Shown here piece by piece: positions 1 to 64,000 of a DNA stretch of 64,000 nt. Location of the stretch: the IMG/VR virus record IMGVR_UViG_3300030406_003049, positions 1 through 64,000 of that record. The stretch is one strand, 5' to 3'. How positions within the stretch are numbered: position 1 is the stretch's first letter; each line of letters starts with the position of its first letter. This stretch comes from a virus. Both the position numbers and the translations under genes were made by a program. A model generated the notes under the pieces. That model was not told the DNA's origin and made no database searches. It saw only the letters and a list, made by a program, of their open reading frames with translations.

Positions 1-95
1 CTCAAGGACAGATGAGTTATGAACCTCCACAAAGCGGATTAGGTTTAGGTAGTGCTATACAGAAAGGTGCGGCTTGGGCTAAATGGTTAATGTGA
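1..95 (+). CDS. 3' end of an upstream ORF (partial)
   Basis: Frame 3 is open (...QSGLGLGSAIQKGAAWAKWLM) to TGA at 93-95, next to the GAAGGTGG RBS of the following gene. Confidence 0.55.
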   Translation, partial: QGQMSYEPPQSGLGLGSAIQKGAAWAKWLM

Positions 96-105
96 AGGTG
101 GTTTT

Positions 106-1848
106 TTGGCTCTAACCATTAATGTAGATTTGGGCGGTAGAACACCCGAACCTATTACATGGTCTAAAGAATTGGCTAAAAAAAAATTAATTGAATATTT
201 ATTTGTTGATTATTTAGATGAGCAAAAATATGGAAAAGAATATAATTTAATTAAGAGATTTAGTAGAATATATAGCCCTAAAAAGGTGGCTAAAAATAGC
301 AGGGCTTTGAAAGGATTTACTAAAAGTGCATATAAAGATATATTTAAAGAAGCATTAACTTCTATTGAAGGAGAAAAAATAGAACAACTAATTGAGCCAT
401 TAGAACTAAAAAAAGAATTTGAAGAATTTACTAAAAGCGAGAAAGGTAAAGAAGTCATAAAAGAAGAGATTAATGATTTGTCCGATAAAGTTCTTGCTAG
501 AATATATGAAGATACAGAAAAAATGAAAAGTGCTGAACTTGAAAAAGATAGAGGGCTTTCCGAAGATGAAGCAGAAGCCTACTTTACAAAAATAATGGAA
601 GTTGAAGATAAAAGAATAAAAGAAGATTTAGTAAGAAAATATACTATAGACGGTATAGACGACTTTGGTAAAAACAAAGAAAATATTAAACTCAAAAAAC
701 TTAAACAATTAGGATTTAAGGATATAGGATTAATTAGTAAAAAGAAAAAAGAGTCTCTTCTCGGTGATGATGGAGGAAGACTTAGCCTTGAGGACACCAA
801 AGATATTTACGGAGATTCAGCATATAGATTTCAAAAAGTTCTTTTTGGTAAAGATGAAGCCTTTGGTGGAGAAAAAGATGCTACAGGCGAAGAATTAAAA
901 TCAGTAAGTGATGCACTTATGATTAAGTTTGGCTATGAATGGGAACAGAAAAATGAAGATAAGGTTAAACAATATCAAGAATTACAGAAACCGTTTTTAA
1001 AATTAAAAAAGATTATTGATAGATATAGAGATGTGTTAATGCGTGAAGTTGAACCTATGTTAGAAGGCGAAGATGAAGAAGCAAAATCACTACAAGAAAT
1101 ATACAACCTTTACTCTAGGGGCAATAAAAAACTAGACGCTGACTATACAATTACATTAGATGGTAAACTACAAGGAATACCGGAAGCACTAGGAGAATTA
1201 TTCTTGGCGGTATTTCCCGACGAACCCGCAGGTTCTAAAGTTTATGAAGAACACAAAAATGTTTTAAAATTAATAACAATGATAGGTAGAAAAAAGCGTA
1301 GTTTTGTTTCAAGAGATACAGATAAAAATGACTACAAGGTAGATATACTTAGAGTTGAAAAAGACGCAGATGGAAAAAATATTACAGTTTCTACTCTTAA
1401 AGAACAAATAAATAAGATTCAAAAAGAAAAAACCCAATATGCTAAAGCCGAAATTAAAGAATTAGAAGAGAAAACAATAGGGTATGAAGTTAAACCAAGT
1501 AGGGCATTACAAAAGAAAGCAAGTAAAATGTTTGACAGTAAAAAAGAAGTATTTGATTTTTTCAAAAGCCAACTAACAGATTTGAATGCAGTATATTTTA
1601 TACAACTTACAATAAAAAATAAACAGGAAAAAGGCAAGAGTAAGGGCTACAGTATTAGGTCTAATAAAGATGAAGGAAAATCGGAAATGATTAAAAAGAA
1701 AATTGTCTTTGAAAGAAGTTTTGCTAGTAGTGTTGCTAGAGTAAGTAGAGAAAATAAAACCGACTATAAAGAAATACAAAAAGCAAGTGGCTTAATTAAC
1801 AATCTTAAGAGAGGACTAAATTTATTAAGAAACACAGGAAGTGAATAA
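106..1848 (+). CDS. Large charged hypothetical protein in the morphogenesis module
   Basis: 580-aa K/E-rich ORF; TTG start with GAAGGTGG RBS; no motif recognised. Confidence 0.75.
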   Translation: MALTINVDLGGRTPEPITWSKELAKKKLIEYLFVDYLDEQKYGKEYNLIKRFSRIYSPKKVAKNSRALKGFTKSAYKDIFKEALTSIEGEKIEQLIEPLELKKEFEEFTKSEKGKEVIKEEINDLSDKVLARIYEDTEKMKSAELEKDRGLSEDEAEAYFTKIMEVEDKRIKEDLVRKYTIDGIDDFGKNKENIKLKKLKQLGFKDIGLISKKKKESLLGDDGGRLSLEDTKDIYGDSAYRFQKVLFGKDEAFGGEKDATGEELKSVSDALMIKFGYEWEQKNEDKVKQYQELQKPFLKLKKIIDRYRDVLMREVEPMLEGEDEEAKSLQEIYNLYSRGNKKLDADYTITLDGKLQGIPEALGELFLAVFPDEPAGSKVYEEHKNVLKLITMIGRKKRSFVSRDTDKNDYKVDILRVEKDADGKNITVSTLKEQINKIQKEKTQYAKAEIKELEEKTIGYEVKPSRALQKKASKMFDSKKEVFDFFKSQLTDLNAVYFIQLTIKNKQEKGKSKGYSIRSNKDEGKSEMIKKKIVFERSFASSVARVSRENKTDYKEIQKASGLINNLKRGLNLLRNTGSE

Positions 1849-1849
1849 T

Positions 1850-2968
1850 ATGGCGATAGCATCATCACCAAGCGACTATACCTCTATTGATGTAGATTAT
1901 TCAGTAGGTAAAGGATATTATACAGATAAAGATGCAGTATCGGACATGCTACAAGTCCCTGCGTTTACATCTTCAACATATCCTAGTCAAGCCCAAGTTG
2001 GTAAGATTATAAAAAATATAGAAGGCATAGTTGATGATAAAGTAAAGAGGTCATATAGGCCAATTATTCACAAAGATGAGTTTCATGATTTTGAATTTGT
2101 TAGACACCCAATGCAAGCATATTATGGTGGCTATGTTGGCTTCATACAATTAGCCACAATGAAACTAAAGAAAGTAATATCTTTGAAAGTCTGGCAGGGA
2201 AATAGTTATCAAGAATTGGCTTCGGCTCAAGCAAGCATAACATTACACCCCGACGACTTTCATAAACTTAGGAGTATAACTTTACAACTTCCTAATAATG
2301 GAGATACATTCACTTTGTTTCATCATGGAGAAGGTGCTATGTCAGCGCATAATACATTTGATAGTAGATTTGGAGCAAAAACAACGGCAAGGGATATTTG
2401 TCATTTAATTAATGAGGAGTTTCCTGCGAATACTGCTCAATTTACAGGGGCAAATAGAGAGAAAGAGAGGTCTTCTTCTCCTAACAATTTAAGTGTAAGT
2501 GATTTCTTTTATGCTTCTATTGACCCCGATAATGGATATAAAATTAACATTTCAAGTTTGTTAGCAGGAGAAGATGGTTCGGGTTGCACTATAACACTAG
2601 CAGATAAAGCAGGACAAAACTCTCAATCATCTTCGGAAGCATTTACAGACATGCAAGACATGAAAAGATTAGGTAGTTTTTGGAGCATTAAAGATGATGG
2701 GAGAATATTTTTCTTAAGGGACTATCCTTATCATACTCAAAACTCAATTATAATTACTTATGTTGCGGGTTCTTCAAGAGTTCCTTCGGCTATACATAAA
2801 GCAACCACAATGTTAGTTGCGGCTGAATTGTTGCGACATGACGACCAAACAATAATGATTGCTGAAACTGGCGGTAATATTTCAACTAAAGAAAAGTATG
2901 ACATTCTAACAAAAGAGGCTATGGACATACTGAAAGGAAAGGGTGATTTAGTTTATTTAATTGAGTGA
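1850..2968 (+). CDS. Putative head-tail adaptor/connector
   Basis: C-terminal 'ITYVAG...VPSAIHKATTMLVAAELL' resembles gp6/gp15-type adaptors; lies before the tail genes; ATG at 1850 after GTGAATAAT. Confidence 0.6.
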   Translation: MAIASSPSDYTSIDVDYSVGKGYYTDKDAVSDMLQVPAFTSSTYPSQAQVGKIIKNIEGIVDDKVKRSYRPIIHKDEFHDFEFVRHPMQAYYGGYVGFIQLATMKLKKVISLKVWQGNSYQELASAQASITLHPDDFHKLRSITLQLPNNGDTFTLFHHGEGAMSAHNTFDSRFGAKTTARDICHLINEEFPANTAQFTGANREKERSSSPNNLSVSDFFYASIDPDNGYKINISSLLAGEDGSGCTITLADKAGQNSQSSSEAFTDMQDMKRLGSFWSIKDDGRIFFLRDYPYHTQNSIIITYVAGSSRVPSAIHKATTMLVAAELLRHDDQTIMIAETGGNISTKEKYDILTKEAMDILKGKGDLVYLIE

Positions 2969-2973
2969 TTTGT

Positions 2974-3171
2974 ATGCAAGAAATACAGATGTTCAAGAAA
3001 TTTTTAGAAATAGAAATGGAAAGACAAAAAGCCATGCAAGAACTTTCCGAAATATTAGGTATTGATATTAGTTTTAGTAAAGATGAAATGATTAAAAATG
3101 CACAAGAAAACTTTAGCAGGGCAATATCTCAAAAAATAAGTGATGATTTTAAAAAGGCATTGAGGCGATAA
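2974..3171 (+). CDS. Small hypothetical protein
   Basis: Tightly packed ORF in the operon. Confidence 0.55.
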   Translation: MQEIQMFKKFLEIEMERQKAMQELSEILGIDISFSKDEMIKNAQENFSRAISQKISDDFKKALRR

Positions 3172-3172
3172 A

Positions 3173-3682
3173 ATGGACGAGGTTAGTTTACTCATTGATT
3201 TAGTTTCAAGTAAATGGAGTTCTTCTGTCACCACTTTAATTAGCGAAGGAAAGATAACTGCCGACCATGCAGGAACTCCTAACTTTGTTGATGTTAGAAC
3301 ATTGGATAAGAATAGAGGAGTTAGATATGATTTAACCGCCAAAGATGTAATTATATTTTTTGAGGATTCACAAAATTTAGAATATCCAACTATTCATTTT
3401 GATGTAAGGCATGAAACTTATTCATTTACTATGCACATAAGAACCATACATGACGAAAGAGCAGGAACAGATGCTAGTTTTGGTAAAGACAGGCTAAAGG
3501 CTTTATACTTGATAGCCCGTCATACGCTTGAGCGAGGTCGTAAGGGACATACTGCAAGTGATGGTTCTAAATTCAATCAAATATTTGTAGGTTCAAGAAG
3601 TGAAAGCAACGATAGAGCAAAGAGGTTATTCGGATATAAATTAACGGTAGAGGCAAAACGATTCGCATTAAGTATTCCCTAG
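3173..3682 (+). CDS. Putative tail terminator/completion protein
   Basis: 169 aa, immediately upstream of the tail tube gene; positional inference. Confidence 0.5.
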   Translation: MDEVSLLIDLVSSKWSSSVTTLISEGKITADHAGTPNFVDVRTLDKNRGVRYDLTAKDVIIFFEDSQNLEYPTIHFDVRHETYSFTMHIRTIHDERAGTDASFGKDRLKALYLIARHTLERGRKGHTASDGSKFNQIFVGSRSESNDRAKRLFGYKLTVEAKRFALSIP

Positions 3683-3712
3683 TAAGTTTGTAAGGAGAGG
3701 GGAGATGAAAGC

Positions 3713-5278
3713 ATGGTAGTAAATGAAGAAATATTTGTAGGAAGTGGAGCGACACTAAGTTTTGTTCCCGAAGTAGATTATTATATTAAAAAAACAGCAG
3801 TTAGCGGTGATGAATCAACAATTACTTTTCATGGCGACCAAGCACATTTCCGTTTAATAAAAGACTTATATGTTGGTTGCACCATTGATAGATTTGATAA
3901 TAATAATGTATTAAAATCAACACATACTATTACTGGTAATTCGGGTAGTTCTGCTTCTTCGGCTACAATAACTTTTACCCCTACTGCAAAATCAACCGCC
4001 ACTAATGACTACTATGTTATTAGAGGCTATGGCGCACCATGTCCTGCTCCTGCACAAAATAGTAAATCTACATTAAACGCTGATAATTTTATTGGTTTAG
4101 TAGAATCAGCAACATTCCCAAACTTAGAAGTAGAAATGAAACAATTGAATTTAAATTTAGGTGGAACAAGAAACTTTACTCATCAGTATAAAGGAATAGA
4201 AACTGCTAGTGGTGGAAATATTGCTTTGATTGCTAATCAGGGCCATTGGCTATATTATGCTCTTGGGAGATGCACCGCTACAACTATTCCTGCCGGAATT
4301 AGGTCAGCCGCTACCGCAGGTAGTTTTTCTGCTCCATATACTGTAAATAGTGCAGATGCTAATACTTTCTTACACGATGATACTTCACACATTGAAGATG
4401 GCCCTATATTTTATAGAACAATAGGAAATAGTATTACTCCTCCACTAATGCCGACAGACACAACAGTAGGACAATTAGTGGCTTTGGCTTCTTTGTCAGC
4501 AGGTAATTTTGCTACTAACTTTATCACTTATACGATTAATGAACAAGACACTTCAAAACTTCCTTCATTTGCTTTAGAACAATCTATTTCAAAAACTGAT
4601 ACAAACTTACTAACTGATATAGATTCAGCCGCAACAGAAAGTCATAACTTTGTCCGTATTGCTAGAGGAAATAGAGTCAATACTCTAACAATAACCGCTA
4701 ATGAAAATGAAGAAGTTAAAATGACTATGGACTTAAACAGTAGTGCGGTAAATGCTTTAGACATTGATGAAGAAATGTATGCTAGAAACAATGTTGCCGA
4801 TGTAGAAAATTTCAGCAATAGAAAGAATGCTCAAGCAGGACACCTAGAACCATTCTTTTTCAGTGATGGTATTTTTAGTGCCTTTGGACATACTTTCTTG
4901 AAAATAACTAACTTTACTTTAACTATCAACAATAACATACAAGATAAAAGATTTGTTGGAGTAGGCAGTAAATCGGTTAAACAAGGAATACCTGCACAAA
5001 GAACATACGAACTAACTTTTACTGCGTTAGTCACTGACGATAGATTGTTTAGAGAATTGTTAAATCAAGCAGAAGATACAACAAACGATATTACTTTGCA
5101 GTTTGATAAGAGCAACGGAGAACAAATAAAATTAGTTTTTGAGAATGCTTTTACTAGTGCGGCTAACTTTACTATACCCGACGATAAAGGGCCAATAACA
5201 GTAGAGGCCACTATAATGCCTAGAGGATTAAAGACTAATGGTTGCACAATTATTACTCATGCAGGTTTGATGGGGTGA
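3713..5278 (+). CDS. Major tail tube protein (with insertion domains)
   Basis: C-terminal 'ITNFTLTINNN...QRTYELTFTA...ITVEATIMP' is typical of tail tube proteins; precedes chaperone and tape measure. Confidence 0.75.
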   Translation: MVVNEEIFVGSGATLSFVPEVDYYIKKTAVSGDESTITFHGDQAHFRLIKDLYVGCTIDRFDNNNVLKSTHTITGNSGSSASSATITFTPTAKSTATNDYYVIRGYGAPCPAPAQNSKSTLNADNFIGLVESATFPNLEVEMKQLNLNLGGTRNFTHQYKGIETASGGNIALIANQGHWLYYALGRCTATTIPAGIRSAATAGSFSAPYTVNSADANTFLHDDTSHIEDGPIFYRTIGNSITPPLMPTDTTVGQLVALASLSAGNFATNFITYTINEQDTSKLPSFALEQSISKTDTNLLTDIDSAATESHNFVRIARGNRVNTLTITANENEEVKMTMDLNSSAVNALDIDEEMYARNNVADVENFSNRKNAQAGHLEPFFFSDGIFSAFGHTFLKITNFTLTINNNIQDKRFVGVGSKSVKQGIPAQRTYELTFTALVTDDRLFRELLNQAEDTTNDITLQFDKSNGEQIKLVFENAFTSAANFTIPDDKGPITVEATIMPRGLKTNGCTIITHAGLMG

Positions 5279-5282
5279 TTGA

Positions 5283-5399
5283 ATGGGTCAAGGATATTCA
5301 TATAGAGATTTACTTCAAGAAAAATCTAAGAAAAAGGCTAAACCAAAAGCCGCTAAGAAGGCTAAGGAGGAGAAAAAAGAAACTCCAAAAGCCGAGTAA
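5283..5399 (+). CDS. 38-aa Lys/Ala-rich microprotein (not in ORF track)
   Basis: GGGGTGA RBS, ATG 5283, MGQGYSYRDLLQEKSKKKAKPKAAKKAKEEKKETPKAE, TAA 5397-5399. Confidence 0.55.
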   Translation: MGQGYSYRDLLQEKSKKKAKPKAAKKAKEEKKETPKAE

Positions 5400-5453
5400 T
5401 TATAAATTCCACCAACACCGTTTGTTTGTTTGTTGGTTTTGAAGGTGGATAAT

Positions 5454-5819
5454 ATGACTGAAAAGAAAGTGATTAAAGATAAGAATGTGCTATTTGCACT
5501 ACAAGAGCCTACGCTACATTATGTTAAAGTAGCACCCGACCAAGAAGAATATCTAAAAGTGTGGGTAAAAGAACCCACATGGTTAGAGGCTGAAAAGGCC
5601 ATGAATAGCATGATGAAATTAGATGCTAAAACCCAAGATGTAGATATTGATATTAACGCCATGTATCGTTATATGGTTGAAAATTTCATATCAAAAACAG
5701 AACCCTCCCTCTCCACTATTGACATGTTAAGGTTAAGTCCTTATGTCGGTAATCAATTAAAAGAAATACTACCTAATCCTATGACTGTTTTACAGGAGGA
5801 CAACGAAAAAAAGGAATAA
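5454..5819 (+). CDS. Tail assembly chaperone (gpG-like)
   Basis: Between tail tube and tape measure; ends over a slippery heptamer; GAAGGTGG RBS before ATG 5454. Confidence 0.75.
   Translation: MTEKKVIKDKNVLFALQEPTLHYVKVAPDQEEYLKVWVKEPTWLEAEKAMNSMMKLDAKTQDVDIDINAMYRYMVENFISKTEPSLSTIDMLRLSPYVGNQLKEILPNPMTVLQEDNEKKE
5807..5813 (+). other. Programmed -1 ribosomal frameshift site (A AAA AAG)
   Basis: In-frame X XXY YYZ heptamer; the -1 frame stays open to TAG at 6026-6028. Confidence 0.75.
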
Positions 5820-6028
5820 TTGAGAATACTATTAGGGGAAAGCCTAGCGACCCCAAAACAGTATTCTTAATTTTGACTTATACATTGGCTAGTGCTTTAT
5901 CTATAAGTCCTTTAGAAATATACAAAATGCCGACAAGTCTTGTTATGGACTTGTTAATGGTTCACGGAAGTATGGAAAAGATTAAACAGGAAGAATTAGA
6001 CAAGGTAAAACGACAAGCAGGGATTTAG
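5813..6028 (+). CDS. gpT-like -1 frameshift extension of the tail chaperone
   Basis: GIIENTIRGK...LASALSISPLEIYKMPTSLVMDLL...AGI*; fills the gap up to the tape measure ATG. Confidence 0.7.
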   Translation, partial: GIIENTIRGKPSDPKTVFLILTYTLASALSISPLEIYKMPTSLVMDLLMVHGSMEKIKQEELDKVKRQAGI

Positions 6029-6029
6029 T

Positions 6030-7838
6030 ATGGCCGATGATGAAGTTGTCAAACTTGTAGGCAATCTAAATGATTTAAATTCTGTTTCCTATAAAGCGGG
6101 ACTAGAGTTTAGGGGTCTTACTAAGCGTCTTATCGTAATGTCCGATAGTGTATCGGGCGCAGGTAAAAAATGGACTATTTTTGCTAGGCTTGTTTCCGGT
6201 AGTCCACTATGGAGATTACAAAATAAAGTTAGGGCGTTTGTTGATTCTTTAGCATTAATGGAGGAGGCTTCAAGAAAAAATACGGAAGCCCAAAAAGCGG
6301 CTGATGAACAAGTAATAAATTTAGTTAAGAGTCAGCGAATGCTAACTAAAGTAGAAGAAGAAGGGGCTAATGCAGGAAAAACACAAGTAAAAATTATACA
6401 GGAACAACTTAAATTACTAAAACACCATTTAGACTATCAAGAACAATATGGCGATTCTATATCTAATAATTTATTGATTGAGAAAAGAATAGAAGAACTA
6501 ATGAACGAGGCTAATACAGAACGAAGGGAAGCAATACAAAATACAGTTGCTTTCAATAAAGCCTTATTATTAGGAAAAAGCGACTTAGAAGCATATGCAG
6601 AAGGAATGGAAGAACTAATAGCAAAAGCAGACCAAATGCAAGAGACTTTTGAAGATGCACAAAAGGCCGCTAAACTCGCTGAAAATCTAAAGATAAGAGA
6701 TATGAGCGACCCGAAAGAAGCAAAGAAAAGAAAAGAAGGAGTAAAAGCGGCAAGAGAACAGTTCGGAAGTTTCTTTAGTAAGGAAAAAGGAACAGAACAA
6801 AAAGAATTTATAGAAATGTTAGCAGAAAGAAAGAAAGATGAAAAATCTTTTGGAGGAAAAGCACTATTCTTTCTACAAAAGAAAAGACAACAAATGTTTA
6901 ATTTTACTGTAAAATACCAAAAGTTCATGCTAGGCGTTGGAAAAATGGCTAGACCAGTTCTAAATTATGCCTTTAAGGTAATGATTATGATTATGTTAGG
7001 TATTGTCGCTTTCTTAGCCTTTGCTAAAATAGCCTACGAAGCCTTTGGATTTTTACAAGAATTTGGTGTCTTTGAAGACCTTAAGAGAATAGGAATGTTA
7101 GTTCTTGATACGGCTAAAAATATTATAGGATTAATAATGGCCGTTGTCAGTGGAGATGTATATAAGTTCATAGAACATGGAGAAAAGATAGTTAAAAATA
7201 TAATAGCCATAGGAATATTAGCAGTTGCGGCAATATTAAAAACACTATTCGCATTAGCAGTAGGGGCATTTTATAGCATAATAGATTTCATAGAGAAATT
7301 AAAAGATGATAAAGACTTACGAAATAAAGTGTTTGAAATTATCATGAAAGCCGGTGTTTTATTGCTTGCCGCATATTTTATTAAATATCTAGCAATAAAA
7401 CTTATGGAAATAGCCGCTATCTATGCACTTCCTGTATTAATAGGAGTTCTTCTTATAGCAGGAATAACTGCTCTCTTGTATAAAATCGTTAAGGACTTTA
7501 AAATAGGTAGAGTTTTTGAAGGTGCTAAAAAACTCGGAGGTAAAGTTAAAAGTTTTGTAAAAGACAAGATAATACCTAGAGCCACCGGAGGTATAGTAGG
7601 TAGTGGAGAAACAACTCTTGTTGGAGAAAGAGGGCCGGAATTAGTTAAATTACCCGCAGGTTCAAGAGTTCACACCAATGACGCAAGCAAGAAAATGGCG
7701 GGTCATACGATAAATAATACATTCAATATAACAGTTCATGGCGGTCTTTCTAATGTTCCTAAGTTGGCTGAACAATTAGGTAAAGAAATAGGCAATAAGA
7801 TAACGAGGCGAATATCCTCAAGCGGATTATTTAGGTGA
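6030..7838 (+). CDS. Tape measure protein
   Basis: Helical/coiled-coil N-terminal half, hydrophobic segments, C-terminal 'RATGGIV...LVGERGPELV' motif typical of tape measure proteins. Confidence 0.85.
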   Translation: MADDEVVKLVGNLNDLNSVSYKAGLEFRGLTKRLIVMSDSVSGAGKKWTIFARLVSGSPLWRLQNKVRAFVDSLALMEEASRKNTEAQKAADEQVINLVKSQRMLTKVEEEGANAGKTQVKIIQEQLKLLKHHLDYQEQYGDSISNNLLIEKRIEELMNEANTERREAIQNTVAFNKALLLGKSDLEAYAEGMEELIAKADQMQETFEDAQKAAKLAENLKIRDMSDPKEAKKRKEGVKAAREQFGSFFSKEKGTEQKEFIEMLAERKKDEKSFGGKALFFLQKKRQQMFNFTVKYQKFMLGVGKMARPVLNYAFKVMIMIMLGIVAFLAFAKIAYEAFGFLQEFGVFEDLKRIGMLVLDTAKNIIGLIMAVVSGDVYKFIEHGEKIVKNIIAIGILAVAAILKTLFALAVGAFYSIIDFIEKLKDDKDLRNKVFEIIMKAGVLLLAAYFIKYLAIKLMEIAAIYALPVLIGVLLIAGITALLYKIVKDFKIGRVFEGAKKLGGKVKSFVKDKIIPRATGGIVGSGETTLVGERGPELVKLPAGSRVHTNDASKKMAGHTINNTFNITVHGGLSNVPKLAEQLGKEIGNKITRRISSSGLFR

Positions 7839-7844
7839 TGATAA

Positions 7845-8507
7845 ATGGGAAGCGTATATCTTAAACTGCAAAGACATTCTTCAAGTGATGGACTAAACAT
7901 AAATGTCATTGAGTTATTAACGACACAAGTTAGCATAAGTGTTAGTAAAACCATACCTGCTTTTGAAGTTCCTTTGTCCGGTGTTGCTACTGGTGAGTCA
8001 ATAACTGCGGCATTAGATTTAGGAATGGCTCAAAAAACAATATCACTTCAAGGAGTAATATTAGACCAAGTAGTTAAGAAAACTCATACTGATGGTGGAG
8101 AAATTAACACTAGTGTATTTACTGCACATGAGATTGCACAAATGATTGCTTCCGGTGTTGATTCAACAGGATTTGCTAAGAATCAAGCATTCAATGAATT
8201 AGTTGTTTTGATACCTTCTTTTGTTGATTCTAATTACAATCAAAGAATTGGTAAAAAAAGTTCATCTACTATTGTAGAGGGAGATGATAGGGACGAGGGA
8301 ACTTTAGTTCCGTTTAATTTTGCTTCAAGGGGAAGCAATAACGCTTTGGATAATTTAGGAGTTCCTGCTAAAATATCTTCTTTCCCCGATGCTGAAACAG
8401 ACACAGGATTAACAGGCTTCATTAGAAGTTTTAGTTGTGATATTAGCGCAGAAACCTTTGAATTAAGTTTCTCTTTAGAGTTCCAAACTGCTTTGATTGC
8501 TCCATAG
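7845..8507 (+). CDS. Putative distal tail (Dit-like) protein
   Basis: Directly follows the tape measure; beta-rich, 'KTISLQGVI' and 'FSLEF' ends. Confidence 0.5.
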   Translation: MGSVYLKLQRHSSSDGLNINVIELLTTQVSISVSKTIPAFEVPLSGVATGESITAALDLGMAQKTISLQGVILDQVVKKTHTDGGEINTSVFTAHEIAQMIASGVDSTGFAKNQAFNELVVLIPSFVDSNYNQRIGKKSSSTIVEGDDRDEGTLVPFNFASRGSNNALDNLGVPAKISSFPDAETDTGLTGFIRSFSCDISAETFELSFSLEFQTALIAP

Positions 8508-8515
8508 GTGATAGT

Positions 8516-9649
8516 ATGTATGACATTCTACTAGGAAAACAGAAAGGCTTAGTGTTTCCTGTTATGTGTAATGCTCATGTAAAAATAGACTATAGCGATA
8601 ATGTGCCGGATTTGAATTATGGTATATGGGAGCATACTGGTTCATTTACTTTTGAATCTATTATTACTCCTTATGACATAAACGGAGTAGGGCAGTTGTC
8701 GGCTCAATCAAGATATAATCCTAGACAAACAAAGAAAGTAATGCCTAGTGTTCTTTATTCACAAAATGCAGGAGCAGGAGGACAAAACCAAAGCGAACTA
8801 TACTTGCCTCTAGCAAAAGCAAACACCATAACTAGGTTTACACATGAAATGAGAATTTTCTCTAGCACTAATTATTACATTTCATTAGTTAATTCTACAA
8901 CTCACAATGAAAATCAACCTGCTGAATATAAAATAAAAGTTGGAGTTAAATTAGGAGGCGTTGATTATACTATGATAACTGACAATGCCGTTATAACTGC
9001 AACAGAAGGAGTAGGTTGGCGTAATGGTTCAACTTCTTTTCCCACATTAGAAGGCTTTGATGAAAACGGTAGAATAAAATATATACATGCCGGAACTACT
9101 GATGCTAATAGTAGTGGAACTACAATTAATGTTGATAGCACTACAAAGTTTCATCAATTTCAAGAGGTATTTACAAGAGATGGATTTAATTTTACTTCTT
9201 TAGGCACTATCGCATCTAATGGTATAAATACAGGCGTTAGTTTTGTTTTAGATAATGCACCATCAAGCACTTTATCTTCGGGAGTAAAGATATTTATTCC
9301 CGCATTCAAAGAACCTGCTTATATCAACAATCAATTTCATATCGCTTTTAGTTTTACACAAAGAAAAAATAGCGTAGGTAGAATATTCTTGAATGGTATA
9401 TTAATCAAAGAACAAGAGTTTTCTTCCGGTAGTGCGGTTTTCTCAATGGCTTCCGAAGATTTGTTTATCGGTGCTTCTAATAATCAAGGAACTGGTGCTG
9501 ATAGTGCGGGACTCAATAAACAGTTTATGGGTGAACTTCATGAAATTTGTATGACTTCCGATATTAGAAAGAAGTTTTTAACCAATACTTTAATGCCTAA
9601 TTCGGATAGCACTTTAATGTATTTTAAATTTGAGGAGGGGGATTTGTGA
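8516..9649 (+). CDS. Tail protein with LamG/concanavalin-like domain
   Basis: 'SFTFESII', 'FHIAFSF...IFLNG', 'LFIGA...FMGELHEI' LamG signature. Confidence 0.7.
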   Translation: MYDILLGKQKGLVFPVMCNAHVKIDYSDNVPDLNYGIWEHTGSFTFESIITPYDINGVGQLSAQSRYNPRQTKKVMPSVLYSQNAGAGGQNQSELYLPLAKANTITRFTHEMRIFSSTNYYISLVNSTTHNENQPAEYKIKVGVKLGGVDYTMITDNAVITATEGVGWRNGSTSFPTLEGFDENGRIKYIHAGTTDANSSGTTINVDSTTKFHQFQEVFTRDGFNFTSLGTIASNGINTGVSFVLDNAPSSTLSSGVKIFIPAFKEPAYINNQFHIAFSFTQRKNSVGRIFLNGILIKEQEFSSGSAVFSMASEDLFIGASNNQGTGADSAGLNKQFMGELHEICMTSDIRKKFLTNTLMPNSDSTLMYFKFEEGDL

Positions 9650-12600
9650 GAGTAATAGCAAAGAAAAATTCTTCCTTTACATTACAATGCACTAGAGGAA
9701 GTTCTAATAGATTAGATGTTCCCCAAAGTGCTGATTCCGATAAAATTAGATTAGGTCAAATAGTAGAAGGAGATGTTATTCCGGCAGGAACTTATGTTAC
9801 TCACACTAGCCTTAATCCACCATCACAAATATTTTTAGAAACAAATGGCGCAACAACTACACTACCTAACAGTTTTAGTCCCGCTACTCAAACTATTACT
9901 TTCACAAGAACTGCAAGCCAAATGACAAATAATCCAATGTTATATGCTACAAATGTCTTATCACAAAATAAAAGAAACTTTGTTGCGATTACTCCCGATG
10001 ATGCAGGAACTTTAGTATTAACTCCGCTAGGAAGAAGCACTTTGGCTAATTGTTCAATTACAAATGATGATAGATTAATTACACTATCAAGTGGAAACAC
10101 TAGCAACTTATCCGTAGGAGAAGCCATATACAATGTCAATTTACCGGAAAATACAAGAATAGAAAGAATACTTAGCGATACTTCTTTTGTAGTGGACAAA
10201 GAACCAATATCAACTGCTAGTAGTCAAACGGTTATTTTGGGAATGGAATATGAAAATTTACAGACAACAGAAGGATTCAAAATAAAGTCTTATGAAGATT
10301 CTACAGAAACAGGCATTAGAATAAATACGGTCAATTTAGATACTCATTATTTATTCATTATGATACATTCCGATGATTTCAATTCACACCATTTTACTAG
10401 AGTAAAAGAAAAACTTACTGATGATGTTGAAGGGGATTCATTTGAGATTGAAAATCCTTTAGGCGAACAAATACTAGAAGGAACTAAATTTACTTTGTAT
10501 AGTTTACCTATACCAACTAGCAATCACCCTGTTTGCATTGGAGCAGGGATTAAAAACCCAACACATGATTTTCATTGTGCAAAGCCTTTATTTTATTTTT
10601 TTGAAGACCATTCTTCCGAAAAAGACGGCTTGGATTTTGGACAACTATATAGCATAAAAGCGGTAGAAGAAAATTTTACATCAAATGCTACTGCAACTTT
10701 GACTCATGTTAGTAAATTCACTACCATTCAAGACTTTGGTAGAGATATAATAGACAGTAGTAAATATTCACTTAAAGCAAAAATAGTAGATAAATTGGTT
10801 TCACTAGATAACGAAGTAGAACGGGTATATACATCTAATGACTACAACGAGGGTGCTTTTGTGTTTAGCAACTTCGGTGCTTCTACTGTTTTTAATAACC
10901 AACCTGTGCATACTTCTACTGTTTTAGAAGACTATGCCGTAAACTCAAGGAGAGATGCTGACGATAGCATGATAAGTTCATCGGTAGGAAGCGGAACAAA
11001 CAATGTTCTACTAACAGGGCCAACTAGATATGTTCATTATGCTGATTCAAAAGATAAATCAAACTTGACATATAATGTTCTTGATTGTAGATTATCGGAG
11101 TCTTTTGGTAAAAAGGGAACTATATCGGAAATAACAATAGCCGACCCATATAGAATACTTCCTCTTAAATTAAAAGAGGGTGATAAACTTAGAGTAAGAC
11201 ATGAAGTTTTCAAAGGAGATTTTAACGAATTTAAATCCTTTAACGCAAGCGTAGCCACAAGTGCTTCGGGACAAACCTATACAATTAATACAGAATTTGA
11301 CTTAGGTAGTTTCTTGAATGCAGGTGAAGAAGTTAGGGTTGGGAGTAGAATTTTTATTGTAAATAGTTTTGGAACTTTTAATAATTCTACAAAAACACAA
11401 ACGATTACCTTTTTGAATGAAAACAGATTAGAAACAGAATCAGTATTTGCTTCAAGTAGTTATGCTTTAGAAGCAGGAGCAATATTAGAAAGAAGGGCAT
11501 TTAGTAAAATAGATAAAACCCTCTTAACAGACTTTAAAACAATATCCGCAAGAGAAGGAGATATATTTGTTAAGATGTTTTCTTCCGACTTTTCTTACAG
11601 TTATGCAACCGCTACATCAGTAGATGCTGAAAAGAATTTAATTACTTTAGATTTATTTGATAGCGGCTATTATACTTCTACTCAACCTATGACTTTGTAT
11701 CATAATGGAGTGACTCAAATAGATTATATGGAAGGTCAATATGCTATTTGTTTAGAAAAGATTGATGGGGTAATAGAAAAAATTGAAGAGTTTAAAGAAA
11801 ACGGTTTAACTCAAACAAAAATAATAGGCAGAAGTAATGTTAGAAAACTTATTTCTCCATTAATAACAAAAGATGCTTTATTCTCGGAAGATATGATTTA
11901 TTCTTCTAACAGTCCATATAACAAACTTACAGGATTAGGTGTAAACATAAACTGTTATTTCAATACTAATACAATTACAACTTCGGGTTCTATTACTCTA
12001 GCCGCAGGTGATAGAATACATGTTAGATACAAAAGTGGTATGACTGCCTATGTTGGGGAAATCGCCACAGGAGCAACAGGAACTAGTTTTACATTAGTGG
12101 ATTTTTCAAGAGCGCATGTCGGACAAGGTTCTACGGCTTTAACAGGATTCAAGGAAGCAAACAAAAATTATGTATTTAACAAGGCTTTGGCTTCTAATAC
12201 CTATATTGATTCTTTAACGAGCCTTGACGGTGCTTCTAATAAGGGACTTGTTTTTAAATCGGGCAATCAAATTAGTTCTACGGGTGTGGAAGGAAGTAGT
12301 TTGATAGGAACTAGCCACAATACCAACAATAACGCTCTAGGATATAACATAGATAATGCTAAGAAAATGAAAAGCGATTCGCACTTTCAAACTACTTTAG
12401 AAAGCACCGATTTTGATGTTATCAATACCCTAATAGATTTTGAAATAGTTAGTGCTGAAAGCGACGGGTCAAGGGCAACTAATCTTGTTATTGCCCCTTA
12501 TGTTCCTCTATCTTTAGGTAGAGTAGATATTAATTATGCTAATACAAATGATACTACTTATTCCTCCGAAAACATAGGTGATATTTCTTATGATATGACA

Positions 12601-15600
12601 ATGCCTAGAAGACATATTGAAGTTTCTTCTCAAGCAGTATTTGATGGAACTAAAACACTTGGCGATGATGATTTCTTTGAGTCTAAAAGAATAATTAAGG
12701 CTTGTTCATCAGCAAGACATATTAGAGGAACTAGAAATTTACACGGTAAACCTATTTTTATCAATGGTAAATTTTTAGCCAATATCATTCAAGTTAATGG
12801 AGAACATGTCAAGCAGGGCGTATATCCCTTTAATGCAGGAACACCTACTTTAACAGGCTTAACAAAGACACAAACCGATGGCTTATCAACAGGAATGACC
12901 CTACAAGGAACTAATGTGGGAGTTAATAGAATTATCACATCAATTACTGAAGACTCTATTACCCTAAATCAAGCACCAACCGGAACTGTTAGTTTCGCTA
13001 GGTTTGAAAATTGGAGATACCAAAATGTGAATAACTTTGTGGTTCGCTCCACTAGAATATACTTGGATAGAGAAGTCGGTTTTGAAACTATAATGTCTAA
13101 GTCTGTTTCGGGAAGCGACACATTAATTGTAGAATCTACAGAAAAATTATATGTGGGTATGAAAATAAGCGGAACTTCAATAACTGCGGGAACAACTATT
13201 ACGAAGATAAACAGTATTAATTCTATAACAATGAGCGCAAACGCTACAGGGACTAATAGAAGCAATAGAAATTTCTTTTTGGCTCAAGGCATACAAATAG
13301 ACAAACTAGAAGGCCATGCTAAAGAAGATGTGAATGTTTTACCAAAAGCAACAAGGGCAACTAAAGAAAGTTCAAAACTAACACACGAATTAAATCTCAT
13401 AAATGGTTCTCACTTACATACTGCAAAAATGATAGGTTTACTTCACCCTTCTCTTGCTACACAAAACACCTACAATAAAACTCTTTTAATGAATTATCCT
13501 TTAACTGCTTTACAAGACCACGACCAGCATTGTGTTAGTAGTTTAGTTAAGAACTTTAATTTAGATGGAACTACTGATAATAAAGATTTAATTAATAAAA
13601 GTTCACAAGAAGTATTTGGAACTTCTTTATACAGATTATTAAACATAGAAAGAGGGAACTATAATAAAATAATACCAAAAATAGTAGATGTTGATAATGT
13701 TCAATTCTATACAGAAAAACTTAGTAGAATAAGATATTATACTAGTGCTTATAAATTTAATAGGGGTTATTATTTAGATGGAATATTAGAAAATAATATT
13801 ATTGGGACAGATATAACAGGTTTAAGTTATATCGGCACAAATCAAATAGAAACATTTAGTGGCTCGGAGTATATAGAAGCCGCTACGAGTCAAACTCTCA
13901 ATAGTGGAGATGGTTCAGTATCAACTACTGCTTCACCAAGAGTAGGTCAAATGATTATTGCTAATAATATACCGGATAATACTTTTGTAAAATATTCTAG
14001 TTCCGAGTTTCAAAGTCCCAATACAGAATTTATATTGACAAAATCAGGAACAGGAAATTCGGGTGGGTTAATAGCCGCTTCTTGTTTTGAGTTTGATTAT
14101 AAGAGAATGCCGGAAAGTAGGGGTTTTATTCCTGCTACCGGAGATAGATTTTTTGAAATGACTACGCTTGAAAAAAGAAACAATTTCATACTCGCACTAA
14201 CAGGAACAGGGACAACTGCGGCATTACCTTCAACATTAGACATGGGAGTTGGATATAATAACTACCATGACGGTTCTCCTCCTATGGTTTTATATCCTCC
14301 TAATCCAACAATTGAGGTAGAACAAATAGTAGATGATACAGGGACTACATTAGATGGAAAAATAACAAGTCCGTTTTTAATTAAAGATAGGTTTCAACAC
14401 ATAGACCCTAAAGTTGCTAGAATGTTTTTATTCTCAAATGCAGATACAATGCCTTACTCTTCTACAAGAAAGGATAGTCTGTTTTATCAAAATAGCGAAA
14501 GAAAACTTATCAATTACAATATTATGTTTTTGAAAGAAACTAAAGAATCTCCTCATTCGGAAATTAAAGATAGTGTTATCGGAAAAACAAAAACAGTTAA
14601 TAGATTAGACAAAGACTATCACACAAGTATTATTTCTTCTGTTGCTACTGACTCTCCCGATTTATCTTCAATAAGGAGATTTGGAATAATGAGATTAACA
14701 GAAGTAGTGTATGATTTTTGTTTTAATCAATTTGACCCCGAAAATCCACCTAGCGATGAAATATTGATTCCTAAAACAACATTCCCTCATTATCATATGT
14801 TTAGAATGCTAAATAATCAAAACCCTACTAGCGGAAACGCCATATTCCTTACTGATAATTTAAGTCAAGTTATGAGCGTGTTATCTCTAAACCGCAATCC
14901 TGCTTTCTTTGTAAATGCAGGAGATTTAGTATGTGATTCGGAAGGTAGGTATATTGGAACTATTCAATCTACTAGTGTTGGTTCTAATATAACAATAGCA
15001 GATATTAACAGAAGAGGCAATACTGATGAAAAATCCGGCTACAAGACTACTATTACATTAGATGAAAAGCAATTAAATTATCCAAGAGATGCAGTAAACA
15101 ATAGGGCAGGTAGTCTACCTGCAAATCAAAGAACCCACCCTATATTTTTCATAAAAGAAGAAGAAACACAAACTGCTGACGCAAGCCATCTTACAGGTAA
15201 TGCTCAAATAACGGGTATGGGTAAAGATAATGAATTTATAACTTTAGATTCTAGCATACACCTATTAAAAAGCGCAGTAATGAGAGGGTTAGCAGAAGTA
15301 GCAGGAACAACTAATCCTTATGTTCACCATGACGGTCAAGGAGGAGTTTTTGATGCAGGAGGGACAGAAGAACTGTATGGAGGATTTAGGGACAACCATT
15401 CAGCAGGTTATGGTGGAGATGATTCTAACCAAACAGATACGGCCTTTCATTCAGCACATGGTTTTATGACAGGACAAACAATATTGTTTAATGGATTTAA
15501 AGCGGGTAATGGGGCAACTCCAAGCCCAACAAACGATGGAATATTTAATTTTACTAGAGACATAAATGTATGGCTTCCTATTAACTTTGGTTATACCCCA

Positions 15601-18327
15601 AATATATTTCAAGTCGGTAGAAGTCCTAATCCTTCGGAGAGAAGCGTATATGCAACGGGCGCACCATTCCCATTATTTATGGATTATATGGCTACTCCAA
15701 CAATTGCTAGAGATTTCAATACTGGTGAAGATATTTCATTTTCAAATCATGCCGCAGTTAGGCGGTCTTCTAGTGGCGGTCTTCAAAGCCTACAAGATTC
15801 TCAAGGACAAATACTACAGAATTTTAAACCTGTATTTTTGAGCCGATTTAGCATAGCAGGAGGAAAGGGAGCAAAGGCTGATATTGGAATGACCGGAACA
15901 AGAATAAGCGGAACTTCTAAAATGACGAGAACAACTGTAAGTAATCCACAAACAAGAGTAGGTTTTGCTATGAATAAAACCACATCTTTAACCAACGGAA
16001 CAACTCTTAGGCATAGTGGTTTTGCGGCCATGAATAAAGAAGAAACAGGATTTTTTGCTAATGATTATGATAATGATGCTGACGGTATAACCTACGGATT
16101 AAAGCCAATTATTAAATTAGATGTAGGTTTTGAATTAGAAAATGTCACTTTTAGTTCTACTGGAACTGACCTCGCTAAAGCAACACTAGCCGCACCTTTT
16201 GTCATAGAAGCAGATGGATTAGAAAGCGCACAAGCGAATAATTTTAACAACGGTTCTCAAGACTTAATAGACCAAAAGTGCGAAGTTTTCATAGTTAGTG
16301 ATGAAACGAATGGCGGTATTTCTCAACTAACTAATAGTAAAACACCAATCGGAACGAGAATAAGGCAATATACTAACAAACAAACCTCAACTGCTGAATA
16401 CTCTATCAAGATAGATAAGAATGCAGATGCAAGCGGAACTAAAGATATTATTGTTAGCAGGAATATAATGGGAACTCAATGGGCTACTTGTGGAACTAAG
16501 GTTCATGTCTTGTGTTTGACCGATTCGGATTTGAAAGCATTTGGTGTAGGGCATAAAATGTATGGTTCTCTAAATCCTAGTTGGCTAACTAATGTAGATT
16601 TAACGGGTTGTTATTTAGTATCGGAAGAAGGTAGTTTGGTATGGAATGATACAGGAAGTGTGATGCAAAACTTTGCCCCTAACAACGGTAATAATAGTTT
16701 TAGGTCGGGAAGTCATGGGGTTTTTAGAGATAGATATTCTACAAGATTTAGCGTAGATGGTGTAAATCCTAATCATATACTCTATGTTCTATCACATGAA
16801 ATAGATACTACGAGTAAATCAAGACAACATATTATTACAGTTAGTGGAGATTTGCCTACTCCTATTCTTGCATCGGACGCTGCTTCTTGCGTTGCTAGAA
16901 TGAATCACATTCAAAGATTTAGATATTATAGAATTATGCAACCTAATCACACTTGCTTTACAAGTGGTAGTCCTAATAGAATATCAATAAATCAATTATC
17001 TTCAAGATATACTAGAAAACCAAATACTGACGAATACTATGATAAAATAGGACACTATAATATTAAAGATAGCGAAGGAACTCAAATACATGAAAGCAAT
17101 AATGAAGGCATTTTATCTATGTATGTCATAGTAGACCCCGATAATCAGTCTAATGATGGTAATTTAGTTGTTAGAAACTTAAGTAATATGTCCGATAATA
17201 TTCTAAAAGAAGGACAAACCAAAATGCTATTTAGCGATGGAGATAATAAAAACTTCACATCGGTAGGTTTTGAAAAGAAAAATGATGTAGAATATTATAT
17301 TAATATAGAAAATCAAGAAGAACTACTAGGTGTTGTTTCTTGTTCGGAAACCATTTCATTAACTATACCGGAGCAATTGCCTTTTAATCCTAAGAGAGCG
17401 ATAATAGGAACTTCTGTAGATATAGGATATGATACTGATGTTTTAATTAACGATTTAATGGAAAGTAATGGTGCTGAATTTACTTTATCTAGCACAGAAA
17501 CTTATCCACATATTGTTTCTCCTAATTTTACAGGAACAGAACTATTTACTGCAATTGAATTTTTGATGAATAAAAAGGGACAAAGATTGTTAGAAAATGG
17601 AGATTCTTTCTCAATTAAATCCGATGATAATATGACGGATTCTAAATTAGCCTTAACGACTAAATCCGAAGATAACAATATATTTTCTTACTCTAAGACA
17701 AAAAGCCAATTTGATTTGTTCAATGACATAACAGTTTTAGGTAGATTTCATAAAGCGTTTAGACAAGATGTTTCAAGCATAGATAAAGTAGGAAAGAAAT
17801 CTATGAGAGTGTTTGAAGATGAATTGACTAGTCAAGAAGAAGTGGATAAAAGAGCCAATGAATTATTAAGATTACATAACGGAAGAAATTTTAATTTACG
17901 ACTCTCGGTTAATCACAACGGTTTATCACAATTAAAAACCGGAGATGTGGTTACGGTTGAAATACCGGAAGAAAACATACCTAGACAAGATTTCATTGTT
18001 TTACAAATGCAACAATCTTTAACAGGAACTATTGATTTAGAACTAGGAAATTACATTAAAGGTCTTGAAGATAGATTTGCTGAATTAGCGATAGCAAATA
18101 GAAGCACCAACAATAGAGTTAATGAAAATATCATAGATGGTTCAGCAACGCAATTTAATTTTAGGAAATTTATCAAGATAAAACCTATTAGAATCTTGGT
18201 TAGAACCGTTGGACTGACAGGCGGTGTATTTACACTAAATACAAATACAACAACACTAAATACTAACGCCAATGCACTAGGTCTAGGTGCTACCGAGATT
18301 ACTGAAATTTTGGAGGAAGACTTTTGA
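9646..18327 (+). CDS. Giant tail-tip/host-recognition protein (2893 aa)
   Basis: S/T/N/G-rich, repeated beta modules; C-terminal hub-like region 'FNDITVLG...SSIDKVG...LKTGDVVTV'. Confidence 0.7.
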   Translation: MRVIAKKNSSFTLQCTRGSSNRLDVPQSADSDKIRLGQIVEGDVIPAGTYVTHTSLNPPSQIFLETNGATTTLPNSFSPATQTITFTRTASQMTNNPMLYATNVLSQNKRNFVAITPDDAGTLVLTPLGRSTLANCSITNDDRLITLSSGNTSNLSVGEAIYNVNLPENTRIERILSDTSFVVDKEPISTASSQTVILGMEYENLQTTEGFKIKSYEDSTETGIRINTVNLDTHYLFIMIHSDDFNSHHFTRVKEKLTDDVEGDSFEIENPLGEQILEGTKFTLYSLPIPTSNHPVCIGAGIKNPTHDFHCAKPLFYFFEDHSSEKDGLDFGQLYSIKAVEENFTSNATATLTHVSKFTTIQDFGRDIIDSSKYSLKAKIVDKLVSLDNEVERVYTSNDYNEGAFVFSNFGASTVFNNQPVHTSTVLEDYAVNSRRDADDSMISSSVGSGTNNVLLTGPTRYVHYADSKDKSNLTYNVLDCRLSESFGKKGTISEITIADPYRILPLKLKEGDKLRVRHEVFKGDFNEFKSFNASVATSASGQTYTINTEFDLGSFLNAGEEVRVGSRIFIVNSFGTFNNSTKTQTITFLNENRLETESVFASSSYALEAGAILERRAFSKIDKTLLTDFKTISAREGDIFVKMFSSDFSYSYATATSVDAEKNLITLDLFDSGYYTSTQPMTLYHNGVTQIDYMEGQYAICLEKIDGVIEKIEEFKENGLTQTKIIGRSNVRKLISPLITKDALFSEDMIYSSNSPYNKLTGLGVNINCYFNTNTITTSGSITLAAGDRIHVRYKSGMTAYVGEIATGATGTSFTLVDFSRAHVGQGSTALTGFKEANKNYVFNKALASNTYIDSLTSLDGASNKGLVFKSGNQISSTGVEGSSLIGTSHNTNNNALGYNIDNAKKMKSDSHFQTTLESTDFDVINTLIDFEIVSAESDGSRATNLVIAPYVPLSLGRVDINYANTNDTTYSSENIGDISYDMTMPRRHIEVSSQAVFDGTKTLGDDDFFESKRIIKACSSARHIRGTRNLHGKPIFINGKFLANIIQVNGEHVKQGVYPFNAGTPTLTGLTKTQTDGLSTGMTLQGTNVGVNRIITSITEDSITLNQAPTGTVSFARFENWRYQNVNNFVVRSTRIYLDREVGFETIMSKSVSGSDTLIVESTEKLYVGMKISGTSITAGTTITKINSINSITMSANATGTNRSNRNFFLAQGIQIDKLEGHAKEDVNVLPKATRATKESSKLTHELNLINGSHLHTAKMIGLLHPSLATQNTYNKTLLMNYPLTALQDHDQHCVSSLVKNFNLDGTTDNKDLINKSSQEVFGTSLYRLLNIERGNYNKIIPKIVDVDNVQFYTEKLSRIRYYTSAYKFNRGYYLDGILENNIIGTDITGLSYIGTNQIETFSGSEYIEAATSQTLNSGDGSVSTTASPRVGQMIIANNIPDNTFVKYSSSEFQSPNTEFILTKSGTGNSGGLIAASCFEFDYKRMPESRGFIPATGDRFFEMTTLEKRNNFILALTGTGTTAALPSTLDMGVGYNNYHDGSPPMVLYPPNPTIEVEQIVDDTGTTLDGKITSPFLIKDRFQHIDPKVARMFLFSNADTMPYSSTRKDSLFYQNSERKLINYNIMFLKETKESPHSEIKDSVIGKTKTVNRLDKDYHTSIISSVATDSPDLSSIRRFGIMRLTEVVYDFCFNQFDPENPPSDEILIPKTTFPHYHMFRMLNNQNPTSGNAIFLTDNLSQVMSVLSLNRNPAFFVNAGDLVCDSEGRYIGTIQSTSVGSNITIADINRRGNTDEKSGYKTTITLDEKQLNYPRDAVNNRAGSLPANQRTHPIFFIKEEETQTADASHLTGNAQITGMGKDNEFITLDSSIHLLKSAVMRGLAEVAGTTNPYVHHDGQGGVFDAGGTEELYGGFRDNHSAGYGGDDSNQTDTAFHSAHGFMTGQTILFNGFKAGNGATPSPTNDGIFNFTRDINVWLPINFGYTPNIFQVGRSPNPSERSVYATGAPFPLFMDYMATPTIARDFNTGEDISFSNHAAVRRSSSGGLQSLQDSQGQILQNFKPVFLSRFSIAGGKGAKADIGMTGTRISGTSKMTRTTVSNPQTRVGFAMNKTTSLTNGTTLRHSGFAAMNKEETGFFANDYDNDADGITYGLKPIIKLDVGFELENVTFSSTGTDLAKATLAAPFVIEADGLESAQANNFNNGSQDLIDQKCEVFIVSDETNGGISQLTNSKTPIGTRIRQYTNKQTSTAEYSIKIDKNADASGTKDIIVSRNIMGTQWATCGTKVHVLCLTDSDLKAFGVGHKMYGSLNPSWLTNVDLTGCYLVSEEGSLVWNDTGSVMQNFAPNNGNNSFRSGSHGVFRDRYSTRFSVDGVNPNHILYVLSHEIDTTSKSRQHIITVSGDLPTPILASDAASCVARMNHIQRFRYYRIMQPNHTCFTSGSPNRISINQLSSRYTRKPNTDEYYDKIGHYNIKDSEGTQIHESNNEGILSMYVIVDPDNQSNDGNLVVRNLSNMSDNILKEGQTKMLFSDGDNKNFTSVGFEKKNDVEYYINIENQEELLGVVSCSETISLTIPEQLPFNPKRAIIGTSVDIGYDTDVLINDLMESNGAEFTLSSTETYPHIVSPNFTGTELFTAIEFLMNKKGQRLLENGDSFSIKSDDNMTDSKLALTTKSEDNNIFSYSKTKSQFDLFNDITVLGRFHKAFRQDVSSIDKVGKKSMRVFEDELTSQEEVDKRANELLRLHNGRNFNLRLSVNHNGLSQLKTGDVVTVEIPEENIPRQDFIVLQMQQSLTGTIDLELGNYIKGLEDRFAELAIANRSTNNRVNENIIDGSATQFNFRKFIKIKPIRILVRTVGLTGGVFTLNTNTTTLNTNANALGLGATEITEILEEDF

Positions 18328-18674
18328 TAGCAAATAAAATGCAAGATTTATTGGCTACTCAAGTGGTTAGTTTAGTAAATAGTAGTGGAACTGCTAAAGT
18401 TGGGCTAGGTGGAAATAGCACTTTTCCTAGCCAAACAGATTTAGATATACCCATAAGCGGTGCTACAACTACAGTAGTTGCTACTAAATCCGATGAAAAT
18501 GTAGTTCAAGTAAAAATTACAGTAGCGGGTTCTTCTATATCGGGCAAAGTAATTAGAGAAGTTGGTGTTTTTGACTCTTCAAATAACATGCTACTAAGAC
18601 AAAACTTCACTGGAATTGGCCCGTTTTCTTCTACTACAACGGTAGAAATTTTTATATTTTTAGAGGTTGAATAA
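18324..18674 (+). CDS. Small tail/baseplate protein
   Basis: 'GKVIREVGVFD' motif of tail-collar/fibre-attachment domains. Confidence 0.6.
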   Translation: MIANKMQDLLATQVVSLVNSSGTAKVGLGGNSTFPSQTDLDIPISGATTTVVATKSDENVVQVKITVAGSSISGKVIREVGVFDSSNNMLLRQNFTGIGPFSSTTTVEIFIFLEVE

Positions 18675-18675
18675 T

Positions 18676-19956
18676 ATGGTGACAGAAACTAATCCGTTTT
18701 TTTATAGCAAGAATGATACAAACAATAACAGTTATACACAAATAGAAGATGCAGTAGATTTCCCACATACGGGTCTAATAAAAGCCCTAAGTGCAGGTAT
18801 TAGAGGAAACTATGCAATAAGGCATGCCTCCGGTAGTTTTAACATAACCCAAGCAAATAGTAATCCGATGGTTAGTGTTGCTACAGGTGGGGTGTTTTTA
18901 GATAATGAATATAAGACCACTTCTGCGGCTACCTTTGACGATACTGTTTTTAAATATGGAAGCGATAATCCGGTAGAAAATGCTAGATTTTTATTAGTTG
19001 TTCAATCTTCAAACCATACTCTACAAGTAAGGAAAAACAGCACAAATGTTGCTAATAAAATACCTCCAATGACATTAGGAGATGTGCCTATTGCCGTATT
19101 AACATTTACAAGCGGTGGATTTGGGAGTATGCAAGTTCAGTTTTTAACAACAAATAAAGCGGCTAATAGTCTTTCTATTGGATTTGCTAACTCCGATAAT
19201 TATTCACAAACTCTTAGTATTACTGGTAGTGGTTCTAATACCGGAGAGACTATAATAGAATCTCATGCAAACAGACTACATATAAGATTAGACGGTAATA
19301 CTTCTAGTCAATATTTTCAAATAGGCGACCAAAACGGAACAATGAGATTAAGAGTTGCAGGTGATGGAACTATAACTACTCTATTAACTGCTAATAGAGC
19401 ATTAATATCTAACGCAAGTAGTGAATTAGCCGTTTCTCCTGTGACTAATACCGAATTAGCATTATTAAGTGGTGCGGCTTTTGGTATTGGTAGTAATAAC
19501 ATATTAAGGGCTAATGCTAACTTAGCCGATAATGATTTCTTAAGAGTAGATGGAACACAAATAGAAGGTAGGACTGCGGCTGAAACATTAGCAGATATTG
19601 GGGCTTATCCGGCAAGTGGAGGAAATATTGGAGGAAGTGTAAACATATTACACGGAAACAGTTTTAGAGCCGCTAGATTATCTACTGTTTCTGTAAGTGG
19701 AGGAACTACTTTGACGGAAAATACTCATGCGGGCTTTGCTTTGATATGTGCGGGAAATGTCACCTTGCCCGCTACTTCTAGTATTGGAGAACAATATCTT
19801 ATTTTAAACACAACAAATGGTAATATTACAGTAAGTCCGAGCGTTTCTACTAATATTAACGGTGGTAGTAATGGTGCGGCTATAACAGTAGCAACTTATA
19901 ATGCGGTGACTTGTATTTCTATTGGTAGTAATAATTGGATTGCTTTAGGTGTGTGA
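18676..19956 (+). CDS. Tail fibre-like protein
   Basis: G/N/T-rich; C-terminal 'VTLPA...GEQYLILN...NNW' fibre domain. Confidence 0.65.
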   Translation: MVTETNPFFYSKNDTNNNSYTQIEDAVDFPHTGLIKALSAGIRGNYAIRHASGSFNITQANSNPMVSVATGGVFLDNEYKTTSAATFDDTVFKYGSDNPVENARFLLVVQSSNHTLQVRKNSTNVANKIPPMTLGDVPIAVLTFTSGGFGSMQVQFLTTNKAANSLSIGFANSDNYSQTLSITGSGSNTGETIIESHANRLHIRLDGNTSSQYFQIGDQNGTMRLRVAGDGTITTLLTANRALISNASSELAVSPVTNTELALLSGAAFGIGSNNILRANANLADNDFLRVDGTQIEGRTAAETLADIGAYPASGGNIGGSVNILHGNSFRAARLSTVSVSGGTTLTENTHAGFALICAGNVTLPATSSIGEQYLILNTTNGNITVSPSVSTNINGGSNGAAITVATYNAVTCISIGSNNWIALGV

Positions 19957-20792
19957 TTACTATTTATGTAGCAATAGCCGGTTGTTGTGCCGAAGATGAG
20001 GCTAATGCAGGTGGTGGTAGTTCTCCCCCTTCGGGATTAACCCCACCTAATTCAATATATCTTGCTCTTTCTAATGGTGGGAATGTTGGTGTCACTACGG
20101 AGGTTTTTGGTTCTAATATGATGGAGTTCTTTATGAACGGTCTTGGGCCACAAAACCTAACGCCTTTTAGTGGTAAAGCGGGTGCGCCATCAACTATGAC
20201 TATTGTTGATATAACAAACCCTTCTCTAAATGGCGGATTTCATACTATACAATTAACAAATACAATGACTGCTATTGCTTTTAATAGTATTTTTAATAGT
20301 GGTTATAACGGTGCTTTGGGTGCAACACACTTAGACTTTGCACAGTTTTTAATCGGTTGGTATTTAGAATCCCCTAATGGCTCTTTTACTATTAGTAGTT
20401 ATGATATAATATCCTGCAATACTACTATGACTGGTTTTGGCGCATTTTGGAGTGGCGACCCTAATTCGTTTTTCCCAACATCTTTTACTGGCGACCTATT
20501 CCCCCTTCAAGACTCAACGAGTTTTAACAATGCCGCAAATGTGATTGTTCCTTTGGCTCCTACTACTGTAGCAGGTAGTATTGGTGCTAACGGAACTAAA
20601 ACATCTAGTGGAAATATTGGGACTAATACGGGGACTATGAGCGTTATACAATTGAGAAACTTTGCTCCTAGAAGTGGTGGTGTAGCGAGCGCACAAGCCG
20701 GAGAATATTTTTCAACGGTGTATAGAGTTATTTGTAGTGTTGGCGGAAACCAAGAAAGAACATTTGTAGAGCATAGAATTTTACTAACTTAG
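19953..20792 (+). CDS. Putative virion/fibre-associated protein
   Basis: G/S/T-rich; GTG start overlaps the previous stop. Confidence 0.55.
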   Translation: MITIYVAIAGCCAEDEANAGGGSSPPSGLTPPNSIYLALSNGGNVGVTTEVFGSNMMEFFMNGLGPQNLTPFSGKAGAPSTMTIVDITNPSLNGGFHTIQLTNTMTAIAFNSIFNSGYNGALGATHLDFAQFLIGWYLESPNGSFTISSYDIISCNTTMTGFGAFWSGDPNSFFPTSFTGDLFPLQDSTSFNNAANVIVPLAPTTVAGSIGANGTKTSSGNIGTNTGTMSVIQLRNFAPRSGGVASAQAGEYFSTVYRVICSVGGNQERTFVEHRILLT

Positions 20793-20800
20793 GTGATTAA

Positions 20801-21283
20801 ATGCTAGGGATAAATATACCGGAAGGTGAAACAACTAATTGGAAATTAGAAATGGATAATGGAGAACTTTCGCTAATTAAGAAAAGTGTAGGTTCTATTA
20901 TGAAAGATTCAGCAACAGAATATCATACTCATAAATGGCTTTGGGATAACGCTACAGGAGATATACTTGTGGCGGGTTTAGGAATAGGTTTTCTAAATAA
21001 AGAATTAATTGATAATCACACTTTTAATTCTATTACTATTATAGAAAACTCACAAGAAGTAATAGATATGGTTTGGCCTTATTGTGCAAAAGATAGTAGA
21101 TTTACTTTAATTAAAGAAGATATAGAAACTTGGAATATACCTGCTAACTCTCATTGGGATATAGGTTGGTTTGATTCTTGGTTAGTAGATAACCCATTAT
21201 CATACGACGGCTATAAAACGGCTATGAGATATAAATATGAAAGTTATTGCGATAAGATAGGGTTTTGGTTTGATATTGATTGA
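20801..21283 (+). CDS. SAM-dependent methyltransferase-fold protein (spermidine-synthase-like)
   Basis: 'DILVAGLGIG' motif I, 'ITIIENSQEVI', 'WDIGWFDSW'. Confidence 0.7.
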   Translation: MLGINIPEGETTNWKLEMDNGELSLIKKSVGSIMKDSATEYHTHKWLWDNATGDILVAGLGIGFLNKELIDNHTFNSITIIENSQEVIDMVWPYCAKDSRFTLIKEDIETWNIPANSHWDIGWFDSWLVDNPLSYDGYKTAMRYKYESYCDKIGFWFDID

Positions 21284-21459
21284 GTTGCTTTTATATTTAT
21301 TTTTTGGATTTATATTTGGATTTTCAACTATTTGGTTCTTATATGATAAAGATAAACCATTGGGTTTTATTATTTTAAATTCAAAGGAGGAATAACTTTC
21401 GCCTACTTCAGAAATTTCGTAGGTTTTTTAGAAAATTTTTTGCCGTTAAAAAATCGGAA

Positions 21460-21507
21460 AAAAAAATCCAAAAAAAAATAGAAGGAGAGTAGCCTAAACT
21501 ACTCTCC
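21460..21507 (-). terminator. Hairpin plus long T-tract terminator at the convergence of the two modules
   Basis: GGAGAGTAG (21484-21492)/CTACTCTCC (21499-21507) stem followed by poly-T on the minus strand. Confidence 0.65.
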
Positions 21508-21509
21508 CT

Positions 21510-21656
21510 CTAAATTTTAGTGTCTTGCGACCATATACCCTTACAAGACCGACATTCCCAAAGTTTTACTTGCTCGCTAGAGCCAACATAGAATCCTAAG
21601 ATTCTCTTTGCTAATGTCTTATCTCCACAATAAGCACACTTCTGTTTTAAACTCAT
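21510..21656 (-). CDS. 48-aa Zn-ribbon protein (not in ORF track)
   Basis: MSLKQKCAYCGDK...WECRSCKGIW; two CxxC motifs. Confidence 0.65.
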   Translation of the reverse strand: MSLKQKCAYCGDKTLAKRILGFYVGSSEQVKLWECRSCKGIWSQDTKI

Positions 21657-21802
21657 TTCTTTTCTTCCGTTTGACCCATTAATCTTTTGATATAATCATC
21701 AACGCTTTGTTCTGTAATGTTTGTTCCACCAAAGGCGGCAAAAAACAATAGCGTCAAGATAATCATAAAGATGAATAAGCCAATCCATTCTGCCGTAGAC
21801 AT
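21653..21802 (-). CDS. 49-aa membrane protein (not in ORF track)
   Basis: MSTAEWIGLFIFMIILTLLFFAAFGG...; one TM helix; start and stop overlap neighbours. Confidence 0.6.
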   Translation of the reverse strand: MSTAEWIGLFIFMIILTLLFFAAFGGTNITEQSVDDYIKRLMGQTEEKK

Positions 21803-22395
21803 TACCAATCAACCTCCAAATTTACAAATTCCTCTTTCTCTATTGAGAATGCTTTAACAATCCCATGTTCCTGTCCATATTTCCATAAGTCATAAACTAA
21901 TTGTGTGTCTTTCATACAATATTCAACTACCTCATCATATTGGCCCATCTTCCATAACTTAGGTGCATCGGCACTATCCATAAGTTTAGCATCATTCATC
22001 GTGCATTTTACAAGGTTCTTTAGTTGAAACCTCTCTCCATGCTCTTTCAATAATATCTTGCTAGTGTCAATATACTGTTCACCACTTAGGTATTTATGAA
22101 TACAATATATATCCATAGAATCTCTAAGTATCGGTAAATCAAATACTGCAATATTATGTCCTAGAATCTTTCCTCCCTTTGATAAATGTTCATCTAAGTC
22201 GTATTTCAGTTCTCCTAAGTTTTTAACTATGTGGCCGGACTTAGCGAATGATTCTACGGGTTCATCAACATAAACTGTTCCTGTTTCTCCATTCCATGTT
22301 GCTACAGTAGATACTTGAAACATATGGGTATTACCAAAACCGCCTATTTCGTGCGACATATTTTTTGTTTCAATGTCTAATGCTAGAACTGACAT
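21802..22395 (-). CDS. DEDD/RNase H-like 3'-5' exonuclease
   Basis: ExoI 'LDIET', ExoII 'GHNIAVFD', ExoIII 'YCMKD'. Confidence 0.85.
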   Translation of the reverse strand: MSVLALDIETKNMSHEIGGFGNTHMFQVSTVATWNGETGTVYVDEPVESFAKSGHIVKNLGELKYDLDEHLSKGGKILGHNIAVFDLPILRDSMDIYCIHKYLSGEQYIDTSKILLKEHGERFQLKNLVKCTMNDAKLMDSADAPKLWKMGQYDEVVEYCMKDTQLVYDLWKYGQEHGIVKAFSIEKEEFVNLEVDW

Positions 22396-22397
22396 GC

Positions 22398-22619
22398 TTA
22401 ATCACTAGCCCAAAGTTTACTTAACTTCTCGCTTTCTTCATCTACTGTTGGTTCATCTGCGCCAATTCTTCTTTTCAAGAAAGCGACAATGTTAGTTCCT
22501 GCTATACTTAGCATAGAACAACATTCCCAACCTTCATCACCGTAAGTATCTAATGTTTCAATTATTACTTTTGGCCCTTTAGTCACATCAAACACAACAT
22601 ATGTATTTTCGTATTTCAT
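22398..22619 (-). CDS. DUF4177-like small protein
   Basis: 'LDTYGDEGWE...FLKR' pattern. Confidence 0.6.
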   Translation of the reverse strand: MKYENTYVVFDVTKGPKVIIETLDTYGDEGWECCSMLSIAGTNIVAFLKRRIGADEPTVDEESEKLSKLWASD

Positions 22620-24136
22620 CTCTTTTCCTCCTTCAATTTCAAATAATAGGAACGCCCTACTTTATCTATTTCAAACAAACCCTCGTCTTCGTATTTCTTA
22701 AATAACCTTTCCGCAGTTCTTACATTCATTGATTTTGATAATGTTTCCTTCGCTACTGCCTTACTAAAAAATCCATGCTCGTTTACCTTTGCTTGTCTTA
22801 GTGTCTCCAAAAATAGTTGTTCATTTGGTGATTGAGTTCTTCCACCGACCCTGCGTTGAACCTTTAGGCTTCGCTCTAACCATAATACCAATGTGTTATA
22901 ACATTGTCGCACTATGTTTCCTGCTTGCACAACATTTCTACCACTTACATGAAATCGCTTTGATTTGTCTTTAATGTCCTTTGCTTCTGCAATAGAACAA
23001 AGAACTGACATCTTAATTAGAATTTTCAAAAGCCTAGTTGTAAAGTTAGATGCAATTTTTCTAACTACTGGGTCGCTTGAACTGATGAAGTTCTGCATAG
23101 TTTCATATTCTACTAGTAAATTCTCGGTAAAGGTTTCTCCGAATGTCATTGTTCTCAATGGGTCTTTCCCAACTTCCTCAAACCTTTCTCTTACTAATTG
23201 ATAAATTTCAAAGAACTCTTGTGCAAACTCATCAATAGGTTCATTGATTTCTTCTATTTTTCCCGCTTTGCTAATTTGCATTCTTCTCATAGCGTCTAAT
23301 ACTCTTTCGGGAACTTCCCAAATAAAAAGAATCATTCTTTGAAGAACACCTTTGTTAGCAATAACCTTCGCTAATTTCTCCGGTGGGTAAGTCATGGCTA
23401 AAATAGAACGCTCGCAATAACATTCCATCATTTCTCCACGCTTTAGTTTCTTACTAATAATCCAAGATTCACCCGCTAATGTATTCATTAGAGTATTTAG
23501 ATATACAATGGCTTGTTCTTTATTTTGACTTTGTTTGAAGATACCGCTATATTCAAACTCGTCCCAATGGGCTAATCCGCTACCTTCTAATAGTCCTGCT
23601 TCCCTAACCCAATCAAGAACTTTCTTTGTGTTTCCATCTTCATCTTCTTTTTCTACCGTCATTTCTTCATAACCGCCAATTAAAGCGGCATCTGTATATT
23701 CAGTAGTAGACATTAAATCAAATTTCTTTGCGGAACAGAACCCATCTTCATCGGGAACATAACCATTTAACGGGTGCTTGCCTTCTTCATTTATTAGAGA
23801 AAACAGTTTCTTAGAAACTGGCCCAACAAAATTCCATAGGGTAGATTTACCCGAACCGGAAGTCTGTATTTGACAAAAATGCACCCTGCTATCTTCTATA
23901 CTTCTACCATTAGGTATTAGCACAAAGTCTTTACAAATCTGTCCTAGTAATACAAAACAACTTAATGCCGCAGGTATGTCATTCTTGAATGCTACCTTTA
24001 CTGCATCTTGTTGAAATCTTCTAATAAAACTAGGTAGATTAGTGTTGAAAACTTTTGTGTTTTCATCAACTCCATACAAGTATTTTTCTTCTTCTTCGCT
24101 CAATTCAAATTCTTCGTAATTTATATCTTCATTCAT
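22616..24136 (-). CDS. MCM-like AAA+ helicase/ATPase with C-terminal winged helix
   Basis: Walker A 'TSGSGKS', Walker B 'HWDEF', Arg finger 'LQRM', sensor 'TTRLL'. Confidence 0.7.
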   Translation of the reverse strand: MNEDINYEEFELSEEEEKYLYGVDENTKVFNTNLPSFIRRFQQDAVKVAFKNDIPAALSCFVLLGQICKDFVLIPNGRSIEDSRVHFCQIQTSGSGKSTLWNFVGPVSKKLFSLINEEGKHPLNGYVPDEDGFCSAKKFDLMSTTEYTDAALIGGYEEMTVEKEDEDGNTKKVLDWVREAGLLEGSGLAHWDEFEYSGIFKQSQNKEQAIVYLNTLMNTLAGESWIISKKLKRGEMMECYCERSILAMTYPPEKLAKVIANKGVLQRMILFIWEVPERVLDAMRRMQISKAGKIEEINEPIDEFAQEFFEIYQLVRERFEEVGKDPLRTMTFGETFTENLLVEYETMQNFISSSDPVVRKIASNFTTRLLKILIKMSVLCSIAEAKDIKDKSKRFHVSGRNVVQAGNIVRQCYNTLVLWLERSLKVQRRVGGRTQSPNEQLFLETLRQAKVNEHGFFSKAVAKETLSKSMNVRTAERLFKKYEDEGLFEIDKVGRSYYLKLKEEKR

Positions 24137-24843
24137 ATTTTCACCTTTTCTTCTGTGTTTAGGACATTCAAGATTCTTCGGGCTAAGGTTCTACCTATAC
24201 CGTCTATATCTTGAAGTTCTTTTTCTGTTTGTTCGCCTATTTCCATAATTGAACCAAAACGCTTAATCAGCGCATTAGCCTTGTCTAAGGACAAGCCTTT
24301 AATTGTTGTGAGTAAATCTACTCTCAAATCATCTGTTGATATTCTTTTGAATATCTCCGGCCTTATTACCTTCCTTTCTATTGGTTTCATTTTACATATA
24401 GAAGCAATAATCAAGGCCGCTTCTTGTTCATTAGATACCCAAAATGCCTTTGCATCTGTATCTAATGTTATTCTACCAATACCCCCAAGAAACTTATTCT
24501 TAAGTTTGATAGACCAATTGGCGTGTTGTCTATCAGAAATCTTTTGTTTTGTTTTGATGTATTTTTTATATTCAGTTATGCCTTCATCAATACTACCATA
24601 AATAATTACTATGTTAGTTTCGTAATGTCTATCCATGTTATCTAATTGAGTCCACATTCTTTTACTCATTACTGAATTAATGAAATCATGTGCTGACTTA
24701 GCCTCAAAACATACATCATCATAAACATAATCTCCTATCTCTAGCCACTTCTTTTCATAGGGTATCTTCATCTTTAGTGCTTCGCTCTCTACTAGTTCTA
24801 CAAGTTTAGAACCTTTCTTTTCTCTACTATCTATCACTAACAT
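24133..24843 (-). CDS. XPF/ERCC4 (Hef-like) structure-specific nuclease with HhH motifs
   Basis: 'VIDSRE', 'GDY', 'EAKS..DF..S', two HhH ('IKGLS', 'IDGIG'). Confidence 0.9.
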   Translation of the reverse strand: MLVIDSREKKGSKLVELVESEALKMKIPYEKKWLEIGDYVYDDVCFEAKSAHDFINSVMSKRMWTQLDNMDRHYETNIVIIYGSIDEGITEYKKYIKTKQKISDRQHANWSIKLKNKFLGGIGRITLDTDAKAFWVSNEQEAALIIASICKMKPIERKVIRPEIFKRISTDDLRVDLLTTIKGLSLDKANALIKRFGSIMEIGEQTEKELQDIDGIGRTLARRILNVLNTEEKVKI

Positions 24844-25895
24844 TATGCTTCCTCCGCATGTTCGGGGTATCTCCAACATTTACCAACACAATATCCATTA
24901 GGTATCAATACAGTCTTACAATGAGGGCTACTATAATTACCAAAGACAGTAAACTTAGCATGTTTTCTTGTTTCCCTCTCGTCCCAATCTAGCCATATTT
25001 CTTCATTACTTTCTACCAAGTGTCGTATTTCATCTACTATGGTGTCTAGTATTTTGTTCTTATCTTCTGTGCTTTCTACTCTATTACAACCGGATAGTAA
25101 ATCTCTATACCATGATACTAGATATGCTCTAGCCATGTGGGAAGGATTCTCGGTCATAATAGCATTGTATAAACAAGGCAAGATAGGCAAAGACCCTGTT
25201 GTTTTAGGGACTGCTATTTCACCACTTACCTCATCTAAAGGAGGGGCTTCGGGAAATATCGCCTTAACAGAACCACTTATTCTAAACGGTATTTTTCTAG
25301 GCTTCTTTGCTAACTCAAGTATTTCATGAACCTCTTTTTCTAAATCAGTTCTAAGTAATGGTATGCAAAAATAGGGATTACCGTTCTCATCTTTAGAACT
25401 CATGTTTACTGTATTAGGTATTCTTCTAAGTCTAGTTGCTTGGCCAACCCTATCATCAAGGGTATTATTATCACCAACTTTAGATATTAAATATTCTTTA
25501 ATTCCTCTAAAGAAGACTTGTATGTTTCTAATAGTGTCTGCGATTTCACCAAAGATAAACAAGTGAAAACCTCTACCCGAAAAGAAAAGAGTATGTTGAT
25601 AATCATTCTCAATAACATGAGTCATAACAACTTTAACATCTCGCCATGCTTTCTCAATACTTTCACCATGAGCATCAAAATCAAGAAAGATTCTATCAAG
25701 TATAACCGATGAATCTATCTTGGCTTTTTCTGCAAATTCGGCAAAATCATAAACGCTAGTGTAAACATTAGTTCTATTATTTTGAGCCTTTACATAACTC
25801 AAGTATTCTTCTTTACTTCTTACTATTCTTCTTGGTAGTGGAGGAGCGTTCTTCATTTGACTCCCCGACCAAACTTCTCTCGGAAACTTCATCAT
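24843..25895 (-). CDS. priS: Archaeo-eukaryotic primase, PriS-PriL fusion
   Basis: 'FLDFD', 'FSGRGFH', 'RLRRIPNT'; C-terminal Cys set (PCLY, PHC, YCVGKC) like the PriL Fe-S domain. Confidence 0.85.
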   Translation of the reverse strand: MMKFPREVWSGSQMKNAPPLPRRIVRSKEEYLSYVKAQNNRTNVYTSVYDFAEFAEKAKIDSSVILDRIFLDFDAHGESIEKAWRDVKVVMTHVIENDYQHTLFFSGRGFHLFIFGEIADTIRNIQVFFRGIKEYLISKVGDNNTLDDRVGQATRLRRIPNTVNMSSKDENGNPYFCIPLLRTDLEKEVHEILELAKKPRKIPFRISGSVKAIFPEAPPLDEVSGEIAVPKTTGSLPILPCLYNAIMTENPSHMARAYLVSWYRDLLSGCNRVESTEDKNKILDTIVDEIRHLVESNEEIWLDWDERETRKHAKFTVFGNYSSPHCKTVLIPNGYCVGKCWRYPEHAEEA

Positions 25896-26181
25896 TTTTA
25901 TTACCTCCAAAATTAACTGTTGCGTTATTTAACATGTTCCTTATGGTATCTGCTACTTCCGCTTTAAGAGAAAGCATTACTGCTACTCTCATTACATCTT
26001 CAAAACATTCACCAATATATTCTTCCTTGATTCTAATTTCTCTAACTAAATCAAATCTTTCTATTAGTTTCATTTCCCCATATATATCATTAGCAAGACT
26101 TTCTATCGTTTCTTTTAAGTTAGATATTTCAAAGAAAGTCCAACTCTTTGCTAATACTTTTTGTTTTATTATGTCATTCAC
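25813..26181 (-). CDS. Hypothetical protein
   Basis: Coupled ORF in the operon. Confidence 0.6.
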   Translation of the reverse strand: MNDIIKQKVLAKSWTFFEISNLKETIESLANDIYGEMKLIERFDLVREIRIKEEYIGECFEDVMRVAVMLSLKAEVADTIRNMLNNATVNFGGNKNDEVSERSLVGESNEERSSTTKKNSKK

Positions 26182-26450
26182 TTTTTCAACTCCTTTAACT
26201 GTTCATAGGCTTTCAGTCTGCTTCTTTTTAGAGAACTAGCCATTTGCATAACTGATGCTATTATAGAACAAACTCCCTCATGGGCTTCATGGTCTAATCC
26301 TCTAAGTAATATTCTACTTGCACTGACATAATCATTACAGTCTCTACATACTCTATCTTCAAAATTCTCAAGAAGAGGTTGAGGATTATTGCCCTCAAAC
26401 TCTTTCATCTCTACTTCACATAATTTACATTTTATTATTTTATCATTCAT
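26178..26450 (-). CDS. Zn-binding hypothetical protein
   Basis: CKLC...GNNPQP...CRDCN. Confidence 0.7.
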   Translation of the reverse strand: MNDKIIKCKLCEVEMKEFEGNNPQPLLENFEDRVCRDCNDYVSASRILLRGLDHEAHEGVCSIIASVMQMASSLKRSRLKAYEQLKELKK

Positions 26451-26671
26451 TTCGTTTCCTCCATTTTAGGGAATACTACAACATAAGGTGAGTCGCTTGT
26501 TTTTAACAAAATAGTAGTTTCACAATTTATTTCATCAGCCCACTTTCTTACTTCGTCAAATAAAGCCCTAGCGTCATTATATTCTTTAAAATACATTCTT
26601 GCTATCTTAGTTCCATTGGGAGCAGTATCTTTTACTGATTCAACAACACCGTTATTAAATTCATAATACAT
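26447..26671 (-). CDS. Hypothetical protein
   Basis: ATG 26671 after GGGTGTGA RBS (MYYEFNNG...). Confidence 0.6.
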   Translation of the reverse strand: MYYEFNNGVVESVKDTAPNGTKIARMYFKEYNDARALFDEVRKWADEINCETTILLKTSDSPYVVVFPKMEETK

Positions 26672-26675
26672 ATTA

Positions 26676-27596
26676 TCACACCCATGAATCTTCTTCTGCC
26701 GCATCGCACATACTAAAATAACTACAATGAGAACATGTCTTAAGGAAAAACTTTGTAGGGAATACTTCATTTTCATAAGCATGTATCAACTTAGCAATAT
26801 TATTCAATACTGCTTCTCTAGCCCTTAGTTTACCATTCTTGTATCTATTAGATTCAGCGAATACATAATTAGCCGCAGGATAATACCAACCCCAATGAGT
26901 TACAGGAACATTAGGTTCTAATCCATTTTTAATTAGAACTTCCTCCGGTGCATTCTCAATAAGCAATTGATAGAAAGCCATTTCTTTTCTCATTGAAGTT
27001 TTCTTTCCATCATTCCACCCACCAGTCTTATATTCAAATGGGACATAGCCACCATTCTCCATAAAGATTCTATCTATAATACCTTGAATATGTATTTTAT
27101 AATCTCTACGCAAGGGAAACTTAGGGTTTGTATCAGCCGGTATTGTTATTTCAGCATCAAATAATCCTTCATTACATACAGGCAAATACTCATGCACTTT
27201 ATCTTCTGCTTTAGCGTCCATGAATCGTTGAGCCTCAAAAGCGGCAACTGTCATAGATATGTCAAAATACTCATCAATTGGTGTAAGACTAGCGCAATAA
27301 TCATGCAATTCATCAGCAGTCATATTCTCCGCCTTCTTAACATCAAAATCATCAAAAAAGTTTTCTCTATGAAGATGTAATATAGTTCCTTTACGCATGG
27401 CTTCTGTTTGGTCTTGTGGTAATTTTTGAATATAACTAAAGTTATATTTCTTAGCGCACCAATCAAATGCACCTAAAGAAGATTTACTAATCTTCAATAT
27501 AGGTTCTGTTGGGTCGTCATAGTTCTCCGGCTTCCAGTCATAAGTATATTCGCTCATTGAATTAATTATTGTTTCATATTTTTCATCGTTATTCAT
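26676..27596 (-). CDS. Cas4/AddB-like PD-(D/E)XK nuclease with Fe-S cysteines
   Basis: N-terminal Cys (FDWC), 'GIIDRI', 'FEYKTG', C-terminal CxxC-x5-C. Confidence 0.85.
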   Translation of the reverse strand: MNNDEKYETIINSMSEYTYDWKPENYDDPTEPILKISKSSLGAFDWCAKKYNFSYIQKLPQDQTEAMRKGTILHLHRENFFDDFDVKKAENMTADELHDYCASLTPIDEYFDISMTVAAFEAQRFMDAKAEDKVHEYLPVCNEGLFDAEITIPADTNPKFPLRRDYKIHIQGIIDRIFMENGGYVPFEYKTGGWNDGKKTSMRKEMAFYQLLIENAPEEVLIKNGLEPNVPVTHWGWYYPAANYVFAESNRYKNGKLRAREAVLNNIAKLIHAYENEVFPTKFFLKTCSHCSYFSMCDAAEEDSWV

Positions 27597-27790
27597 TGAT
27601 AATGCCCCCTTCTTTTCATTTCATCAACAAATGCCGCATACTCGCCATCTAACATATCTACATACCAAAGAAGAAAATCCTCAAAGGACATATCTTCTTT
27701 AACAGTTAATTGAAACTTACCAAATTCATAAGTCCATTTTTCTCTTATCTTATCTAAATTTTGTTTTCTTTTTCTTTCTTTCAAAACCAT
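27593..27790 (-). CDS. Hypothetical protein
   Basis: Coupled ORF. Confidence 0.55.
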   Translation of the reverse strand: MVLKERKRKQNLDKIREKWTYEFGKFQLTVKEDMSFEDFLLWYVDMLDGEYAAFVDEMKRRGHYQ

Positions 27791-28686
27791 TCCTCCAAAT
27801 TTGTTTGTATTTTACCCGATTTGATATTAGACAAATCCCAATTCATAGCCTTATAAATTGGTTCAGCCTTCTTTATTACTTGCTCGGCATAGTGTTGATA
27901 ATCGGGTTTATACTTATCAAAATCAATATACCGAGAACCTGCTACATATTCAACAGGCTTCACTTCTTTAGTTAATGGGTGTATAAATGCTTCACCGGAC
28001 TTTGATACTTTTAGGTATAAGTAAGAGTCGTCAAAAGTAATGTCGTTTTGTTTAGCATGTAATACACCCGCTATACCCGAACCTATTGTTGGTTTCTTAC
28101 CATCTAAGGTTTTGAAGTTCTTTACATCTTCACCGCACTTTTCACACCATCTTAGAGGTAAACATTCGTGTAATGTATATCTCTTATTACAACCCCACTT
28201 CTGTTCTGTAGCCTTACCGCACTTAACTTTTAACCTATTTTCTTTAAGTCTACTTCTCTTAATAATGTCCTGTAGTTCAACTTCTCCATTTAGAACTGAC
28301 ATGTATTTATTGTGTAAATACTTGTTAATTTCTAACATTGGCTTTTCATTTACCCACATAGTCAATACATCAGTTTGAACTTGTTTAGCAAGTTTAGTTT
28401 CACTAACTCTTTTAGCGGTAAAACCCGTCATAATAAACTCCGGCTCATCTAACCATTCTCCATCTTTCCAAGTTATCATACCTGCATTTCTATTCTTAGT
28501 TGTTCCAACACCTAATGCTGAATAGTATTTCTCAAACTCTAGCACTACGGGGTGTTGTTCTAATCCCATAACATTAGGGAAGTGTTCTCTAACACTAGAC
28601 TCTATTTCTTTAATAGCGTCTTGTGCTTTCTCTACAGAATCAATTTGAACATAAATTGAATCTGTATGCCCGTAAACTACCTTCAT
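27781..28686 (-). CDS. polB: Family B DNA polymerase, C-terminal subunit (split gene)
   Basis: Starts at motif C 'YGHTDSIYV'; 'LEFEK', 'KNRNAG', 'GFTAKR', thumb 'YAEQ'; own RBS and ATG. Confidence 0.9.
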   Translation of the reverse strand: MKVVYGHTDSIYVQIDSVEKAQDAIKEIESSVREHFPNVMGLEQHPVVLEFEKYYSALGVGTTKNRNAGMITWKDGEWLDEPEFIMTGFTAKRVSETKLAKQVQTDVLTMWVNEKPMLEINKYLHNKYMSVLNGEVELQDIIKRSRLKENRLKVKCGKATEQKWGCNKRYTLHECLPLRWCEKCGEDVKNFKTLDGKKPTIGSGIAGVLHAKQNDITFDDSYLYLKVSKSGEAFIHPLTKEVKPVEYVAGSRYIDFDKYKPDYQHYAEQVIKKAEPIYKAMNWDLSNIKSGKIQTNLEEWF

Positions 28687-28690
28687 GTTA

Positions 28691-29002
28691 TCACTTCCTA
28701 GAGTAAGTTAGTGTAGGGAAGTAGTGTGCATCAAAACCATTTTGTTTTCTTTGTAGGTATTCTTCAATTTCTAAGATTGCCTTTCTAAGCGGCATGGTTT
28801 GTTCTACCATCTTACACATTTCATCTAATTCAATCTCCATGCCTTCAATTCTTTGCTCTAAAACTTCTACCTTGTGTTTTAATAGTTTTATTTGCTTTTG
28901 TTTCTTTTCTTCTGATTTCATTACATCGTTCACTATTGTTTCTTCTAATGCAATCATATCATTCACTATTCTTCCTTCTAATTTATCTATTTCATCATTC
29001 AT
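28691..29002 (-). CDS. Coiled-coil hypothetical protein
   Basis: Heptad pattern; lies between the polB halves. Confidence 0.65.
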   Translation of the reverse strand: MNDEIDKLEGRIVNDMIALEETIVNDVMKSEEKKQKQIKLLKHKVEVLEQRIEGMEIELDEMCKMVEQTMPLRKAILEIEEYLQRKQNGFDAHYFPTLTYSRK

Positions 29003-29127
29003 ATTATCACCGTTATTATCGTTATGATGGTCGCTATGTTTACAATATTTACCATCATTAATATTTTATTGCTCTTAGCAATCATAGCGAGTAATTCTTC
29101 AAGGAGTTCATTGGTCTTGTCCATCAT
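28999..29127 (-). CDS. 42-aa membrane microprotein (not in ORF track)
   Basis: MMDKTNELLEELLAMIAKSNKILMMVNIVNIATIITIITVII; stop overlaps the next start. Confidence 0.5.
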   Translation of the reverse strand: MMDKTNELLEELLAMIAKSNKILMMVNIVNIATIITIITVII

Positions 29128-29287
29128 TGACATTGTTATTCGCTCCTTGTTTTATTTCAACAATAGTCGCTCTACGCTTTAAATTCGTTAGCATTTCTAT
29201 TATATCATTAATGTCTTTTTCAGTCTCCTTCCAAGTTTCTTCTGTATCGTATTCTATCTTAGCCACTACAAACTTAACATATTTCAT
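29108..29287 (-). CDS. 59-aa hypothetical protein (not in ORF track)
   Basis: MKYVKFVVAKIEYDTEETW...; ATGA overlap with the upstream gene. Confidence 0.55.
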   Translation of the reverse strand: MKYVKFVVAKIEYDTEETWKETEKDINDIIEMLTNLKRRATIVEIKQGANNNVNDGQDQ

Positions 29288-29490
29288 ACTATCACTTTCC
29301 TATACTTTGCTTCGTCTATCCTTTCTACATTAGGTATTCGGTTTAGTTCATGCGATATTGAATTAACACTACCGATATACATACTAGTTCCCTTCATCTC
29401 AACTACTTTTTCTAGCACTTGATGAACTGTAAAAATACCATCTAATTCATCTACTGCTTGTCTAATCCATCTCTTGAAGTGTGTATTCAT
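29284..29490 (-). CDS. Small winged-helix-like protein
   Basis: 'FTVHQVLEKV...SVNSISHELNR' wHTH pattern. Confidence 0.55.
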   Translation of the reverse strand: MNTHFKRWIRQAVDELDGIFTVHQVLEKVVEMKGTSMYIGSVNSISHELNRIPNVERIDEAKYRKVIV

Positions 29491-29987
29491 CTTTTCAACC
29501 CCTCTTGGGCTATCCGAACAAGGATTGCATCAAACAATTGTTGTTGTTGTTCCCTAAATTCTTTCATATCATTCTTCAATCTTGTGTTTCCAGTTCGCAT
29601 ACCTCTAATTTCCTTTTTTAGTTCGGCAACTTCATCTTTAGTTTTTTGCGCTTTTGTCATTGAAGATATGATAATATCTTTCAAAGAATTAACCTTTTCA
29701 TCAACTATTCTTTCTACGATAGAGTCCATTCCTTTCATAATTTGACTTTCAATCTCAATAACCATAGTATCATGTAATATGCTAATTGAAGTTTTCATAT
29801 CTTCAATTTGCTTTTCCATGTTTTCTACGGTTGCTATTGCATCAACTGTTTTATTAGCCATGACCTTGTATCGGTTTTTTCCTTTATCGCCTCTACAGTC
29901 ATCACATATACTTTCTGTTGATTTCAAAGACCTTTTTCTAAAGACCTCTCCACATGCTCTACAATTTCTTGTTATACTCATTTTCAT
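29487..29987 (-). CDS. Zn-finger plus coiled-coil protein
   Basis: CRAC...CDDC followed by heptads. Confidence 0.7.
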   Translation of the reverse strand: MKMSITRNCRACGEVFRKRSLKSTESICDDCRGDKGKNRYKVMANKTVDAIATVENMEKQIEDMKTSISILHDTMVIEIESQIMKGMDSIVERIVDEKVNSLKDIIISSMTKAQKTKDEVAELKKEIRGMRTGNTRLKNDMKEFREQQQQLFDAILVRIAQEGLKR

Positions 29988-30009
29988 TCCTCATTTTTAT
30001 TTTTTCTAT

Positions 30010-31632
30010 TCAAACTTCCAACTCCTTCGCCTTGAATGCGGCTAATCTAATGGCCTCTCTAGCACTAGCAGTAATACTAGCGGCTAAATCTACATCAGCC
30101 CAACCAAATCCTTGAAACGCAAGAACACCATAGAAAGAACTCATTAGTCGCTTAACCGCCATTTGATTATTATACCACTTTTGATATTCTTCTTTGTTGT
30201 TTGCACCCTTCATTCTTTTCTTGTAATCGTTTCTTAACTCCCTTAGTTCAATTACTGCTCTAGGTAATACTCCTAATTCATCTGTGTTGTAGTATAGCAT
30301 TTGTGTTTGTTTGACTTCGCTAAAATCTCTAGGAGTTAGAATATTAACTCCAAAATCTGTGGGTTCTTTTGACTTAGTTTCCCAAGATATATTTCTAGCC
30401 ATCATCATACTAGGATATAGTTGAGCAAAGTCAAATGCCGCTACATTAAGATGTAAACCATTAGTATTCTCACTAAGCGGGTCATAAATCATAGCCCCTT
30501 GATATTCTTTTCTATCGGCACTTTTGATACCTGTTGGTGCTTTCCACCAAGCATTTCTCATAAAGTAAATAGAACCCATATGTGAAGCATAGAAGCAAGC
30601 CTTGAAAGGTGCTTTTAGTAATCTTTGTAATGATAATATTGCTTCACTACAATAGTTTGATTCATCTATTCTAACTAAGAGTTCTACATCTACTAAGGCA
30701 TAATGTAAGTATGCTTTTGTATCTTCTAGCCATGCTCTACGATAAAATTCGTTAGGGTCTTCAAACTTAGTCTCCATCACCTTTCCTTCATTAAATAATA
30801 TCTTAGAAACATAGTCAAGACTTAGCGAGGGTAGCGTTCCTCTTTGCGAATCATTCCATTGTCTTTCAAATGCTAAGTCTAAGTTAAGAGTTAGTCTTCC
30901 ACCAATAGGTTGTTCAATAGGTGAATAACCATCTTGTCTCTTAAAACTACAACCTTTCTTAAGTTGCTTAACTCCATCTATCTTATGATAAGGCGACATA
31001 ACTAAAGGATTCAAGCCTAAAGCACATGCCCTATCTAATAACTTAGGTAAGTCAAACTTAAGACCAAACCATGCAATCAACATATCGGGGTCTTTAGCAA
31101 TCATAGTTCCCATAAAGTGTTCTATCATTTCTTTTTCATTATCAAAACGATAATTGTCATTTCCTTCATAATCAGGAAACCATGCCCACTGATAATACAG
31201 TTCATCGTAATTATCATACACTACAATAGTAGTAATACAACCGTCATGTTCTCCGCCTTGCGCCCATTCCATATCCCAATACCACTTACGCATATTATAT
31301 TCGGGCATTTCATTAACTTCATCAACTGCATATCTAAATGTATAAGGCACATCAGCCTCATAAGTTTTAGTAAAGACTTGCCTAGCACCATTTATGTCAT
31401 ATGACTTTTCAACATATACTCTTTTTAGTGATTCGCCTTCTAAGTTTTTCCAATCCCCTTCTTCGTATTCAAATTTACCCTTAGTATATTTATTCAAAGA
31501 ATAAGTTGGTATTTCTTTTTCATCTGCTAAAACATAGAAGTATGGTCTAAACTCTACTTCTTCGCTTTTCTTTACTCCGTTTTCTCTCCAAGATTTGTAT
31601 ATTGTATTTCCATTTTTATTACTAATTATCAT
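30010..31632 (-). CDS. polB: Family B DNA polymerase, N-terminal subunit (exonuclease plus motifs A/B)
   Basis: ExoI 'WDME', ExoII 'KFDL', ExoIII 'YALVD', motif A 'DFAQLYPS', motif B 'KRLMSSFYG'; ends before motif C. Confidence 0.92.
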   Translation of the reverse strand: MIISNKNGNTIYKSWRENGVKKSEEVEFRPYFYVLADEKEIPTYSLNKYTKGKFEYEEGDWKNLEGESLKRVYVEKSYDINGARQVFTKTYEADVPYTFRYAVDEVNEMPEYNMRKWYWDMEWAQGGEHDGCITTIVVYDNYDELYYQWAWFPDYEGNDNYRFDNEKEMIEHFMGTMIAKDPDMLIAWFGLKFDLPKLLDRACALGLNPLVMSPYHKIDGVKQLKKGCSFKRQDGYSPIEQPIGGRLTLNLDLAFERQWNDSQRGTLPSLSLDYVSKILFNEGKVMETKFEDPNEFYRRAWLEDTKAYLHYALVDVELLVRIDESNYCSEAILSLQRLLKAPFKACFYASHMGSIYFMRNAWWKAPTGIKSADRKEYQGAMIYDPLSENTNGLHLNVAAFDFAQLYPSMMMARNISWETKSKEPTDFGVNILTPRDFSEVKQTQMLYYNTDELGVLPRAVIELRELRNDYKKRMKGANNKEEYQKWYNNQMAVKRLMSSFYGVLAFQGFGWADVDLAASITASAREAIRLAAFKAKELEV

Positions 31633-31641
31633 TTACATTCC

Positions 31642-32415
31642 TCAATTTGCTAAGTGCGGTGCTTTAATCAAGAGTTTATTCTCCGATATAATTAACATCG
31701 GGAAATCATCTTTGACATAAAAGTTCAACATTTCATTGTCAAACAATACATGTAATGGGCTAGAAAAATCTAGCGTTGCTGATTCTCCGATACTATTTTC
31801 TAAGTCAATAGAAGTTTCAAACTTATTTGAGTTAGTAGTAGCACTAGACATTGATAATTTATTCTTATCATGTTCATAGTTTAAGTGATAAATACCACTA
31901 CCAATTAACTCACAAAGTTTCATAGTCTCACTAAATGTATTTGAGTCTAATTGAAATGCGCCCTCAAACTTTGATTTGTTAAATTCAAACAAAGTTTCTA
32001 TGTTTTCTTCGTAATGAACATCAATAACATATTGACCCATACGATTCAATGTGTCCATGTTAGGGTGATTCGCAATAGTAGGTTGTGAAAGTTTACTATT
32101 ATTGTTTGTCATAGTAATAACATCATCACACTTTACTACTACATCACCACTAAACTTCTTTAGATATTTTAGCAACTCTCCGGTTTCACCTACAACTGTT
32201 CCGTCTTCTTCGCCTTCAACTGTCAAATCAACTTTAACTATTAATGAATTAATAGTGTCGCAATTCCACAAACTTAGTGTATTATTGTGCAATCTACCAT
32301 AAAAGTTCTCTATTAGACTACTACTAGTTAGACTTGCACCGTTGAAGTATTTTCCTTTCAATTGTATATCTGTTAGTGCTTTAACTAAGTCTTTTGCATC
32401 TACTGTAAATTTCAT
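31642..32415 (-). CDS. pcn: DNA sliding clamp (PCNA-like)
   Basis: 257 aa, two-domain pattern, C-terminal 'DDFPM...LLIKAP'; adjacent to polB. Confidence 0.7.
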   Translation of the reverse strand: MKFTVDAKDLVKALTDIQLKGKYFNGASLTSSSLIENFYGRLHNNTLSLWNCDTINSLIVKVDLTVEGEEDGTVVGETGELLKYLKKFSGDVVVKCDDVITMTNNNSKLSQPTIANHPNMDTLNRMGQYVIDVHYEENIETLFEFNKSKFEGAFQLDSNTFSETMKLCELIGSGIYHLNYEHDKNKLSMSSATTNSNKFETSIDLENSIGESATLDFSSPLHVLFDNEMLNFYVKDDFPMLIISENKLLIKAPHLAN

Positions 32416-33173
32416 ATTGTTCCCTCTCTTAATTCTTTAATTCCATTCCATGTAATATTAGGTGGCGTTCCTTGTCTTACTGTCCACTTAGAACCAACAA
32501 GTTTACCATTTGTTCTACTACCCATAAGTTCAGCAAAGAAATGCGTTTCGCCCTTTACTTTCTTTTTTGAACAATAGATTTCTTGTTCAAGTTTACCGCC
32601 CCATTCTTTCCACATAGGAATCATACCAACGGCTACATTGTCCAAATATCTTTCAGTTTCGTGGGTAATAAAAATACAATCGCAATTTAGATTGTAAATT
32701 GTTTCTAATAAATAGTAGAACAATTTATTTCTATTACCATATTGAAACGGCATAATTTTTGTTACGACTCTAGGATTAGGATTGACTTTTAGCATACAAG
32801 CGTCTAGCCAAGTATCTACTCCATCAATAACAAATATTGGGTTTTCACCATTCTTTATTGATTCTTTAGCATGGTTTATGAATTGTAAAGAACGGTCTTC
32901 ACTTTCATTAATGTCAATAATATTATCTTTAGTCATAACAATAGGACAGAATACTTCTATTCTTTCCGTTGCGTTATGGTGTTGATACCAAGTAGACTCA
33001 ACTCCTCTATCCCAATCTAAAACAAATATCTTCCTATCGGGGAAGTCTAACGCTAAACCAGTTTTACCTGTTTTTGGTTCACCCCAAATACCTAATACCA
33101 TTCTTGATTTCATGCTCTCTCTCATTTTCTTTAGTAATTCACTAAAGTTTATTTTTTCTTTTCTAAAACTCAT
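32412..33173 (-). CDS. RecA-fold ATPase (Sak4/AAA_24/RadA-like)
   Basis: 'GEPKTGKT', 'LDWDRG', 'VIDG', 'FITH'. Confidence 0.75.
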   Translation of the reverse strand: MSFRKEKINFSELLKKMRESMKSRMVLGIWGEPKTGKTGLALDFPDRKIFVLDWDRGVESTWYQHHNATERIEVFCPIVMTKDNIIDINESEDRSLQFINHAKESIKNGENPIFVIDGVDTWLDACMLKVNPNPRVVTKIMPFQYGNRNKLFYYLLETIYNLNCDCIFITHETERYLDNVAVGMIPMWKEWGGKLEQEIYCSKKKVKGETHFFAELMGSRTNGKLVGSKWTVRQGTPPNITWNGIKELREGTI

Positions 33174-33432
33174 AATTTTCACCTATCTCATTTCTTTCTA
33201 ATAATAATTCTGTTTCTTTCAATAATCCCCATGTGTTCAATATATGACACAACTCATCTTTGCCTTCACAAATATATCTTGTTTCCTTAGTTCCCACATG
33301 AAGTTTAATCCAATAACTATCTTTTTTGTTTTCATTTTCCTTCCAAGTAATGAAGTCCACTTTTTCTAAATCAATAATATAACTTTCATTCTTAAGAAGG
33401 AATCTATCTTCTATAATTCCTTTTCTATACAT
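33163..33432 (-). CDS. Hypothetical protein
   Basis: Coupled ORF with GAGG RBS. Confidence 0.6.
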   Translation of the reverse strand: MYRKGIIEDRFLLKNESYIIDLEKVDFITWKENENKKDSYWIKLHVGTKETRYICEGKDELCHILNTWGLLKETELLLERNEIGENYEF

Positions 33433-33608
33433 TTTAAATCCTCTTAAAAAATAGGCATCGCACCTATCCGAGTGTCAATTGTCCGAACACAAGTTCACAC
33501 TTACACTTGCTATCTTATTACTCCCCACATGAAATCTGTAATGTCGCCAACACATCATACCCCAACTAAAACCCTTTACGACATTTCTAGGGGGGGAATA
33601 ATAGGAAT

Positions 33609-33929
33609 TTACTGCTCCGAAAGCCAATATTCTTTTGTAATGAATGACTTATCTACTCTAACTAATACATCACCAACAACTCTAGGTGCTAGTGATTCTA
33701 GTTGCATATTAGCCAAGTAGTTATCTTTTAGACCATGTAAAAGTCCTTCTTCATTTACAATCATATCTTTTATTTCGGGAGTTAAATATACATTAGGCAT
33801 GTATTCAATACGGCCTCCTACTGCCTTTTGCATTTGCTCTAGTGTTGGTTTGTCTTCAAACACTTCACCCTTCAAACGCCAAAGGCAATTATCCTCAACT
33901 TTAATTTCTACCCATATATCATTACTCAA
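33609..33929 (-). CDS. DUF3846-like protein
   Basis: 'LEQMQKAVGGRIE...VNEEGL...N...VVGDV'. Confidence 0.7.
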   Translation of the reverse strand: MSNDIWVEIKVEDNCLWRLKGEVFEDKPTLEQMQKAVGGRIEYMPNVYLTPEIKDMIVNEEGLLHGLKDNYLANMQLESLAPRVVGDVLVRVDKSFITKEYWLSEQ

Positions 33930-33941
33930 ATAACCATCTCC

Positions 33942-35177
33942 TCAAAACCAAATATCTTCATCTTCAAAGACTGCATCGGTTTCTTCCGCTATTGGATTAC
34001 CAAAGGCTTCTTGAACTAACAAACCACTAGTGTTAATAGTAATTGGTTCAGCCTCTCCATCAATAATTCTTTGAGAAGTTCTACCGACAACAATGACGGT
34101 TGAACCGATACCAAAGTTGATATTGATATGTTCGGGAATCCAACATGTAGTTGCTAAGTTGTCTTCATCGGATTCTGTCAATTCCATATCGCTCGCTTTA
34201 TCAGTAATAGATAAGATTCTATTACCATTAGCAGTCGGTGTCATTCTTTGATTAACAACTGTTCCTTCAACGATAGCGAACCTGTCTTTGGTTGCTTCCA
34301 TCTGTAAGTTAGTATGTAGTCTATCCAAATCAACAAGCGGTGTTGCATTCTTAATGTAGTTTTCAAACAAACAAGATGAAAAGTCAAAAGAACTCATATC
34401 CCTATAATCACTATTATCGGGGTTTACATCTTCGTTTCTAATCAAACTATCTTTGGTAGCCATAGTCATACCATACAAGTTTGCCCCATCATCACTAGGA
34501 ATAGCCTTGAAATGAACCCAATCAAAAGTATCGGGTGCAAAATCAATTCCTCCTTGATTCTTATAAGAGAAGTAGTAAGACTTCATTTCTCCGCCATCAA
34601 CGCTTCCAAAGAAAATTCCATTTCTTCTAAACTCATTCTTAGGCAAAGGCTTACCATATCTCTTATTTTCAGTTCCGCTTGCATAGTTAGGCATATTATC
34701 CAACGGGATAATTATTGTCCCATCTTCAAGTTCTTCTGCTCCATCAACAAGAGTCTTAGCAACCTTTTCTTGGTAGTCGCCTTTGTAGTATCTAGCAATT
34801 GTAAAGGTTCCATCATCGTTTTCGGTAGCGGTTGCTACTATTCCTTCTTCCAAAGCCTTATCATTATCTCGCAAGAACTCCTCTTTTGCCTTGTTTCTGC
34901 TCCAACTCATCATATCTCTTGGTGCTTCCAAACTTACAAAGAAACCAAATGCGCTCTTAACTAAACTGTTAGAACCGCTATTGTTGTTTGTTGTCTTTGC
35001 TTTCATGTTTCCACGCACATAGTTTCTAAGAAGTGATACCGCTATATCGCTATCAACTTCTACTCCGTTCTCTTCGCAAAAAGAACGGTATATTACTACC
35101 ATTTCGTCGGTAGTGATATTTAGGTGCTTTGCTCCAATCTCTATTTCTTTCATTATTTTTTCTGGTATATCTTTCAT
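33942..35177 (-). CDS. Putative OB-fold ssDNA-binding protein (RPA-like)
   Basis: C-terminal OB-like strands 'AIVEGTVV...VIVVGRT', acidic tail ending DEDIWF; replication context. Confidence 0.55.
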   Translation of the reverse strand: MKDIPEKIMKEIEIGAKHLNITTDEMVVIYRSFCEENGVEVDSDIAVSLLRNYVRGNMKAKTTNNNSGSNSLVKSAFGFFVSLEAPRDMMSWSRNKAKEEFLRDNDKALEEGIVATATENDDGTFTIARYYKGDYQEKVAKTLVDGAEELEDGTIIIPLDNMPNYASGTENKRYGKPLPKNEFRRNGIFFGSVDGGEMKSYYFSYKNQGGIDFAPDTFDWVHFKAIPSDDGANLYGMTMATKDSLIRNEDVNPDNSDYRDMSSFDFSSCLFENYIKNATPLVDLDRLHTNLQMEATKDRFAIVEGTVVNQRMTPTANGNRILSITDKASDMELTESDEDNLATTCWIPEHININFGIGSTVIVVGRTSQRIIDGEAEPITINTSGLLVQEAFGNPIAEETDAVFEDEDIWF

Positions 35178-35190
35178 ATTTTTTTCCTCC

Positions 35191-36105
35191 TTAGATTAAT
35201 TGTCCAACTATCCATGAAATTATTATTTTAGGGGTCATGGCGGTTGAACGATATTCTCCTTCCCCTATTACCCTAAGAAGTTGAAACTTCTTAGCGGAAT
35301 CTAAACCATCGGCAGTTAAAACCGAATTATGAAGTCCTAAACAAATCTCTTTCACGCTTCTTCCTCCATACAAAATGTCATGTAATTTGTCTAATGTTTC
35401 ATTCGGTTTTTTATCAATTATTAATTTTAATATTTCATCAAACTCTTTCAATGAATCCTGCATCTGTTTTTTCAGCGTAAAGTTTGAGGCTCTTGCCGCT
35501 TGAATCTCGGTAATCGCCCTGCGTAAATCACCATCTAATTGATATATAAAGCGAGCCAAGTCTTCATCAGCGAATCCTTCAACTCCTTCTTTCTCAAGAA
35601 TATCCTTGATAACTTCAAGGACAACTTCATTCTTCAATGGATTAAACCTATAATTAGCACATCTACTTTGAAGCGGAAATATAATCTTAGACTTATCATT
35701 ACAAGTAATGATGAATCTAATATTACTAGCATATCTTTCCATAATTCTTTTCATGGCGTTTTGTGCGTCATTAGTCATTCCATCTAACTCATCTAATAGC
35801 ATAATTCTAAATGGTGCATCACCAATAGTTCCGCTTTGTGCTACTTGTTTGATTGTAGTTCTTACAGTTTCTAGTCTTCTATCATCACTAGCATTTACTT
35901 CAAAGAAGTTATCTTTGAATAAATCTCCTAACATAGACTTAGCAAGTGCAATTGCCGCACCTGTCTTACCTGTTCCTTGCATTCCATAAGCAAGAACATT
36001 AGGCATATTATTTTCTAATACCCATTGTTCTGCATCTAATACAAAATGCTCTTGTCCTACAATATCACTTAATTTACTTGGTCTGTATTTTTCTGTCCAT
36101 AACAT
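35191..36105 (-). CDS. rfcS: Replication factor C small subunit
   Basis: 'WTEKYRP', 'GTGKT', 'NASDDR', 'LDELD', 'LQSRC', 'GDLRRAI'. Confidence 0.95.
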   Translation of the reverse strand: MLWTEKYRPSKLSDIVGQEHFVLDAEQWVLENNMPNVLAYGMQGTGKTGAAIALAKSMLGDLFKDNFFEVNASDDRRLETVRTTIKQVAQSGTIGDAPFRIMLLDELDGMTNDAQNAMKRIMERYASNIRFIITCNDKSKIIFPLQSRCANYRFNPLKNEVVLEVIKDILEKEGVEGFADEDLARFIYQLDGDLRRAITEIQAARASNFTLKKQMQDSLKEFDEILKLIIDKKPNETLDKLHDILYGGRSVKEICLGLHNSVLTADGLDSAKKFQLLRVIGEGEYRSTAMTPKIIISWIVGQLI

Positions 36106-36329
36106 TACAAAGCCTCCAATTTAGATTCTATTTCTTTAACTAATTTATACATAATTTCACTTAGCCAACCATAAGGTTCTTGAATATTAACCTCTCCTAT
36201 ATTATCTAAAATATCAGTAATATAGCCTTCTGCTCTACTAGCCCATTCGTGCAGTTCTTCAAGTTGTTCGGCTTCATATGCTTTTGATTTTAGTTCTTCG
36301 CTTTTTCTTTCTAATTCTTCACTTTTCAT
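36105..36329 (-). CDS. Hypothetical protein
   Basis: GGAGG RBS; coupled ORF. Confidence 0.6.
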   Translation of the reverse strand: MKSEELERKSEELKSKAYEAEQLEELHEWASRAEGYITDILDNIGEVNIQEPYGWLSEIMYKLVKEIESKLEAL

Positions 36330-36572
36330 TTCTCTCCCTCCAATTCATCAATTAAATCAACTAACTGATTAAATGCGTGTTCATATTCTTTCTTTACTTC
36401 GTAAAGGTAGGCTATACGAGTAAGTCTCTTTATTATCTCTTTTTTCTTCATTTTTATTCCTCCTCAAATTTAATCAGTTCTTGTTCTATTGAATTATGCT
36501 CCGGCATTAATAGTCCTCCTAACCAATAAAGAAAACCTGCAAAAAATAATAATACTACTATTTCAAATCCCA

Positions 36573-36815
36573 TTATTTATTCCTCCTATTGCTCCATGTA
36601 GCCTGTTTGGTGGCTTTACTAAATCCTGTCTTCTTGAAGTGGCGACCTAACATACTACCTAATTCAATAGTAGTCAATTCATATTTTACTCTATTAAAAG
36701 ACAAATCTTCTAAATCCACATATCCATGAACAATCTCAAATATTTCTCTTGTTGTCAAATTCTCTTTTTTATTTAATGTCTTCTCTATTCTTTTTCTAAT
36801 CATTTGCTTCACCAT
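36573..36815 (-). CDS. Small winged-helix protein (paralog 1)
   Basis: 'LTTREIFEIVH...LTTIELGSML...TKQATW'; start uncertain. Confidence 0.6.
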   Translation of the reverse strand: MVKQMIRKRIEKTLNKKENLTTREIFEIVHGYVDLEDLSFNRVKYELTTIELGSMLGRHFKKTGFSKATKQATWSNRRNK

Positions 36816-37044
36816 ATTTTTTCCCCCATATAGTCTGTTTGGTTTGATTACAGAAACCAACTTTATTACAAGTGTGTCTCAATACCATTTGTAATTCATT
36901 CTTAGTCAATACATCTTTCTTTACCCTTCTACCTTCTTTTTTGGTAGTTGCATTATGTATTGCTTCGTATATTTCACCAGTAGTCATATTTCTATTTTCT
37001 ACCATCTCGCTTATTCTCATTTTTACTCTCTTTCTTTTTCTCAT
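36796..37044 (-). CDS. Small winged-helix protein (paralog 2)
   Basis: 'MTTGEIYEAIH...LTKNELQMVL...TKQTIW'; start uncertain. Confidence 0.6.
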   Translation of the reverse strand: MRKRKRVKMRISEMVENRNMTTGEIYEAIHNATTKKEGRRVKKDVLTKNELQMVLRHTCNKVGFCNQTKQTIWGKKYGEAND

Positions 37045-37264
37045 TATTTTCACCTTGTTTTTTATGATGATTACAATAGCCATCTACTACTATTGCTCTA
37101 CATCTTTTACCTGTGCCTTTAGATATGCCTTTACAGAAAAAATGTTCCGGTAAATTATCTCTATCACTAAGACACGATAAACAAATTTTAACTTTAGACT
37201 TAGACCTACAACCTAAGCCCTTCCCACATATTACACAACTATGGGCGTGTATTGTGTGTTTCAT
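36992..37264 (-). CDS. Cys/His-rich Zn-finger protein
   Basis: CVIC, CLSC, C-x8-RC-x7-CNHH. Confidence 0.6.
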   Translation of the reverse strand: MKHTIHAHSCVICGKGLGCRSKSKVKICLSCLSDRDNLPEHFFCKGISKGTGKRCRAIVVDGYCNHHKKQGENNEKKKESKNENKRDGRK

Positions 37265-38109
37265 AGAAAGTCCTCCAAAGATGAACCCTTCTTTTTTACA
37301 GTTGGTTTCTTCTTACGGACTTTCTTTTCACCTAAACCTAAATCTCTACATTGTGTATTGTTCAGTTTAGTTTTTGCATACTTAACAAAATCTTCATCAT
37401 TTGTTAATTGCTTGAATACTCTCTTGCTACCGTTCTTTATTCCTAATTTCTTAATTAAATATGAAGTCTTAGTGTATGGTCTATACTTAGGAAGATTGAA
37501 TCTACCGTAATGCTTACCATTATGAACATAGGCTAACATTTCATAGAAATAATCTTGACTCCATTTTCTTTTTACTTTAGCATCAATAAACAATAACTTG
37601 TTTGGGTGTAGATTTTCTCCCAACACATTCATTATTTGATAGTCTTTAGGTTTGTTTACCTTTAGAAGTTTAGCCATCATATCTCTATCACTTTCTCTTA
37701 GGTAATTATTAGCCAAAGTAAAAGTGTCCATGTGCATAGAATATGGTTCTTCACTTCTAGGAGCAAGTTCTTTTATTGAATCAAAAAGATGTTTGACTGT
37801 TCCTGCTCTTTTCATTTTACAAAGAGCCTTCACTTCCTTTGGAATATCCTTTTCGTTTATTGATGTGAAAATCAAACTACCTCTATATCTTCTAATTATA
37901 CGCAATAAAGATTCTTTTTGTGTATTATAATGTATATCTTCAATAATAAGTCCATTTTCAACATTAACAGAACTTGCGTCTATTTCTAATTCATCGCCAT
38001 ATAGAACCAAAGCATCTGGGAGCATTCCTTTAGCCATTGTTGTTTTTCCTGTTCCTGTTTTCCCTGTTATTATTATTGGTCTATTTCTATTCATATTTGT
38101 TAATCCCAT
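37261..38109 (-). CDS. Degenerate RFC large subunit-like AAA+ ATPase
   Basis: 'GKTGTGKTT', 'IIEDI'; close to rfcS. Confidence 0.6.
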   Translation of the reverse strand: MGLTNMNRNRPIIITGKTGTGKTTMAKGMLPDALVLYGDELEIDASSVNVENGLIIEDIHYNTQKESLLRIIRRYRGSLIFTSINEKDIPKEVKALCKMKRAGTVKHLFDSIKELAPRSEEPYSMHMDTFTLANNYLRESDRDMMAKLLKVNKPKDYQIMNVLGENLHPNKLLFIDAKVKRKWSQDYFYEMLAYVHNGKHYGRFNLPKYRPYTKTSYLIKKLGIKNGSKRVFKQLTNDEDFVKYAKTKLNNTQCRDLGLGEKKVRKKKPTVKKKGSSLEDFL

Positions 38110-38507
38110 TACATAACCCCTTTTAATTTAAATAATTCTTCTAAGCCTTCTAATTGAAGATGCCTCGCTTCGGCAACTATTCTCACTGCCTTTTTAAAAT
38201 CAGCGAAGTTATTGTTAGCATCGGGCAACTTCACCAAGAAGTTATGAACCACTAATGCAATATTTTTAATTCCTGTAATTATCAAAATTGGTGTTGGCCG
38301 ACTTTTGTTTTGTTGCGCTTTGTATTTTGATTCTATCCCATACTGAATTAAACTTCTTTGTATGGCGTGTAAGAAATCAGCACTACCTCTAATATTAATA
38401 CTAAGTTTAGTTCTATATCCTATTAATATCTCATCGTTTTTTGTTATGCTGATGTGTCCGTTAGCCTTAGCAAGAAATATACCTGTTAGCATATCTTTAC
38501 TATACAT
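38109..38507 (-). CDS. Degenerate single-domain LAGLIDADG-fold protein
   Basis: 'LTGIFLAKANGHISI' in place of LAGLIDADG; C-terminal 'HLQLEGLEELFKLK' typical of the family. Confidence 0.6.
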   Translation of the reverse strand: MYSKDMLTGIFLAKANGHISITKNDEILIGYRTKLSINIRGSADFLHAIQRSLIQYGIESKYKAQQNKSRPTPILIITGIKNIALVVHNFLVKLPDANNNFADFKKAVRIVAEARHLQLEGLEELFKLKGVM

Positions 38508-38877
38508 TGGACTCAACCTCAAAGAATCCGATAAACTCATTTTCCACTTGCATGTAATCCATACCTTCTTTTAATAAATCACTAATGTATTGGCTATCGT
38601 CTTGAAAAGAACCTGCTAAAGCAATATTTAGATTAGTGTTGGCTACTCTACCAAATAGAGAAGCCATCTCGGAATCTTCTTTAGTTTCAATTACTGTTAT
38701 GTGTTTTTCAAAATCGTCTACCAAAACAACATTACTATTTATCTTAATTGCTACATATAAGCCCTTAGTTAAAATAAATAAATCCTCATCGGACATATCA
38801 CTATACACCGCAAAAGAAAAGATAGATACCTTACCAAATTTATTTATCATCAATTCTATTTCCGGTGGATTATTCAT
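38500..38877 (-). CDS. Hypothetical protein
   Basis: Coupled ORF. Confidence 0.65.
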   Translation of the reverse strand: MNNPPEIELMINKFGKVSIFSFAVYSDMSDEDLFILTKGLYVAIKINSNVVLVDDFEKHITVIETKEDSEMASLFGRVANTNLNIALAGSFQDDSQYISDLLKEGMDYMQVENEFIGFFEVESNV

Positions 38878-40406
38878 ACAAGTGCCTCCACATCTTCTAT
38901 CGTATTTATATCCGCCACAAACTTATCATGTCTTATTCTTTTACATCGTGGGAATCTTAGCCCATAATTGCCTTTAGCATCTTGGCTAACTAAGTCTGCT
39001 GATACTTCTAAAACAACTCTAGGCAATAAGTTATATGTGCCGTTATCATAAGTTTCAACATTCTTTCTAAGTTCATTTGTTAGCCAAACTAAATCAGCAT
39101 CACTAAAACCTGTTCCAATAGAACCGATTGATTTGAAGCCACTATCGCTCTTTACAGAAATACCAAAAGTTCCGAATACATTTGCTCTTGAGCCTTCGCC
39201 ATATTTAGCAGTAGTAATGGCCACATCTAATTCAATGCGAGGAGGCTTGTATTTAGCCCACCCTGCGCTTCTTTTACCTGCCTCATAGGGTAAACTAGTA
39301 TCTTTGACAATAATGCCCTCAAAACCATCGTTAATTGCTCTATTATAGAATGCTAGAACATCACCGCCCTCTTCCATTCTATGTGCTTGGTCGGGCAGTT
39401 GTGAAAATTTAGCCAATCTTTCAGCGTAAGGTAAGTCCATTATAGTTTCATCACCAAACTTAAGACAATCAAATATAACCCACTTGACTTTAACTTTCTG
39501 TAGTGCTTCTTCATGGTCTTTAGAATGAACTCTTGTTCCCATTAGTTTATGTTCAGCAGGTGAACCATCATCTTTAATTGGGTATATTTCACCATCAAGA
39601 ATACAATCTACTTCATATTGTCTAACTGTTTCTACAACATCTTGAAATTGAGGAGTAGCGATATTACCTTTACGATTAAAGATAATTACACTATCTCCTT
39701 GTTTGTGTATTTGGTATCTATTGCCGTCATATTTGTAATCAACAATTTTATCTTTAGGCCATTTATTCATAGGAACTTCTTTTGCTAACATTGGTTTTAC
39801 AAAAGAGCCATGAGATAATTTCATAGGCGGTTCTTCTTTCATTTCATAATATACACAAAGATTACCTAAACTGTTGAAGTTAGCATGTTTCTTTACTTCA
39901 CTAATTTTCTTGTCGTAGTGTTTTGCTAATATCTTTTTAACGACTCCGCTATCAATGCCGTTTGTTGGTGAACCTAACCAGTATCTAACAAACCATTTTC
40001 TTTCTAAGGCTGACATTTTTAATAAAACATCTTGCACTAAAAGGAAAGAGGCATCGTTTACAGAACCACAAGCGTTCTCTAAAACTCTTAGAACAGAAAC
40101 GATACCTATGTTTCTTTGAGTTTCTGCCCCTGTATCTAGTAAATATATTGCTTCTCCTAATTCTCCATCTATTGCATACAAGGTTTCTATTTCATCGTCA
40201 AAGCAATTAAAAATCTTAGTTAGCCAAGACTTAGCCTTTGCTAAACCAATATTATTACTAGGGTATTCTCTAGCCAAAATCTGTATTGCTACGCTTTTAC
40301 TAGAAGTAAACTTATCTAGTTCTGTTGCTATTAATTTTACTTGTTCCGTTGGTGTCTTTCCTTTCGTGGATTCTAACAATCGGCTCATCATTTTCCAATC
40401 TATCAT
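38874..40406 (-). CDS. lig: ATP-dependent DNA ligase
   Basis: 'KPMLA', 'KYDGNR', 'LDGE', 'EGIIVK', 'WAKYK', 'LRFPR'. Confidence 0.96.
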   Translation of the reverse strand: MIDWKMMSRLLESTKGKTPTEQVKLIATELDKFTSSKSVAIQILAREYPSNNIGLAKAKSWLTKIFNCFDDEIETLYAIDGELGEAIYLLDTGAETQRNIGIVSVLRVLENACGSVNDASFLLVQDVLLKMSALERKWFVRYWLGSPTNGIDSGVVKKILAKHYDKKISEVKKHANFNSLGNLCVYYEMKEEPPMKLSHGSFVKPMLAKEVPMNKWPKDKIVDYKYDGNRYQIHKQGDSVIIFNRKGNIATPQFQDVVETVRQYEVDCILDGEIYPIKDDGSPAEHKLMGTRVHSKDHEEALQKVKVKWVIFDCLKFGDETIMDLPYAERLAKFSQLPDQAHRMEEGGDVLAFYNRAINDGFEGIIVKDTSLPYEAGKRSAGWAKYKPPRIELDVAITTAKYGEGSRANVFGTFGISVKSDSGFKSIGSIGTGFSDADLVWLTNELRKNVETYDNGTYNLLPRVVLEVSADLVSQDAKGNYGLRFPRCKRIRHDKFVADINTIEDVEALV

Positions 40407-40548
40407 CTATAATCATCTCCATATTTGTATTTATTTTGTAAACTAATTCTTTTAGAAGGTCGCTTATTTTACCTTCATGCTTTTCGGCATATGTCCACAT
40501 AGCATTTGCTAAGTATATCCATTCATTCTTCTTCATCATCTTCACCAC
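40312..40548 (-). CDS. Hypothetical protein
   Basis: ORF overlapping the ligase start. Confidence 0.5.
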   Translation of the reverse strand: MVKMMKKNEWIYLANAMWTYAEKHEGKISDLLKELVYKINTNMEMIIDDRLENDEPIVRIHERKDTNGTSKINSNRTR

Positions 40549-40879
40549 TATTGATAACTCCCATTATTCTAGTAAAGTTAATCATAATGGCGTTCATTAC
40601 TTGAACTTCATCTAACTTATCTAACTCAACTAACTTATTAGTCATAGAAACTAGAGTTCCTTGAACAATAGGTGGGGCTAAAGTGGCTAGTTTAGTGTCT
40701 GTTTGTATCTCCCAATACATAACAAAAGACGCTCTTGTAAATTCATTAGCCTTTTTTATTTGAGAAAAGTCTGCTTCAAAGTGTTCTAACAATCTTTCGT
40801 TAGGTAGTTTCTTTCTAATGGCTTTACCCCATTCATCTAACTTTTTATTATTCCGCCAAATTCTAACATACTTGAGCAT
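40523..40879 (-). CDS. Hypothetical protein
   Basis: Coupled ORF with GGAG RBS. Confidence 0.65.
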   Translation of the reverse strand: MLKYVRIWRNNKKLDEWGKAIRKKLPNERLLEHFEADFSQIKKANEFTRASFVMYWEIQTDTKLATLAPPIVQGTLVSMTNKLVELDKLDEVQVMNAIMINFTRIMGVINSGEDDEEE

Positions 40880-41145
40880 TATTCTTCCTCTCCTATGAAG
40901 TGTCTTAATACTGGTTGTTTCTGTAAAACAACTGCATTAGCGAATACATTGAAAGCATCAATAATATCTTGCGGCTGAACTCTTTTAGTCCCAACCGCAT
41001 TATTTTCAATTTCAAGCAATAAGTAATTCATCATATTATTAAGAGAAACTCTAAGTTGTTCTAAACAACCATTAGACCATTCTCTTTTAGGATTAAATCT
41101 TTTCATTAAGGCTTTAATTTTTACATCTGTTATTATTTTACTCAT
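40879..41145 (-). CDS. Histone-fold protein (archaeal histone-like)
   Basis: Three-helix layout 'IKALMKR...WSNGCLEQL...KRVQPQDII' matches the HMf/HMt pattern (RKTxxxxDI). Confidence 0.6.
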   Translation of the reverse strand: MSKIITDVKIKALMKRFNPKREWSNGCLEQLRVSLNNMMNYLLLEIENNAVGTKRVQPQDIIDAFNVFANAVVLQKQPVLRHFIGEEE

Positions 41146-41242
41146 TGATTAATCAACTCCAATATTACTTCTAGTGTTCCATCTCTATATTCTATGCAAA
41201 GGAAAGGTAGTGCCTCTCCGTGTCTTGTTTGTATAATTTCAT

Positions 41243-41440
41243 TCATTCTAATTCCCTCTCTAGTATTTTTAATAATAATTTAGCCTCCTCAACATTCAAG
41301 CGAATGCCTTTTCTTGATGGTTTGTCATTGACATACCACCGAACATCAAAGACTTCAATGTTCCAATAATTTCCACGCTTAACTAATATTTCTTCTGTTG
41401 CGTTTCGGGCTATTGTTCCCTTTGTTTCTAAATCGCTCAA
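41243..41440 (-). CDS. PC4/YdbC-like ssDNA-binding protein
   Basis: 'FDVRWY...KPSRKGIRL..EE' PC4 signature. Confidence 0.8.
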   Translation of the reverse strand: MSDLETKGTIARNATEEILVKRGNYWNIEVFDVRWYVNDKPSRKGIRLNVEEAKLLLKILERELE

Positions 41441-41835
41441 CTAATCCACCCCTCTTTGAATTTCTTTATTTCTTTTAGACTACTGAAATATCTAGGAGTT
41501 TCTAGTTCATCTAATCTATTTACTACCCAACAAGCACCACCTAAAGATGATATTTGCACTATCTCATATTGACCCTCATTGACTTCAACTACTTCTTTAG
41601 TTCCTATCTCCGGCACTAAACCATACATTCTAGTTAGTTCTTGGGAAACATCTTGCATGTTCTCCATAACATATTTGATAATGTGCGCTCTTTGTATTGG
41701 TATCTTTGGTGCAACATCTATCTTTAGATTACCAGTCATATTACAGACTACACATTTATTTCCTTTACAAATAGGACACTGAATCTGTGCTTTATGCGGT
41801 GCGGGTAAATTAACTGTTATTGCTCTTTTCTTCAT
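41437..41835 (-). CDS. Zn-finger hypothetical protein
   Basis: CPICKGNKCVVCNMTG. Confidence 0.65.
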   Translation of the reverse strand: MKKRAITVNLPAPHKAQIQCPICKGNKCVVCNMTGNLKIDVAPKIPIQRAHIIKYVMENMQDVSQELTRMYGLVPEIGTKEVVEVNEGQYEIVQISSLGGACWVVNRLDELETPRYFSSLKEIKKFKEGWIS

Positions 41836-41923
41836 TTCTCCCCACCTTCCAAACATACCTTACACATACCGAACCTTCTAGCATAATACTTAGTCATATC
41901 TCTCCAACAATTAGGACATTTAA

Positions 41924-42580
41924 TCATTTATCATCACCCTTTACATATTTATACCCTAACTTATCCATCAGTTCGGGCGACAAAAAATGTTCGGGCATGG
42001 CTCTTTGTTTTCCATGAGTAGGGTCGTTTACTATTCTTTCAGTAAGAGCAATAACATAGTTTTTTTCTTCCGGTGTTTTAGCCTCATCTAAACTTTTAGC
42101 AAGAAAATTTCGTGTATCTTCATGTGCTATTTCTGTATTAGGCACTATATGTTGGTGTTTGTAGCCAAAGTCTAATTCATAATCTTCGGGATAAACCCAT
42201 AAATGAAATTGATTGCATGTATCTACTAGTTTACTCATAGGAGGAAAAACCTCTACTGCCGTTCTTTCTTCACCGCATATTTCATTTTTCATCATTTGCA
42301 TATCCCTCCAATCGTGGGCAGTATGGGTATTTCTAACATTTCTAAAACATAACCATGTAAACTTGTTATTTGGGAATTGATGAGCAGGATTATTCGGATA
42401 ATATACCTTAACGATATATTCATCATTACGCCAATACTCATCATATTCTAAACTGCTTACATCAACATCGGGGAAATATTCGCTTGTTAGTTCAAATCTA
42501 ACCAAAGGAGTCCAAGCATTCTTTTTAGATTTCTTAGGTTTTTTAGATTTCCTTTGTTTCTTGAAACTATTATATTTCAT
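41924..42580 (-). CDS. Conserved phage hypothetical protein
   Basis: 'HDWRDMQ..KN..CGEE..AVEVFP....LVD..N..HLW' motif seen in many phage proteins. Confidence 0.7.
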   Translation of the reverse strand: MKYNSFKKQRKSKKPKKSKKNAWTPLVRFELTSEYFPDVDVSSLEYDEYWRNDEYIVKVYYPNNPAHQFPNNKFTWLCFRNVRNTHTAHDWRDMQMMKNEICGEERTAVEVFPPMSKLVDTCNQFHLWVYPEDYELDFGYKHQHIVPNTEIAHEDTRNFLAKSLDEAKTPEEKNYVIALTERIVNDPTHGKQRAMPEHFLSPELMDKLGYKYVKGDDK

Positions 42581-42809
42581 AATGGTTGTCCTCCACCAAA
42601 TGATAGTAGTGTCTTGCTAACTTTGCTTTGAAGGTTTTGTTGTTTCCTGCCTTTATTATATGATATACTTGTCTTTCATTAAGTCTAACTATTGGGTCTA
42701 TTTCCATTTCTCCGATTTTTAAGAGCAGTTCTAAATTACATTTTTTAAACCAATATTTAATTTTAAAATCCACTATATCTTTTTTCTTAAATGTTATTTC
42801 CTTTTCCAT
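42570..42809 (-). CDS. Hypothetical protein
   Basis: GGAGG RBS; coupled ORF. Confidence 0.6.
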   Translation of the reverse strand: MEKEITFKKKDIVDFKIKYWFKKCNLELLLKIGEMEIDPIVRLNERQVYHIIKAGNNKTFKAKLARHYYHLVEDNHYEI

Positions 42810-42811
42810 AT

Positions 42812-44329
42812 TTATTCCTCCGGTAATAATACTGCTACATCAGTAGAATAGAACAATTGTGCGATAGACATAGCCGCCAAGAAACTATTTTTGGCTACTT
42901 TAACAGGGTCAAAAACTCCTGCCGTTCTTAGGTTTTGGGTGCTACCAGTTAGAGCATTAAAGCCCATGTCTTTCTTACCAAAAGAAACAGAAGGGTTATC
43001 TATTCCACTGTTTCTTTGTAAGACTTTCATTGGTTCTTGCATGGCTAACTCAAACCACTTAGAACGCTTTTTGTCCATGTCCTTTATTGCTAACTTAGCG
43101 GCCTTTGCTAGAGTCAATCCACCACCAACAATAATACCTTCTTCTAATGCGGCCTTTGTAGCATTAAGAGCGTCGTCTAATCTTTCTTTCTTTTCTCTCA
43201 TTTCAATAGATGAAGAAGCACCAACCTTAATTGTAGCAACGCCACCACTAAGTCTTGCTATTCTTCTCTTGAGTCTAAGTTTATCATACTCGTCTTGGGA
43301 ATCTTCAAGTGTTCCTTTTAGTGTAGTTATTCTATTTTCTGTTAGTGGTCTATTACCTCCAACAAAGATTGTTTTATCTTTAGTAATAGTAATGCTATCA
43401 CAAGTCCCAAAGGTATGTGCGTGTAGTTGCTTAGGGTCGTCTTTGCTTTCATCTGTATAGACTGTTCCGCCAACAACTCCTGCAATATCAGCCAACTCAT
43501 CTAATTGAGCATCACCAAAGTTAGGTGCGGTAATTACTGCAACTTCTATTGTCTTTTGTAAAAGATTCATAACTACATTGTTCATAGCATTACCTTCCAT
43601 TCCTTTACAGAATATAACTAACGGTTGTTTATTATTAGCCGCATGTTCCATCATAGGTAATATTTCACTAAAGTTTCTTATCGCTAAGTTAGATAAGAAA
43701 ATCAGTGGACTATCAAATGTGCATTTACCATCTTCACTATTAGCCATTAAATGACTCATATAACCTTCATCAATCTCTAATCCTTTTCTTACCACAATTT
43801 CAGTGTTATGTGTTTTAGATTCTTCAACAGTAATAATACCATCACGCCCAACTTTATCAATTGCTTCTGCAATTAAAGAACCCAAATGAGAATCATTATT
43901 GGCCGCTATTGTGGCGATATTTTCAATATCAGTATCTTTAACTTTTTGCGATGCTTGGTCTAAATGAAAAATAGTGGCCATTTTTAATCTATCAATCAAA
44001 TTATTAAATTGATGAGCATTCATTTCCGGTGCATCTAACATATTATGACATAATGCTTGAGCAAGAATACAAGCAGTAGTAGTTCCATCACCGCTACCTT
44101 CTTGTGCCTTACTTGCTAAGTTTTGAACTAATTGTATTCCCATTTGAACATAGGGGTCTTCATCACTAATATATTTTGTAATTGTGACTCCATCATTAAT
44201 TACAACAGGTGGATTACCTTGTAATATAACTGTCTTGGCTTGTGGGCCAAGTGTGGGTTTTACTGTATTAGCAACAATGTCTATTCCTTTCAATAGTTTT
44301 TCCTTTACTTCTTTTCCGTGTATAATCAT
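42812..44329 (-). CDS. groEL: Group I chaperonin GroEL
   Basis: 'TLGP', 'NDGVTI', 'GDGTTTA', 'APNFGD', 'RIARLSGGVA', 'DDALNATKAA', 'DPVKV'. Confidence 0.97.
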   Translation of the reverse strand: MIIHGKEVKEKLLKGIDIVANTVKPTLGPQAKTVILQGNPPVVINDGVTITKYISDEDPYVQMGIQLVQNLASKAQEGSGDGTTTACILAQALCHNMLDAPEMNAHQFNNLIDRLKMATIFHLDQASQKVKDTDIENIATIAANNDSHLGSLIAEAIDKVGRDGIITVEESKTHNTEIVVRKGLEIDEGYMSHLMANSEDGKCTFDSPLIFLSNLAIRNFSEILPMMEHAANNKQPLVIFCKGMEGNAMNNVVMNLLQKTIEVAVITAPNFGDAQLDELADIAGVVGGTVYTDESKDDPKQLHAHTFGTCDSITITKDKTIFVGGNRPLTENRITTLKGTLEDSQDEYDKLRLKRRIARLSGGVATIKVGASSSIEMREKKERLDDALNATKAALEEGIIVGGGLTLAKAAKLAIKDMDKKRSKWFELAMQEPMKVLQRNSGIDNPSVSFGKKDMGFNALTGSTQNLRTAGVFDPVKVAKNSFLAAMSIAQLFYSTDVAVLLPEE

Positions 44330-44331
44330 TT

Positions 44332-44514
44332 TTATTCCTCCGATTCGCTATCAAATCTGTGTAGAGTCTCCATAGCCTCCATTATATGTATGTGAGCATG
44401 TATGAGGTCAGCAAGGTCTTCAGCCTCACTATCGCTTAGTTTATTTTCATCAACACCACTAACTCTATTCCAAAGTTCTATTTCAATCGGCCTTAGTATT
44501 TTTGTAAAATTCAC
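44332..44514 (-). CDS. Hypothetical protein
   Basis: Coupled ORF between groES and groEL. Confidence 0.55.
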   Translation of the reverse strand: MNFTKILRPIEIELWNRVSGVDENKLSDSEAEDLADLIHAHIHIMEAMETLHRFDSESEE

Positions 44515-44723
44515 ACTTCCACCGCCATTATATCATCATAGTGGACTACAATAAAATCCTCCACCTTAACATAATCTTTTCTTCCATTAAAGTGAACTAT
44601 TTTATCTTTCAATTCCTTAAAGCGACTACTATGGACTCTACCTTTACTGTTATTCTTAGATACAATATGGCCGTGTTTCTCGTCCATTAATTCAACCAAT
44701 ACCCAATCTCCTACTGCTTTCAT
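44511..44723 (-). CDS. groES: Minimal GroES-like co-chaperonin
   Basis: 'KAVGDWVLVE' ... 'DDIMAV' correspond to GroES 'RPLxDRVxV...DILA'; near groEL. Confidence 0.75.
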   Translation of the reverse strand: MKAVGDWVLVELMDEKHGHIVSKNNSKGRVHSSRFKELKDKIVHFNGRKDYVKVEDFIVVHYDDIMAVEV

Positions 44724-44853
44724 TATTCTTCACCATACCATTCTTTTTTATTTACTTCTTTTACTCCGTCATATTCATTACAAGTAGAACAAGACCAATA
44801 ACCTAAATCATCGTCTGCTTCTCCTTCACAATAAACACAAATCATAATTGTTG

Positions 44854-45372
44854 TCATTCTTCCTCGCCTCTATATTGTCTTTGCTCCATAGTAGAAACTA
44901 CTCCGTTTTCATCTACATATCTAATTGTTAATAAATTAGGCTCGGTATTATTCCAATAACCATAATGTTCTACACCGCCTAATACATAGGCTTCGTGCAT
45001 TAATCCATTCCATGTATTAACTGTCTTCCAATCAACACCACTAAAGTAAGCACTGCCGAATGGGTGTGTATGAATCCAACACTTGATAGGTAATTTCATG
45101 CCGATAGGGGGCTTCATACCAAACTCAACATAGCCCGAAGAACCTGTAGTGGTATGACAATTATTATCACCATCAATAACTACTTGCACTTCTAAAGCGG
45201 GTAGTATTACAGTTGAAGCATACCAAATAGCCTCAAAAAAACCTAATGCTTCAACATCTTGTTCACAATCCCATGCTTCTTTTATGTGTAGTTCTGCACT
45301 TTTTCTAGCATCTTCAATGCTTGACTCATATTCAACCATGTTTTCAAAATCTCTTATTGATTTACCATCGCC
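44854..45372 (-). CDS. JAB/MPN+ (JAMM) metallo-isopeptidase
   Basis: Catalytic 'EVQV' plus 'WIHTHP....FSGVD' (HxH-x7-SxxD). Confidence 0.9.
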   Translation of the reverse strand, partial: GDGKSIRDFENMVEYESSIEDARKSAELHIKEAWDCEQDVEALGFFEAIWYASTVILPALEVQVVIDGDNNCHTTTGSSGYVEFGMKPPIGMKLPIKCWIHTHPFGSAYFSGVDWKTVNTWNGLMHEAYVLGGVEHYGYWNNTEPNLLTIRYVDENGVVSTMEQRQYRGEEE

Positions 45373-45595
45373 CATTATCAACCATCTCCACATAATCATA
45401 GTAAGCCTTCATAAATTTGTTAAATTCTTGCTTAGATACTTCTTGAATAATAACTCCACCGGAAGTATATACTTTCAGTTCAATTATATCATATGTGCTA
45501 TTATTCCAACTAATGTGCTGAATATTCTTATATCTAACACATGCTCTTCTCGTTTGTAAAACTCTTCTTAATACTGTTATATTTTCTCTTTCCAT
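45362..45595 (-). CDS. Hypothetical protein
   Basis: GGAGG RBS; coupled ORF. Confidence 0.55.
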   Translation of the reverse strand: MERENITVLRRVLQTRRACVRYKNIQHISWNNSTYDIIELKVYTSGGVIIQEVSKQEFNKFMKAYYDYVEMVDNGRW

Positions 45596-45756
45596 TTTTA
45601 TTCCTCCACTCTAATTTGTTCCATCACAAGGTCTGCATTTTCAACAATAAATTGTAAAATTACACTATGCAAATCCCTGTGCATTAAATCGTCTACATCT
45701 AGTTCCATGTTTATTTCTCCGTCTAACATTAATTTTATTTCTATCATTTTTATCCC

Positions 45757-46314
45757 TCATACATTTATAATAGCGAATGAATTTACTCCATCACCGCTAA
45801 ACCATCTTTGAATCCATTGTGCGCCCATAGCCGCAATAGCCATGTGCATGAAATGTATTCCTTCTTGTGAACCGTCCCAAGATTCTCCTTGACAACTATA
45901 TGACCCATCTTTACCCGCTAGTAAACTATCATACATTGATGGGTCGGCCTCATAAGAAACATAGGCCGCATTTCTACCTTGAGAACGCAAGTCTAACCAC
46001 TTTATATTTGAGTTGTAAAGCATTCTTCTAGTGCTTAAGTTATCAACACAACAAACTACTAGGTCAAAGCCTTCAAGTTGTTGTGGTGTTAAGATAGGAT
46101 ATGGGCTAGAAATGCTTACACACTTATGTTTACCCATAGCCACAGACTTATTTTTTCCAACTTCTTCTTCACTAAAGTTTTGATATGTTAGATTCTTTGT
46201 TTCTACTTTATCATCATCATTCACTTGTATTTCATACAAGTCTAAATTATCTAAGAATGAAATAAGATAACTTCCTATTCCACCTGCTCCAATTACTAAT
46301 ATTTTTCTTTTCAT
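45757..46314 (-). CDS. ThiF/MoeB/E1-like activating enzyme
   Basis: 'GAGGIGS', 'DDDKVETKNLTYQ', 'VDN', candidate catalytic Cys 'YSCQ'; no CxxC Zn site. Confidence 0.92.
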   Translation of the reverse strand: MKRKILVIGAGGIGSYLISFLDNLDLYEIQVNDDDKVETKNLTYQNFSEEEVGKNKSVAMGKHKCVSISSPYPILTPQQLEGFDLVVCCVDNLSTRRMLYNSNIKWLDLRSQGRNAAYVSYEADPSMYDSLLAGKDGSYSCQGESWDGSQEGIHFMHMAIAAMGAQWIQRWFSGDGVNSFAIINV

Positions 46315-46520
46315 ATTTGTTCACTTCTCCATTCTAAAATTTCTTTGCATGACATTGTTGCTTCCGCAACTTGTCGTGCAAAAATCTTGTCCATTACTCT
46401 TTTACAAGCACTAACTTTCCTATTCAACTTTACAGAAATTTCTTCATATGTCATATCTGTATTTACAACCATGTCATATAGTTCATCAAATTCTTCACTA
46501 CTCCATCTTCCTCTTTTCAT
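46311..46520 (-). CDS. Myb/HTH-like DNA-binding protein
   Basis: 'GRWSSEE...TYEEISVKLNRKVSAC'. Confidence 0.65.
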   Translation of the reverse strand: MKRGRWSSEEFDELYDMVVNTDMTYEEISVKLNRKVSACKRVMDKIFARQVAEATMSCKEILEWRSEQI

Positions 46521-46650
46521 TTTTATTCCTCCTAATATTTTCTACTTTGTTCATTATAGCCACAATCTTTACATTGGACTCCTTCATAATTTTCTGTTTC
46601 CCATTCAAACATTGTTCCATTACATCTAGGACACATATATTGTCTCATAT

Positions 46651-46860
46651 TCACACTTCCTCAAAAGTCATGTTAAAACCTTCATGGCCTAAAATTGCTT
46701 TTACATCAAAATTATCTATTAATTTAATGTCATTCATACTTACATTATCTTGTAAGAACTGAATTATTTTTTCAACCATCGTTCCCTTTTTCATTTCATC
46801 TAAGACATAGAGTTCACCGTCTACATCAAAGGTTATATTCCATATTGTTATATTCTTCAT
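46651..46860 (-). CDS. Hypothetical protein
   Basis: GGAGG RBS. Confidence 0.55.
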   Translation of the reverse strand: MKNITIWNITFDVDGELYVLDEMKKGTMVEKIIQFLQDNVSMNDIKLIDNFDVKAILGHEGFNMTFEEV

Positions 46861-46863
46861 TTT

Positions 46864-47172
46864 TCATTCCTCCTCTCTTTTTTCTTTTTCTACTTTCTTT
46901 AAATCTTTACCGTGATATTTACTCCACGCCCTCACAAATGAAGACATGATTATCGCTTCTGCTTTACCTTCGGCAAATAACTTAGGGTGTTCAAGACCCC
47001 TTCTTTTTGTTTCATCTATTACATTAAACATTAGATACATTGATTTATTCAACCAACTTCTTATTTTGAAAGTTAGTCTATGAAGTTCCCTATCACTAAT
47101 CCTAGTGATGGGTGTTTGTATTCCATCTTTATCTGTTATCACATACGCATAAGTTAATATATTATCTTCCAT
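46864..47172 (-). CDS. Hypothetical protein
   Basis: Coupled ORF. Confidence 0.6.
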   Translation of the reverse strand: MEDNILTYAYVITDKDGIQTPITRISDRELHRLTFKIRSWLNKSMYLMFNVIDETKRRGLEHPKLFAEGKAEAIIMSSFVRAWSKYHGKDLKKVEKEKREEE

Positions 47173-47173
47173 T

Positions 47174-48025
47174 TTAATTTCTCCTTATTTCATTTATCTG
47201 TTTACCTCTCAATTGAGAGCATTGTTCATAACCAATCAAAGCCAACAGTTTCTTTGTGGTTAGTTTTATGTTAGAAGTGGCTACATTCGCCCTTTCTGCA
47301 ATCTCTTTCTGTTTTATTGGGTGCAAAAACATATTTGCGGCAATCCAACAAATGCTAGAATAGTAGACTGTTCCTTTAACACAATCAGTTTCTTGGGTTA
47401 AAGTTTCAAACACTTCTAAAACATCTTGACACTTTGAAGCATAATTCAAATCATCTGTAATCTTAGAAGTTATTTGTTTCAACATATAATTAGGGTCTGT
47501 CTTAACTTTGGTGTTGGTATTGTAGTATTTGTTTATTCTTTTAATTGCCCTGTTCAATGTCCTAGTATTACAAGAAAATTCCTGCCTTAATTGCTTTAAA
47601 GGAATAGGTGTCCTATTTTCTTTTAGAACATAATAAACTACCGCAGTTGCTTTTTCTTCAATTCCTAAAGTAGTTAGAACATTTTTTCTATACAAATCAG
47701 TATAGCATTCTTCAACTCTACTAGATAATGGGTGTCTAGGCATAAGTGTTGATAACAACATATTACACATTCTAAGCCCATTATCTAAATGAGTAGTGTT
47801 GCTTGCTATCCACTTGACACTTTTCTTATTTGAATCAACATGACTTCCTAATTTTTTCTTACCGCCATAATCCGGTGTGTGAACAAACTCTCCGCTTTTA
47901 TCAACGGCTCTAACTGTTTGTTCAAACAATTCTGTTATTGCTATCAGCCCACAATCTACACAAGATAGTTCGCCTAAATTATCATTCATTTCAAAATTAT
48001 TTCCTTCGCATTCAAGACACTTCAT
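47174..48025 (-). CDS. tfb: Transcription initiation factor B (TFB/TFIIB-like)
   Basis: N-terminal Zn ribbon 'CLEC...GELSCVDCGLI', two cyclin-like repeats, C-terminal HTH 'QKEIAERANV'. Confidence 0.85.
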   Translation of the reverse strand: MKCLECEGNNFEMNDNLGELSCVDCGLIAITELFEQTVRAVDKSGEFVHTPDYGGKKKLGSHVDSNKKSVKWIASNTTHLDNGLRMCNMLLSTLMPRHPLSSRVEECYTDLYRKNVLTTLGIEEKATAVVYYVLKENRTPIPLKQLRQEFSCNTRTLNRAIKRINKYYNTNTKVKTDPNYMLKQITSKITDDLNYASKCQDVLEVFETLTQETDCVKGTVYYSSICWIAANMFLHPIKQKEIAERANVATSNIKLTTKKLLALIGYEQCSQLRGKQINEIRRN

Positions 48026-49172
48026 TTAACTCAATCCTTTCATTTTCATTTGGTTTTTCTTTAAGATGGCTTTTGAGCGTATTAACTCTCGCCACCGTCA
48101 TATTATCATTCATAACTGCTAATGCTCTAGTGCAAAATTGGTCGCCTAGAGAAGAACCTCTAGCCATATTATCTATACAAATCGGCCCACTCCAATACCA
48201 ATTTTTAGTATTGGTTTCTTTATCAAATGTAAATTGTCTAACAAAGGTGGACACCATTTGAATATCCGACTTATATTTGTTATTAGTTAGTTTCCAATCA
48301 TAGTCATTACCTTTGATATACATTCTATCCGGTATTCCGGCTTCATCATAGAAGACTTTGATTCTATTCGGGAAATTACTTACCATTTCAGCAACCAACT
48401 CTCTAGCCTTACTTTCTACAATTTCATCGGTTCTGTTTTGCATTAGAAACGCTTTCATCATTTTAACATCGGACTCTCTAGGTTCTTTGTCCATCAACAT
48501 GCTATAAAGTCTCTTTAATCCGACTCTTCTAAATTTACTATTCTTTCTACCATGAATATAATATCCACAAAAAGACTGTAAATCTTTCATTGAGATATTA
48601 CCCCATACTCCATCACCAATCTCAATAGCAAACATCTTATCATCTATTTGAGCAACATTAAGTCTAACTTCCTGTCTATCAAAATCCTCATAGAAATGGT
48701 AAGGTATTCTATTTTCTAAAGCATACTTTACATCTTCCGGCAAACTTAATGAAGAAAACAAAGTCTTCATTAAAACCGTATTATCGTCAGTAAAGCATGA
48801 TTTGAACAATACCCTAGATAGCGCACTAGCAATAGTTTGCACACTTTCAGTTTGTCCGTTTAATCGGTATTTACCATTCTTTCTTGAAAGAGCAAATGGA
48901 CAGTCCTTAATCCAAATAACACCATCTAAATCTCCATCTCTAAATGTGCTACCACTAGCATTACTATATCCCCATCTAGTTACTCTAGGCTTTTGTAATA
49001 TAGTCTTGAACCATTTTTTCATAGCCGATTGAAGGGGGTCTTTGTATGACCTATCACTATATATTGTTTCTTGGCCTACTCCACCATGCCTACAAAGATT
49101 ACTTCTAACCAATGTTTTGTATGATTTTTGTTGGTCGTCGGGCGACATTATTCTTATATTTATTTCTCTCAT
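48012..49172 (-). CDS. Multidomain protein with putative C-terminal E2/UBC-like domain
   Basis: 'WSGPICIDN' resembles the E2 active-site 'GxICLD'; co-operonic with Ubl, E1 and JAB. Confidence 0.5.
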   Translation of the reverse strand: MREINIRIMSPDDQQKSYKTLVRSNLCRHGGVGQETIYSDRSYKDPLQSAMKKWFKTILQKPRVTRWGYSNASGSTFRDGDLDGVIWIKDCPFALSRKNGKYRLNGQTESVQTIASALSRVLFKSCFTDDNTVLMKTLFSSLSLPEDVKYALENRIPYHFYEDFDRQEVRLNVAQIDDKMFAIEIGDGVWGNISMKDLQSFCGYYIHGRKNSKFRRVGLKRLYSMLMDKEPRESDVKMMKAFLMQNRTDEIVESKARELVAEMVSNFPNRIKVFYDEAGIPDRMYIKGNDYDWKLTNNKYKSDIQMVSTFVRQFTFDKETNTKNWYWSGPICIDNMARGSSLGDQFCTRALAVMNDNMTVARVNTLKSHLKEKPNENERIELNEVS

Positions 49173-49176
49173 TTTA

Positions 49177-49344
49177 TCACATCATATATATTTTTGAATC
49201 TGATTTAGGCACACATTTTTTGTGCCTTTCTAATTTAATTTCTTCGGGCAATAATAGTTGCCCTCCGCATACACGGCATCTAGTAGCGATTCTTTTCTTA
49301 TACGCTCTATGGCTACTAACATAGTTCGGGTCTTTTTCTTTCAT
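49177..49344 (-). CDS. Small Zn-finger protein
   Basis: CRVCGGQL...E...HKKC; GGAG RBS before ATG 49344. Confidence 0.6.
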   Translation of the reverse strand: MKEKDPNYVSSHRAYKKRIATRCRVCGGQLLLPEEIKLERHKKCVPKSDSKIYMM

Positions 49345-49738
49345 ATAAATTACTCCAATTTTTATTAAATTCACATATTTTACATTCTTTTTCACAATTA
49401 ACATCGTGAAACTTGAAAGCCTCAAGTCTTATTGGGAAGTTTCTTTTTTTCCAACGAGTAAAGCCTTCATCAATAGCGGGTTCGTGATTCCACAATTCAT
49501 CATTAAGTATTTGGTTCAATAAGTATTTCTTGTTCATTCTTTCAGTATTCAACACATGAAAGAATTTTTTAATGTTATCGTCTTTTTCAAAGTTATCCTT
49601 AATATCATGGATAATAAATGAATATGCACACTTAGCATAGTCGTCAATATCAAGGTCAAGCACTATCTCACCAAATGGGGAGAGGGTATATTTCAACCCT
49701 CTCCCCCAAACACAATTCACAAGAAGATGAATTATCAA
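49316..49738 (-). CDS. Hypothetical protein with Cys-rich C-terminus
   Basis: 'HDVNCEKECKIC'; start uncertain. Confidence 0.55.
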   Translation of the reverse strand: MIIHLLVNCVWGRGLKYTLSPFGEIVLDLDIDDYAKCAYSFIIHDIKDNFEKDDNIKKFFHVLNTERMNKKYLLNQILNDELWNHEPAIDEGFTRWKKRNFPIRLEAFKFHDVNCEKECKICEFNKNWSNLYERKRPELC

Positions 49739-49750
49739 CTTATTCCTTGT

Positions 49751-49951
49751 TTAGCCACCAACGATAGCAGGGGTCAAATCAACCATTTCTACCGTGTCCC
49801 AATTGATTTCGTTGATAGTTTCACGGCTAACCATTACACCATCAACAAAAACCCAATGTGTCGGGTGTGTGTCTATCTGTTCAATTACTTCACTTGCCTC
49901 AAGTTGCGAAGTGTAGTGTCCCATTTCGTTCTGTATTCTCAATTTTATCAT
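49751..49951 (-). CDS. Ubiquitin-like (ThiS/SAMP beta-grasp) protein with C-terminal Gly-Gly
   Basis: 66 aa; 'VFVDG' and 'VDLTPAIVGG*' match the ThiS/MoaD/SAMP pattern; AGGAG RBS. Confidence 0.85.
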   Translation of the reverse strand: MIKLRIQNEMGHYTSQLEASEVIEQIDTHPTHWVFVDGVMVSRETINEINWDTVEMVDLTPAIVGG

Positions 49952-49986
49952 ATCTATTTCTCCTGTTTTCTCTTCTTTTTAATCAC

Positions 49987-49994
49987 TATTTAAA
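49987..49994 (-). promoter_or_regulatory. Archaeal TATA box heading the Ubl operon
   Basis: TTTAAATA on the minus strand; the 21-nt spacing seen at other promoters places the TSS just before the RBS. Confidence 0.5.
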
Positions 49995-50048
49995 GCGAGC
50001 CTGATTTTAGGCAGGGCTTTGATTAATGAAATTAAATTAATAATCAAT

Positions 50049-50315
50049 TTAATCTTCACCCCTACCGTTTATTTGTCTTTGCGTGTCATTATCATCAATT
50101 TCAAATATTCTTTGTTCCCTCAAATATCCATCTAAAATCATATCAATTTTTTCCGGCAGGGCTTCAAAGATACCTAAGATTAATCGTCTATTTAAAGACA
50201 ACCATATTTTATGTTGAGTATTCAACACAACCTTTGGTTCATCGTCTTCATTCATTGAAATTACCATTGGAGGTAATTCTATATCTTGCACTATTTTAAA
50301 TTCTACTTTTCTCAT
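50049..50315 (-). CDS. Hypothetical protein
   Basis: AGGAG RBS. Confidence 0.65.
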   Translation of the reverse strand: MRKVEFKIVQDIELPPMVISMNEDDEPKVVLNTQHKIWLSLNRRLILGIFEALPEKIDMILDGYLREQRIFEIDDNDTQRQINGRGED

Positions 50316-50327
50316 TTCTATTTCTCC

Positions 50328-50645
50328 TTATACACAATTGAAATACATCAGTAATCCTCTAATATCTTTAGATTCTACCATGCTTTCAAGTTCTCTAAAA
50401 TCACCATAGTATTCTTGTTTGTAGCCTCTTTGCTCATGTAGAATCATCATTTTGTTAGTTAATGATTGAATGAGTTTTTGTTTACTAACATTACTAAGCA
50501 ATTTGTTTATTTTAATCATCAATTCTCTTTCCTCGTATTCTTTCGCCATACAATCGGTGCATTGTTCTTTCTGCATAACATCATGTCCTATTGAAAAAAC
50601 ATCTACCCAACCGACTCCATCGCATGTTTCACATTTATATTTCAT
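50328..50645 (-). CDS. Zn-finger hypothetical protein
   Basis: CETCDGVG...CTDC. Confidence 0.65.
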   Translation of the reverse strand: MKYKCETCDGVGWVDVFSIGHDVMQKEQCTDCMAKEYEERELMIKINKLLSNVSKQKLIQSLTNKMMILHEQRGYKQEYYGDFRELESMVESKDIRGLLMYFNCV

Positions 50646-50778
50646 TTGTTATTCCTCTCCTCTCTTAATTCTTCTATTACTTCTAACATCGTATCTAAAT
50701 CAACATCTATTCCATTCTTTAGTTCTTGCACTTGAGAATGCAACCATTCTAATTTGAAGTTAATTACAAAATCATTAC

Positions 50779-51417
50779 TCATTGTTCCACCTTCAATAAT
50801 TTCAAGTCAGCACCAAATTGTTCATTGAATGCTTTTATTTCTTCATTGTATTTGATTGCATAATGACTCTTAGGCCACCATTCCGGTGTTCTATCTTGCC
50901 TCCATTCAGCAAACTTCCACTTACCTTCAAGGTAATAATGCCTATAAGAATCAATTACATATTCCCAACAATGTTCACCATACTCGTTATCTATCCTATA
51001 CTCATCAGCCATAGCAATATCAACGGGTGTTGCTAGTTTAGAATCACCATCATACTCTATTGGAGTAGATAATATTCTACTATAAGTCCCATGAGTCTTA
51101 CCATATCTATATGTGTATTCAGCACACAAAGCAATAGAATGTTCAAATAACCACATAGTATTGTGGATATTTTTTCTAGCCCAAATAGTGCTAGGGTGAT
51201 TAAGCATAGCGGGTTTCATTAGAGTTGATTCTATTTCTTCATGGTATTCTTTGAGTCTTCTTAGACTTGGTTCATATCCGTATCTATCAGCAAACTCATT
51301 AAACAAAGCATTAGTATGTAGCATTTGACAACTTTCAGTCGGCATCTTAACTATGTGCTTATCTAACATTTGTTTTGCTGATTCAATCGGGTCTTTTGAT
51401 AGTGCAAATATATTCAT
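50779..51417 (-). CDS. denV: Pyrimidine-dimer DNA glycosylase (T4 endonuclease V family)
   Basis: 'MNIF.L..DP', 'DKHIVKM..ES.QML', 'HPSTIW', 'EYTYRYGK.H', 'YRHYY'. Confidence 0.8.
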   Translation of the reverse strand: MNIFALSKDPIESAKQMLDKHIVKMPTESCQMLHTNALFNEFADRYGYEPSLRRLKEYHEEIESTLMKPAMLNHPSTIWARKNIHNTMWLFEHSIALCAEYTYRYGKTHGTYSRILSTPIEYDGDSKLATPVDIAMADEYRIDNEYGEHCWEYVIDSYRHYYLEGKWKFAEWRQDRTPEWWPKSHYAIKYNEEIKAFNEQFGADLKLLKVEQ

Positions 51418-51508
51418 TCTTCTTCACCCCTATCATCTTCTAATATTCCCCATGATACCATAAGTTCAATTAAGTCTTCTTTACTCTTATATTCGCAATC
51501 GCTAACCT

Positions 51509-51727
51509 TCATTGTTCAATCCTCTCCTGTTGGCTTTCTAAGGTAATTATGGTGTTAATTAGTTGCTCTCTAGCATTGTCATAATTGCCTTCATCTAGGT
51601 GCATTAATGCGGCATATACCATACCGATAGTTCCTTTGACTATATCATCAATATAGCCTTTCAATCTTTGACATTGTTCATTCAAAGTTTTTTGGACTTC
51701 TTCTAATATTTTTTCTTTATCATTCAT
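51509..51727 (-). CDS. Hypothetical protein
   Basis: GGTGA RBS. Confidence 0.6.
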   Translation of the reverse strand: MNDKEKILEEVQKTLNEQCQRLKGYIDDIVKGTIGMVYAALMHLDEGNYDNAREQLINTIITLESQQERIEQ

Positions 51728-51963
51728 TTTTTCTCACCTTGTAATTCTTTCATGTGTTCAACTATACTTTCTCTTGAAGTATCATACCCACATGATGTGC
51801 ATTGAATAGATGGTGGTTCGCCATCGTTAGTCCATTCCCTTAGAACATGACCGTCAAACTCTAAGTCGCCATCATCATTCATATACACAGAATAGTGTTG
51901 AAATACGCATTCAACAGATACCATGTTTTCTTTACCGCACATAGGGCATACTAATTCTTTCAT
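51724..51963 (-). CDS. Zn-ribbon protein
   Basis: CPMC...CTSC. Confidence 0.65.
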   Translation of the reverse strand: MKELVCPMCGKENMVSVECVFQHYSVYMNDDGDLEFDGHVLREWTNDGEPPSIQCTSCGYDTSRESIVEHMKELQGEKK

Positions 51964-52181
51964 TCAATCACCTTCTTTTGTGTCCAGTATTGGTAAGATA
52001 ACAAAGCCAAAAGCATTCCATTGTAATTAATAGGGCTACAATTCTCTTTGAAATGATTTAATCCCATATCTAATGCTTCCGTTGCTCTCTTTAGATACTC
52101 GGTCTTTGTTTCTTTATCGGTTGCATCAAATACATTACCAAAACCATCTTCTAGTATTTTCCATATTTCTTCTTCATTCAT
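51960..52181 (-). CDS. Hypothetical protein
   Basis: Coupled ORF. Confidence 0.6.
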   Translation of the reverse strand: MNEEEIWKILEDGFGNVFDATDKETKTEYLKRATEALDMGLNHFKENCSPINYNGMLLALLSYQYWTQKKVIE

Positions 52182-52183
52182 TT

Positions 52184-52411
52184 TTATTTTCCCTCCTCAT
52201 TCCAAACAACATTGTTCCAATCTTCGTCTGTCCAATGGTCTGTTAATTGTTCATATCTAGCATATATACGATTAAGTTCTTTACGCAAGCGTTGGACTTG
52301 TGCAAGTGCTTTTTGATATTCTGCAAATATGAATGCTTGAAAAGAACCCATTGGTTCTTCCATCAACACCCATTCTTCATAGGCTTGTTCGTGTTTGTCT
52401 ATGTCAGTCAT
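52184..52411 (-). CDS. Hypothetical protein
   Basis: AGGAG RBS. Confidence 0.6.
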   Translation of the reverse strand: MTDIDKHEQAYEEWVLMEEPMGSFQAFIFAEYQKALAQVQRLRKELNRIYARYEQLTDHWTDEDWNNVVWNEEGK

Positions 52412-52753
52412 TTAATCATCTCCTGTTTAGATAACTCATAGGCTTTGTATGGGGATATTCCCGAAGCCGTAAGTATTCTACATATTCCTATTCTTTTTTC
52501 TTCCATAGAAACAAGCCTGTTTAGATATTCGGGCTTATATAATCTATGATTTATTGTTGGTATTACATCTTTCATTTTCATTTTTATTCCTCTCTTTTAA
52601 GTAATTCTTGAGTTATCGCTTGCATCAGTGAAAACTCGTATTTACAATCAAATCTAAGTTGATTGTAAAGACTCAACAAAGTTTCACTTTCCATAGTGAG
52701 TATCTCAAATTTATTCGGTAGCGTTGAATACATATCTCTTACAAATTTCATTT

Positions 52754-52993
52754 TTATTCCTCCTTTACTGCGGGTGGTATGTAGTCTTTGTCATATATCT
52801 CAAATAGTTCTATATGACAATGACTACATAGTTGGACTAGAATATTGTTTTCTGTTTCTTCTAGTTCTATAGTTTTGATTTCCATAAATACCATATGTGA
52901 AGCCATTAGACCGCACTTATAGCATTTAGGAACTTTCTCTTTTTGTTCTTTTACAAAGAACTTCTTTATCCAGTCAAACAACTCAATCACCAA
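52754..52993 (-). CDS. Zn-binding hypothetical protein
   Basis: CYKC...CSHC. Confidence 0.55.
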   Translation of the reverse strand: MVIELFDWIKKFFVKEQKEKVPKCYKCGLMASHMVFMEIKTIELEETENNILVQLCSHCHIELFEIYDKDYIPPAVKEE

Positions 52994-52996
52994 GAA

Positions 52997-53185
52997 TCAT
53001 ATTTGACCCTTGAAGAATTTTTTGTAGGCTTCAATAAACTTTCTTGCTCTTAGATGTTTATTATCATCAAGAAACTTATCAAATTCTTTTATTAGCCCAA
53101 CAAGATATTCCCCATCTTTATTCAAATCTTCTTTCGGCTTAGAGCGTGTCTGTCTCTTATTGTTAGTTTTCTTCTTTTGTGTCAT
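52997..53185 (-). CDS. Hypothetical basic protein
   Basis: GGTGA RBS; coupled ORF. Confidence 0.55.
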   Translation of the reverse strand: MTQKKKTNNKRQTRSKPKEDLNKDGEYLVGLIKEFDKFLDDNKHLRARKFIEAYKKFFKGQI

Positions 53186-54522
53186 TGTTTCTCACCATCA
53201 AAAGTCCCATAATTATTCTTATTAGAAATTAGAATACTTGCTTGCCTCTTTGCTATCGTAGTCAAATCGCCCTTATAGCCTAAAGACTTCAAATATTCTA
53301 CTTGCTTATGAGTAGCAGGTTCATTAGTGCAAATACTCTTAAGTCGTTGTAGTTGATTTGGTGTTAAGTCAGTTCCTCTAGCAAGTTTATTTCTAAGGTC
53401 TATTAAGAAACCGGATTCCCATACAGAAATGGGGTAGTTTCCATCAAATACCGGAAGTCCGTAGTAATCACACATGTTCTTAAATTCACTAATCTCATTG
53501 TTGTTAAACATGGACAAATCATTCAAAGTTTTCCTGTCCTGTAGAAGTTTATCAGCATTGTCAATTTTAGCCTGTGCCTTTTGCTCGGCTTCTCTAATCT
53601 TGCGTTCTTCTTCTCTTTTCGCTCTTTCTTCTCTAGCAATTCTTTGTCTTTCAGCAAATCTTTGTTGGGCTTCTTCCCTTCTTTTTCGTTCTGCTTCTTC
53701 CCTTTGCTTTTTCTTGACTGTCATTTCAGCAAGTCTAGCATCTTCGGCTTCTAATACACGCTTATGTTTTATATCATACATAGCATGAAAATAATTTAAG
53801 TCAGCCCATAGTTTATCATTAGGATAGCCTCTAGTTATTTGTTGATTCTTAGGATTGTTAGGGTGATTCCATCTCCATGTTATTGAAGACATTTGGTAAT
53901 TAGCATCACCCATTTTACCACTACCTCTCTTTAAGATTTGAAGTCTGTATTTATATCTGCTATCAGTATAACACCAATACATATCTTTACGCTTACTATT
54001 AATTCTCAAGTCAGCCTCTTTGATTTTATCAAACATTTGAGTAAAGTGTTCGCCATGTTTATCCCACCAAGCGGTAGCAATCATAGATTGAGTTCTTTCA
54101 TCAATCCACTTTTGAATCATCTCGTCGGTAATGTATTCCTCACTTAGTCCCGTTCTTTCCTTAATTTCTCTAAGGATAAGATAAGAACCGATGTGTTCAC
54201 TACCTACGCATTCTTCATTACCATTCTCGGTGTTTCTAATTTTAAAATGATAGACAACTCTATGTCCACAAAGACATTTACCCTCATGCTCATTTACCCA
54301 TGATGGGACTTCTTCATCTAAAGTGTCCGGTCTTCTAAACCACACTTCTCCGGTAGCAATCCATTCTTCTTTTGCTTCTTCGTAGTTGTCTGCGTTAGAT
54401 AATGCTACCATGTTAGCCATTAGTTTTCTATCCCAATGTCCATCACCTAGACTTCTTTTGAACTTGATAGTTCCATCGCTATTCATATAACTCTCGCTAC
54501 TTAATTCTTCTTCTCTTTCCAT
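53182..54522 (-). CDS. Hypothetical protein with Zn-binding motif and charged coiled coil
   Basis: 'CLCGH...VGSEHI', E/R/K helix, C-terminal 'PATHKQVEYL..LGY'; GGAGG RBS. Confidence 0.75.
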   Translation of the reverse strand: MEREEELSSESYMNSDGTIKFKRSLGDGHWDRKLMANMVALSNADNYEEAKEEWIATGEVWFRRPDTLDEEVPSWVNEHEGKCLCGHRVVYHFKIRNTENGNEECVGSEHIGSYLILREIKERTGLSEEYITDEMIQKWIDERTQSMIATAWWDKHGEHFTQMFDKIKEADLRINSKRKDMYWCYTDSRYKYRLQILKRGSGKMGDANYQMSSITWRWNHPNNPKNQQITRGYPNDKLWADLNYFHAMYDIKHKRVLEAEDARLAEMTVKKKQREEAERKRREEAQQRFAERQRIAREERAKREEERKIREAEQKAQAKIDNADKLLQDRKTLNDLSMFNNNEISEFKNMCDYYGLPVFDGNYPISVWESGFLIDLRNKLARGTDLTPNQLQRLKSICTNEPATHKQVEYLKSLGYKGDLTTIAKRQASILISNKNNYGTFDGEKQ

Positions 54523-54538
54523 TTTTATTCCTCCAAAT

Positions 54539-55972
54539 TCAGTTTTTTGGGCGTGGCCCACAATAATATAGATTTCTCTTTGCTCTTGTTATAGCAACAT
54601 AACAAATGTTTCTTTCCTCTTGCATATTAGATGCTTTAGGGTGAGGCATTCTTTCAGTTGCTAGAATAAACACATTATCTGCTTCAAGACCTTTAGCCTT
54701 GTGAACAGTTGATAGTTGAATATCTCCTTTTGATTTACTGTTAAACAGTCTTTCAATTTCTGTGATTATTCCACCAACAAATTCAGCCTTTGATGCAAAT
54801 ATCTTAACACATTCATATTTGTCAGTTAGTGTGTTTGCTTGATTTTGCTTTTCAGCCTTAACCAACTTGTTGTATTCAGCAGTATAGTTAGTGTTAAGCA
54901 ATTCAAGGAAATCACTTGAGGTCATTCCTTTGTTCTTGGTAATTTTATTTACATAGTTTACCAAACCTTTGTGCATATCTCTACCTAGAATGTAGGCTGA
55001 TTTACCTTGAGTAATTAAATCATAAAATGCACTAACTAGTGGTGCATTATATCTACACAAAACCATATCTCCCTTTTGTGGGTTTAGATATGCGTTTACA
55101 TGAACATTACCAGTTTCAGCAGTTTCTAAACAATTGAAATCTTTGACATATCTGTTTGCTTCTGCAACTACTAACTTAGGACATCTCCATGTTAGAGTTA
55201 ATCCAAACTCTACAACAGTTTTACCCTTCGCTTCTAGTTGATTCTTGAAGATAGCAATACTTCCGCTATCTGCTCCTCTAAAGCCATAAATAGCCTGATT
55301 CTTGTCTCCAACAATAATACATCTACCGTTTTTCGTGCAAGCCAAAACTAGTTGTCTTTGCATTTCATTGAAGTCTTGTGCTTCATCAACAAATAGAATA
55401 TCAAATTGAGGTAGAGGCATGTCCATTACCAATGGTAGCCAAATCATATCATCAAAGTCTATCTCGTTTGTTATGAGTTTACATTCGTCAAGTATTTGAC
55501 ATACTGCACCAACTCCCATTACTTCTTCACGGTCATTAGCGAACTCAATATTGTATTCGTCAATCAACTTATAGATTTCTTTTTCATCGGTGCAATCAAT
55601 CATTGAACCCTTGACTAAACTAATTAGTTTGACAAGTGGTTGTGCTTGATAATCACGGCCAAAGATACCATCAATGATATTCTTTACTTTCCAGTTGTTT
55701 ACTCTAGTGTTGCCTACTGCATCTCTAACTGCTTTCATACCTAGTGCATGAAATGTCTTTGCTTCTACATGTTCGGGTAGTCTTTCAGCAAGTTCAGTTG
55801 CGATAGATTTGTTAAATGCTAAGAATCCCATTCTTGGGGCATTTGCTCTATTAGCACCTTCTACGATTGTGAAAGTCTTACCTGTTCCTGCACCGGCATT
55901 GACTATTACATCATTATCAGTATTCACTATTTCATTCCATATTTTTTCTTGTTCTTCTGTTCCTTTTATCAT
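54539..55972 (-). CDS. SF1 UvrD/Rep-like helicase
   Basis: 'AGAGTGKT', 'AFNK', 'TFHAL', 'VDEAQD', 'GDKNQAIYGFRGA', 'STVHKAKGLE', 'YVAITRA'. Confidence 0.95.
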   Translation of the reverse strand: MIKGTEEQEKIWNEIVNTDNDVIVNAGAGTGKTFTIVEGANRANAPRMGFLAFNKSIATELAERLPEHVEAKTFHALGMKAVRDAVGNTRVNNWKVKNIIDGIFGRDYQAQPLVKLISLVKGSMIDCTDEKEIYKLIDEYNIEFANDREEVMGVGAVCQILDECKLITNEIDFDDMIWLPLVMDMPLPQFDILFVDEAQDFNEMQRQLVLACTKNGRCIIVGDKNQAIYGFRGADSGSIAIFKNQLEAKGKTVVEFGLTLTWRCPKLVVAEANRYVKDFNCLETAETGNVHVNAYLNPQKGDMVLCRYNAPLVSAFYDLITQGKSAYILGRDMHKGLVNYVNKITKNKGMTSSDFLELLNTNYTAEYNKLVKAEKQNQANTLTDKYECVKIFASKAEFVGGIITEIERLFNSKSKGDIQLSTVHKAKGLEADNVFILATERMPHPKASNMQEERNICYVAITRAKRNLYYCGPRPKN

Positions 55973-55989
55973 TTTTATTCACCATTTTT

Positions 55990-56210
55990 ATTTCGGGTGG
56001 AGTGCGAGGTGGCCGACTAAATATAAGCATCACATGTTCCCCCCGAAACATGGTAAATTATTAGAGAGCGAGGTGATATAAAATTCTCTCTCACAATAAA
56101 CTTCATTGTTGCGCCTTGCTTTATTATCTAGCCGACCATTTGAAACACTTAACAGTAGATAGTCAAACTATCACCGTTAAATGTGAGGGGCGAAGTCGGA
56201 TTCCGACCTC
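55990..56210 (-). ncRNA. Candidate structured RNA or long structured leader
   Basis: Non-coding, relatively GC-rich; TATA at 56231-56238; several nested stems with G-U pairs on the minus strand. Confidence 0.5.
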
Positions 56211-56286
56211 ATCAAAGAGGGGGTGGATAGTATATAAAGGGGGGGCGAAACCTCCCGACCCTTGATTTTTAACGGAGATAGTAAAA

Positions 56287-56757
56287 TTACTCGTCTTCAA
56301 CGGGCGTTAGCCCTGCTACCGTTCCGTCCCACTTCCCATCTCGGAACTCTTTTTTGAGCCTCGTCATTAGTCGCTTTTTGTTCGCATTGGCGAACTCTTT
56401 GTTTGTCTTATAGAAGCCACCGCCTGATTTCTTATGTCTTGGCGTGATGAATCTAATCACAGGGTCATGCTCCATGTAGTCAAGCGAAGCCGAAAACATC
56501 TTCTTGCCTAATTGCTCTACCACTACCCTTACTTTAGCGGGAAGGTCGCTCTTGTTTCCTTTGTGAAAGGGTGTCCCTTCCTTGTCTTTCAGCAAAGCCT
56601 TCATTGACTTTACAACACCATCTCTTGCCTTTTCATCATTTTGCCCTACTTCAAGGTTCAACTTCAAGACTTGAATTAGTCCACTTGAAATGTCAGCCCC
56701 CGAATCTAGGTATTCTTCCACATCTAACTTAATGTGAGTCCATGTATTGTCGTCCAT
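56287..56757 (-). CDS. Cassette-family protein, member 1 (divergent)
   Basis: Shares 'LP..V', 'HxKSGGG.(Y/F)' and 'W(D/N)G' with 58649-59107 and 60121-60615. Confidence 0.75.
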   Translation of the reverse strand: MDDNTWTHIKLDVEEYLDSGADISSGLIQVLKLNLEVGQNDEKARDGVVKSMKALLKDKEGTPFHKGNKSDLPAKVRVVVEQLGKKMFSASLDYMEHDPVIRFITPRHKKSGGGFYKTNKEFANANKKRLMTRLKKEFRDGKWDGTVAGLTPVEDE

Positions 56758-56951
56758 TAATTCATCTACAGGTCATTGACATATAAAACAGGCTTTAATC
56801 ATTAAAATGAAAAAATAGGGGTGAGTATTGTTATCAAACTTTACATTACATTTTAAAATAAATCAATTAACACTATTCTCCTTAATTTAAGCACTAATGA
56901 AGTTTATGTGACTACAAACCTGCACCACAAAGTAAAGTGTGTTTGTATAGA

Positions 56952-57357
56952 CGACAAATTTTCCGACACGATAACGACACCCCTAAACGGGCAACTGCGC
57001 CTTAAACGACATTTGCGACATTTGCGACACCCCCCTAGAATATATTGGGGAGAATAACTATGAAGATTCTTAATAATAAATTAGAGGGGGAGAGGGGTTA
57101 AGATAGAAGGGGTGTCGTTATTGTCGTATTGTCGGTAATAATATATTATTATTAATAATATTAATAATAAATTAATTACTATCAAGAATCTTACTAGTAA
57201 ATATGCGACACTTTTACCGACACCCCCTGCCTCTATCCTGTCGCCTATCCGATTCTTCTATATTATATACTATACAATATGAATATTTCAATAAATATAG
57301 GTAATACATTATACATTCAATTGAAAGTGATACTATCAAAGTGTCGTATATCTGTCG
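56952..57357. repeat. CGACA/TGTCG iteron cluster around an AT-rich core (candidate origin)
   Basis: 8 CGACA and 6 TGTCG copies in about 400 nt of non-coding DNA; near-pure A/T tract at 57136-57181. Confidence 0.6.
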
Positions 57358-57451
57358 CTAACATGTCATACACAATTGAGAGCCTATGGATATAAATAGA
57401 CTTGGTTTACTTTGGAAACCCACAGACAAAATAAAATTTTTGAAAATGAGA

Positions 57452-57481
57452 GGCGGATTTGAGTTTTATTTCAAATCCGCC
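57452..57481. terminator. 11-bp hairpin at the end of the cassette array
   Basis: GGCGGATTTGA/TCAAATCCGCC. Confidence 0.55.
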
Positions 57482-57637
57482 CCTCTAGCAATATTCAACA
57501 GAACTATTGTTGAATTTAATCGTGCTTATCGTAGGTGTTCTTGTAGAAGTCGTCTGTTGTTCTACAGTGATAACATTCACTTACCTTATCACTTATTCGC
57601 TTACTACAAGTGTTGCATCTATTTTGCTTCCTAAACT

Positions 57638-58387
57638 TCATTGGTTTCTAGCCTCCCTTGTCATTTTTACAATGTCGGGTGTGCATTTGCTTTCATTGAG
57701 AGTAATTGCTTTGAAATTACAATCAATTTCAACATTATCAACATCATATCCGAATTGTTTTGTCTTCAAGACCCTTTCAACTACGCTTTGGACTTTACCA
57801 AGTATTTCAAGTGGGAAAGCCACCATGTATTCTTCAATTGTTTCCTTTCTTTGGACTGTTTCACAACTCCAAAATGTTTTGAAAATCAACTCCATACCAC
57901 CATAGTTATTTTCAAGTTCTATTCTAATTTTAACCCCATTATCCAAAACAATTCTATTATCTCTTTCAATTTCCTTAAAGTTAAATAGACTATTTTCTGT
58001 CGGTGGATAAGTATAGTATTGTGTTTCATCAAAAGCAGGAACTAAATAATCACCTTTTGGTTGAACCCAATCTTTCTTAGTGGTTTCACTTACTATTCTA
58101 TCAGTGCTTACATTTTCAAATTTATTTGACAAACCTTCAACTATTTCATTTGCAGTTGAAATGTATTGAACAGTAAAGATTAGTTCATCATCAATGTATA
58201 TACCATGTCTTGTTGATTTCTTAGTTATGGTATTATAACCGTATTCGGGAACTTCGCCCCAATAGGTTGTCATCATTGTCAAACCTTTCTTTTGTAGTTG
58301 ATGAGCCAACTTTGCTTCTTCTTTTTGATTGAGTCTTTCATCATGCTCATATCGTATTTTCATAGTTCTATTATATTCTATCGCCAT
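57638..58387 (-). CDS. Hypothetical protein (cassette 5)
   Basis: 249-aa ORF with GGAGG RBS and its own promoter. Confidence 0.75.
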   Translation of the reverse strand: MAIEYNRTMKIRYEHDERLNQKEEAKLAHQLQKKGLTMMTTYWGEVPEYGYNTITKKSTRHGIYIDDELIFTVQYISTANEIVEGLSNKFENVSTDRIVSETTKKDWVQPKGDYLVPAFDETQYYTYPPTENSLFNFKEIERDNRIVLDNGVKIRIELENNYGGMELIFKTFWSCETVQRKETIEEYMVAFPLEILGKVQSVVERVLKTKQFGYDVDNVEIDCNFKAITLNESKCTPDIVKMTREARNQ

Positions 58388-58422
58388 AGTTAATAACCTC
58401 CAATGATAATATGTTAGGTTAG

Positions 58423-58510
58423 TATATATCGTGGGTTCTCAAAGTAAACCATATGGTTGTTTCACTATTACTTTTGTTGTCGTAGACTAGTAGAAACAAC
58501 CTTAAAAAAA
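58423..58510 (-). repeat. Cassette junction A: T-tract, bulged hairpin, ACCATATGGT, TATA
   Basis: TATA 58423, palindrome 58448-58457, stem 58455-58463/58493-58501. Confidence 0.85.
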
Positions 58511-58648
58511 GGGCGAAGACACCCGCTAAGATTGTGTTTTTTCCTATCTCATAAGAAGTGCTTTTCCCTGCACTATATGAGTTTCCGTCTTAGCGGGTGC
58601 TTGCGTGAGTTTGGCGCAACAATGGGTTGTTTTGTGGCTCTAACGGGT

Positions 58649-59107
58649 TTATTCGGTAGCCTCCGTTATGGCTACGGGAAGTGAACCGTCCCAAGTTTTA
58701 TTGTTGTAGTGTTGTCGTAGTTTTCCGGCAGTCATGTTAGCCATCATTGTCGCATATTCGTCAGCGTCAGCGAATAGACCGCCACCGGACTTACCATGCT
58801 TGAAGATAACCGAACTAACCGAGCCGTGATTGTAAAAGTTAGTTGATGCTTCTACAATTTCTGCTTTGATAGCGTTGATTGATGCTTGCACATTCTCCGG
58901 TAGAGTAGAGCGTGAAGGTAGTAAGTCGTCAAGGCTCATAGCCTTAACCAATGCTCTAATACTAGCCCAAAATTGGTCTGCTGATTTTTCATCAGTAGCC
59001 TCAAGTCCGGCCTTGATTGTGTTCTCAAGTGCCGCATTCTTGATTTTCTGTGCTTTCATGTTTGCTTGTAATCCTGTCATTCTGCTTAATGTTCTTTCTA
59101 AATCCAT
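58649..59107 (-). CDS. Cassette-family protein, member 2
   Basis: 'QFWASIRAL', 'STLPENVQA', 'YNNKTWDG'. Confidence 0.8.
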   Translation of the reverse strand: MDLERTLSRMTGLQANMKAQKIKNAALENTIKAGLEATDEKSADQFWASIRALVKAMSLDDLLPSRSTLPENVQASINAIKAEIVEASTNFYNHGSVSSVIFKHGKSGGGLFADADEYATMMANMTAGKLRQHYNNKTWDGSLPVAITEATE

Positions 59108-59173
59108 ATTTTTTCATCTCCTGTGTTTTACCACTACTCCAACCCATTGAAGCAATAATAAGTGGGTTCATAG

Positions 59174-59268
59174 TATATATTGGGGTTCAACAAAAGCAAC
59201 ACCATATGGTTGCATCAATAGTTCTTTTTGAATTAAGCATAGCGTTATTAGATGCAACCTTAAAAAAA
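59174..59268 (-). repeat. Cassette junction B
   Basis: TATA 59174, palindrome 59201-59210, stem 59208-59216/59251-59259. Confidence 0.85.
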
Positions 59269-59271
59269 GGG

Positions 59272-59322
59272 AAAAACTCCCCAAATCCTAAGAAATGGGG
59301 AGTTTTTTTGACCGAGTGTGAT
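59272..59322 (-). terminator. Hairpin terminator preceded by ATCACACTCGGT
   Basis: AAAAACTCCC/GGGAGTTTTT stem; same layout at 60779-60828. Confidence 0.6.
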
Positions 59323-59324
59323 GG

Positions 59325-59696
59325 TTAGAAGTAGTCCATGTATGAGGCAATATACTTTGGCTTTCCGTCCCACGCTTCACCGTTTACATACCATTGAAAA
59401 TCCTTTTGATGGATATTAACTCCATTAAATCCGTTCAATCTTTCTTTTGTGGTGTTAGTTGGCCAACCTGCCGAAGTAATCCACAATTTCTTGAAATAAT
59501 ATCTATCACCAAAAGAACTAGGAACTGTATGTTTTGGATATACACATTCGTTGTATGCTATAACATTCCCATGTAATAACAATTCAATTTTTTCTGGTTT
59601 TTCAGTTGGCCCACATACTCTAACTTGAGTATTACCTTTTTTGAATTTCTTTCCCTTTTCAAATGCTCTTAATGCTTCATAAGTTATCTTTCGCAT
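59325..59696 (-). CDS. Conserved phage hypothetical protein (leaderless, cassette 3)
   Basis: 'LHGNVIA...AGWPTNTTKERLNG...QKDFQW'; ATG 21 nt from the TATA box. Confidence 0.75.
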   Translation of the reverse strand: MRKITYEALRAFEKGKKFKKGNTQVRVCGPTEKPEKIELLLHGNVIAYNECVYPKHTVPSSFGDRYYFKKLWITSAGWPTNTTKERLNGFNGVNIHQKDFQWYVNGEAWDGKPKYIASYMDYF

Positions 59697-59716
59697 ATTA
59701 CTATAATGTTAATTAG

Positions 59717-59806
59717 TATATAGTCGGGTTTCTCAAAAAGATACACCATATGGTTGCTTAACTAATCTTTGGTGGCTTTAGCCTAGTAAAAGCAACCTTA
59801 AAAAAA
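59717..59806 (-). repeat. Cassette junction C
   Basis: TATA 59717, palindrome 59745-59754, stem 59752-59760/59789-59797. Confidence 0.85.
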
Positions 59807-60120
59807 TGAGAAACTCCGGCTACTCGTTCAAATCCAGTGAATGCGTGATGCTTACAGAAAATAGACGAGGGAATACGAGTATAACTAGTATTCTCGCAGT
59901 ATCAATCTATATGTATCTCCGACCGACTTACATTTACAACTTGACTTTCGCCTTCGTTTCTCAATGGTGTTATGGCCACTAATAACCATAGGAATAGGAC
60001 TAGGGAGCATAACGATTTTAACTCTTAGTTTTCTATTTTTATTTCAATTTCAAAAATGAGTATCGCTATGCTCCCGTTGAATGGGACTGGCGCAACATGG
60101 GGATATTGCATTAGTTAGGC

Positions 60121-60615
60121 TTATTCGCTATCCTCCTTAACAGGTAGCGTAAGACCAGTGATGTTATCATCGGTCAATTCACCGTTCCAAAGTTTATTCT
60201 TGTATGAGTCAGTTAGAAGTCTTCTAACTCTCTTACCAAAGTAGTCTGCTAGTTCTTGAATATCAGCGAACTTTTGACCCGATGTATTACGCATAGGCAT
60301 AATAGTATCAATCATCAATTCCGGCTCACCAATACCCACAAAAACATTTACTACCCGATTCACTACAGAATCCACAACGGCTTGAACTTGTGTAGGTAAT
60401 GATGGTTGAGTGCCTTTGCGGATAGGGGAGTTTGGGAGTGTTTGACACAAAGACCTAATACTCGCCCAAAATTGCTCATATTGTTTTTCAGTTTGACCTT
60501 CAACTTGTGCTGATGTTATCATGCCTCTTAGAACTATGTCCAAAGAACCAGCATCGTTCACATCTAGCCAAGTTATAATGCTATTTGTTTTTTCTACTAA
60601 TTTACTATATTCCAT
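60121..60615 (-). CDS. Cassette-family protein, member 3
   Basis: 'QFWASIRSL', 'PSLPTQVQA', 'YKNKLWNG'; GGAGATG RBS. Confidence 0.8.
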   Translation of the reverse strand: MEYSKLVEKTNSIITWLDVNDAGSLDIVLRGMITSAQVEGQTEKQYEQFWASIRSLCQTLPNSPIRKGTQPSLPTQVQAVVDSVVNRVVNVFVGIGEPELMIDTIMPMRNTSGQKFADIQELADYFGKRVRRLLTDSYKNKLWNGELTDDNITGLTLPVKEDSE

Positions 60616-60685
60616 ATTTTTCATCTCCTTGATTGTATGCTAACCATACAATATCCCCATGAAGCAATAATAAGTGGGTCTATTC

Positions 60686-60774
60686 TATATGAAACGGGTA
60701 TTTCAAAGTAAACCATATGGTTGTGTCAGTCATTCTTTTTGATTGCTTCGCTACTAGACACAACCCTAAAAAAA
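60686..60774 (-). repeat. Cassette junction D
   Basis: TATA 60686, palindrome 60712-60721, stem 60719-60727/60757-60765. Confidence 0.85.
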
Positions 60775-60778
60775 GGGA

Positions 60779-60828
60779 AAAAACCGACTACCCCTAAAGA
60801 TAGCCGGTTTTTTTTAACCGAGTGTGAT
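60779..60828 (-). terminator. Hairpin terminator preceded by ATCACACTCGGT
   Basis: AAAAACCGACTA/TAGCCGGTTTTT stem; homologous to 59272-59322. Confidence 0.6.
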
Positions 60829-60831
60829 TAT

Positions 60832-61020
60832 TTATCCTAAACATTCATAATCATTCATAATACACGCCCTAAGTTTTTCCCCCTCAAGGTGTGTTAGTCG
60901 CTTTTGGTGTAAATATTGCTCAAACTTTTCAAGAGCATATCTTTCTAATTGTTCACGGCTCATTGATTTGATTAATCTTATTGTATATGGGCTTACATAG
61001 TGTAGTTTCAACATATTCAT
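60832..61020 (-). CDS. Hypothetical protein (cassette 1, gene 2)
   Basis: GAGGAGG RBS; ATGA coupling. Confidence 0.6.
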   Translation of the reverse strand: MNMLKLHYVSPYTIRLIKSMSREQLERYALEKFEQYLHQKRLTHLEGEKLRACIMNDYECLG

Positions 61021-61286
61021 TCCTCCTCATCTGCTTCATTCCAAGCCTCATAAAATCGTCCTAAAAACGCCTCAAAAATATGACCCTGCATTATTTCTCC
61101 AACTTGAAGACCTGTATGTTGGGGTTCAATTTGAATGTTTAACGGTGTTCCTATTACATCGTGATATGTTGTATATATTTCACCGAAATATACAGGGAGT
61201 AAACTCTCTACATATTCATGTATTCCGTCTTCATCATCATATTGCTTTTTGTATTCTTTTACTTCTTCTGCCCAATCTATTGACAT
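61017..61286 (-). CDS. Acidic hypothetical protein (leaderless; cassette 1, gene 1)
   Basis: ATG 61286 is 21 nt from TATA 61307; MSIDWAEEV...EADEEE. Confidence 0.7.
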   Translation of the reverse strand: MSIDWAEEVKEYKKQYDDEDGIHEYVESLLPVYFGEIYTTYHDVIGTPLNIQIEPQHTGLQVGEIMQGHIFEAFLGRFYEAWNEADEEE

Positions 61287-61306
61287 ATTATTATAATATG
61301 AATTGG

Positions 61307-61375
61307 TATATAATCGGGTTATACAAAGCAACACCATATGGTAATACAATCTAGTCTGTTATACAACCATATGGC
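61307..61375 (-). promoter_or_regulatory. Array head: TATA plus two tandem ACCATATGG palindromes
   Basis: Palindromes at 61333-61342 and 61366-61375; no bulged hairpin; at the strand-divergence point. Confidence 0.65.
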
Positions 61376-61521
61376 TTTGTTCCAAAATTTTTTTCTTTGT
61401 TAATTTAGCCTAATTAACCATTAATCGTTAAATTAGGCTCATTAACTACTGATATTAACAAGTTAGGACATAAAACTACAACATTTATTACCTCTATAAT
61501 ATTACGATATGTCAAGGAGGT

Positions 61522-61758
61522 TTGTTCATTAGTGCTGAATTACGAAATAGATTAGATTCCGTAGTTCAAACAATAAGGCAAGTATTACAATATACAAAAG
61601 AGCAAAAAGCGTTTACTGATAAACAAAATAAGGAATTACGCTATGCTCAAGTAGAGTTAAGAAAACTGATTAAGTATATACAGGATATTAAATCAACCAC
61701 TGATAAAGATGAGAGATTTAAGGACTATGGTAATACTAAGCAAACTAAACTATTGTAA
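61522..61758 (+). CDS. Hypothetical protein
   Basis: AAGGAGG RBS; TTG start. Confidence 0.55.
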   Translation: MFISAELRNRLDSVVQTIRQVLQYTKEQKAFTDKQNKELRYAQVELRKLIKYIQDIKSTTDKDERFKDYGNTKQTKLL

Positions 61759-61870
61759 GTTAAAGTTTTATTGTGGAAATACATAATATAAGAAAAAAAA
61801 ATTTTCGCTAGTGCTACAAAAATTCCGCCACATTTTTTGAAAAAGTCGTTTAAAATAAAAGGTGAATAAT

Positions 61871-63100
61871 ATGACATGGGAAAATATACTCAAAGACAAA
61901 CCACTACTAGATATGAGAAGAATAAATAATCTATATTCCCCATATATTGCATATCATGTAGCAGGGTTGATAGAATCCGAACTTTATGGAAAACTTAGAA
62001 CTATTCCGTATAATGAAAAAATAAGCGACGCTTTAGAATATTGCATTAGTTTTGATTATAACGAATTTGCAGAAGAGATATTTAGTGGAAGCAAGGGCGA
62101 CTATGGTATAGCAGATAAAGAAGCCGAAGGGTTGTATAATGATGGTAAAAAATTTGGTGGTAAATTTACTCTTAAAGTAAGATGGGAAAAACCCATGTAT
62201 CAGTTTGAAGGAGTAGAAGAAGTTGGTAAAAAATTAGACGGTGTTGAATTAGATATAGAATATGAAGGTTCATGGGCTAAAAATTATCAAGGTGTAAAAC
62301 TAGGAAAGGGGCAGAATGTTAAAAATTTCAAAATCAATGCTTCTTCAATTAAAAAACAACTAGACGAGGCACTAGAAGGTGCAACCATTAAACACGACGG
62401 AGAAGAATATGGAGTAATGTTAAGATTTTTAGACAAGCCTGACTTTAAAATTAAGGCTCTTCAAGACTTAATTGGGCGAGCATATATGGACTATGGCGGC
62501 ACTATTGGTGACGACCCTGCAAGAAGTTATCCAAATTATAATAAAAGACCAACTAGTAAAACTAAGAAAGAGTCTTGGCGTAGCGTTTTGCGAACTAGTG
62601 CTAACTTTGGCGGTAAGGGTAGAAGGAGCGACAAGAAAGTAGATGCTTATATGAAGGCTCTTGATATTGACAATGACCCCGAATCCATAGCAGATATGCA
62701 ATCCGGTAAAAAACTCATACAAAATGATGTAGAAATTGCCGAAGGAATAAGTGTAGATGATTTCTACAAAATAATGGATAAAGCGAATGTAAGTCAAGAA
62801 AAGTTAGAAGAAGAAGAAGAAGAGGCAGATGCGGAAGGTAGAGATGAACTGATTTTTTACTTGCAGGGTGAAATGTCATCACTTGGTAAATTGGATTTAA
62901 ATATAACTGTTCCTAATCTTGAGGAGCGAAACACAAAGCGTAGCAGATATGGTTATATTGATGGAACTTATACCCCACTTACTTTTAACGAATATATGGA
63001 ATTAGAAAACATAAAGGCTAAACAACATATATTTGAGATTGAAAAAGTAAAAGAAGGTTTTATGAAAATTTTTGAAGAAGTAAAAACATTAGGTGAATAA
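61871..63100 (+). CDS. MTW-motif protein 1
   Basis: Starts MTWENILK; internal SWRSVLR. Confidence 0.8.
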   Translation: MTWENILKDKPLLDMRRINNLYSPYIAYHVAGLIESELYGKLRTIPYNEKISDALEYCISFDYNEFAEEIFSGSKGDYGIADKEAEGLYNDGKKFGGKFTLKVRWEKPMYQFEGVEEVGKKLDGVELDIEYEGSWAKNYQGVKLGKGQNVKNFKINASSIKKQLDEALEGATIKHDGEEYGVMLRFLDKPDFKIKALQDLIGRAYMDYGGTIGDDPARSYPNYNKRPTSKTKKESWRSVLRTSANFGGKGRRSDKKVDAYMKALDIDNDPESIADMQSGKKLIQNDVEIAEGISVDDFYKIMDKANVSQEKLEEEEEEADAEGRDELIFYLQGEMSSLGKLDLNITVPNLEERNTKRSRYGYIDGTYTPLTFNEYMELENIKAKQHIFEIEKVKEGFMKIFEEVKTLGE

Positions 63101-63101
63101 T

Positions 63102-63377
63102 ATGACATGGAAAGATATGTTGAAGAAAGATGATGGAAGAAAGGAATTGAGACGAGAGATACTTCATCATAGAAGGAAGAAAGAAAGCAAGAAGCGTCAA
63201 ATGGATAGGAAGAACCAAGATAGTAAAAAACCAAAAAGAAAAGTGAATTATGCTAATCCAACAAGACTTGAGGATTTTCCTGAACATATAAAGGGAATTA
63301 GCCTACCTAGTAGTTTTGACCCCGATAAAGATAGTGTAGAAGATTATCTTAAAGACCCTAAAAGATTTGAAAGGTGA
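63102..63377 (+). CDS. MTW-motif protein 2 (basic)
   Basis: Starts MTWKDMLK. Confidence 0.75.
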   Translation: MTWKDMLKKDDGRKELRREILHHRRKKESKKRQMDRKNQDSKKPKRKVNYANPTRLEDFPEHIKGISLPSSFDPDKDSVEDYLKDPKRFER

Positions 63378-63382
63378 ATAAT

Positions 63383-63634
63383 ATGACATGGAAAGATGAG
63401 ATAAAGAAAAGAGCATATCGTTATGATGGTGTTTTTTTAGTTAAGTTAAGAGAGGCAATAGATGATTTGGCTTCCGATTTAGAAGATATTGTTAGTGAAA
63501 AAGATATTAAGGAAATGGCTGAAAAATACAAGCAAAATTTTAGCCGTTATGAAATAGTCATTATGGCTTTAGAAGATGAAGCAAGAAAAATACAAGACCA
63601 ATTAACCGAAGATGCTGAAACGGCAAAATACTAA
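63383..63634 (+). CDS. MTW-motif protein 3 (acidic)
   Basis: Starts MTWKDEIK. Confidence 0.75.
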   Translation: MTWKDEIKKRAYRYDGVFLVKLREAIDDLASDLEDIVSEKDIKEMAEKYKQNFSRYEIVIMALEDEARKIQDQLTEDAETAKY

Positions 63635-63644
63635 GGTGAATAAT

Positions 63645-64000
63645 ATGACATGGAAAAACGCTATTCGCAAGGCAAGAGTATATGATTTTACATATACTAC
63701 TGAACTTGAGAGGCGTAAGCATGGTAGATTGCATTCTATTACTGGTGGAAAGGGTGTCTATGAAACTGATTATGAAAAAGTCATAATTGAATGGAGTTTG
63801 ACTTTTGAGAATAGCGAAGATTCAGTATATATCCAAGAGCCGAATATTGACAAAATTACTGTAGTGGGTGTTGATGCTTCTTTTGATGAGGGCTTTGATG
63901 CGGCTAATATGGAATGGGATATAGAAAATAAAGATGTTGTAGTAGATGATGTTCAAGCAGATATATATTTAAGCACTAAGGAATTACCTATGACTTTGAT
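63645..64000 (+). CDS. MTW-motif protein 4 (partial, runs off the window)
   Basis: Starts MTWKNAIR; open to the window end. Confidence 0.75.
   Translation, partial: MTWKNAIRKARVYDFTYTTELERRKHGRLHSITGGKGVYETDYEKVIIEWSLTFENSEDSVYIQEPNIDKITVVGVDASFDEGFDAANMEWDIENKDVVVDDVQADIYLSTKELPMTL

Follow-up and report, generated by a model that had tools for sequence, protein, structure and literature searches.

Covarying hairpins beside a palindrome at the promoter joints of shuffled early-gene cassettes in a magrovirus

Four hairpins of differing sequence and common layout separate small genes on the DNA studied here, a window of 64,000 nucleotides (positions 1 to 64,000 of IMG/VR record IMGVR_UViG_3300030406_003049). 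An earlier note, made from the sequence alone, had read them as DNA sites of an integron-like system that captures and shuffles early genes in an archaeal virus. This raises the question whether the hairpins are substrates of a dedicated recombinase or serve the genes they separate in another way. The whole genome is complete at 94,947 bp. In Pfam and profile scans it was found to encode a split PolB, RFC, a thermosome/GroEL-family chaperonin and a TFB-type protein with zinc ribbon and HTH, a gene set that agrees with the published description of magroviruses (PMC5434244) and by which we assign the virus to that group. Together with the archaeal TATA promoters described below, it bears out the archaeal host that had been proposed. 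Magroviruses are abundant, uncultured and infect Marine Group II archaea; the magrovirus papers searched say nothing of promoters or regulatory DNA, and megablast against a phage collection gave no match. The relatives used for comparison are contigs recruited with the helicase. A loose pattern scan of viral contigs gave only single matches among the matches listed, some of which were later placed on contigs of these relatives.

The cassette genes form a block on the minus strand (57638..61286):

57638-58387, minus strand: gene of 249 aa
58649-59107, minus strand: gene of 152 aa
59325-59696, minus strand: gene of 123 aa (Kyano_Gp96/phrog_554)
60121-60624, minus strand: gene of 167 aa
60832-61020, minus strand: gene of 62 aa
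61017-61286, minus strand: gene of 89 aa

The description of these early genes as autonomous cassettes holds, as each comes with a TATA box and a T7 terminator of its own. A 156-aa gene (56287-56757) encodes a paralogue of both the 152-aa and the 167-aa protein. For the common cassette protein family an all-helical fold is predicted (pLDDT 92); the model found no Foldseek match in PDB and no match in the Atlas, and offered no clue to DNA binding or recombinase activity.

Sequence comparison and folding recover the four hairpins with their common layout:

58455..58501: hairpin J1, stems GGTTGTTTC/GAAACAACC and ACTA/TAGT, bulge at 58492; terminator-facing arm upstream of the 249-aa gene, model score 80.3 bits
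59208..59259: hairpin J2, stems GGTTGCATC/GATGCAACC and AATA/TATT, bulge at 59250; inner stem with a T5-loop cap
59752..59797: hairpin J3, stems GGTTGCTT/AAGCAACC, position 9 a T:T mismatch that is C-G in strain relatives
60719..60765: hairpin J4, stems GGTTGTGTC/GACACAACC and AGT/ACT

They are the only four in the complete genome: a scan for GGTTG...CAACC joined to CCATATGG gave exactly four sites. Each consists of a lower stem of 9 bp (8 bp plus the T:T mismatch in J3), one unpaired base and an upper stem of 3–4 bp, with folding energies of -14.4 to -16.3 kcal/mol and modest z-scores (-1.3 to -2.8). The loops measure 18–25 nt in the bulged fold and 28–34 nt if the lower stem alone is counted, a size that speaks against extrusion of a cruciform from duplex DNA. 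In J2, all three SNPs seen in run X10 sit in the loop. The bulge, described earlier as invariant, is constant in this genome and its strain-level relatives but absent from the relatives L125, L217 and L126; of the loop motifs, CTTT(TT)G proved to be the conserved hairpin apex in relatives, whereas the others are not conserved.

Every hairpin directly adjoins the palindrome ACCATATGGT, whose outer bases form the foot of the hairpins on either side:

58448..58457: palindrome of J1
59201..59210: palindrome of J2
59745..59754: palindrome of J3
60712..60721: palindrome of J4
61333..61374: array head, with palindromes at 61333-61342 and, as CCATATGG, at 61367-61374; a region of divergent promoters that parts the early genes of the minus strand from the plus-strand genes

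In the 64-kb window ACCATATGGT is found five times (0.04 expected), and all six copies of CCATATGG lie between 58.4 and 61.4 kb. The relatives carry 4–13 modules per genome, within 2–7 kb upstream of the helicase and roughly 30–110 nt long, with the palindrome (A)CCATATGG(T) at the centre. On both sides of this centre their comparison reveals an inverted repeat with GGT at its start, ACC at its end and C-T(3-5)-G as its apex. Outside the gene-facing arm lies an archaeal TATA box, outside the other arm an A/T tract that is the T-tract terminator of the preceding gene. As judged from these alignments, the hairpin of this genome is one half of a two-fold symmetric module. Most half-modules have just the 3–5-bp GGT(T)/(A)ACC foot, and CTTTG is present in about 80% of them. 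Stems of at least 6 bp were counted in 26% of the promoter-facing half-modules (227 in all) and in 18% of the terminator-facing ones (195 in all); with only about a fifth to a quarter so equipped, neither promoter activity nor shuffling requires a long stem. The array head does have two palindromes, as noted before, and between them lies a degenerate inverted repeat (7/10); in the heads of relatives such as L160, L147 and L171 this repeat is a 6-bp stem (six perfect pairs, then a mismatch) with a palindrome closing each end.

A literature search for CCATATGG gave nothing relevant. Among 185,579 prokaryote genomes, the module search yielded single chance matches and one array; the latter sits on a contig of 14.7 kb that had been binned into an Altibacter MAG but is a magrovirus relative (62% helicase identity), so that no host copy was found. 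Shuffling by restriction and ligation at CATATG (NdeI-like) was considered and rejected, since the site is not depleted (26 versus 32 expected).

The order of elements on the minus (coding) strand is T7 tract, hairpin, palindrome, promoter, which confirms the placement of each hairpin between an upstream T-tract and the next promoter:

58422..58447, minus strand: gene-facing half of J1, a short GGTT-(tactttgag)-AACC repeat, C and a TATATAC box at 58428-58422
59173-59200, 59716-59744, 60685-60711 and 61306-61332, minus strand: the other gene-facing halves
58504..58510, minus strand: T7 tract (A7 on plus), terminator of the 152-aa gene, with a GC stem ahead of it at 58511-58524
59262-59268, 59800-59806 and 60768-60774: equivalent T-tracts

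By their boxes and spacing, the predicted promoters are archaeal. The ATG follows the first T of the TATA box by exactly 26 nt in the 123-aa gene (59722 to 59696) and likewise in the 89-aa gene (61312 to 61286); in every cassette the box lies 26–27 nt before the ATG or before a leader. Across gene-facing half-modules the spacing peaks at 26–27 nt (23/60), a fixed distance that suits leaderless archaeal mRNAs. A sigma-70 promoter (TTTACT-16-TATACT) was discarded: such sites are not enriched (22 versus 22.3) and the pattern fails in other clades. Terminator-like sites number 11, compared with 3.2 in shuffled sequences. RNA contigs from two studies lie over the 152-aa and 167-aa genes; one stops at the predicted start 59153 (59179 minus 26), and the remaining ends fall 7–24 nt inside predicted starts (60658; 59137 and 60641), an agreement that we regard as a weak hint. 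The contigs of the two metatranscriptomes cover no hairpin, which is not evidence, as assembled contigs cannot show absence.

A covariance model was built, as the earlier note had proposed, from the four copies of this genome and used to search 1.39 Mb. It returned 118 matches, namely the four themselves and 114 further copies in relatives. Every match falls on a palindrome of an early region; the rest of this genome and the distant relatives gave none. Taken alone, the four copies have both sides changed in 3 of 13 pairs, and 96% of their cells are paired as compared with 85% in shuffles (1/500 shuffles gets there). In the model-aligned set 95.6% of cells are paired versus 74.2% in shuffles, a percentage that is inflated because the alignment used for pair counting was fitted to the covariance model; cells with a double change number 153 versus 37.9. 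None of 500 shuffles matched either the paired percentage or the double-change count, and all slid controls reached at most 51%. In a partner-swap control, at least 5 extra pairs were found in 8.1% of 565 half-modules versus 0.3% with partners swapped. The claimed covariation of the stems is thus upheld by the four-copy model, the 500 shuffles and the swap control. The pairs comprise 762 Watson-Crick, 11 GT, 5 AC and 31 others. Since G-T is not favoured and the hairpin lies upstream of the TATA box, we read it as a DNA element, not an RNA, in line with the original suggestion that it acts as DNA.

Cassette order and content had been put forward as a point to compare among relatives, and neither is fixed: order, content and orientation vary, and the maps differ even at 88% helicase identity. 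In the relative L171 there is an additional cassette of 397 bp, with a palindrome-centred repeat of 24 nt on either side, neighbouring cassettes are swapped between L151 and L152, and an inversion between L149 and L151 has a palindrome at each bound. At strain level, the 123-aa cassette is found on the opposite side of the 167-aa gene in some contigs, and one chimeric joint combines J3 on its left with J2 on its right, the two halves meeting at the palindrome. Among 184 distinct breakpoints 32% fall within 20 nt of a palindrome centre (5.4% expected), in agreement with the notion that they map to the hairpin or palindrome. Assembled contigs from four runs contained no circular or back-joined cassette forms. 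These contigs also hold a single skip joint from 61380 to 61789 (408 nt), with a side of 22 nt, too weak to use.

We consider it probable, at roughly 0.6, that this array is the archaeal-virus counterpart of promoter-early stem-loop (PeSL) shuffling in T4-like phages, with the hairpins as terminator-facing arms of the symmetric module. The element lies between terminator and TATA box, in a spacer that would not be transcribed. With a module at every joint and a palindromic core, units of promoter, gene, terminator and hairpin are inserted, deleted, re-ordered and inverted as modules recombine with one another, and each time a working promoter is rebuilt; the genome comparison shows this step. 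The palindromic connector accounts for cassettes that invert yet stay expressed. The enzymes are most likely those of ordinary short-homology recombination, viral or host; the virus itself encodes an ERCC4/XPF nuclease, a PD-(D/E)XK nuclease, RecA-like AAA_24 ATPases and two ATP-dependent ligases, one in the replication and the other in the structural block. The Watson-Crick-only compensation suggests that the stem, if it has a role, plays it as DNA in a folded or cruciform state, perhaps as a structure that some factor reads, as a switch that depends on supercoiling or as an insulator.

An unlikely alternative is that the stems have no function and the module is a bidirectional promoter or operator, its palindrome, CTTTG and ACC motifs being read as duplex DNA, and that frequent recombination maintains the complementarity of the arms through gene conversion or template switching between inverted copies. 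The palindrome is indeed flanked by homologous half-promoters, recombination at modules is frequent and the bare foot prevails. However, the CTTTG apex stays atop the stem at any stem length from 3 to 13 bp, which fits a fold and not a duplex motif at fixed distance. Compensatory changes (for example C-G to T-A) occur in orthologous hairpins with identical loops, the lower stem of J4 is unchanged across 12 strain-level orthologues while its loop varies, and every hairpin has its own stem sequence.

Quite unlikely, too, is a dedicated structure-specific recombination in which hairpin and palindrome are the substrate of an integron- or HUH-like enzyme. It would account for the conserved foot and apex with a covarying middle, for the 12-fold enrichment of breakpoints within 5 nt of the palindrome centre (13.6% versus 1.1% expected), for one inversion whose endpoints lie within the palindrome and for the relative L216, in which an identical unit of about 58 nt, hairpin plus palindrome, flanks a 2-kb block with differing outer flanks. 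The structure-specific nucleases and the two ligases of the virus also speak for it. Inversions need homology in inverted orientation; what there is, an 8–12-bp palindrome plus CTTTG, is a short substrate for recombination of the RecA/RadA type and would suit a site-directed break just as well. Yet six-frame searches of the complete genome found nothing for tyrosine recombinases (PF00589; controls positive), and nothing was found there for Y1 HUH transposases (PF01797); Pfam scans, which covered some but not all small ORFs, revealed no dedicated recombinase, though an unrecognised one may be encoded. Besides being enriched at the palindrome, crossover points spread over a stretch of about 120 nt within the joint; in 14 strains the left boundary of homology for the 167-aa cassette ranges from 60845 to 60722. 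Joints with stems of just 3–5 bp also shuffle, and hairpins are equally often found inside promoters, between palindrome and TATA box. The cassettes moreover have their own promoters, there is no R''/R' core and no family-wide extrahelical base, and the integron attC or IS200/IS605-type mechanism suggested before finds no support. True cassette exchange, in which CCATATGG, held between two DNA hairpins, is cut or strand-exchanged by a structure-specific enzyme, with the ERCC4/XPF or PD-(D/E)XK nuclease and the two ligases as candidates, is similarly improbable; if it took place, early and possibly anti-defence genes would be excised, inverted and re-inserted in any orientation, and the system would be an independently evolved functional analogue of integrons in archaeal viruses.

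Least probable is that the hairpins are transcribed, as short plus-strand antisense RNAs from an A-rich box or divergent TATA or as a read-through back-up signal: the plus-strand order of palindrome, hairpin, CAACC and TTAAAAAAA mirrors a real promoter half and a T-run follows 30–50 nt on in 3/4 joints, but G-U pairs are not favoured, Rfam gave nothing above gathering score (best NsiR1, 25.8 bits versus 39), hairpins of this type are also found between palindrome and TATA box, beyond reach of the module promoters, and a terminator would need the reverse of the order seen on the coding strand, where the T-tract comes first and the hairpin second.

On the PeSL-like reading, the analysis defines the early-promoter architecture of magroviruses and pictures at the level of mechanism how their most variable genes may be exchanged. 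It would also add more than 100 stem-loops kept through compensatory change in untranscribed DNA, of which few are known apart from attC sites, replication origins and N4 promoters.

Among known systems, integron attC sites have R''/L''...L'/R' boxes (RYYYAAC ... GTTRRRY) and conserved extrahelical bases, with the IntI tyrosine recombinase encoded beside the array; integron cassettes are mostly promoterless and read from a common Pc. The likeness to the present array lies in single-gene cassettes, a site prone to recombination that has a conserved foot with variable but paired mid-stem, and action as DNA. In contrast, there is no IntI here, the stem foot is GGT...ACC joined to ATATGG without a match to the RYYYAAC/GTTRRRY boxes, two hairpins flank a palindrome, exchange is orientation-independent and crossover points, though enriched at the palindrome, also fall elsewhere in the joint. 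The promoters of the N4 virion RNA polymerase are hairpins with a 5–7-bp stem and 3-nt loop about 12 nt before the start, and require that polymerase. They share with our hairpins a place upstream of early genes and perhaps recognition as a DNA structure; an N4-like hairpin promoter was rejected here because the geometry is wrong, the hairpin ending a few nt before a TATA box and thus some 35 nt or more ahead of the start. Nor did the searches reveal a viral RNA polymerase, the 2893-aa ORF being without a match in Pfam or PHROG.

Closer is halovirus HF2, also an archaeal tailed virus, in which repeated intergenic sequences carry BRE/TATA promoters before early/left-arm genes, one TATA reportedly being bidirectional; a TATA box at fitting distance, with its 26–27 nt peak, is present here as well. 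In HF2 the repeats, 58 or 29 bp long, are direct and have fixed motifs. A term search of the paper met no palindrome, hairpin or stem-loop; IR4.5 holds its sole inverted repeat, of 9 bp and fixed, and neither a covarying inverted repeat nor cassette shuffling at the repeats appears in the passages returned (Russ, Pfeiffer, Dyall-Smith 2021, PMC8707807). The closest likeness is with the PeSLs of T4-like phages, mobile regulatory cassettes that their authors themselves likened to integrons (Arbiol et al. 2010, PMC2839356; Comeau et al. 2014, PMC4122927). In both, short promoter/stem-loop/terminator motifs lie between small non-essential early genes of a hyperplastic region and bound the insertions, deletions and replacements among relatives, without a dedicated recombinase; the composite of early promoter and stem-loop, repeated between small variable genes, is present here. 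Unlike in PeSLs, termination of the upstream gene does not fall to the stem-loop, which is preceded by a separate GC stem and T7 tract; it is placed between this tract and the palindrome, and its type recurs inside promoters. Here the virus has an archaeal host and a TATA box in place of sigma-70 elements, stems covary as DNA, and a perfect palindrome between two hairpins makes the module two-fold symmetric and is accompanied by inversions. If the comparison holds, shuffling of the PeSL kind reaches beyond the T4-like phages.

The early genes of this virus are separated by a conserved symmetric promoter/terminator joint with pairing at the DNA level, and recombination has taken place between such joints. 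On the minus strand, which carries the genes from 56.2 to 61.3 kb, each junction runs from the stop codon of one gene through a GC stem, a T7 tract, AA or AG, the GGTTG-stem, a loop and the stem-CAACC to ATATGGT; this is followed by a short GGT..CTTTG..ACC repeat, a C, TATATAC and then a leader or the ATG. Folding of either strand reproduced the four hairpins as they had been drawn in the earlier note, and a whole-genome search yielded these four copies only:

58455-58501, hairpin of joint J1
59208-59259, hairpin of joint J2
59752-59797, hairpin of joint J3
60719-60765, hairpin of joint J4

Three stem positions are changed on both sides among the four copies, the covariance model built from them had no further match within the 95 kb, and ACCATATGGT occurs 5 times (0.04 expected). 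A function of the hairpin as terminator was rejected, since each T7 is already preceded by a separate GC stem.

The virus record is complete at 94,947 bp, its first 64 kb being the window, and encodes the following:

Virus genome, split family B DNA polymerase
Virus genome, RFC-like clamp loader
Virus genome, two ATP-dependent ligases, one in the replication block and the second in the structural block
Virus genome, Cpn60/TCP-1 chaperonin
Virus genome, ERCC4-HhH and PD-(D/E)XK nucleases
Virus genome, two AAA_24 ATPases
Virus genome, terminase, portal, protease and capsid genes
47174-48025, minus strand, 283-aa protein with TFIIB-type zinc ribbon and HTH_11

Magroviruses have been described with this same gene set, down to the split polymerase and a ligase located in the structural module (PMC5434244), and by gene content we assign the virus to this group. 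The 283-aa protein is a predicted viral factor similar to transcription initiation factors. In the whole genome (the window together with L205 and L206) GATATC, GAATTC and GTATAC have 0 copies and CTATAG has 4, where ~32 are expected for each; counts of CATATG and CAATTG are at expectation. The missing and scarce hexamers look like restriction-site avoidance.

The joint was then compared across 79 related loci retrieved with the helicase gene. At helicase identities of 55% or more, the loci have 4–13 CCATATGG sites within the 2–7 kb that precede the helicase; such arrays were not found in the more distant relatives among the 79. Outward from the palindrome the same plan is followed on both sides, consisting of GGT, a variable stem, the apex C-TTT-G, the complementary stem and ACC, and beyond the ACC of either arm lies (C/T)TA with a TATA box, or an A-run. 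The hairpin thus forms one half of a symmetric, palindrome-centred module. The minimal arm is a perfect 7–8-bp stem with a TTT loop (e.g. GGTTGTC-ttt-GACAACC), and long forms retain CTTTG in the loop. Stems of at least 6 bp are present on 26% of the promoter-facing and 18% of the terminator-facing sides. The promoter-facing arm is reduced to 3–4 bp in this genome, and the long hairpin noticed first is the terminator-facing arm. The unpaired base described as invariant in the earlier note turned out to be restricted to one sub-clade: among the nearest relatives, L125 has stems of 9–13 bp with no bulge and L126 a stem of only 5 bp. A search of 185,579 prokaryote genomes returned a magrovirus contig as the sole array, by which the module does not appear to be a host-genome feature. 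On this contig, L252 (NZ_NZTP01000027.1, 14.7 kb), which had been assigned to an Altibacter (Flavobacteriaceae) MAG, there are seven CCATATGG sites together with a helicase of 62% identity and homologues of four of the cassette genes; it is a magrovirus fragment and was probably mis-binned. An AT-rich block between two early genes of the window (57054-57423) contains direct and inverted 20–30-nt repeats (families D8, I7, I8 and I12) and, at 57403-57423, a copy of the promoter-side motif in the opposite direction, TGGTTTACTTTGGAAACCCAC. This block could represent an origin, or else a joint that has decayed.

Covariation of the stems was evident in a partner-swap control: at least 5 pairs beyond GGT/ACC are found in 8.1% of 565 half-modules, and in 0.3% after each 5′ arm had been paired with a 3′ region taken from a different module. 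The covariance-model search of relatives proposed in the earlier note gave 118 matches at E≤1 in 1.39 Mb, all 118 at early-region palindromes. In the resulting alignment, whose fitting to the model inflates the percentage paired (the swap test is free of this bias), 95.6% of cells are paired vs 74.2% in shuffles. Cells changed on both sides number 153 vs 37.9, the observed values for pairing and double changes were reached by 0 of 500 shuffles, and paired cells fall to 29–51% when the partner is slid by 1–3 columns. Non-Watson–Crick cells comprise 11 GT, 5 AC and 31 others, which shows no preference for wobble pairs. Where orthologous hairpins have the same loop, their stems differ by compensated changes, namely GGTTGCTTTT, GGTTGTTTTT, GGTTGTTTAT and GGTTGTAAT, each with its exact complement. 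In strain-level contigs stem position 6 changes from C-G to T-A and the upper stem from A-T to C-G; at J4 the lower stem is identical across 12 strains and the loop is variable. No Rfam family matches the hairpins. The position upstream of the TATA box and the pattern of covariation speak for a structure formed by DNA rather than RNA, a possibility raised in the earlier note.

The promoters are judged to be archaeal from their TATA-to-ATG spacing and the lack of sigma-70-like sites in excess of shuffled sequence. From the first T of TATATAC to the ATG there are exactly 26 nt in the 123-aa and 89-aa genes, and this distance peaks at 26–27 nt in relatives (23 of 60 cases). Both the 152-aa and the 167-aa gene are covered by RNA contigs (two metatranscriptome studies), with ends at 59153/59137 and 60658/60641; these ends coincide with the predicted starts or fall slightly within them, which is only a weak hint. 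The leaders of these two paralogous genes (59122-59178 and 60634-60690) have in common a conserved stem-loop, CCCAC-TTATTATTGCTTCA-(A)TGGG, and a similar TTGCTTCA...GGGG motif occurs upstream of family members in relatives.

The variable order and content of cassettes anticipated in the earlier note were borne out by an insertion, an inversion, a swap and the cassette maps, which differ even at 86–88% helicase identity:

This genome: head (61333-61374), 89 aa, 62 aa, 167 aa, 123 aa, 152 aa, 249 aa
L126: 123-aa gene before the 167-aa gene
L125: 89-aa gene last

L171 has an additional 397-bp cassette with a 24-nt flanking repeat centred on the palindrome, L149 and L151 differ by an inverted cassette with a palindrome at each end, and neighbouring cassettes have exchanged positions between L151 and L152. 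Of 184 distinct early-region homology breakpoints, 32% fall no more than 20 nt from a palindrome centre, adjoining the hairpin, as the proposed array implied (5.4% expected), and 13.6% no more than 5 nt from it (1.1% expected). A strain set of 14 metagenome contigs (167-aa proteins 73–98% identical) includes four strains with the 123-aa cassette before the 167-aa gene, after which it stands here. A joint in L216 combines the J3 left half (terminator, T7 and hairpin) with the J2 right half (152-aa promoter), the two being fused at the palindrome, so the moved unit comprises promoter, gene, terminator, T7 and hairpin between two palindromes. Depending on the strain, homology at the left of the 167-aa cassette ends at positions between 60845 and 60722, and other strain differences are plain deletions (e.g. 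59807-59998); crossovers therefore cluster at the palindrome but also occur away from it. The 'non-coding' stretch 59807-59998 is a remnant of a gene with its own junction module in L208 and L209 and contains a degenerate palindrome, CCATAGG, at 59986-59992. Its segment 59964-59995 is matched by an RNA contig of high coverage (depth 134), which diverges beyond this match. Two L216 joints 2 kb apart (positions 2936 and 4909) have an identical ~58-nt hairpin-plus-palindrome unit while both outer flanks differ, which suggests that the unit was recently copied or converted.

The commonest cassette protein family (56287-56757, 58649-59107 and 60121-60624 here; 80 members in relatives) has 2–5 copies per genome, one always adjoining the helicase. 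Its predicted fold, of high confidence (pLDDT 92), is an all-helical domain for which Foldseek gave no match in the PDB, and the proteins fall into none of the Pfam or PHROG families. On the plus strand, four genes within 61860-63671 share their first ~20 nt as well as the protein N-terminus MNNMTW(K/E) (starts 61862, 63093, 63374 and 63612, repeat family D1); their remaining protein sequences are dissimilar.

With a palindromic core, a cassette could be inserted in either orientation and would still come with the complete palindrome–hairpin–TATA box sequence. Exchange would proceed via short-homology recombination by general enzymes of the virus or host. The constant place of the apex at the stem top, whatever the stem length, argues for recognition of a folded form by some factor. 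Viral proteins that may bind or cut the joint, as duplex or folded, include the TFB-like protein (47174-48025), the ERCC4 nuclease (24133-24879), the PD-(D/E)XK nuclease (26676-27596), a 78-aa protein next to the array head (61522-61758) and the 62-aa protein. The large loops of this genome argue against simple cruciform extrusion; alternatively, the stem-loop could act in single-stranded replication or recombination intermediates. A dedicated enzyme acting at the palindrome is improbable in our estimate. Six-frame searches of the whole genome found neither a tyrosine recombinase nor a Y1 HUH domain, in agreement with the earlier note, which had seen no recombinase in the window, and no recombinase was among the larger ORFs that were compared with Pfam. 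The likeness to integron attC sites and IS200-type ends failed on the defining tests: attC boxes and a tyrosine recombinase are absent, the cassettes have their own promoters and the bulge is sub-clade specific, and for an IS200-type end the Y1 HUH domain is lacking in all six frames.

Exchange by short-homology recombination with general enzymes is the route also proposed for PeSLs, the promoter-early stem-loop cassettes of T4-like phages (PMC2839356, PMC4122927). The magrovirus papers within the library searched make no mention of a promoter, palindrome or hairpin. The closest archaeal precedent in that library is the HF2 intergenic repeats, which are direct repeats carrying promoters; in a term search of their description, neither a palindrome, hairpin or stem-loop nor a repeat with covariation came up (PMC8707807). 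In contrast to these direct repeats, the magrovirus joint is a palindrome with covarying hairpin arms.

Follow-up and report, generated by a model that had tools for sequence, protein, structure and literature searches.

A covarying helix that joins the predicted mRNA start to the stop codon region of two early genes in a magrovirus-like virus of marine archaea

What could be the role of two sequences that flank a protein-coding gene and pair with each other across its whole length? Two paralogous genes, here called A and B, raise this question in the genome of a virus for which a complete IMG/VR record of 94,947 bp contains the 64,000-nucleotide stretch of DNA analysed here (the window). To our knowledge, the controls of translation and mRNA stability are little understood in archaea, and hardly at all in the uncultured Marine Group II and its abundant viruses.

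The viral gene set includes a split family B DNA polymerase, RFC, an ATP-dependent ligase, GroEL and a TFIIB-type zinc ribbon protein. Magroviruses have been described as having genomes of 65-100 kb, an archaeal-type replisome (PolB, RFC and ligase) and a chaperonin, with a split PolB in group B1 (PMC5434244). By comparison of genome size and gene content with that description, the virus is magrovirus-like, a virus of marine archaea, so that TATA boxes, leaderless genes and T-run terminators are to be expected; its host is uncultured. A search of a phage genome collection gave no DNA match to positions 58400-61500. The idea of a crAss-like phage was rejected because the early transcripts of phage phi14:2 lack a common motif and because the gene content here is of archaeal type. 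The virus genome has no match to RNase III, RtcB, the splicing endonuclease or NTP_transf_2 (nucleotidyltransferase), and the only hit of the RNA_ligase family, which scores below the cut-off, falls on the DNA ligase gene.

The two cassettes consist of the following features.

59174-59209, minus strand: promoter A, with the palindrome CCATATGG (59209-59202), CTTTTG, a BRE-like AACCCC (59187-59182) and TATATA (59179-59174), which a 20-nt spacer separates from the predicted +1
59130-59153, minus strand: 5' arm of helix A, with G59153 (predicted +1), C59152, one side of a U.U tandem, CAAUGGGUUG (59149-59140) and an inner GUGGU (59134-59130)
59121-59114, minus strand: Shine-Dalgarno sequence GGAGAUGA of gene A, unpaired, inside the loop closed by the helix
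59107-59105, minus strand: start codon of gene A, unpaired, inside the same loop
58649-59107, minus strand: gene A, encoding 152 amino acids, all-helical
58616-58638, minus strand: 3' arm of helix A, with GCCAC (58638-58634), CAACCCAUUG (58629-58620), UU and GC (58617-58616)
58612-58615, minus strand: G-CCA tail of A (G58615, CCA 58614-58612), one genome-specific variant of a conserved C-rich tail
58505-58599, minus strand: 3' UTR hairpin (58599-58588 paired with 58532-58521) and T7 run (58511-58505), the likely terminator of transcript A
60686-60720, minus strand: promoter B, with CCATATGG (60720-60713), a BRE-like ACCC, ATATA (60690-60686) and a 20-nt spacer
60640-60665, minus strand: 5' arm of helix B, with G60665 (predicted +1), C60664, UU, CAUGGGGAUAUUG (60661-60649) and the extension UAUGGUUAG to 60640
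60628-60621, minus strand: Shine-Dalgarno sequence GGAGAUGA of gene B
60121-60615, minus strand: gene B, encoding 164 amino acids from the ATG at 60615, a paralogue of A with 30% identity
60092-60120, minus strand: 3' arm of helix B, with CUAACUAAUG directly past the stop codon, then CAAUAUCCCCAUG (60108-60096), UU and GC (60093-60092)
60088-60091, minus strand: G-CCA tail of B (G60091, CCA 60090-60088)
59800-60087, minus strand: long 3' UTR of B, with a hairpin (60075-60062 paired with 60016-60003), an ultra-conserved element (59999-59920), more structure and a T7 run (59806-59800)

In the minus-strand RNA, G59153 and C59152 form the outer pairs of helix A with G58617 and C58616, U59151 and U59150 stand opposite U58619 and U58618, and CAAUGGGUUG pairs with CAACCCAUUG, for an overall pairing of 59153-59140 with 58629-58616; GUGGU and GCCAC form the inner helix. 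Helix B has the corresponding outer pairs (G60665 and C60664 with G60093 and C60092) and adjoining U.U tandem, and its main part, CAUGGGGAUAUUG paired to CAAUAUCCCCAUG, continues inward to about 60640/60120, giving approximately 23 bp with one bulge (60665-60640 with 60120-60092).

The coordinates in an initial annotation of this locus were all correct on re-checking, and its claim that the leader pairs with the trailer across the whole ORF in both cassettes is borne out by these coordinates, by folding and by shuffling. Single-sequence minimum free energy (MFE) folding of the whole transcripts recovers both long-range helices. The leader/trailer duplex energies are -29.4 kcal/mol for A and -37.4 kcal/mol for B, compared to -17.2 +/- 3.0 and -16.1 +/- 3.2 kcal/mol with shuffled trailers, and none of 2000 shuffles reached the observed energy in either case. 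The arms differ between the paralogues yet stay complementary, as had also been claimed: if the partners are swapped (A with B and B with A), the duplex energy drops to -17 kcal/mol. There are exactly four copies of TGTTGCGCCA in the 95-kb genome, two at the sites in cassettes A and B and two inside unrelated coding sequence. The third paralogue (56287-56757) has no helix-type flanks and appears to be near-leaderless; leaderless paralogues are without the helix. The same promoter architecture precedes all five minus-strand early cassettes, and the spacing of TATATA, 20-nt spacer and G was confirmed to be identical to that before the leaderless ATGs at 59696 and 61286, in agreement with the annotation.

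The product is a soluble helical protein of 152-167 (roughly 150-170) amino acids, predicted to be a helical bundle (pLDDT 83). Neither PHROGs nor Pfam has a family for the three paralogues. The structure model gave only generic matches in the PDB (best Foldseek E 0.32; VIA Z at most 8.5 over 57 residues) and, in BFVD, viral proteins without a name; no function follows from the model.

Conservation of the pairing was assessed with 147 unique homologous genes from 110 loci, of which most leadered ones keep a helix of approximately 10-25 bp, with sequences that vary around a GGG/CCC core; B-type helices reach 22-25 bp. Cognate leader/trailer duplexes in this set have a median energy of -32.5 kcal/mol versus -21.5 kcal/mol for non-cognate duplexes, and 69 exact inverted repeats of at least 11 nucleotides tightly enclose an ORF of the family, versus 2 in the reversed-sequence control. 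When 34 lineage representatives are aligned with the GGG/CCC core as anchor, they have a paired fraction of 0.74, compared to 0.44 with shuffled partners (z 12.7) and 0.34-0.40 with slid partners, and each of the positions that covary, -3 to -1 and +3 to +7, shows 4-6 canonical pair types. RNAalifold predicts both helices unaided from whole-cassette alignments, with compensatory pairs such as GC:12/UA:9 in the A type and AU:8/GC:6/GU:6 and CG:9/UG:7/UA:4 in the B type. Covariation in the flanks of homologous genes, which the initial annotation had proposed to look for, is thus present. Mismatches are biased towards G.T over A.C (19 versus 5 in ungapped arms, 21 versus 5 in anchored columns), and this excess indicates that the helix acts as RNA, on the sense strand. 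The helices are real and selected; covariation shows the helix as such, and what the helix does we infer.

The geometry of the element is conserved as well. The 3' arm begins a median of 0 nt past the stop codon (interquartile range 0-2), and the end of the 5' arm is a median of 23 nt from the ATG, with a Shine-Dalgarno-like motif in this gap in 30 of the 34 representatives; the Shine-Dalgarno sequence and AUG are unpaired in both MFE and consensus folds. The end of the helix coincides exactly with the predicted +1 in 52 distinct flank pairs, and the flanks upstream of the predicted +1 do not pair (cognate -1.5 versus -1.2 non-cognate and -1.1 shuffled). Pairing upstream of the +1 was considered as a general feature and discarded, being found in only a few lineages (e.g. 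L032). Among the RNA-library contigs, which extend over both ORFs and the 5' UTR of A, one (X1 record 2) ends exactly at 59153, although true ends, strand and abundance are not readable from such assembled contigs, which may include DNA. The contigs of two samples, both from one study, pass through helix A and the CCA to 58594/58595, which is 17-18 nt past the CCA and short of the T-run. The neighbouring cassettes and promoters have no RNA-library contig cover, which is not evidence of absence. Transcription probably starts at G59153 and G60665, judging from the geometry of the BRE-like and TATA boxes and the one RNA contig end; the earlier suggestion that the first G is the +1 is likely to be right, given this promoter geometry, the helix ends of the 52 flank pairs and the contig end at 59153.

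The explanation that we consider probable, with some reserve, is that the helix is an RNA end-to-end clamp on two early leadered mRNAs, with a role in stability and/or ribosome recycling. At the predicted start of each mRNA, 14-26 nt pair with 14-29 nt that begin at or just past the stop codon, so that the coding region is closed into a loop, in which the sole single-stranded 5' part is the approximately 23 nt bearing the Shine-Dalgarno sequence and AUG; past the helix come a short C-rich tail, then the structured 3' UTR and the T-run terminator. Such a helix would bury the 5'-triphosphate end and make a roadblock at the end of the ORF, and thus protect the mRNA from both 5'-end-dependent and 3'-exonucleolytic decay. 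Since two local hairpins, one per end, would give the same protection, stability alone fails to explain why the ends pair with each other. A terminating ribosome would be only about 10 nt, via the helix junction, from the Shine-Dalgarno sequence of the same mRNA, and this proximity would favour re-initiation. Terminal sequences also pair over long distances in the cyclisation and panhandles of RNA-virus genomes, and in the 3' translation enhancers of plant viruses long-distance pairing between the 5' and 3' UTRs links the 3' end with the start of translation near the 5' end. The likeness is in the long-distance terminal or UTR pairing; those systems belong to the RNA genomes of eukaryotic viruses, whereas here an ordinary mRNA of an archaeal dsDNA virus with Shine-Dalgarno-dependent initiation is concerned.

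The initial annotation had interpreted the helix, with its encoded CCA, as a mimic of a tRNA acceptor stem with a tmRNA-like layout. Such a mimic would be meant for RNase Z, RNase P or the CCA-adding enzyme, or for aminoacylation. Both RNAs of this genome do read GC-UU-C...G-UU-GC-G-CCA, with G-C and C-G closing pairs followed by G-CCA as in tRNA-like structures and tmRNA, and an N-CC-N tail is frequent in relatives. However, the GCCA tail is found only in the nearest relatives: ACCU or CACA/CACU takes its place in orthologues with 55-84% protein identity, and CCCA, CCCU, UCCC or ACC in those further away. The U.U tandem varies also, with U.U, U-A, U.G or U.C at its second position. Between the stop codon and the 3' arm there is no T-arm, and no analogue of the D-arm is present; instead of 7 bp and a T-arm there is a continuous helix of approximately 10-25 bp. 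ARAGORN found no tRNA or tmRNA gene in the window, and Rfam gave no match to a tRNA, tmRNA or tRNA-like structure at E <= 1 in 55800-62000. The ORF carries its own Shine-Dalgarno sequence, ATG and stop codon and belongs to a conserved protein family, unlike the tag frame of tmRNA, which has no start signals of its own. The virus encodes no nucleotidyltransferase, and the contigs extend beyond the CCA. The mimicry of a tRNA or tmRNA is therefore very improbable and has been largely refuted by the homologues, the encoded CCA having been a tempting false lead that is now removed. Among homologues that keep the ORF, the pairing persists in most of the leadered genes but the GCCA is lost in all but the nearest relatives; what stands of the earlier interpretation is the covarying 5'-3' helix with its likely +1, together with a C-rich tail, in which C occupies 56-59% of positions +1 to +3 against a background of 18%.

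Among the other explanations, it is unlikely, though not negligibly so, that the helix and C-rich tail are a processing stem, the site of an endonuclease (dsRNA-specific, or of the beta-CASP/RNase Z/RNase P type, cutting beside the helix) that would free the mRNA from its long structured 3' UTR or a downstream non-coding RNA and define its 3' end. In archaeal and bacterial rRNA operons, the flanks of a long functional RNA likewise pair into a long enclosing helix, and archaeal rRNA precursors are processed via such leader-trailer helices. For an RNase III substrate, about 20 bp or more of dsRNA and an RNase III in the virus or its host would be required. The length of the helix (up to approximately 25 bp), the conserved tail that follows it, the long modular 3' UTRs (that of B with an element, 59999-59920, nearly invariant among relatives) and the contig ends at 58594/58595, before the T-run, would all suit such a site. 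Yet rRNA stems are cleaved at bulge-helix-bulge or RNase III sites, and here none of 122 stems contains the bulge-helix-bulge motif, also when the size limits for bulges and helices are relaxed, the enclosed RNA is a translated ORF, RNase III, RtcB and the splicing endonuclease are not among the viral genes, and the contigs, whose ends at 58594/58595 come from a single study and are not read ends, continue through helix and CCA. The same lack of bulge-helix-bulge motifs argues against a circular mRNA, in which the helix would join the ends for a host RNA ligase as in archaeal circular rRNA intermediates and C/D box sRNAs. A stable helix does juxtapose the ends, and several classes of archaeal RNA are circularised; but a triphosphate would be expected at the 5' end, the predicted transcript continues beyond the 3' arm, the virus has no RtcB-type ligase, and no back-joined contigs were found among the RNA-library contigs (a weak test), which makes circularisation a very doubtful proposition.

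The hok mRNA of plasmid R1 (hok/Sok, a type I toxin-antitoxin system) has long-distance 5'-3' pairing, tac/fbi, that covaries among homologues (PMC9841398). The layout here is the same in that pairing between the start of an mRNA and its 3' UTR spans the whole ORF, with covariation, and the closed molecule is stabilised; a comparable fold-back switch would keep a stable, poorly translated full-length mRNA closed until 3' trimming or ribosome traffic opened it, timing early expression, and in the B type the 5' arm can, with its inner half, instead fold into a local hairpin that by eye seems to covary. Such a switch is nevertheless quite improbable. The closed form of the bacterial hok mRNA hides its Shine-Dalgarno sequence, needs 3' trimming, and involves an antisense RNA and a small membrane toxin; in the archaeal virus the Shine-Dalgarno sequence and AUG are free, the 3' arm abuts the stop codon, with more of the predicted primary transcript beyond it, and a soluble helical protein of 150-170 amino acids is encoded. 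It is extremely unlikely that the arms are inverted repeats at the DNA level, belonging to an invertible or mobile gene cassette. The genes are multi-copy and their outer flanks are homogenised within a genome, but the arms differ between paralogues with complementarity retained, the mismatches are strand-biased towards G.U (19:5 and 21:5), the arms are tied to the transcription start and stop codon, and none of the 110 loci has a copy in inverted orientation.

The end-to-end clamp leaves the fixed orientation of the core, with GGG on the 5' arm in 110 of 118 stems, and the conserved C-rich tail unexplained. This orientation and tail are hints of a sequence-specific reader. Both cassettes of a genome have the same tail variant, which suggests either a common recognising factor or gene conversion. 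It is conceivable, though rather unlikely, that a dedicated reader recognises the helix, its fixed GGG/CCC core and the genome-specific C-rich tail as one module and cuts or marks the RNA beside the helix, or allows its ends to be joined; the reader would be a host or viral protein, or a nuclease of the CPSF-73, RNase Z or RNase P type. A lead is offered by the 3' ends of metazoan histone mRNAs, where a stem-loop followed by ACCCA is cut by CPSF-73, of which archaea have homologues: in both cases a C-rich tail, in many instances with CA at its end, comes no more than a few nucleotides after a helix, although the histone element is a local hairpin of 6 bp that is cleaved, whereas the helix here is long-range and many relatives have CCCU or UCCC without CA. 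If such a reader exists, the early mRNA would be defined, possibly circular or end-protected, and freed from co-transcribed non-coding RNA, and the element would be a new kind of archaeal mRNA maturation signal.

The element is a strongly covarying mRNA structure of fixed geometry, with pairing of the predicted +1 to the region of the stop codon and a free Shine-Dalgarno sequence, and more than 100 loci of environmental viruses conserve it. As a concrete and portable element, it lends itself to archaeal models, in which protection by end pairing, 'closed-loop' translation or a reader of the C-rich tail might be studied. The other long-range inverted repeats of these loci are mostly the palindromic promoter box, and the few that are not form no class. 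The alternative local hairpin in the inner half of the B-type 5' arm, which seems to covary too when the alignment is judged by eye, resembles a metastable co-transcriptional fold.

Each of two minus-strand cassettes encloses its gene in a helix formed by the mRNA 5' leader (5' arm) and the trailer after the stop codon (3' arm):

58649-59107 (-), gene of cassette A, predicted first transcribed base G59153
60121-60615 (-), gene of cassette B, predicted first transcribed base G60665

The initial annotation had described this pairing across the ORFs, and all of its coordinates were correct on checking the sequence. Two closing pairs and a U.U tandem are common to both helices, followed in A by 10 bp, an internal loop and 5 bp, and in B by ~23 bp with one bulge. 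Both were recovered in MFE folds of the whole transcripts (654 nt and 871 nt), with duplex energies of -29.4 (A) and -37.4 (B) kcal/mol; 0 of 2000 shuffled trailers were as low, and when leader and trailer partners are swapped between the cassettes the duplex energy falls to shuffle level. In cassette B (60629-60649, minus strand) and its orthologues (alignment A6), a local hairpin can also form between the inner half of the 5' arm and the sequence just downstream, and it may be an alternative co-transcriptional fold; its pairs, judged by eye only, are TTGTATG/CATACAA, TGTGTT/AACACA and TTGTGC/GCACAA in three sub-lineages, with none in a fourth.

The two genes and a third paralogue (56287-56757) are 27-30% identical; their family, of marine viral proteins, has no annotation and comprises 119 clusters at 90% identity and 129 representatives at 50%. 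An HMM located 211 family genes in 109 related loci, and the flanks of 147 of these genes are unique. In most leadered copies, leader and trailer form a helix of ~10-25 bp, the sequence of which varies by lineage (for example CCGGGGUGGA/UCCACCCCGG, CUAAGGGGGAC/GUCCCCCUUAG and GGCUCAAAGGGAUUGAGUCGGUA/UACCGAUUCAAUCCCUUUAAGCC). The median leader/trailer energy is -32.5 kcal/mol for cognate pairs vs -21.5 kcal/mol for non-cognate pairs, a null that is inflated because orthologues have stems in common, and 69 exact inverted 11-mers tightly enclose a family ORF vs 2 in a reversed-sequence control. Among 34 lineage representatives, a core of GGG on the 5' arm and CCC on the 3' arm is nearly universal, and 74% of core-anchored cells are paired, compared with 44% for shuffled partners (z 12.7) and 34-40% for slid partners; 4-6 canonical pair types occur at each covarying position (-3 to -1 and +3 to +7). 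RNAalifold, given whole-cassette alignments alone (21 A-type and 20 B-type orthologues of the two cassettes), recovers both long-range helices; compensatory changes are present and broken pairs nearly absent. By anchored columns and RNAalifold alike, the cross-ORF pairing is kept with covariation among leadered homologues.

Five minus-strand cassettes within 58400-61400 have one common promoter layout: the CCATATGG palindrome, CTTTG, a BRE-like AACCC and TATATA, with the first transcribed base after a spacer of exactly 20 nt. This base is the A of the ATG in two early cassettes (59696, 61286), stands before a 14-nt leader that is barely more than a Shine-Dalgarno sequence in one, and is the G of GCUUC in cassettes A and B (59153, 60665). 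Upstream of each early promoter (58456-58513, 59209-59271, 59753-59804 and 60720-60777, minus strand), a T-run is followed by a covarying inverted repeat (AAGGTTGnnnn, ~30 nt, nnnnCAACC) that continues into the CCATATGG palindrome, with arms GTTTC/GAAAC, GCATC/GATGC, GCTT/AAGC and GTGTC/GACAC. The leaderless first early gene (61017-61286, minus strand) encodes an acidic protein of 89 aa that weakly matches ocr-like anti-restriction proteins in PHROGs (E 0.009).

The distance from the stop codon to the start of the 3' arm has a median of 0 nt (IQR 0-2). A median of 23 nt separates the end of the 5' arm from the ATG, and 30 of 34 representatives carry a GGAG-type Shine-Dalgarno motif in this gap. 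Pairing does not go past the predicted +1: for the 12 nt upstream and the 16 nt that follow the closing pair, it is no stronger than for shuffled or non-cognate flanks. Near-leaderless family members, such as the third paralogue, are without the helix, and other long-range inverted repeats are few in related loci. Arm mismatches on the coding strand are G.T in 19 cases vs A.C in 5 for ungapped arms (21 vs 5 for anchored columns). From these sequences we conclude that the helix acts in the sense RNA, because mismatches are biased to G.T, the arms are tied to transcript landmarks and the arms differ between paralogues; this last difference therefore also rules out terminal repeats of the transposase type.

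The G-CCA tail directly 3' of each helix (58615-58612 and 60091-60088) had suggested mimicry of a tRNA acceptor stem or tmRNA, a reading that we reject, as detectors, tail variation, helix form and ORF start signals are all against it. Searches for tRNA and tmRNA genes and of Rfam gave no match. The GCCA tail is limited to the nearest relatives, its place being taken by ACCU or CACA/CACU in orthologues at 55-84% protein identity and by CCCA, CCCU, UCCC or ACC in more distant relatives. The second U.U is not constant among relatives, helix length ranges over ~10-25 bp, a T-arm is absent, and the enclosed ORF carries start signals of its own and codes for a conserved protein. A bulge-helix-bulge motif was found in 0 of 122 stems, and the viral genome encodes no nucleotidyltransferase, RtcB, splicing endonuclease or RNase III. 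At positions 1-3 behind the helix, C is present in 56-59% of lineages vs 18% background, and the orientation of the core is fixed, with GGG always on the 5' arm. The outer flanks (the tail variant, and even a TTGC to TCGC change) are the same in A and B cassettes within a genome and different across genomes (alignments A5 and A6), a pattern that points to gene conversion between cassettes or a common reader. Together, the C-rich tail, the fixed GGG side and the tail variant common to both cassettes of a genome suggest a sequence-specific reader or concerted evolution, and a processing or recognition role is therefore possible.

Expression data consisted of contigs from four marine metatranscriptome runs in three studies; such contigs are no proof of transcript ends, and DNA may be present in the libraries. 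RNA-library contigs span 58594-59153 and 60138-60658. Of the transcript ends in the initial annotation, the start at 59153 receives a weak hint from one contig of 100% identity that terminates exactly there, and the 3' end at the CCA (58612) is read through by two contigs, both from one study, that terminate at 58594/58595, 17-18 nt past it, which is weak evidence against an obligatory end. No joints were seen in the contigs from the four runs.

The virus record is a single contig of 94,947 bp with a rating of complete and linear, and its first 64 kb form the window. A search of the 'phages' collection gave no similar sequence. Further viral genes encode an RFC-like clamp loader, an ATP-dependent DNA ligase, GroEL, a helicase and a protein with a TFIIB-type zinc ribbon and HTH, in addition to a polymerase:

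30010-31632 and 27781-28686, family B DNA polymerase, split over two genes

The same gene set has been described for magroviruses, which are assigned to uncultured Marine Group II archaea, with split PolB and GroEL reported in groups B, B1 and C (PMC5434244). The TATA boxes, leaderless ATGs and T-run terminators are therefore in keeping with archaeal transcription. The zinc-ribbon protein (47174-48025, minus strand; N-terminal ribbon at 24 bits, under the Pfam cut-off of 29, plus an HTH_11 domain) could act as a TFB-like factor of the virus and recognise the conserved AACCC box that precedes the TATA boxes.

The structure of the helix is established, and its function we infer as follows. The helix would bury the 5'-triphosphate end and form a block directly behind the stop codon, so that the coding part would be shielded from decay starting at either end. 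With the ORF closed into a loop, a terminating ribosome would be released beside a free Shine-Dalgarno sequence, favouring re-initiation; such a clamp would be dynamic, because each terminating ribosome must melt the inner helix. Among the closest precedents are the tac/fbi interaction of hok mRNA, rRNA leader-trailer stems and long-distance UTR pairing in RNA viruses, from which the viral helix differs in its host domain, its free Shine-Dalgarno sequence and the arm abutting the stop codon. The family protein is predicted to be all-helical (~150 aa, pLDDT 83). No structural or family match was informative, and this model offers no clue why the helix sits on the genes of this family.

Several other features were noted. 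An element of ~55-80 nt (59920-59999, minus strand; ATTCCwATGGyTATTAGTGGCCATAACACyATTGAGAAACrAAGGCGAAAGTC) shows almost no variation among 17 relatives, in which the neighbouring proteins are only 55-97% identical; it has no Rfam match, occurs also in a depth-134 RNA-library contig that diverges beyond it, and may be an ncRNA of the virus or a site for protein binding. In a related 92-kb virus (locus L001, 2880-3700), two promoter-driven units of ~350-450 nt without ORFs, candidate early ncRNAs, lie between its two family genes. TGTCG/CGACA occurs 14 times in an AT-rich, non-coding stretch of 400 bp (56950-57355) vs 0.33 per 500 nt genome-wide, making this a candidate replication origin or iteron field. 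At 61862-64000 (plus strand), GTGAATAATATGACATGGAA begins four consecutive genes, giving MTWK/E N-termini to proteins that are otherwise unrelated.
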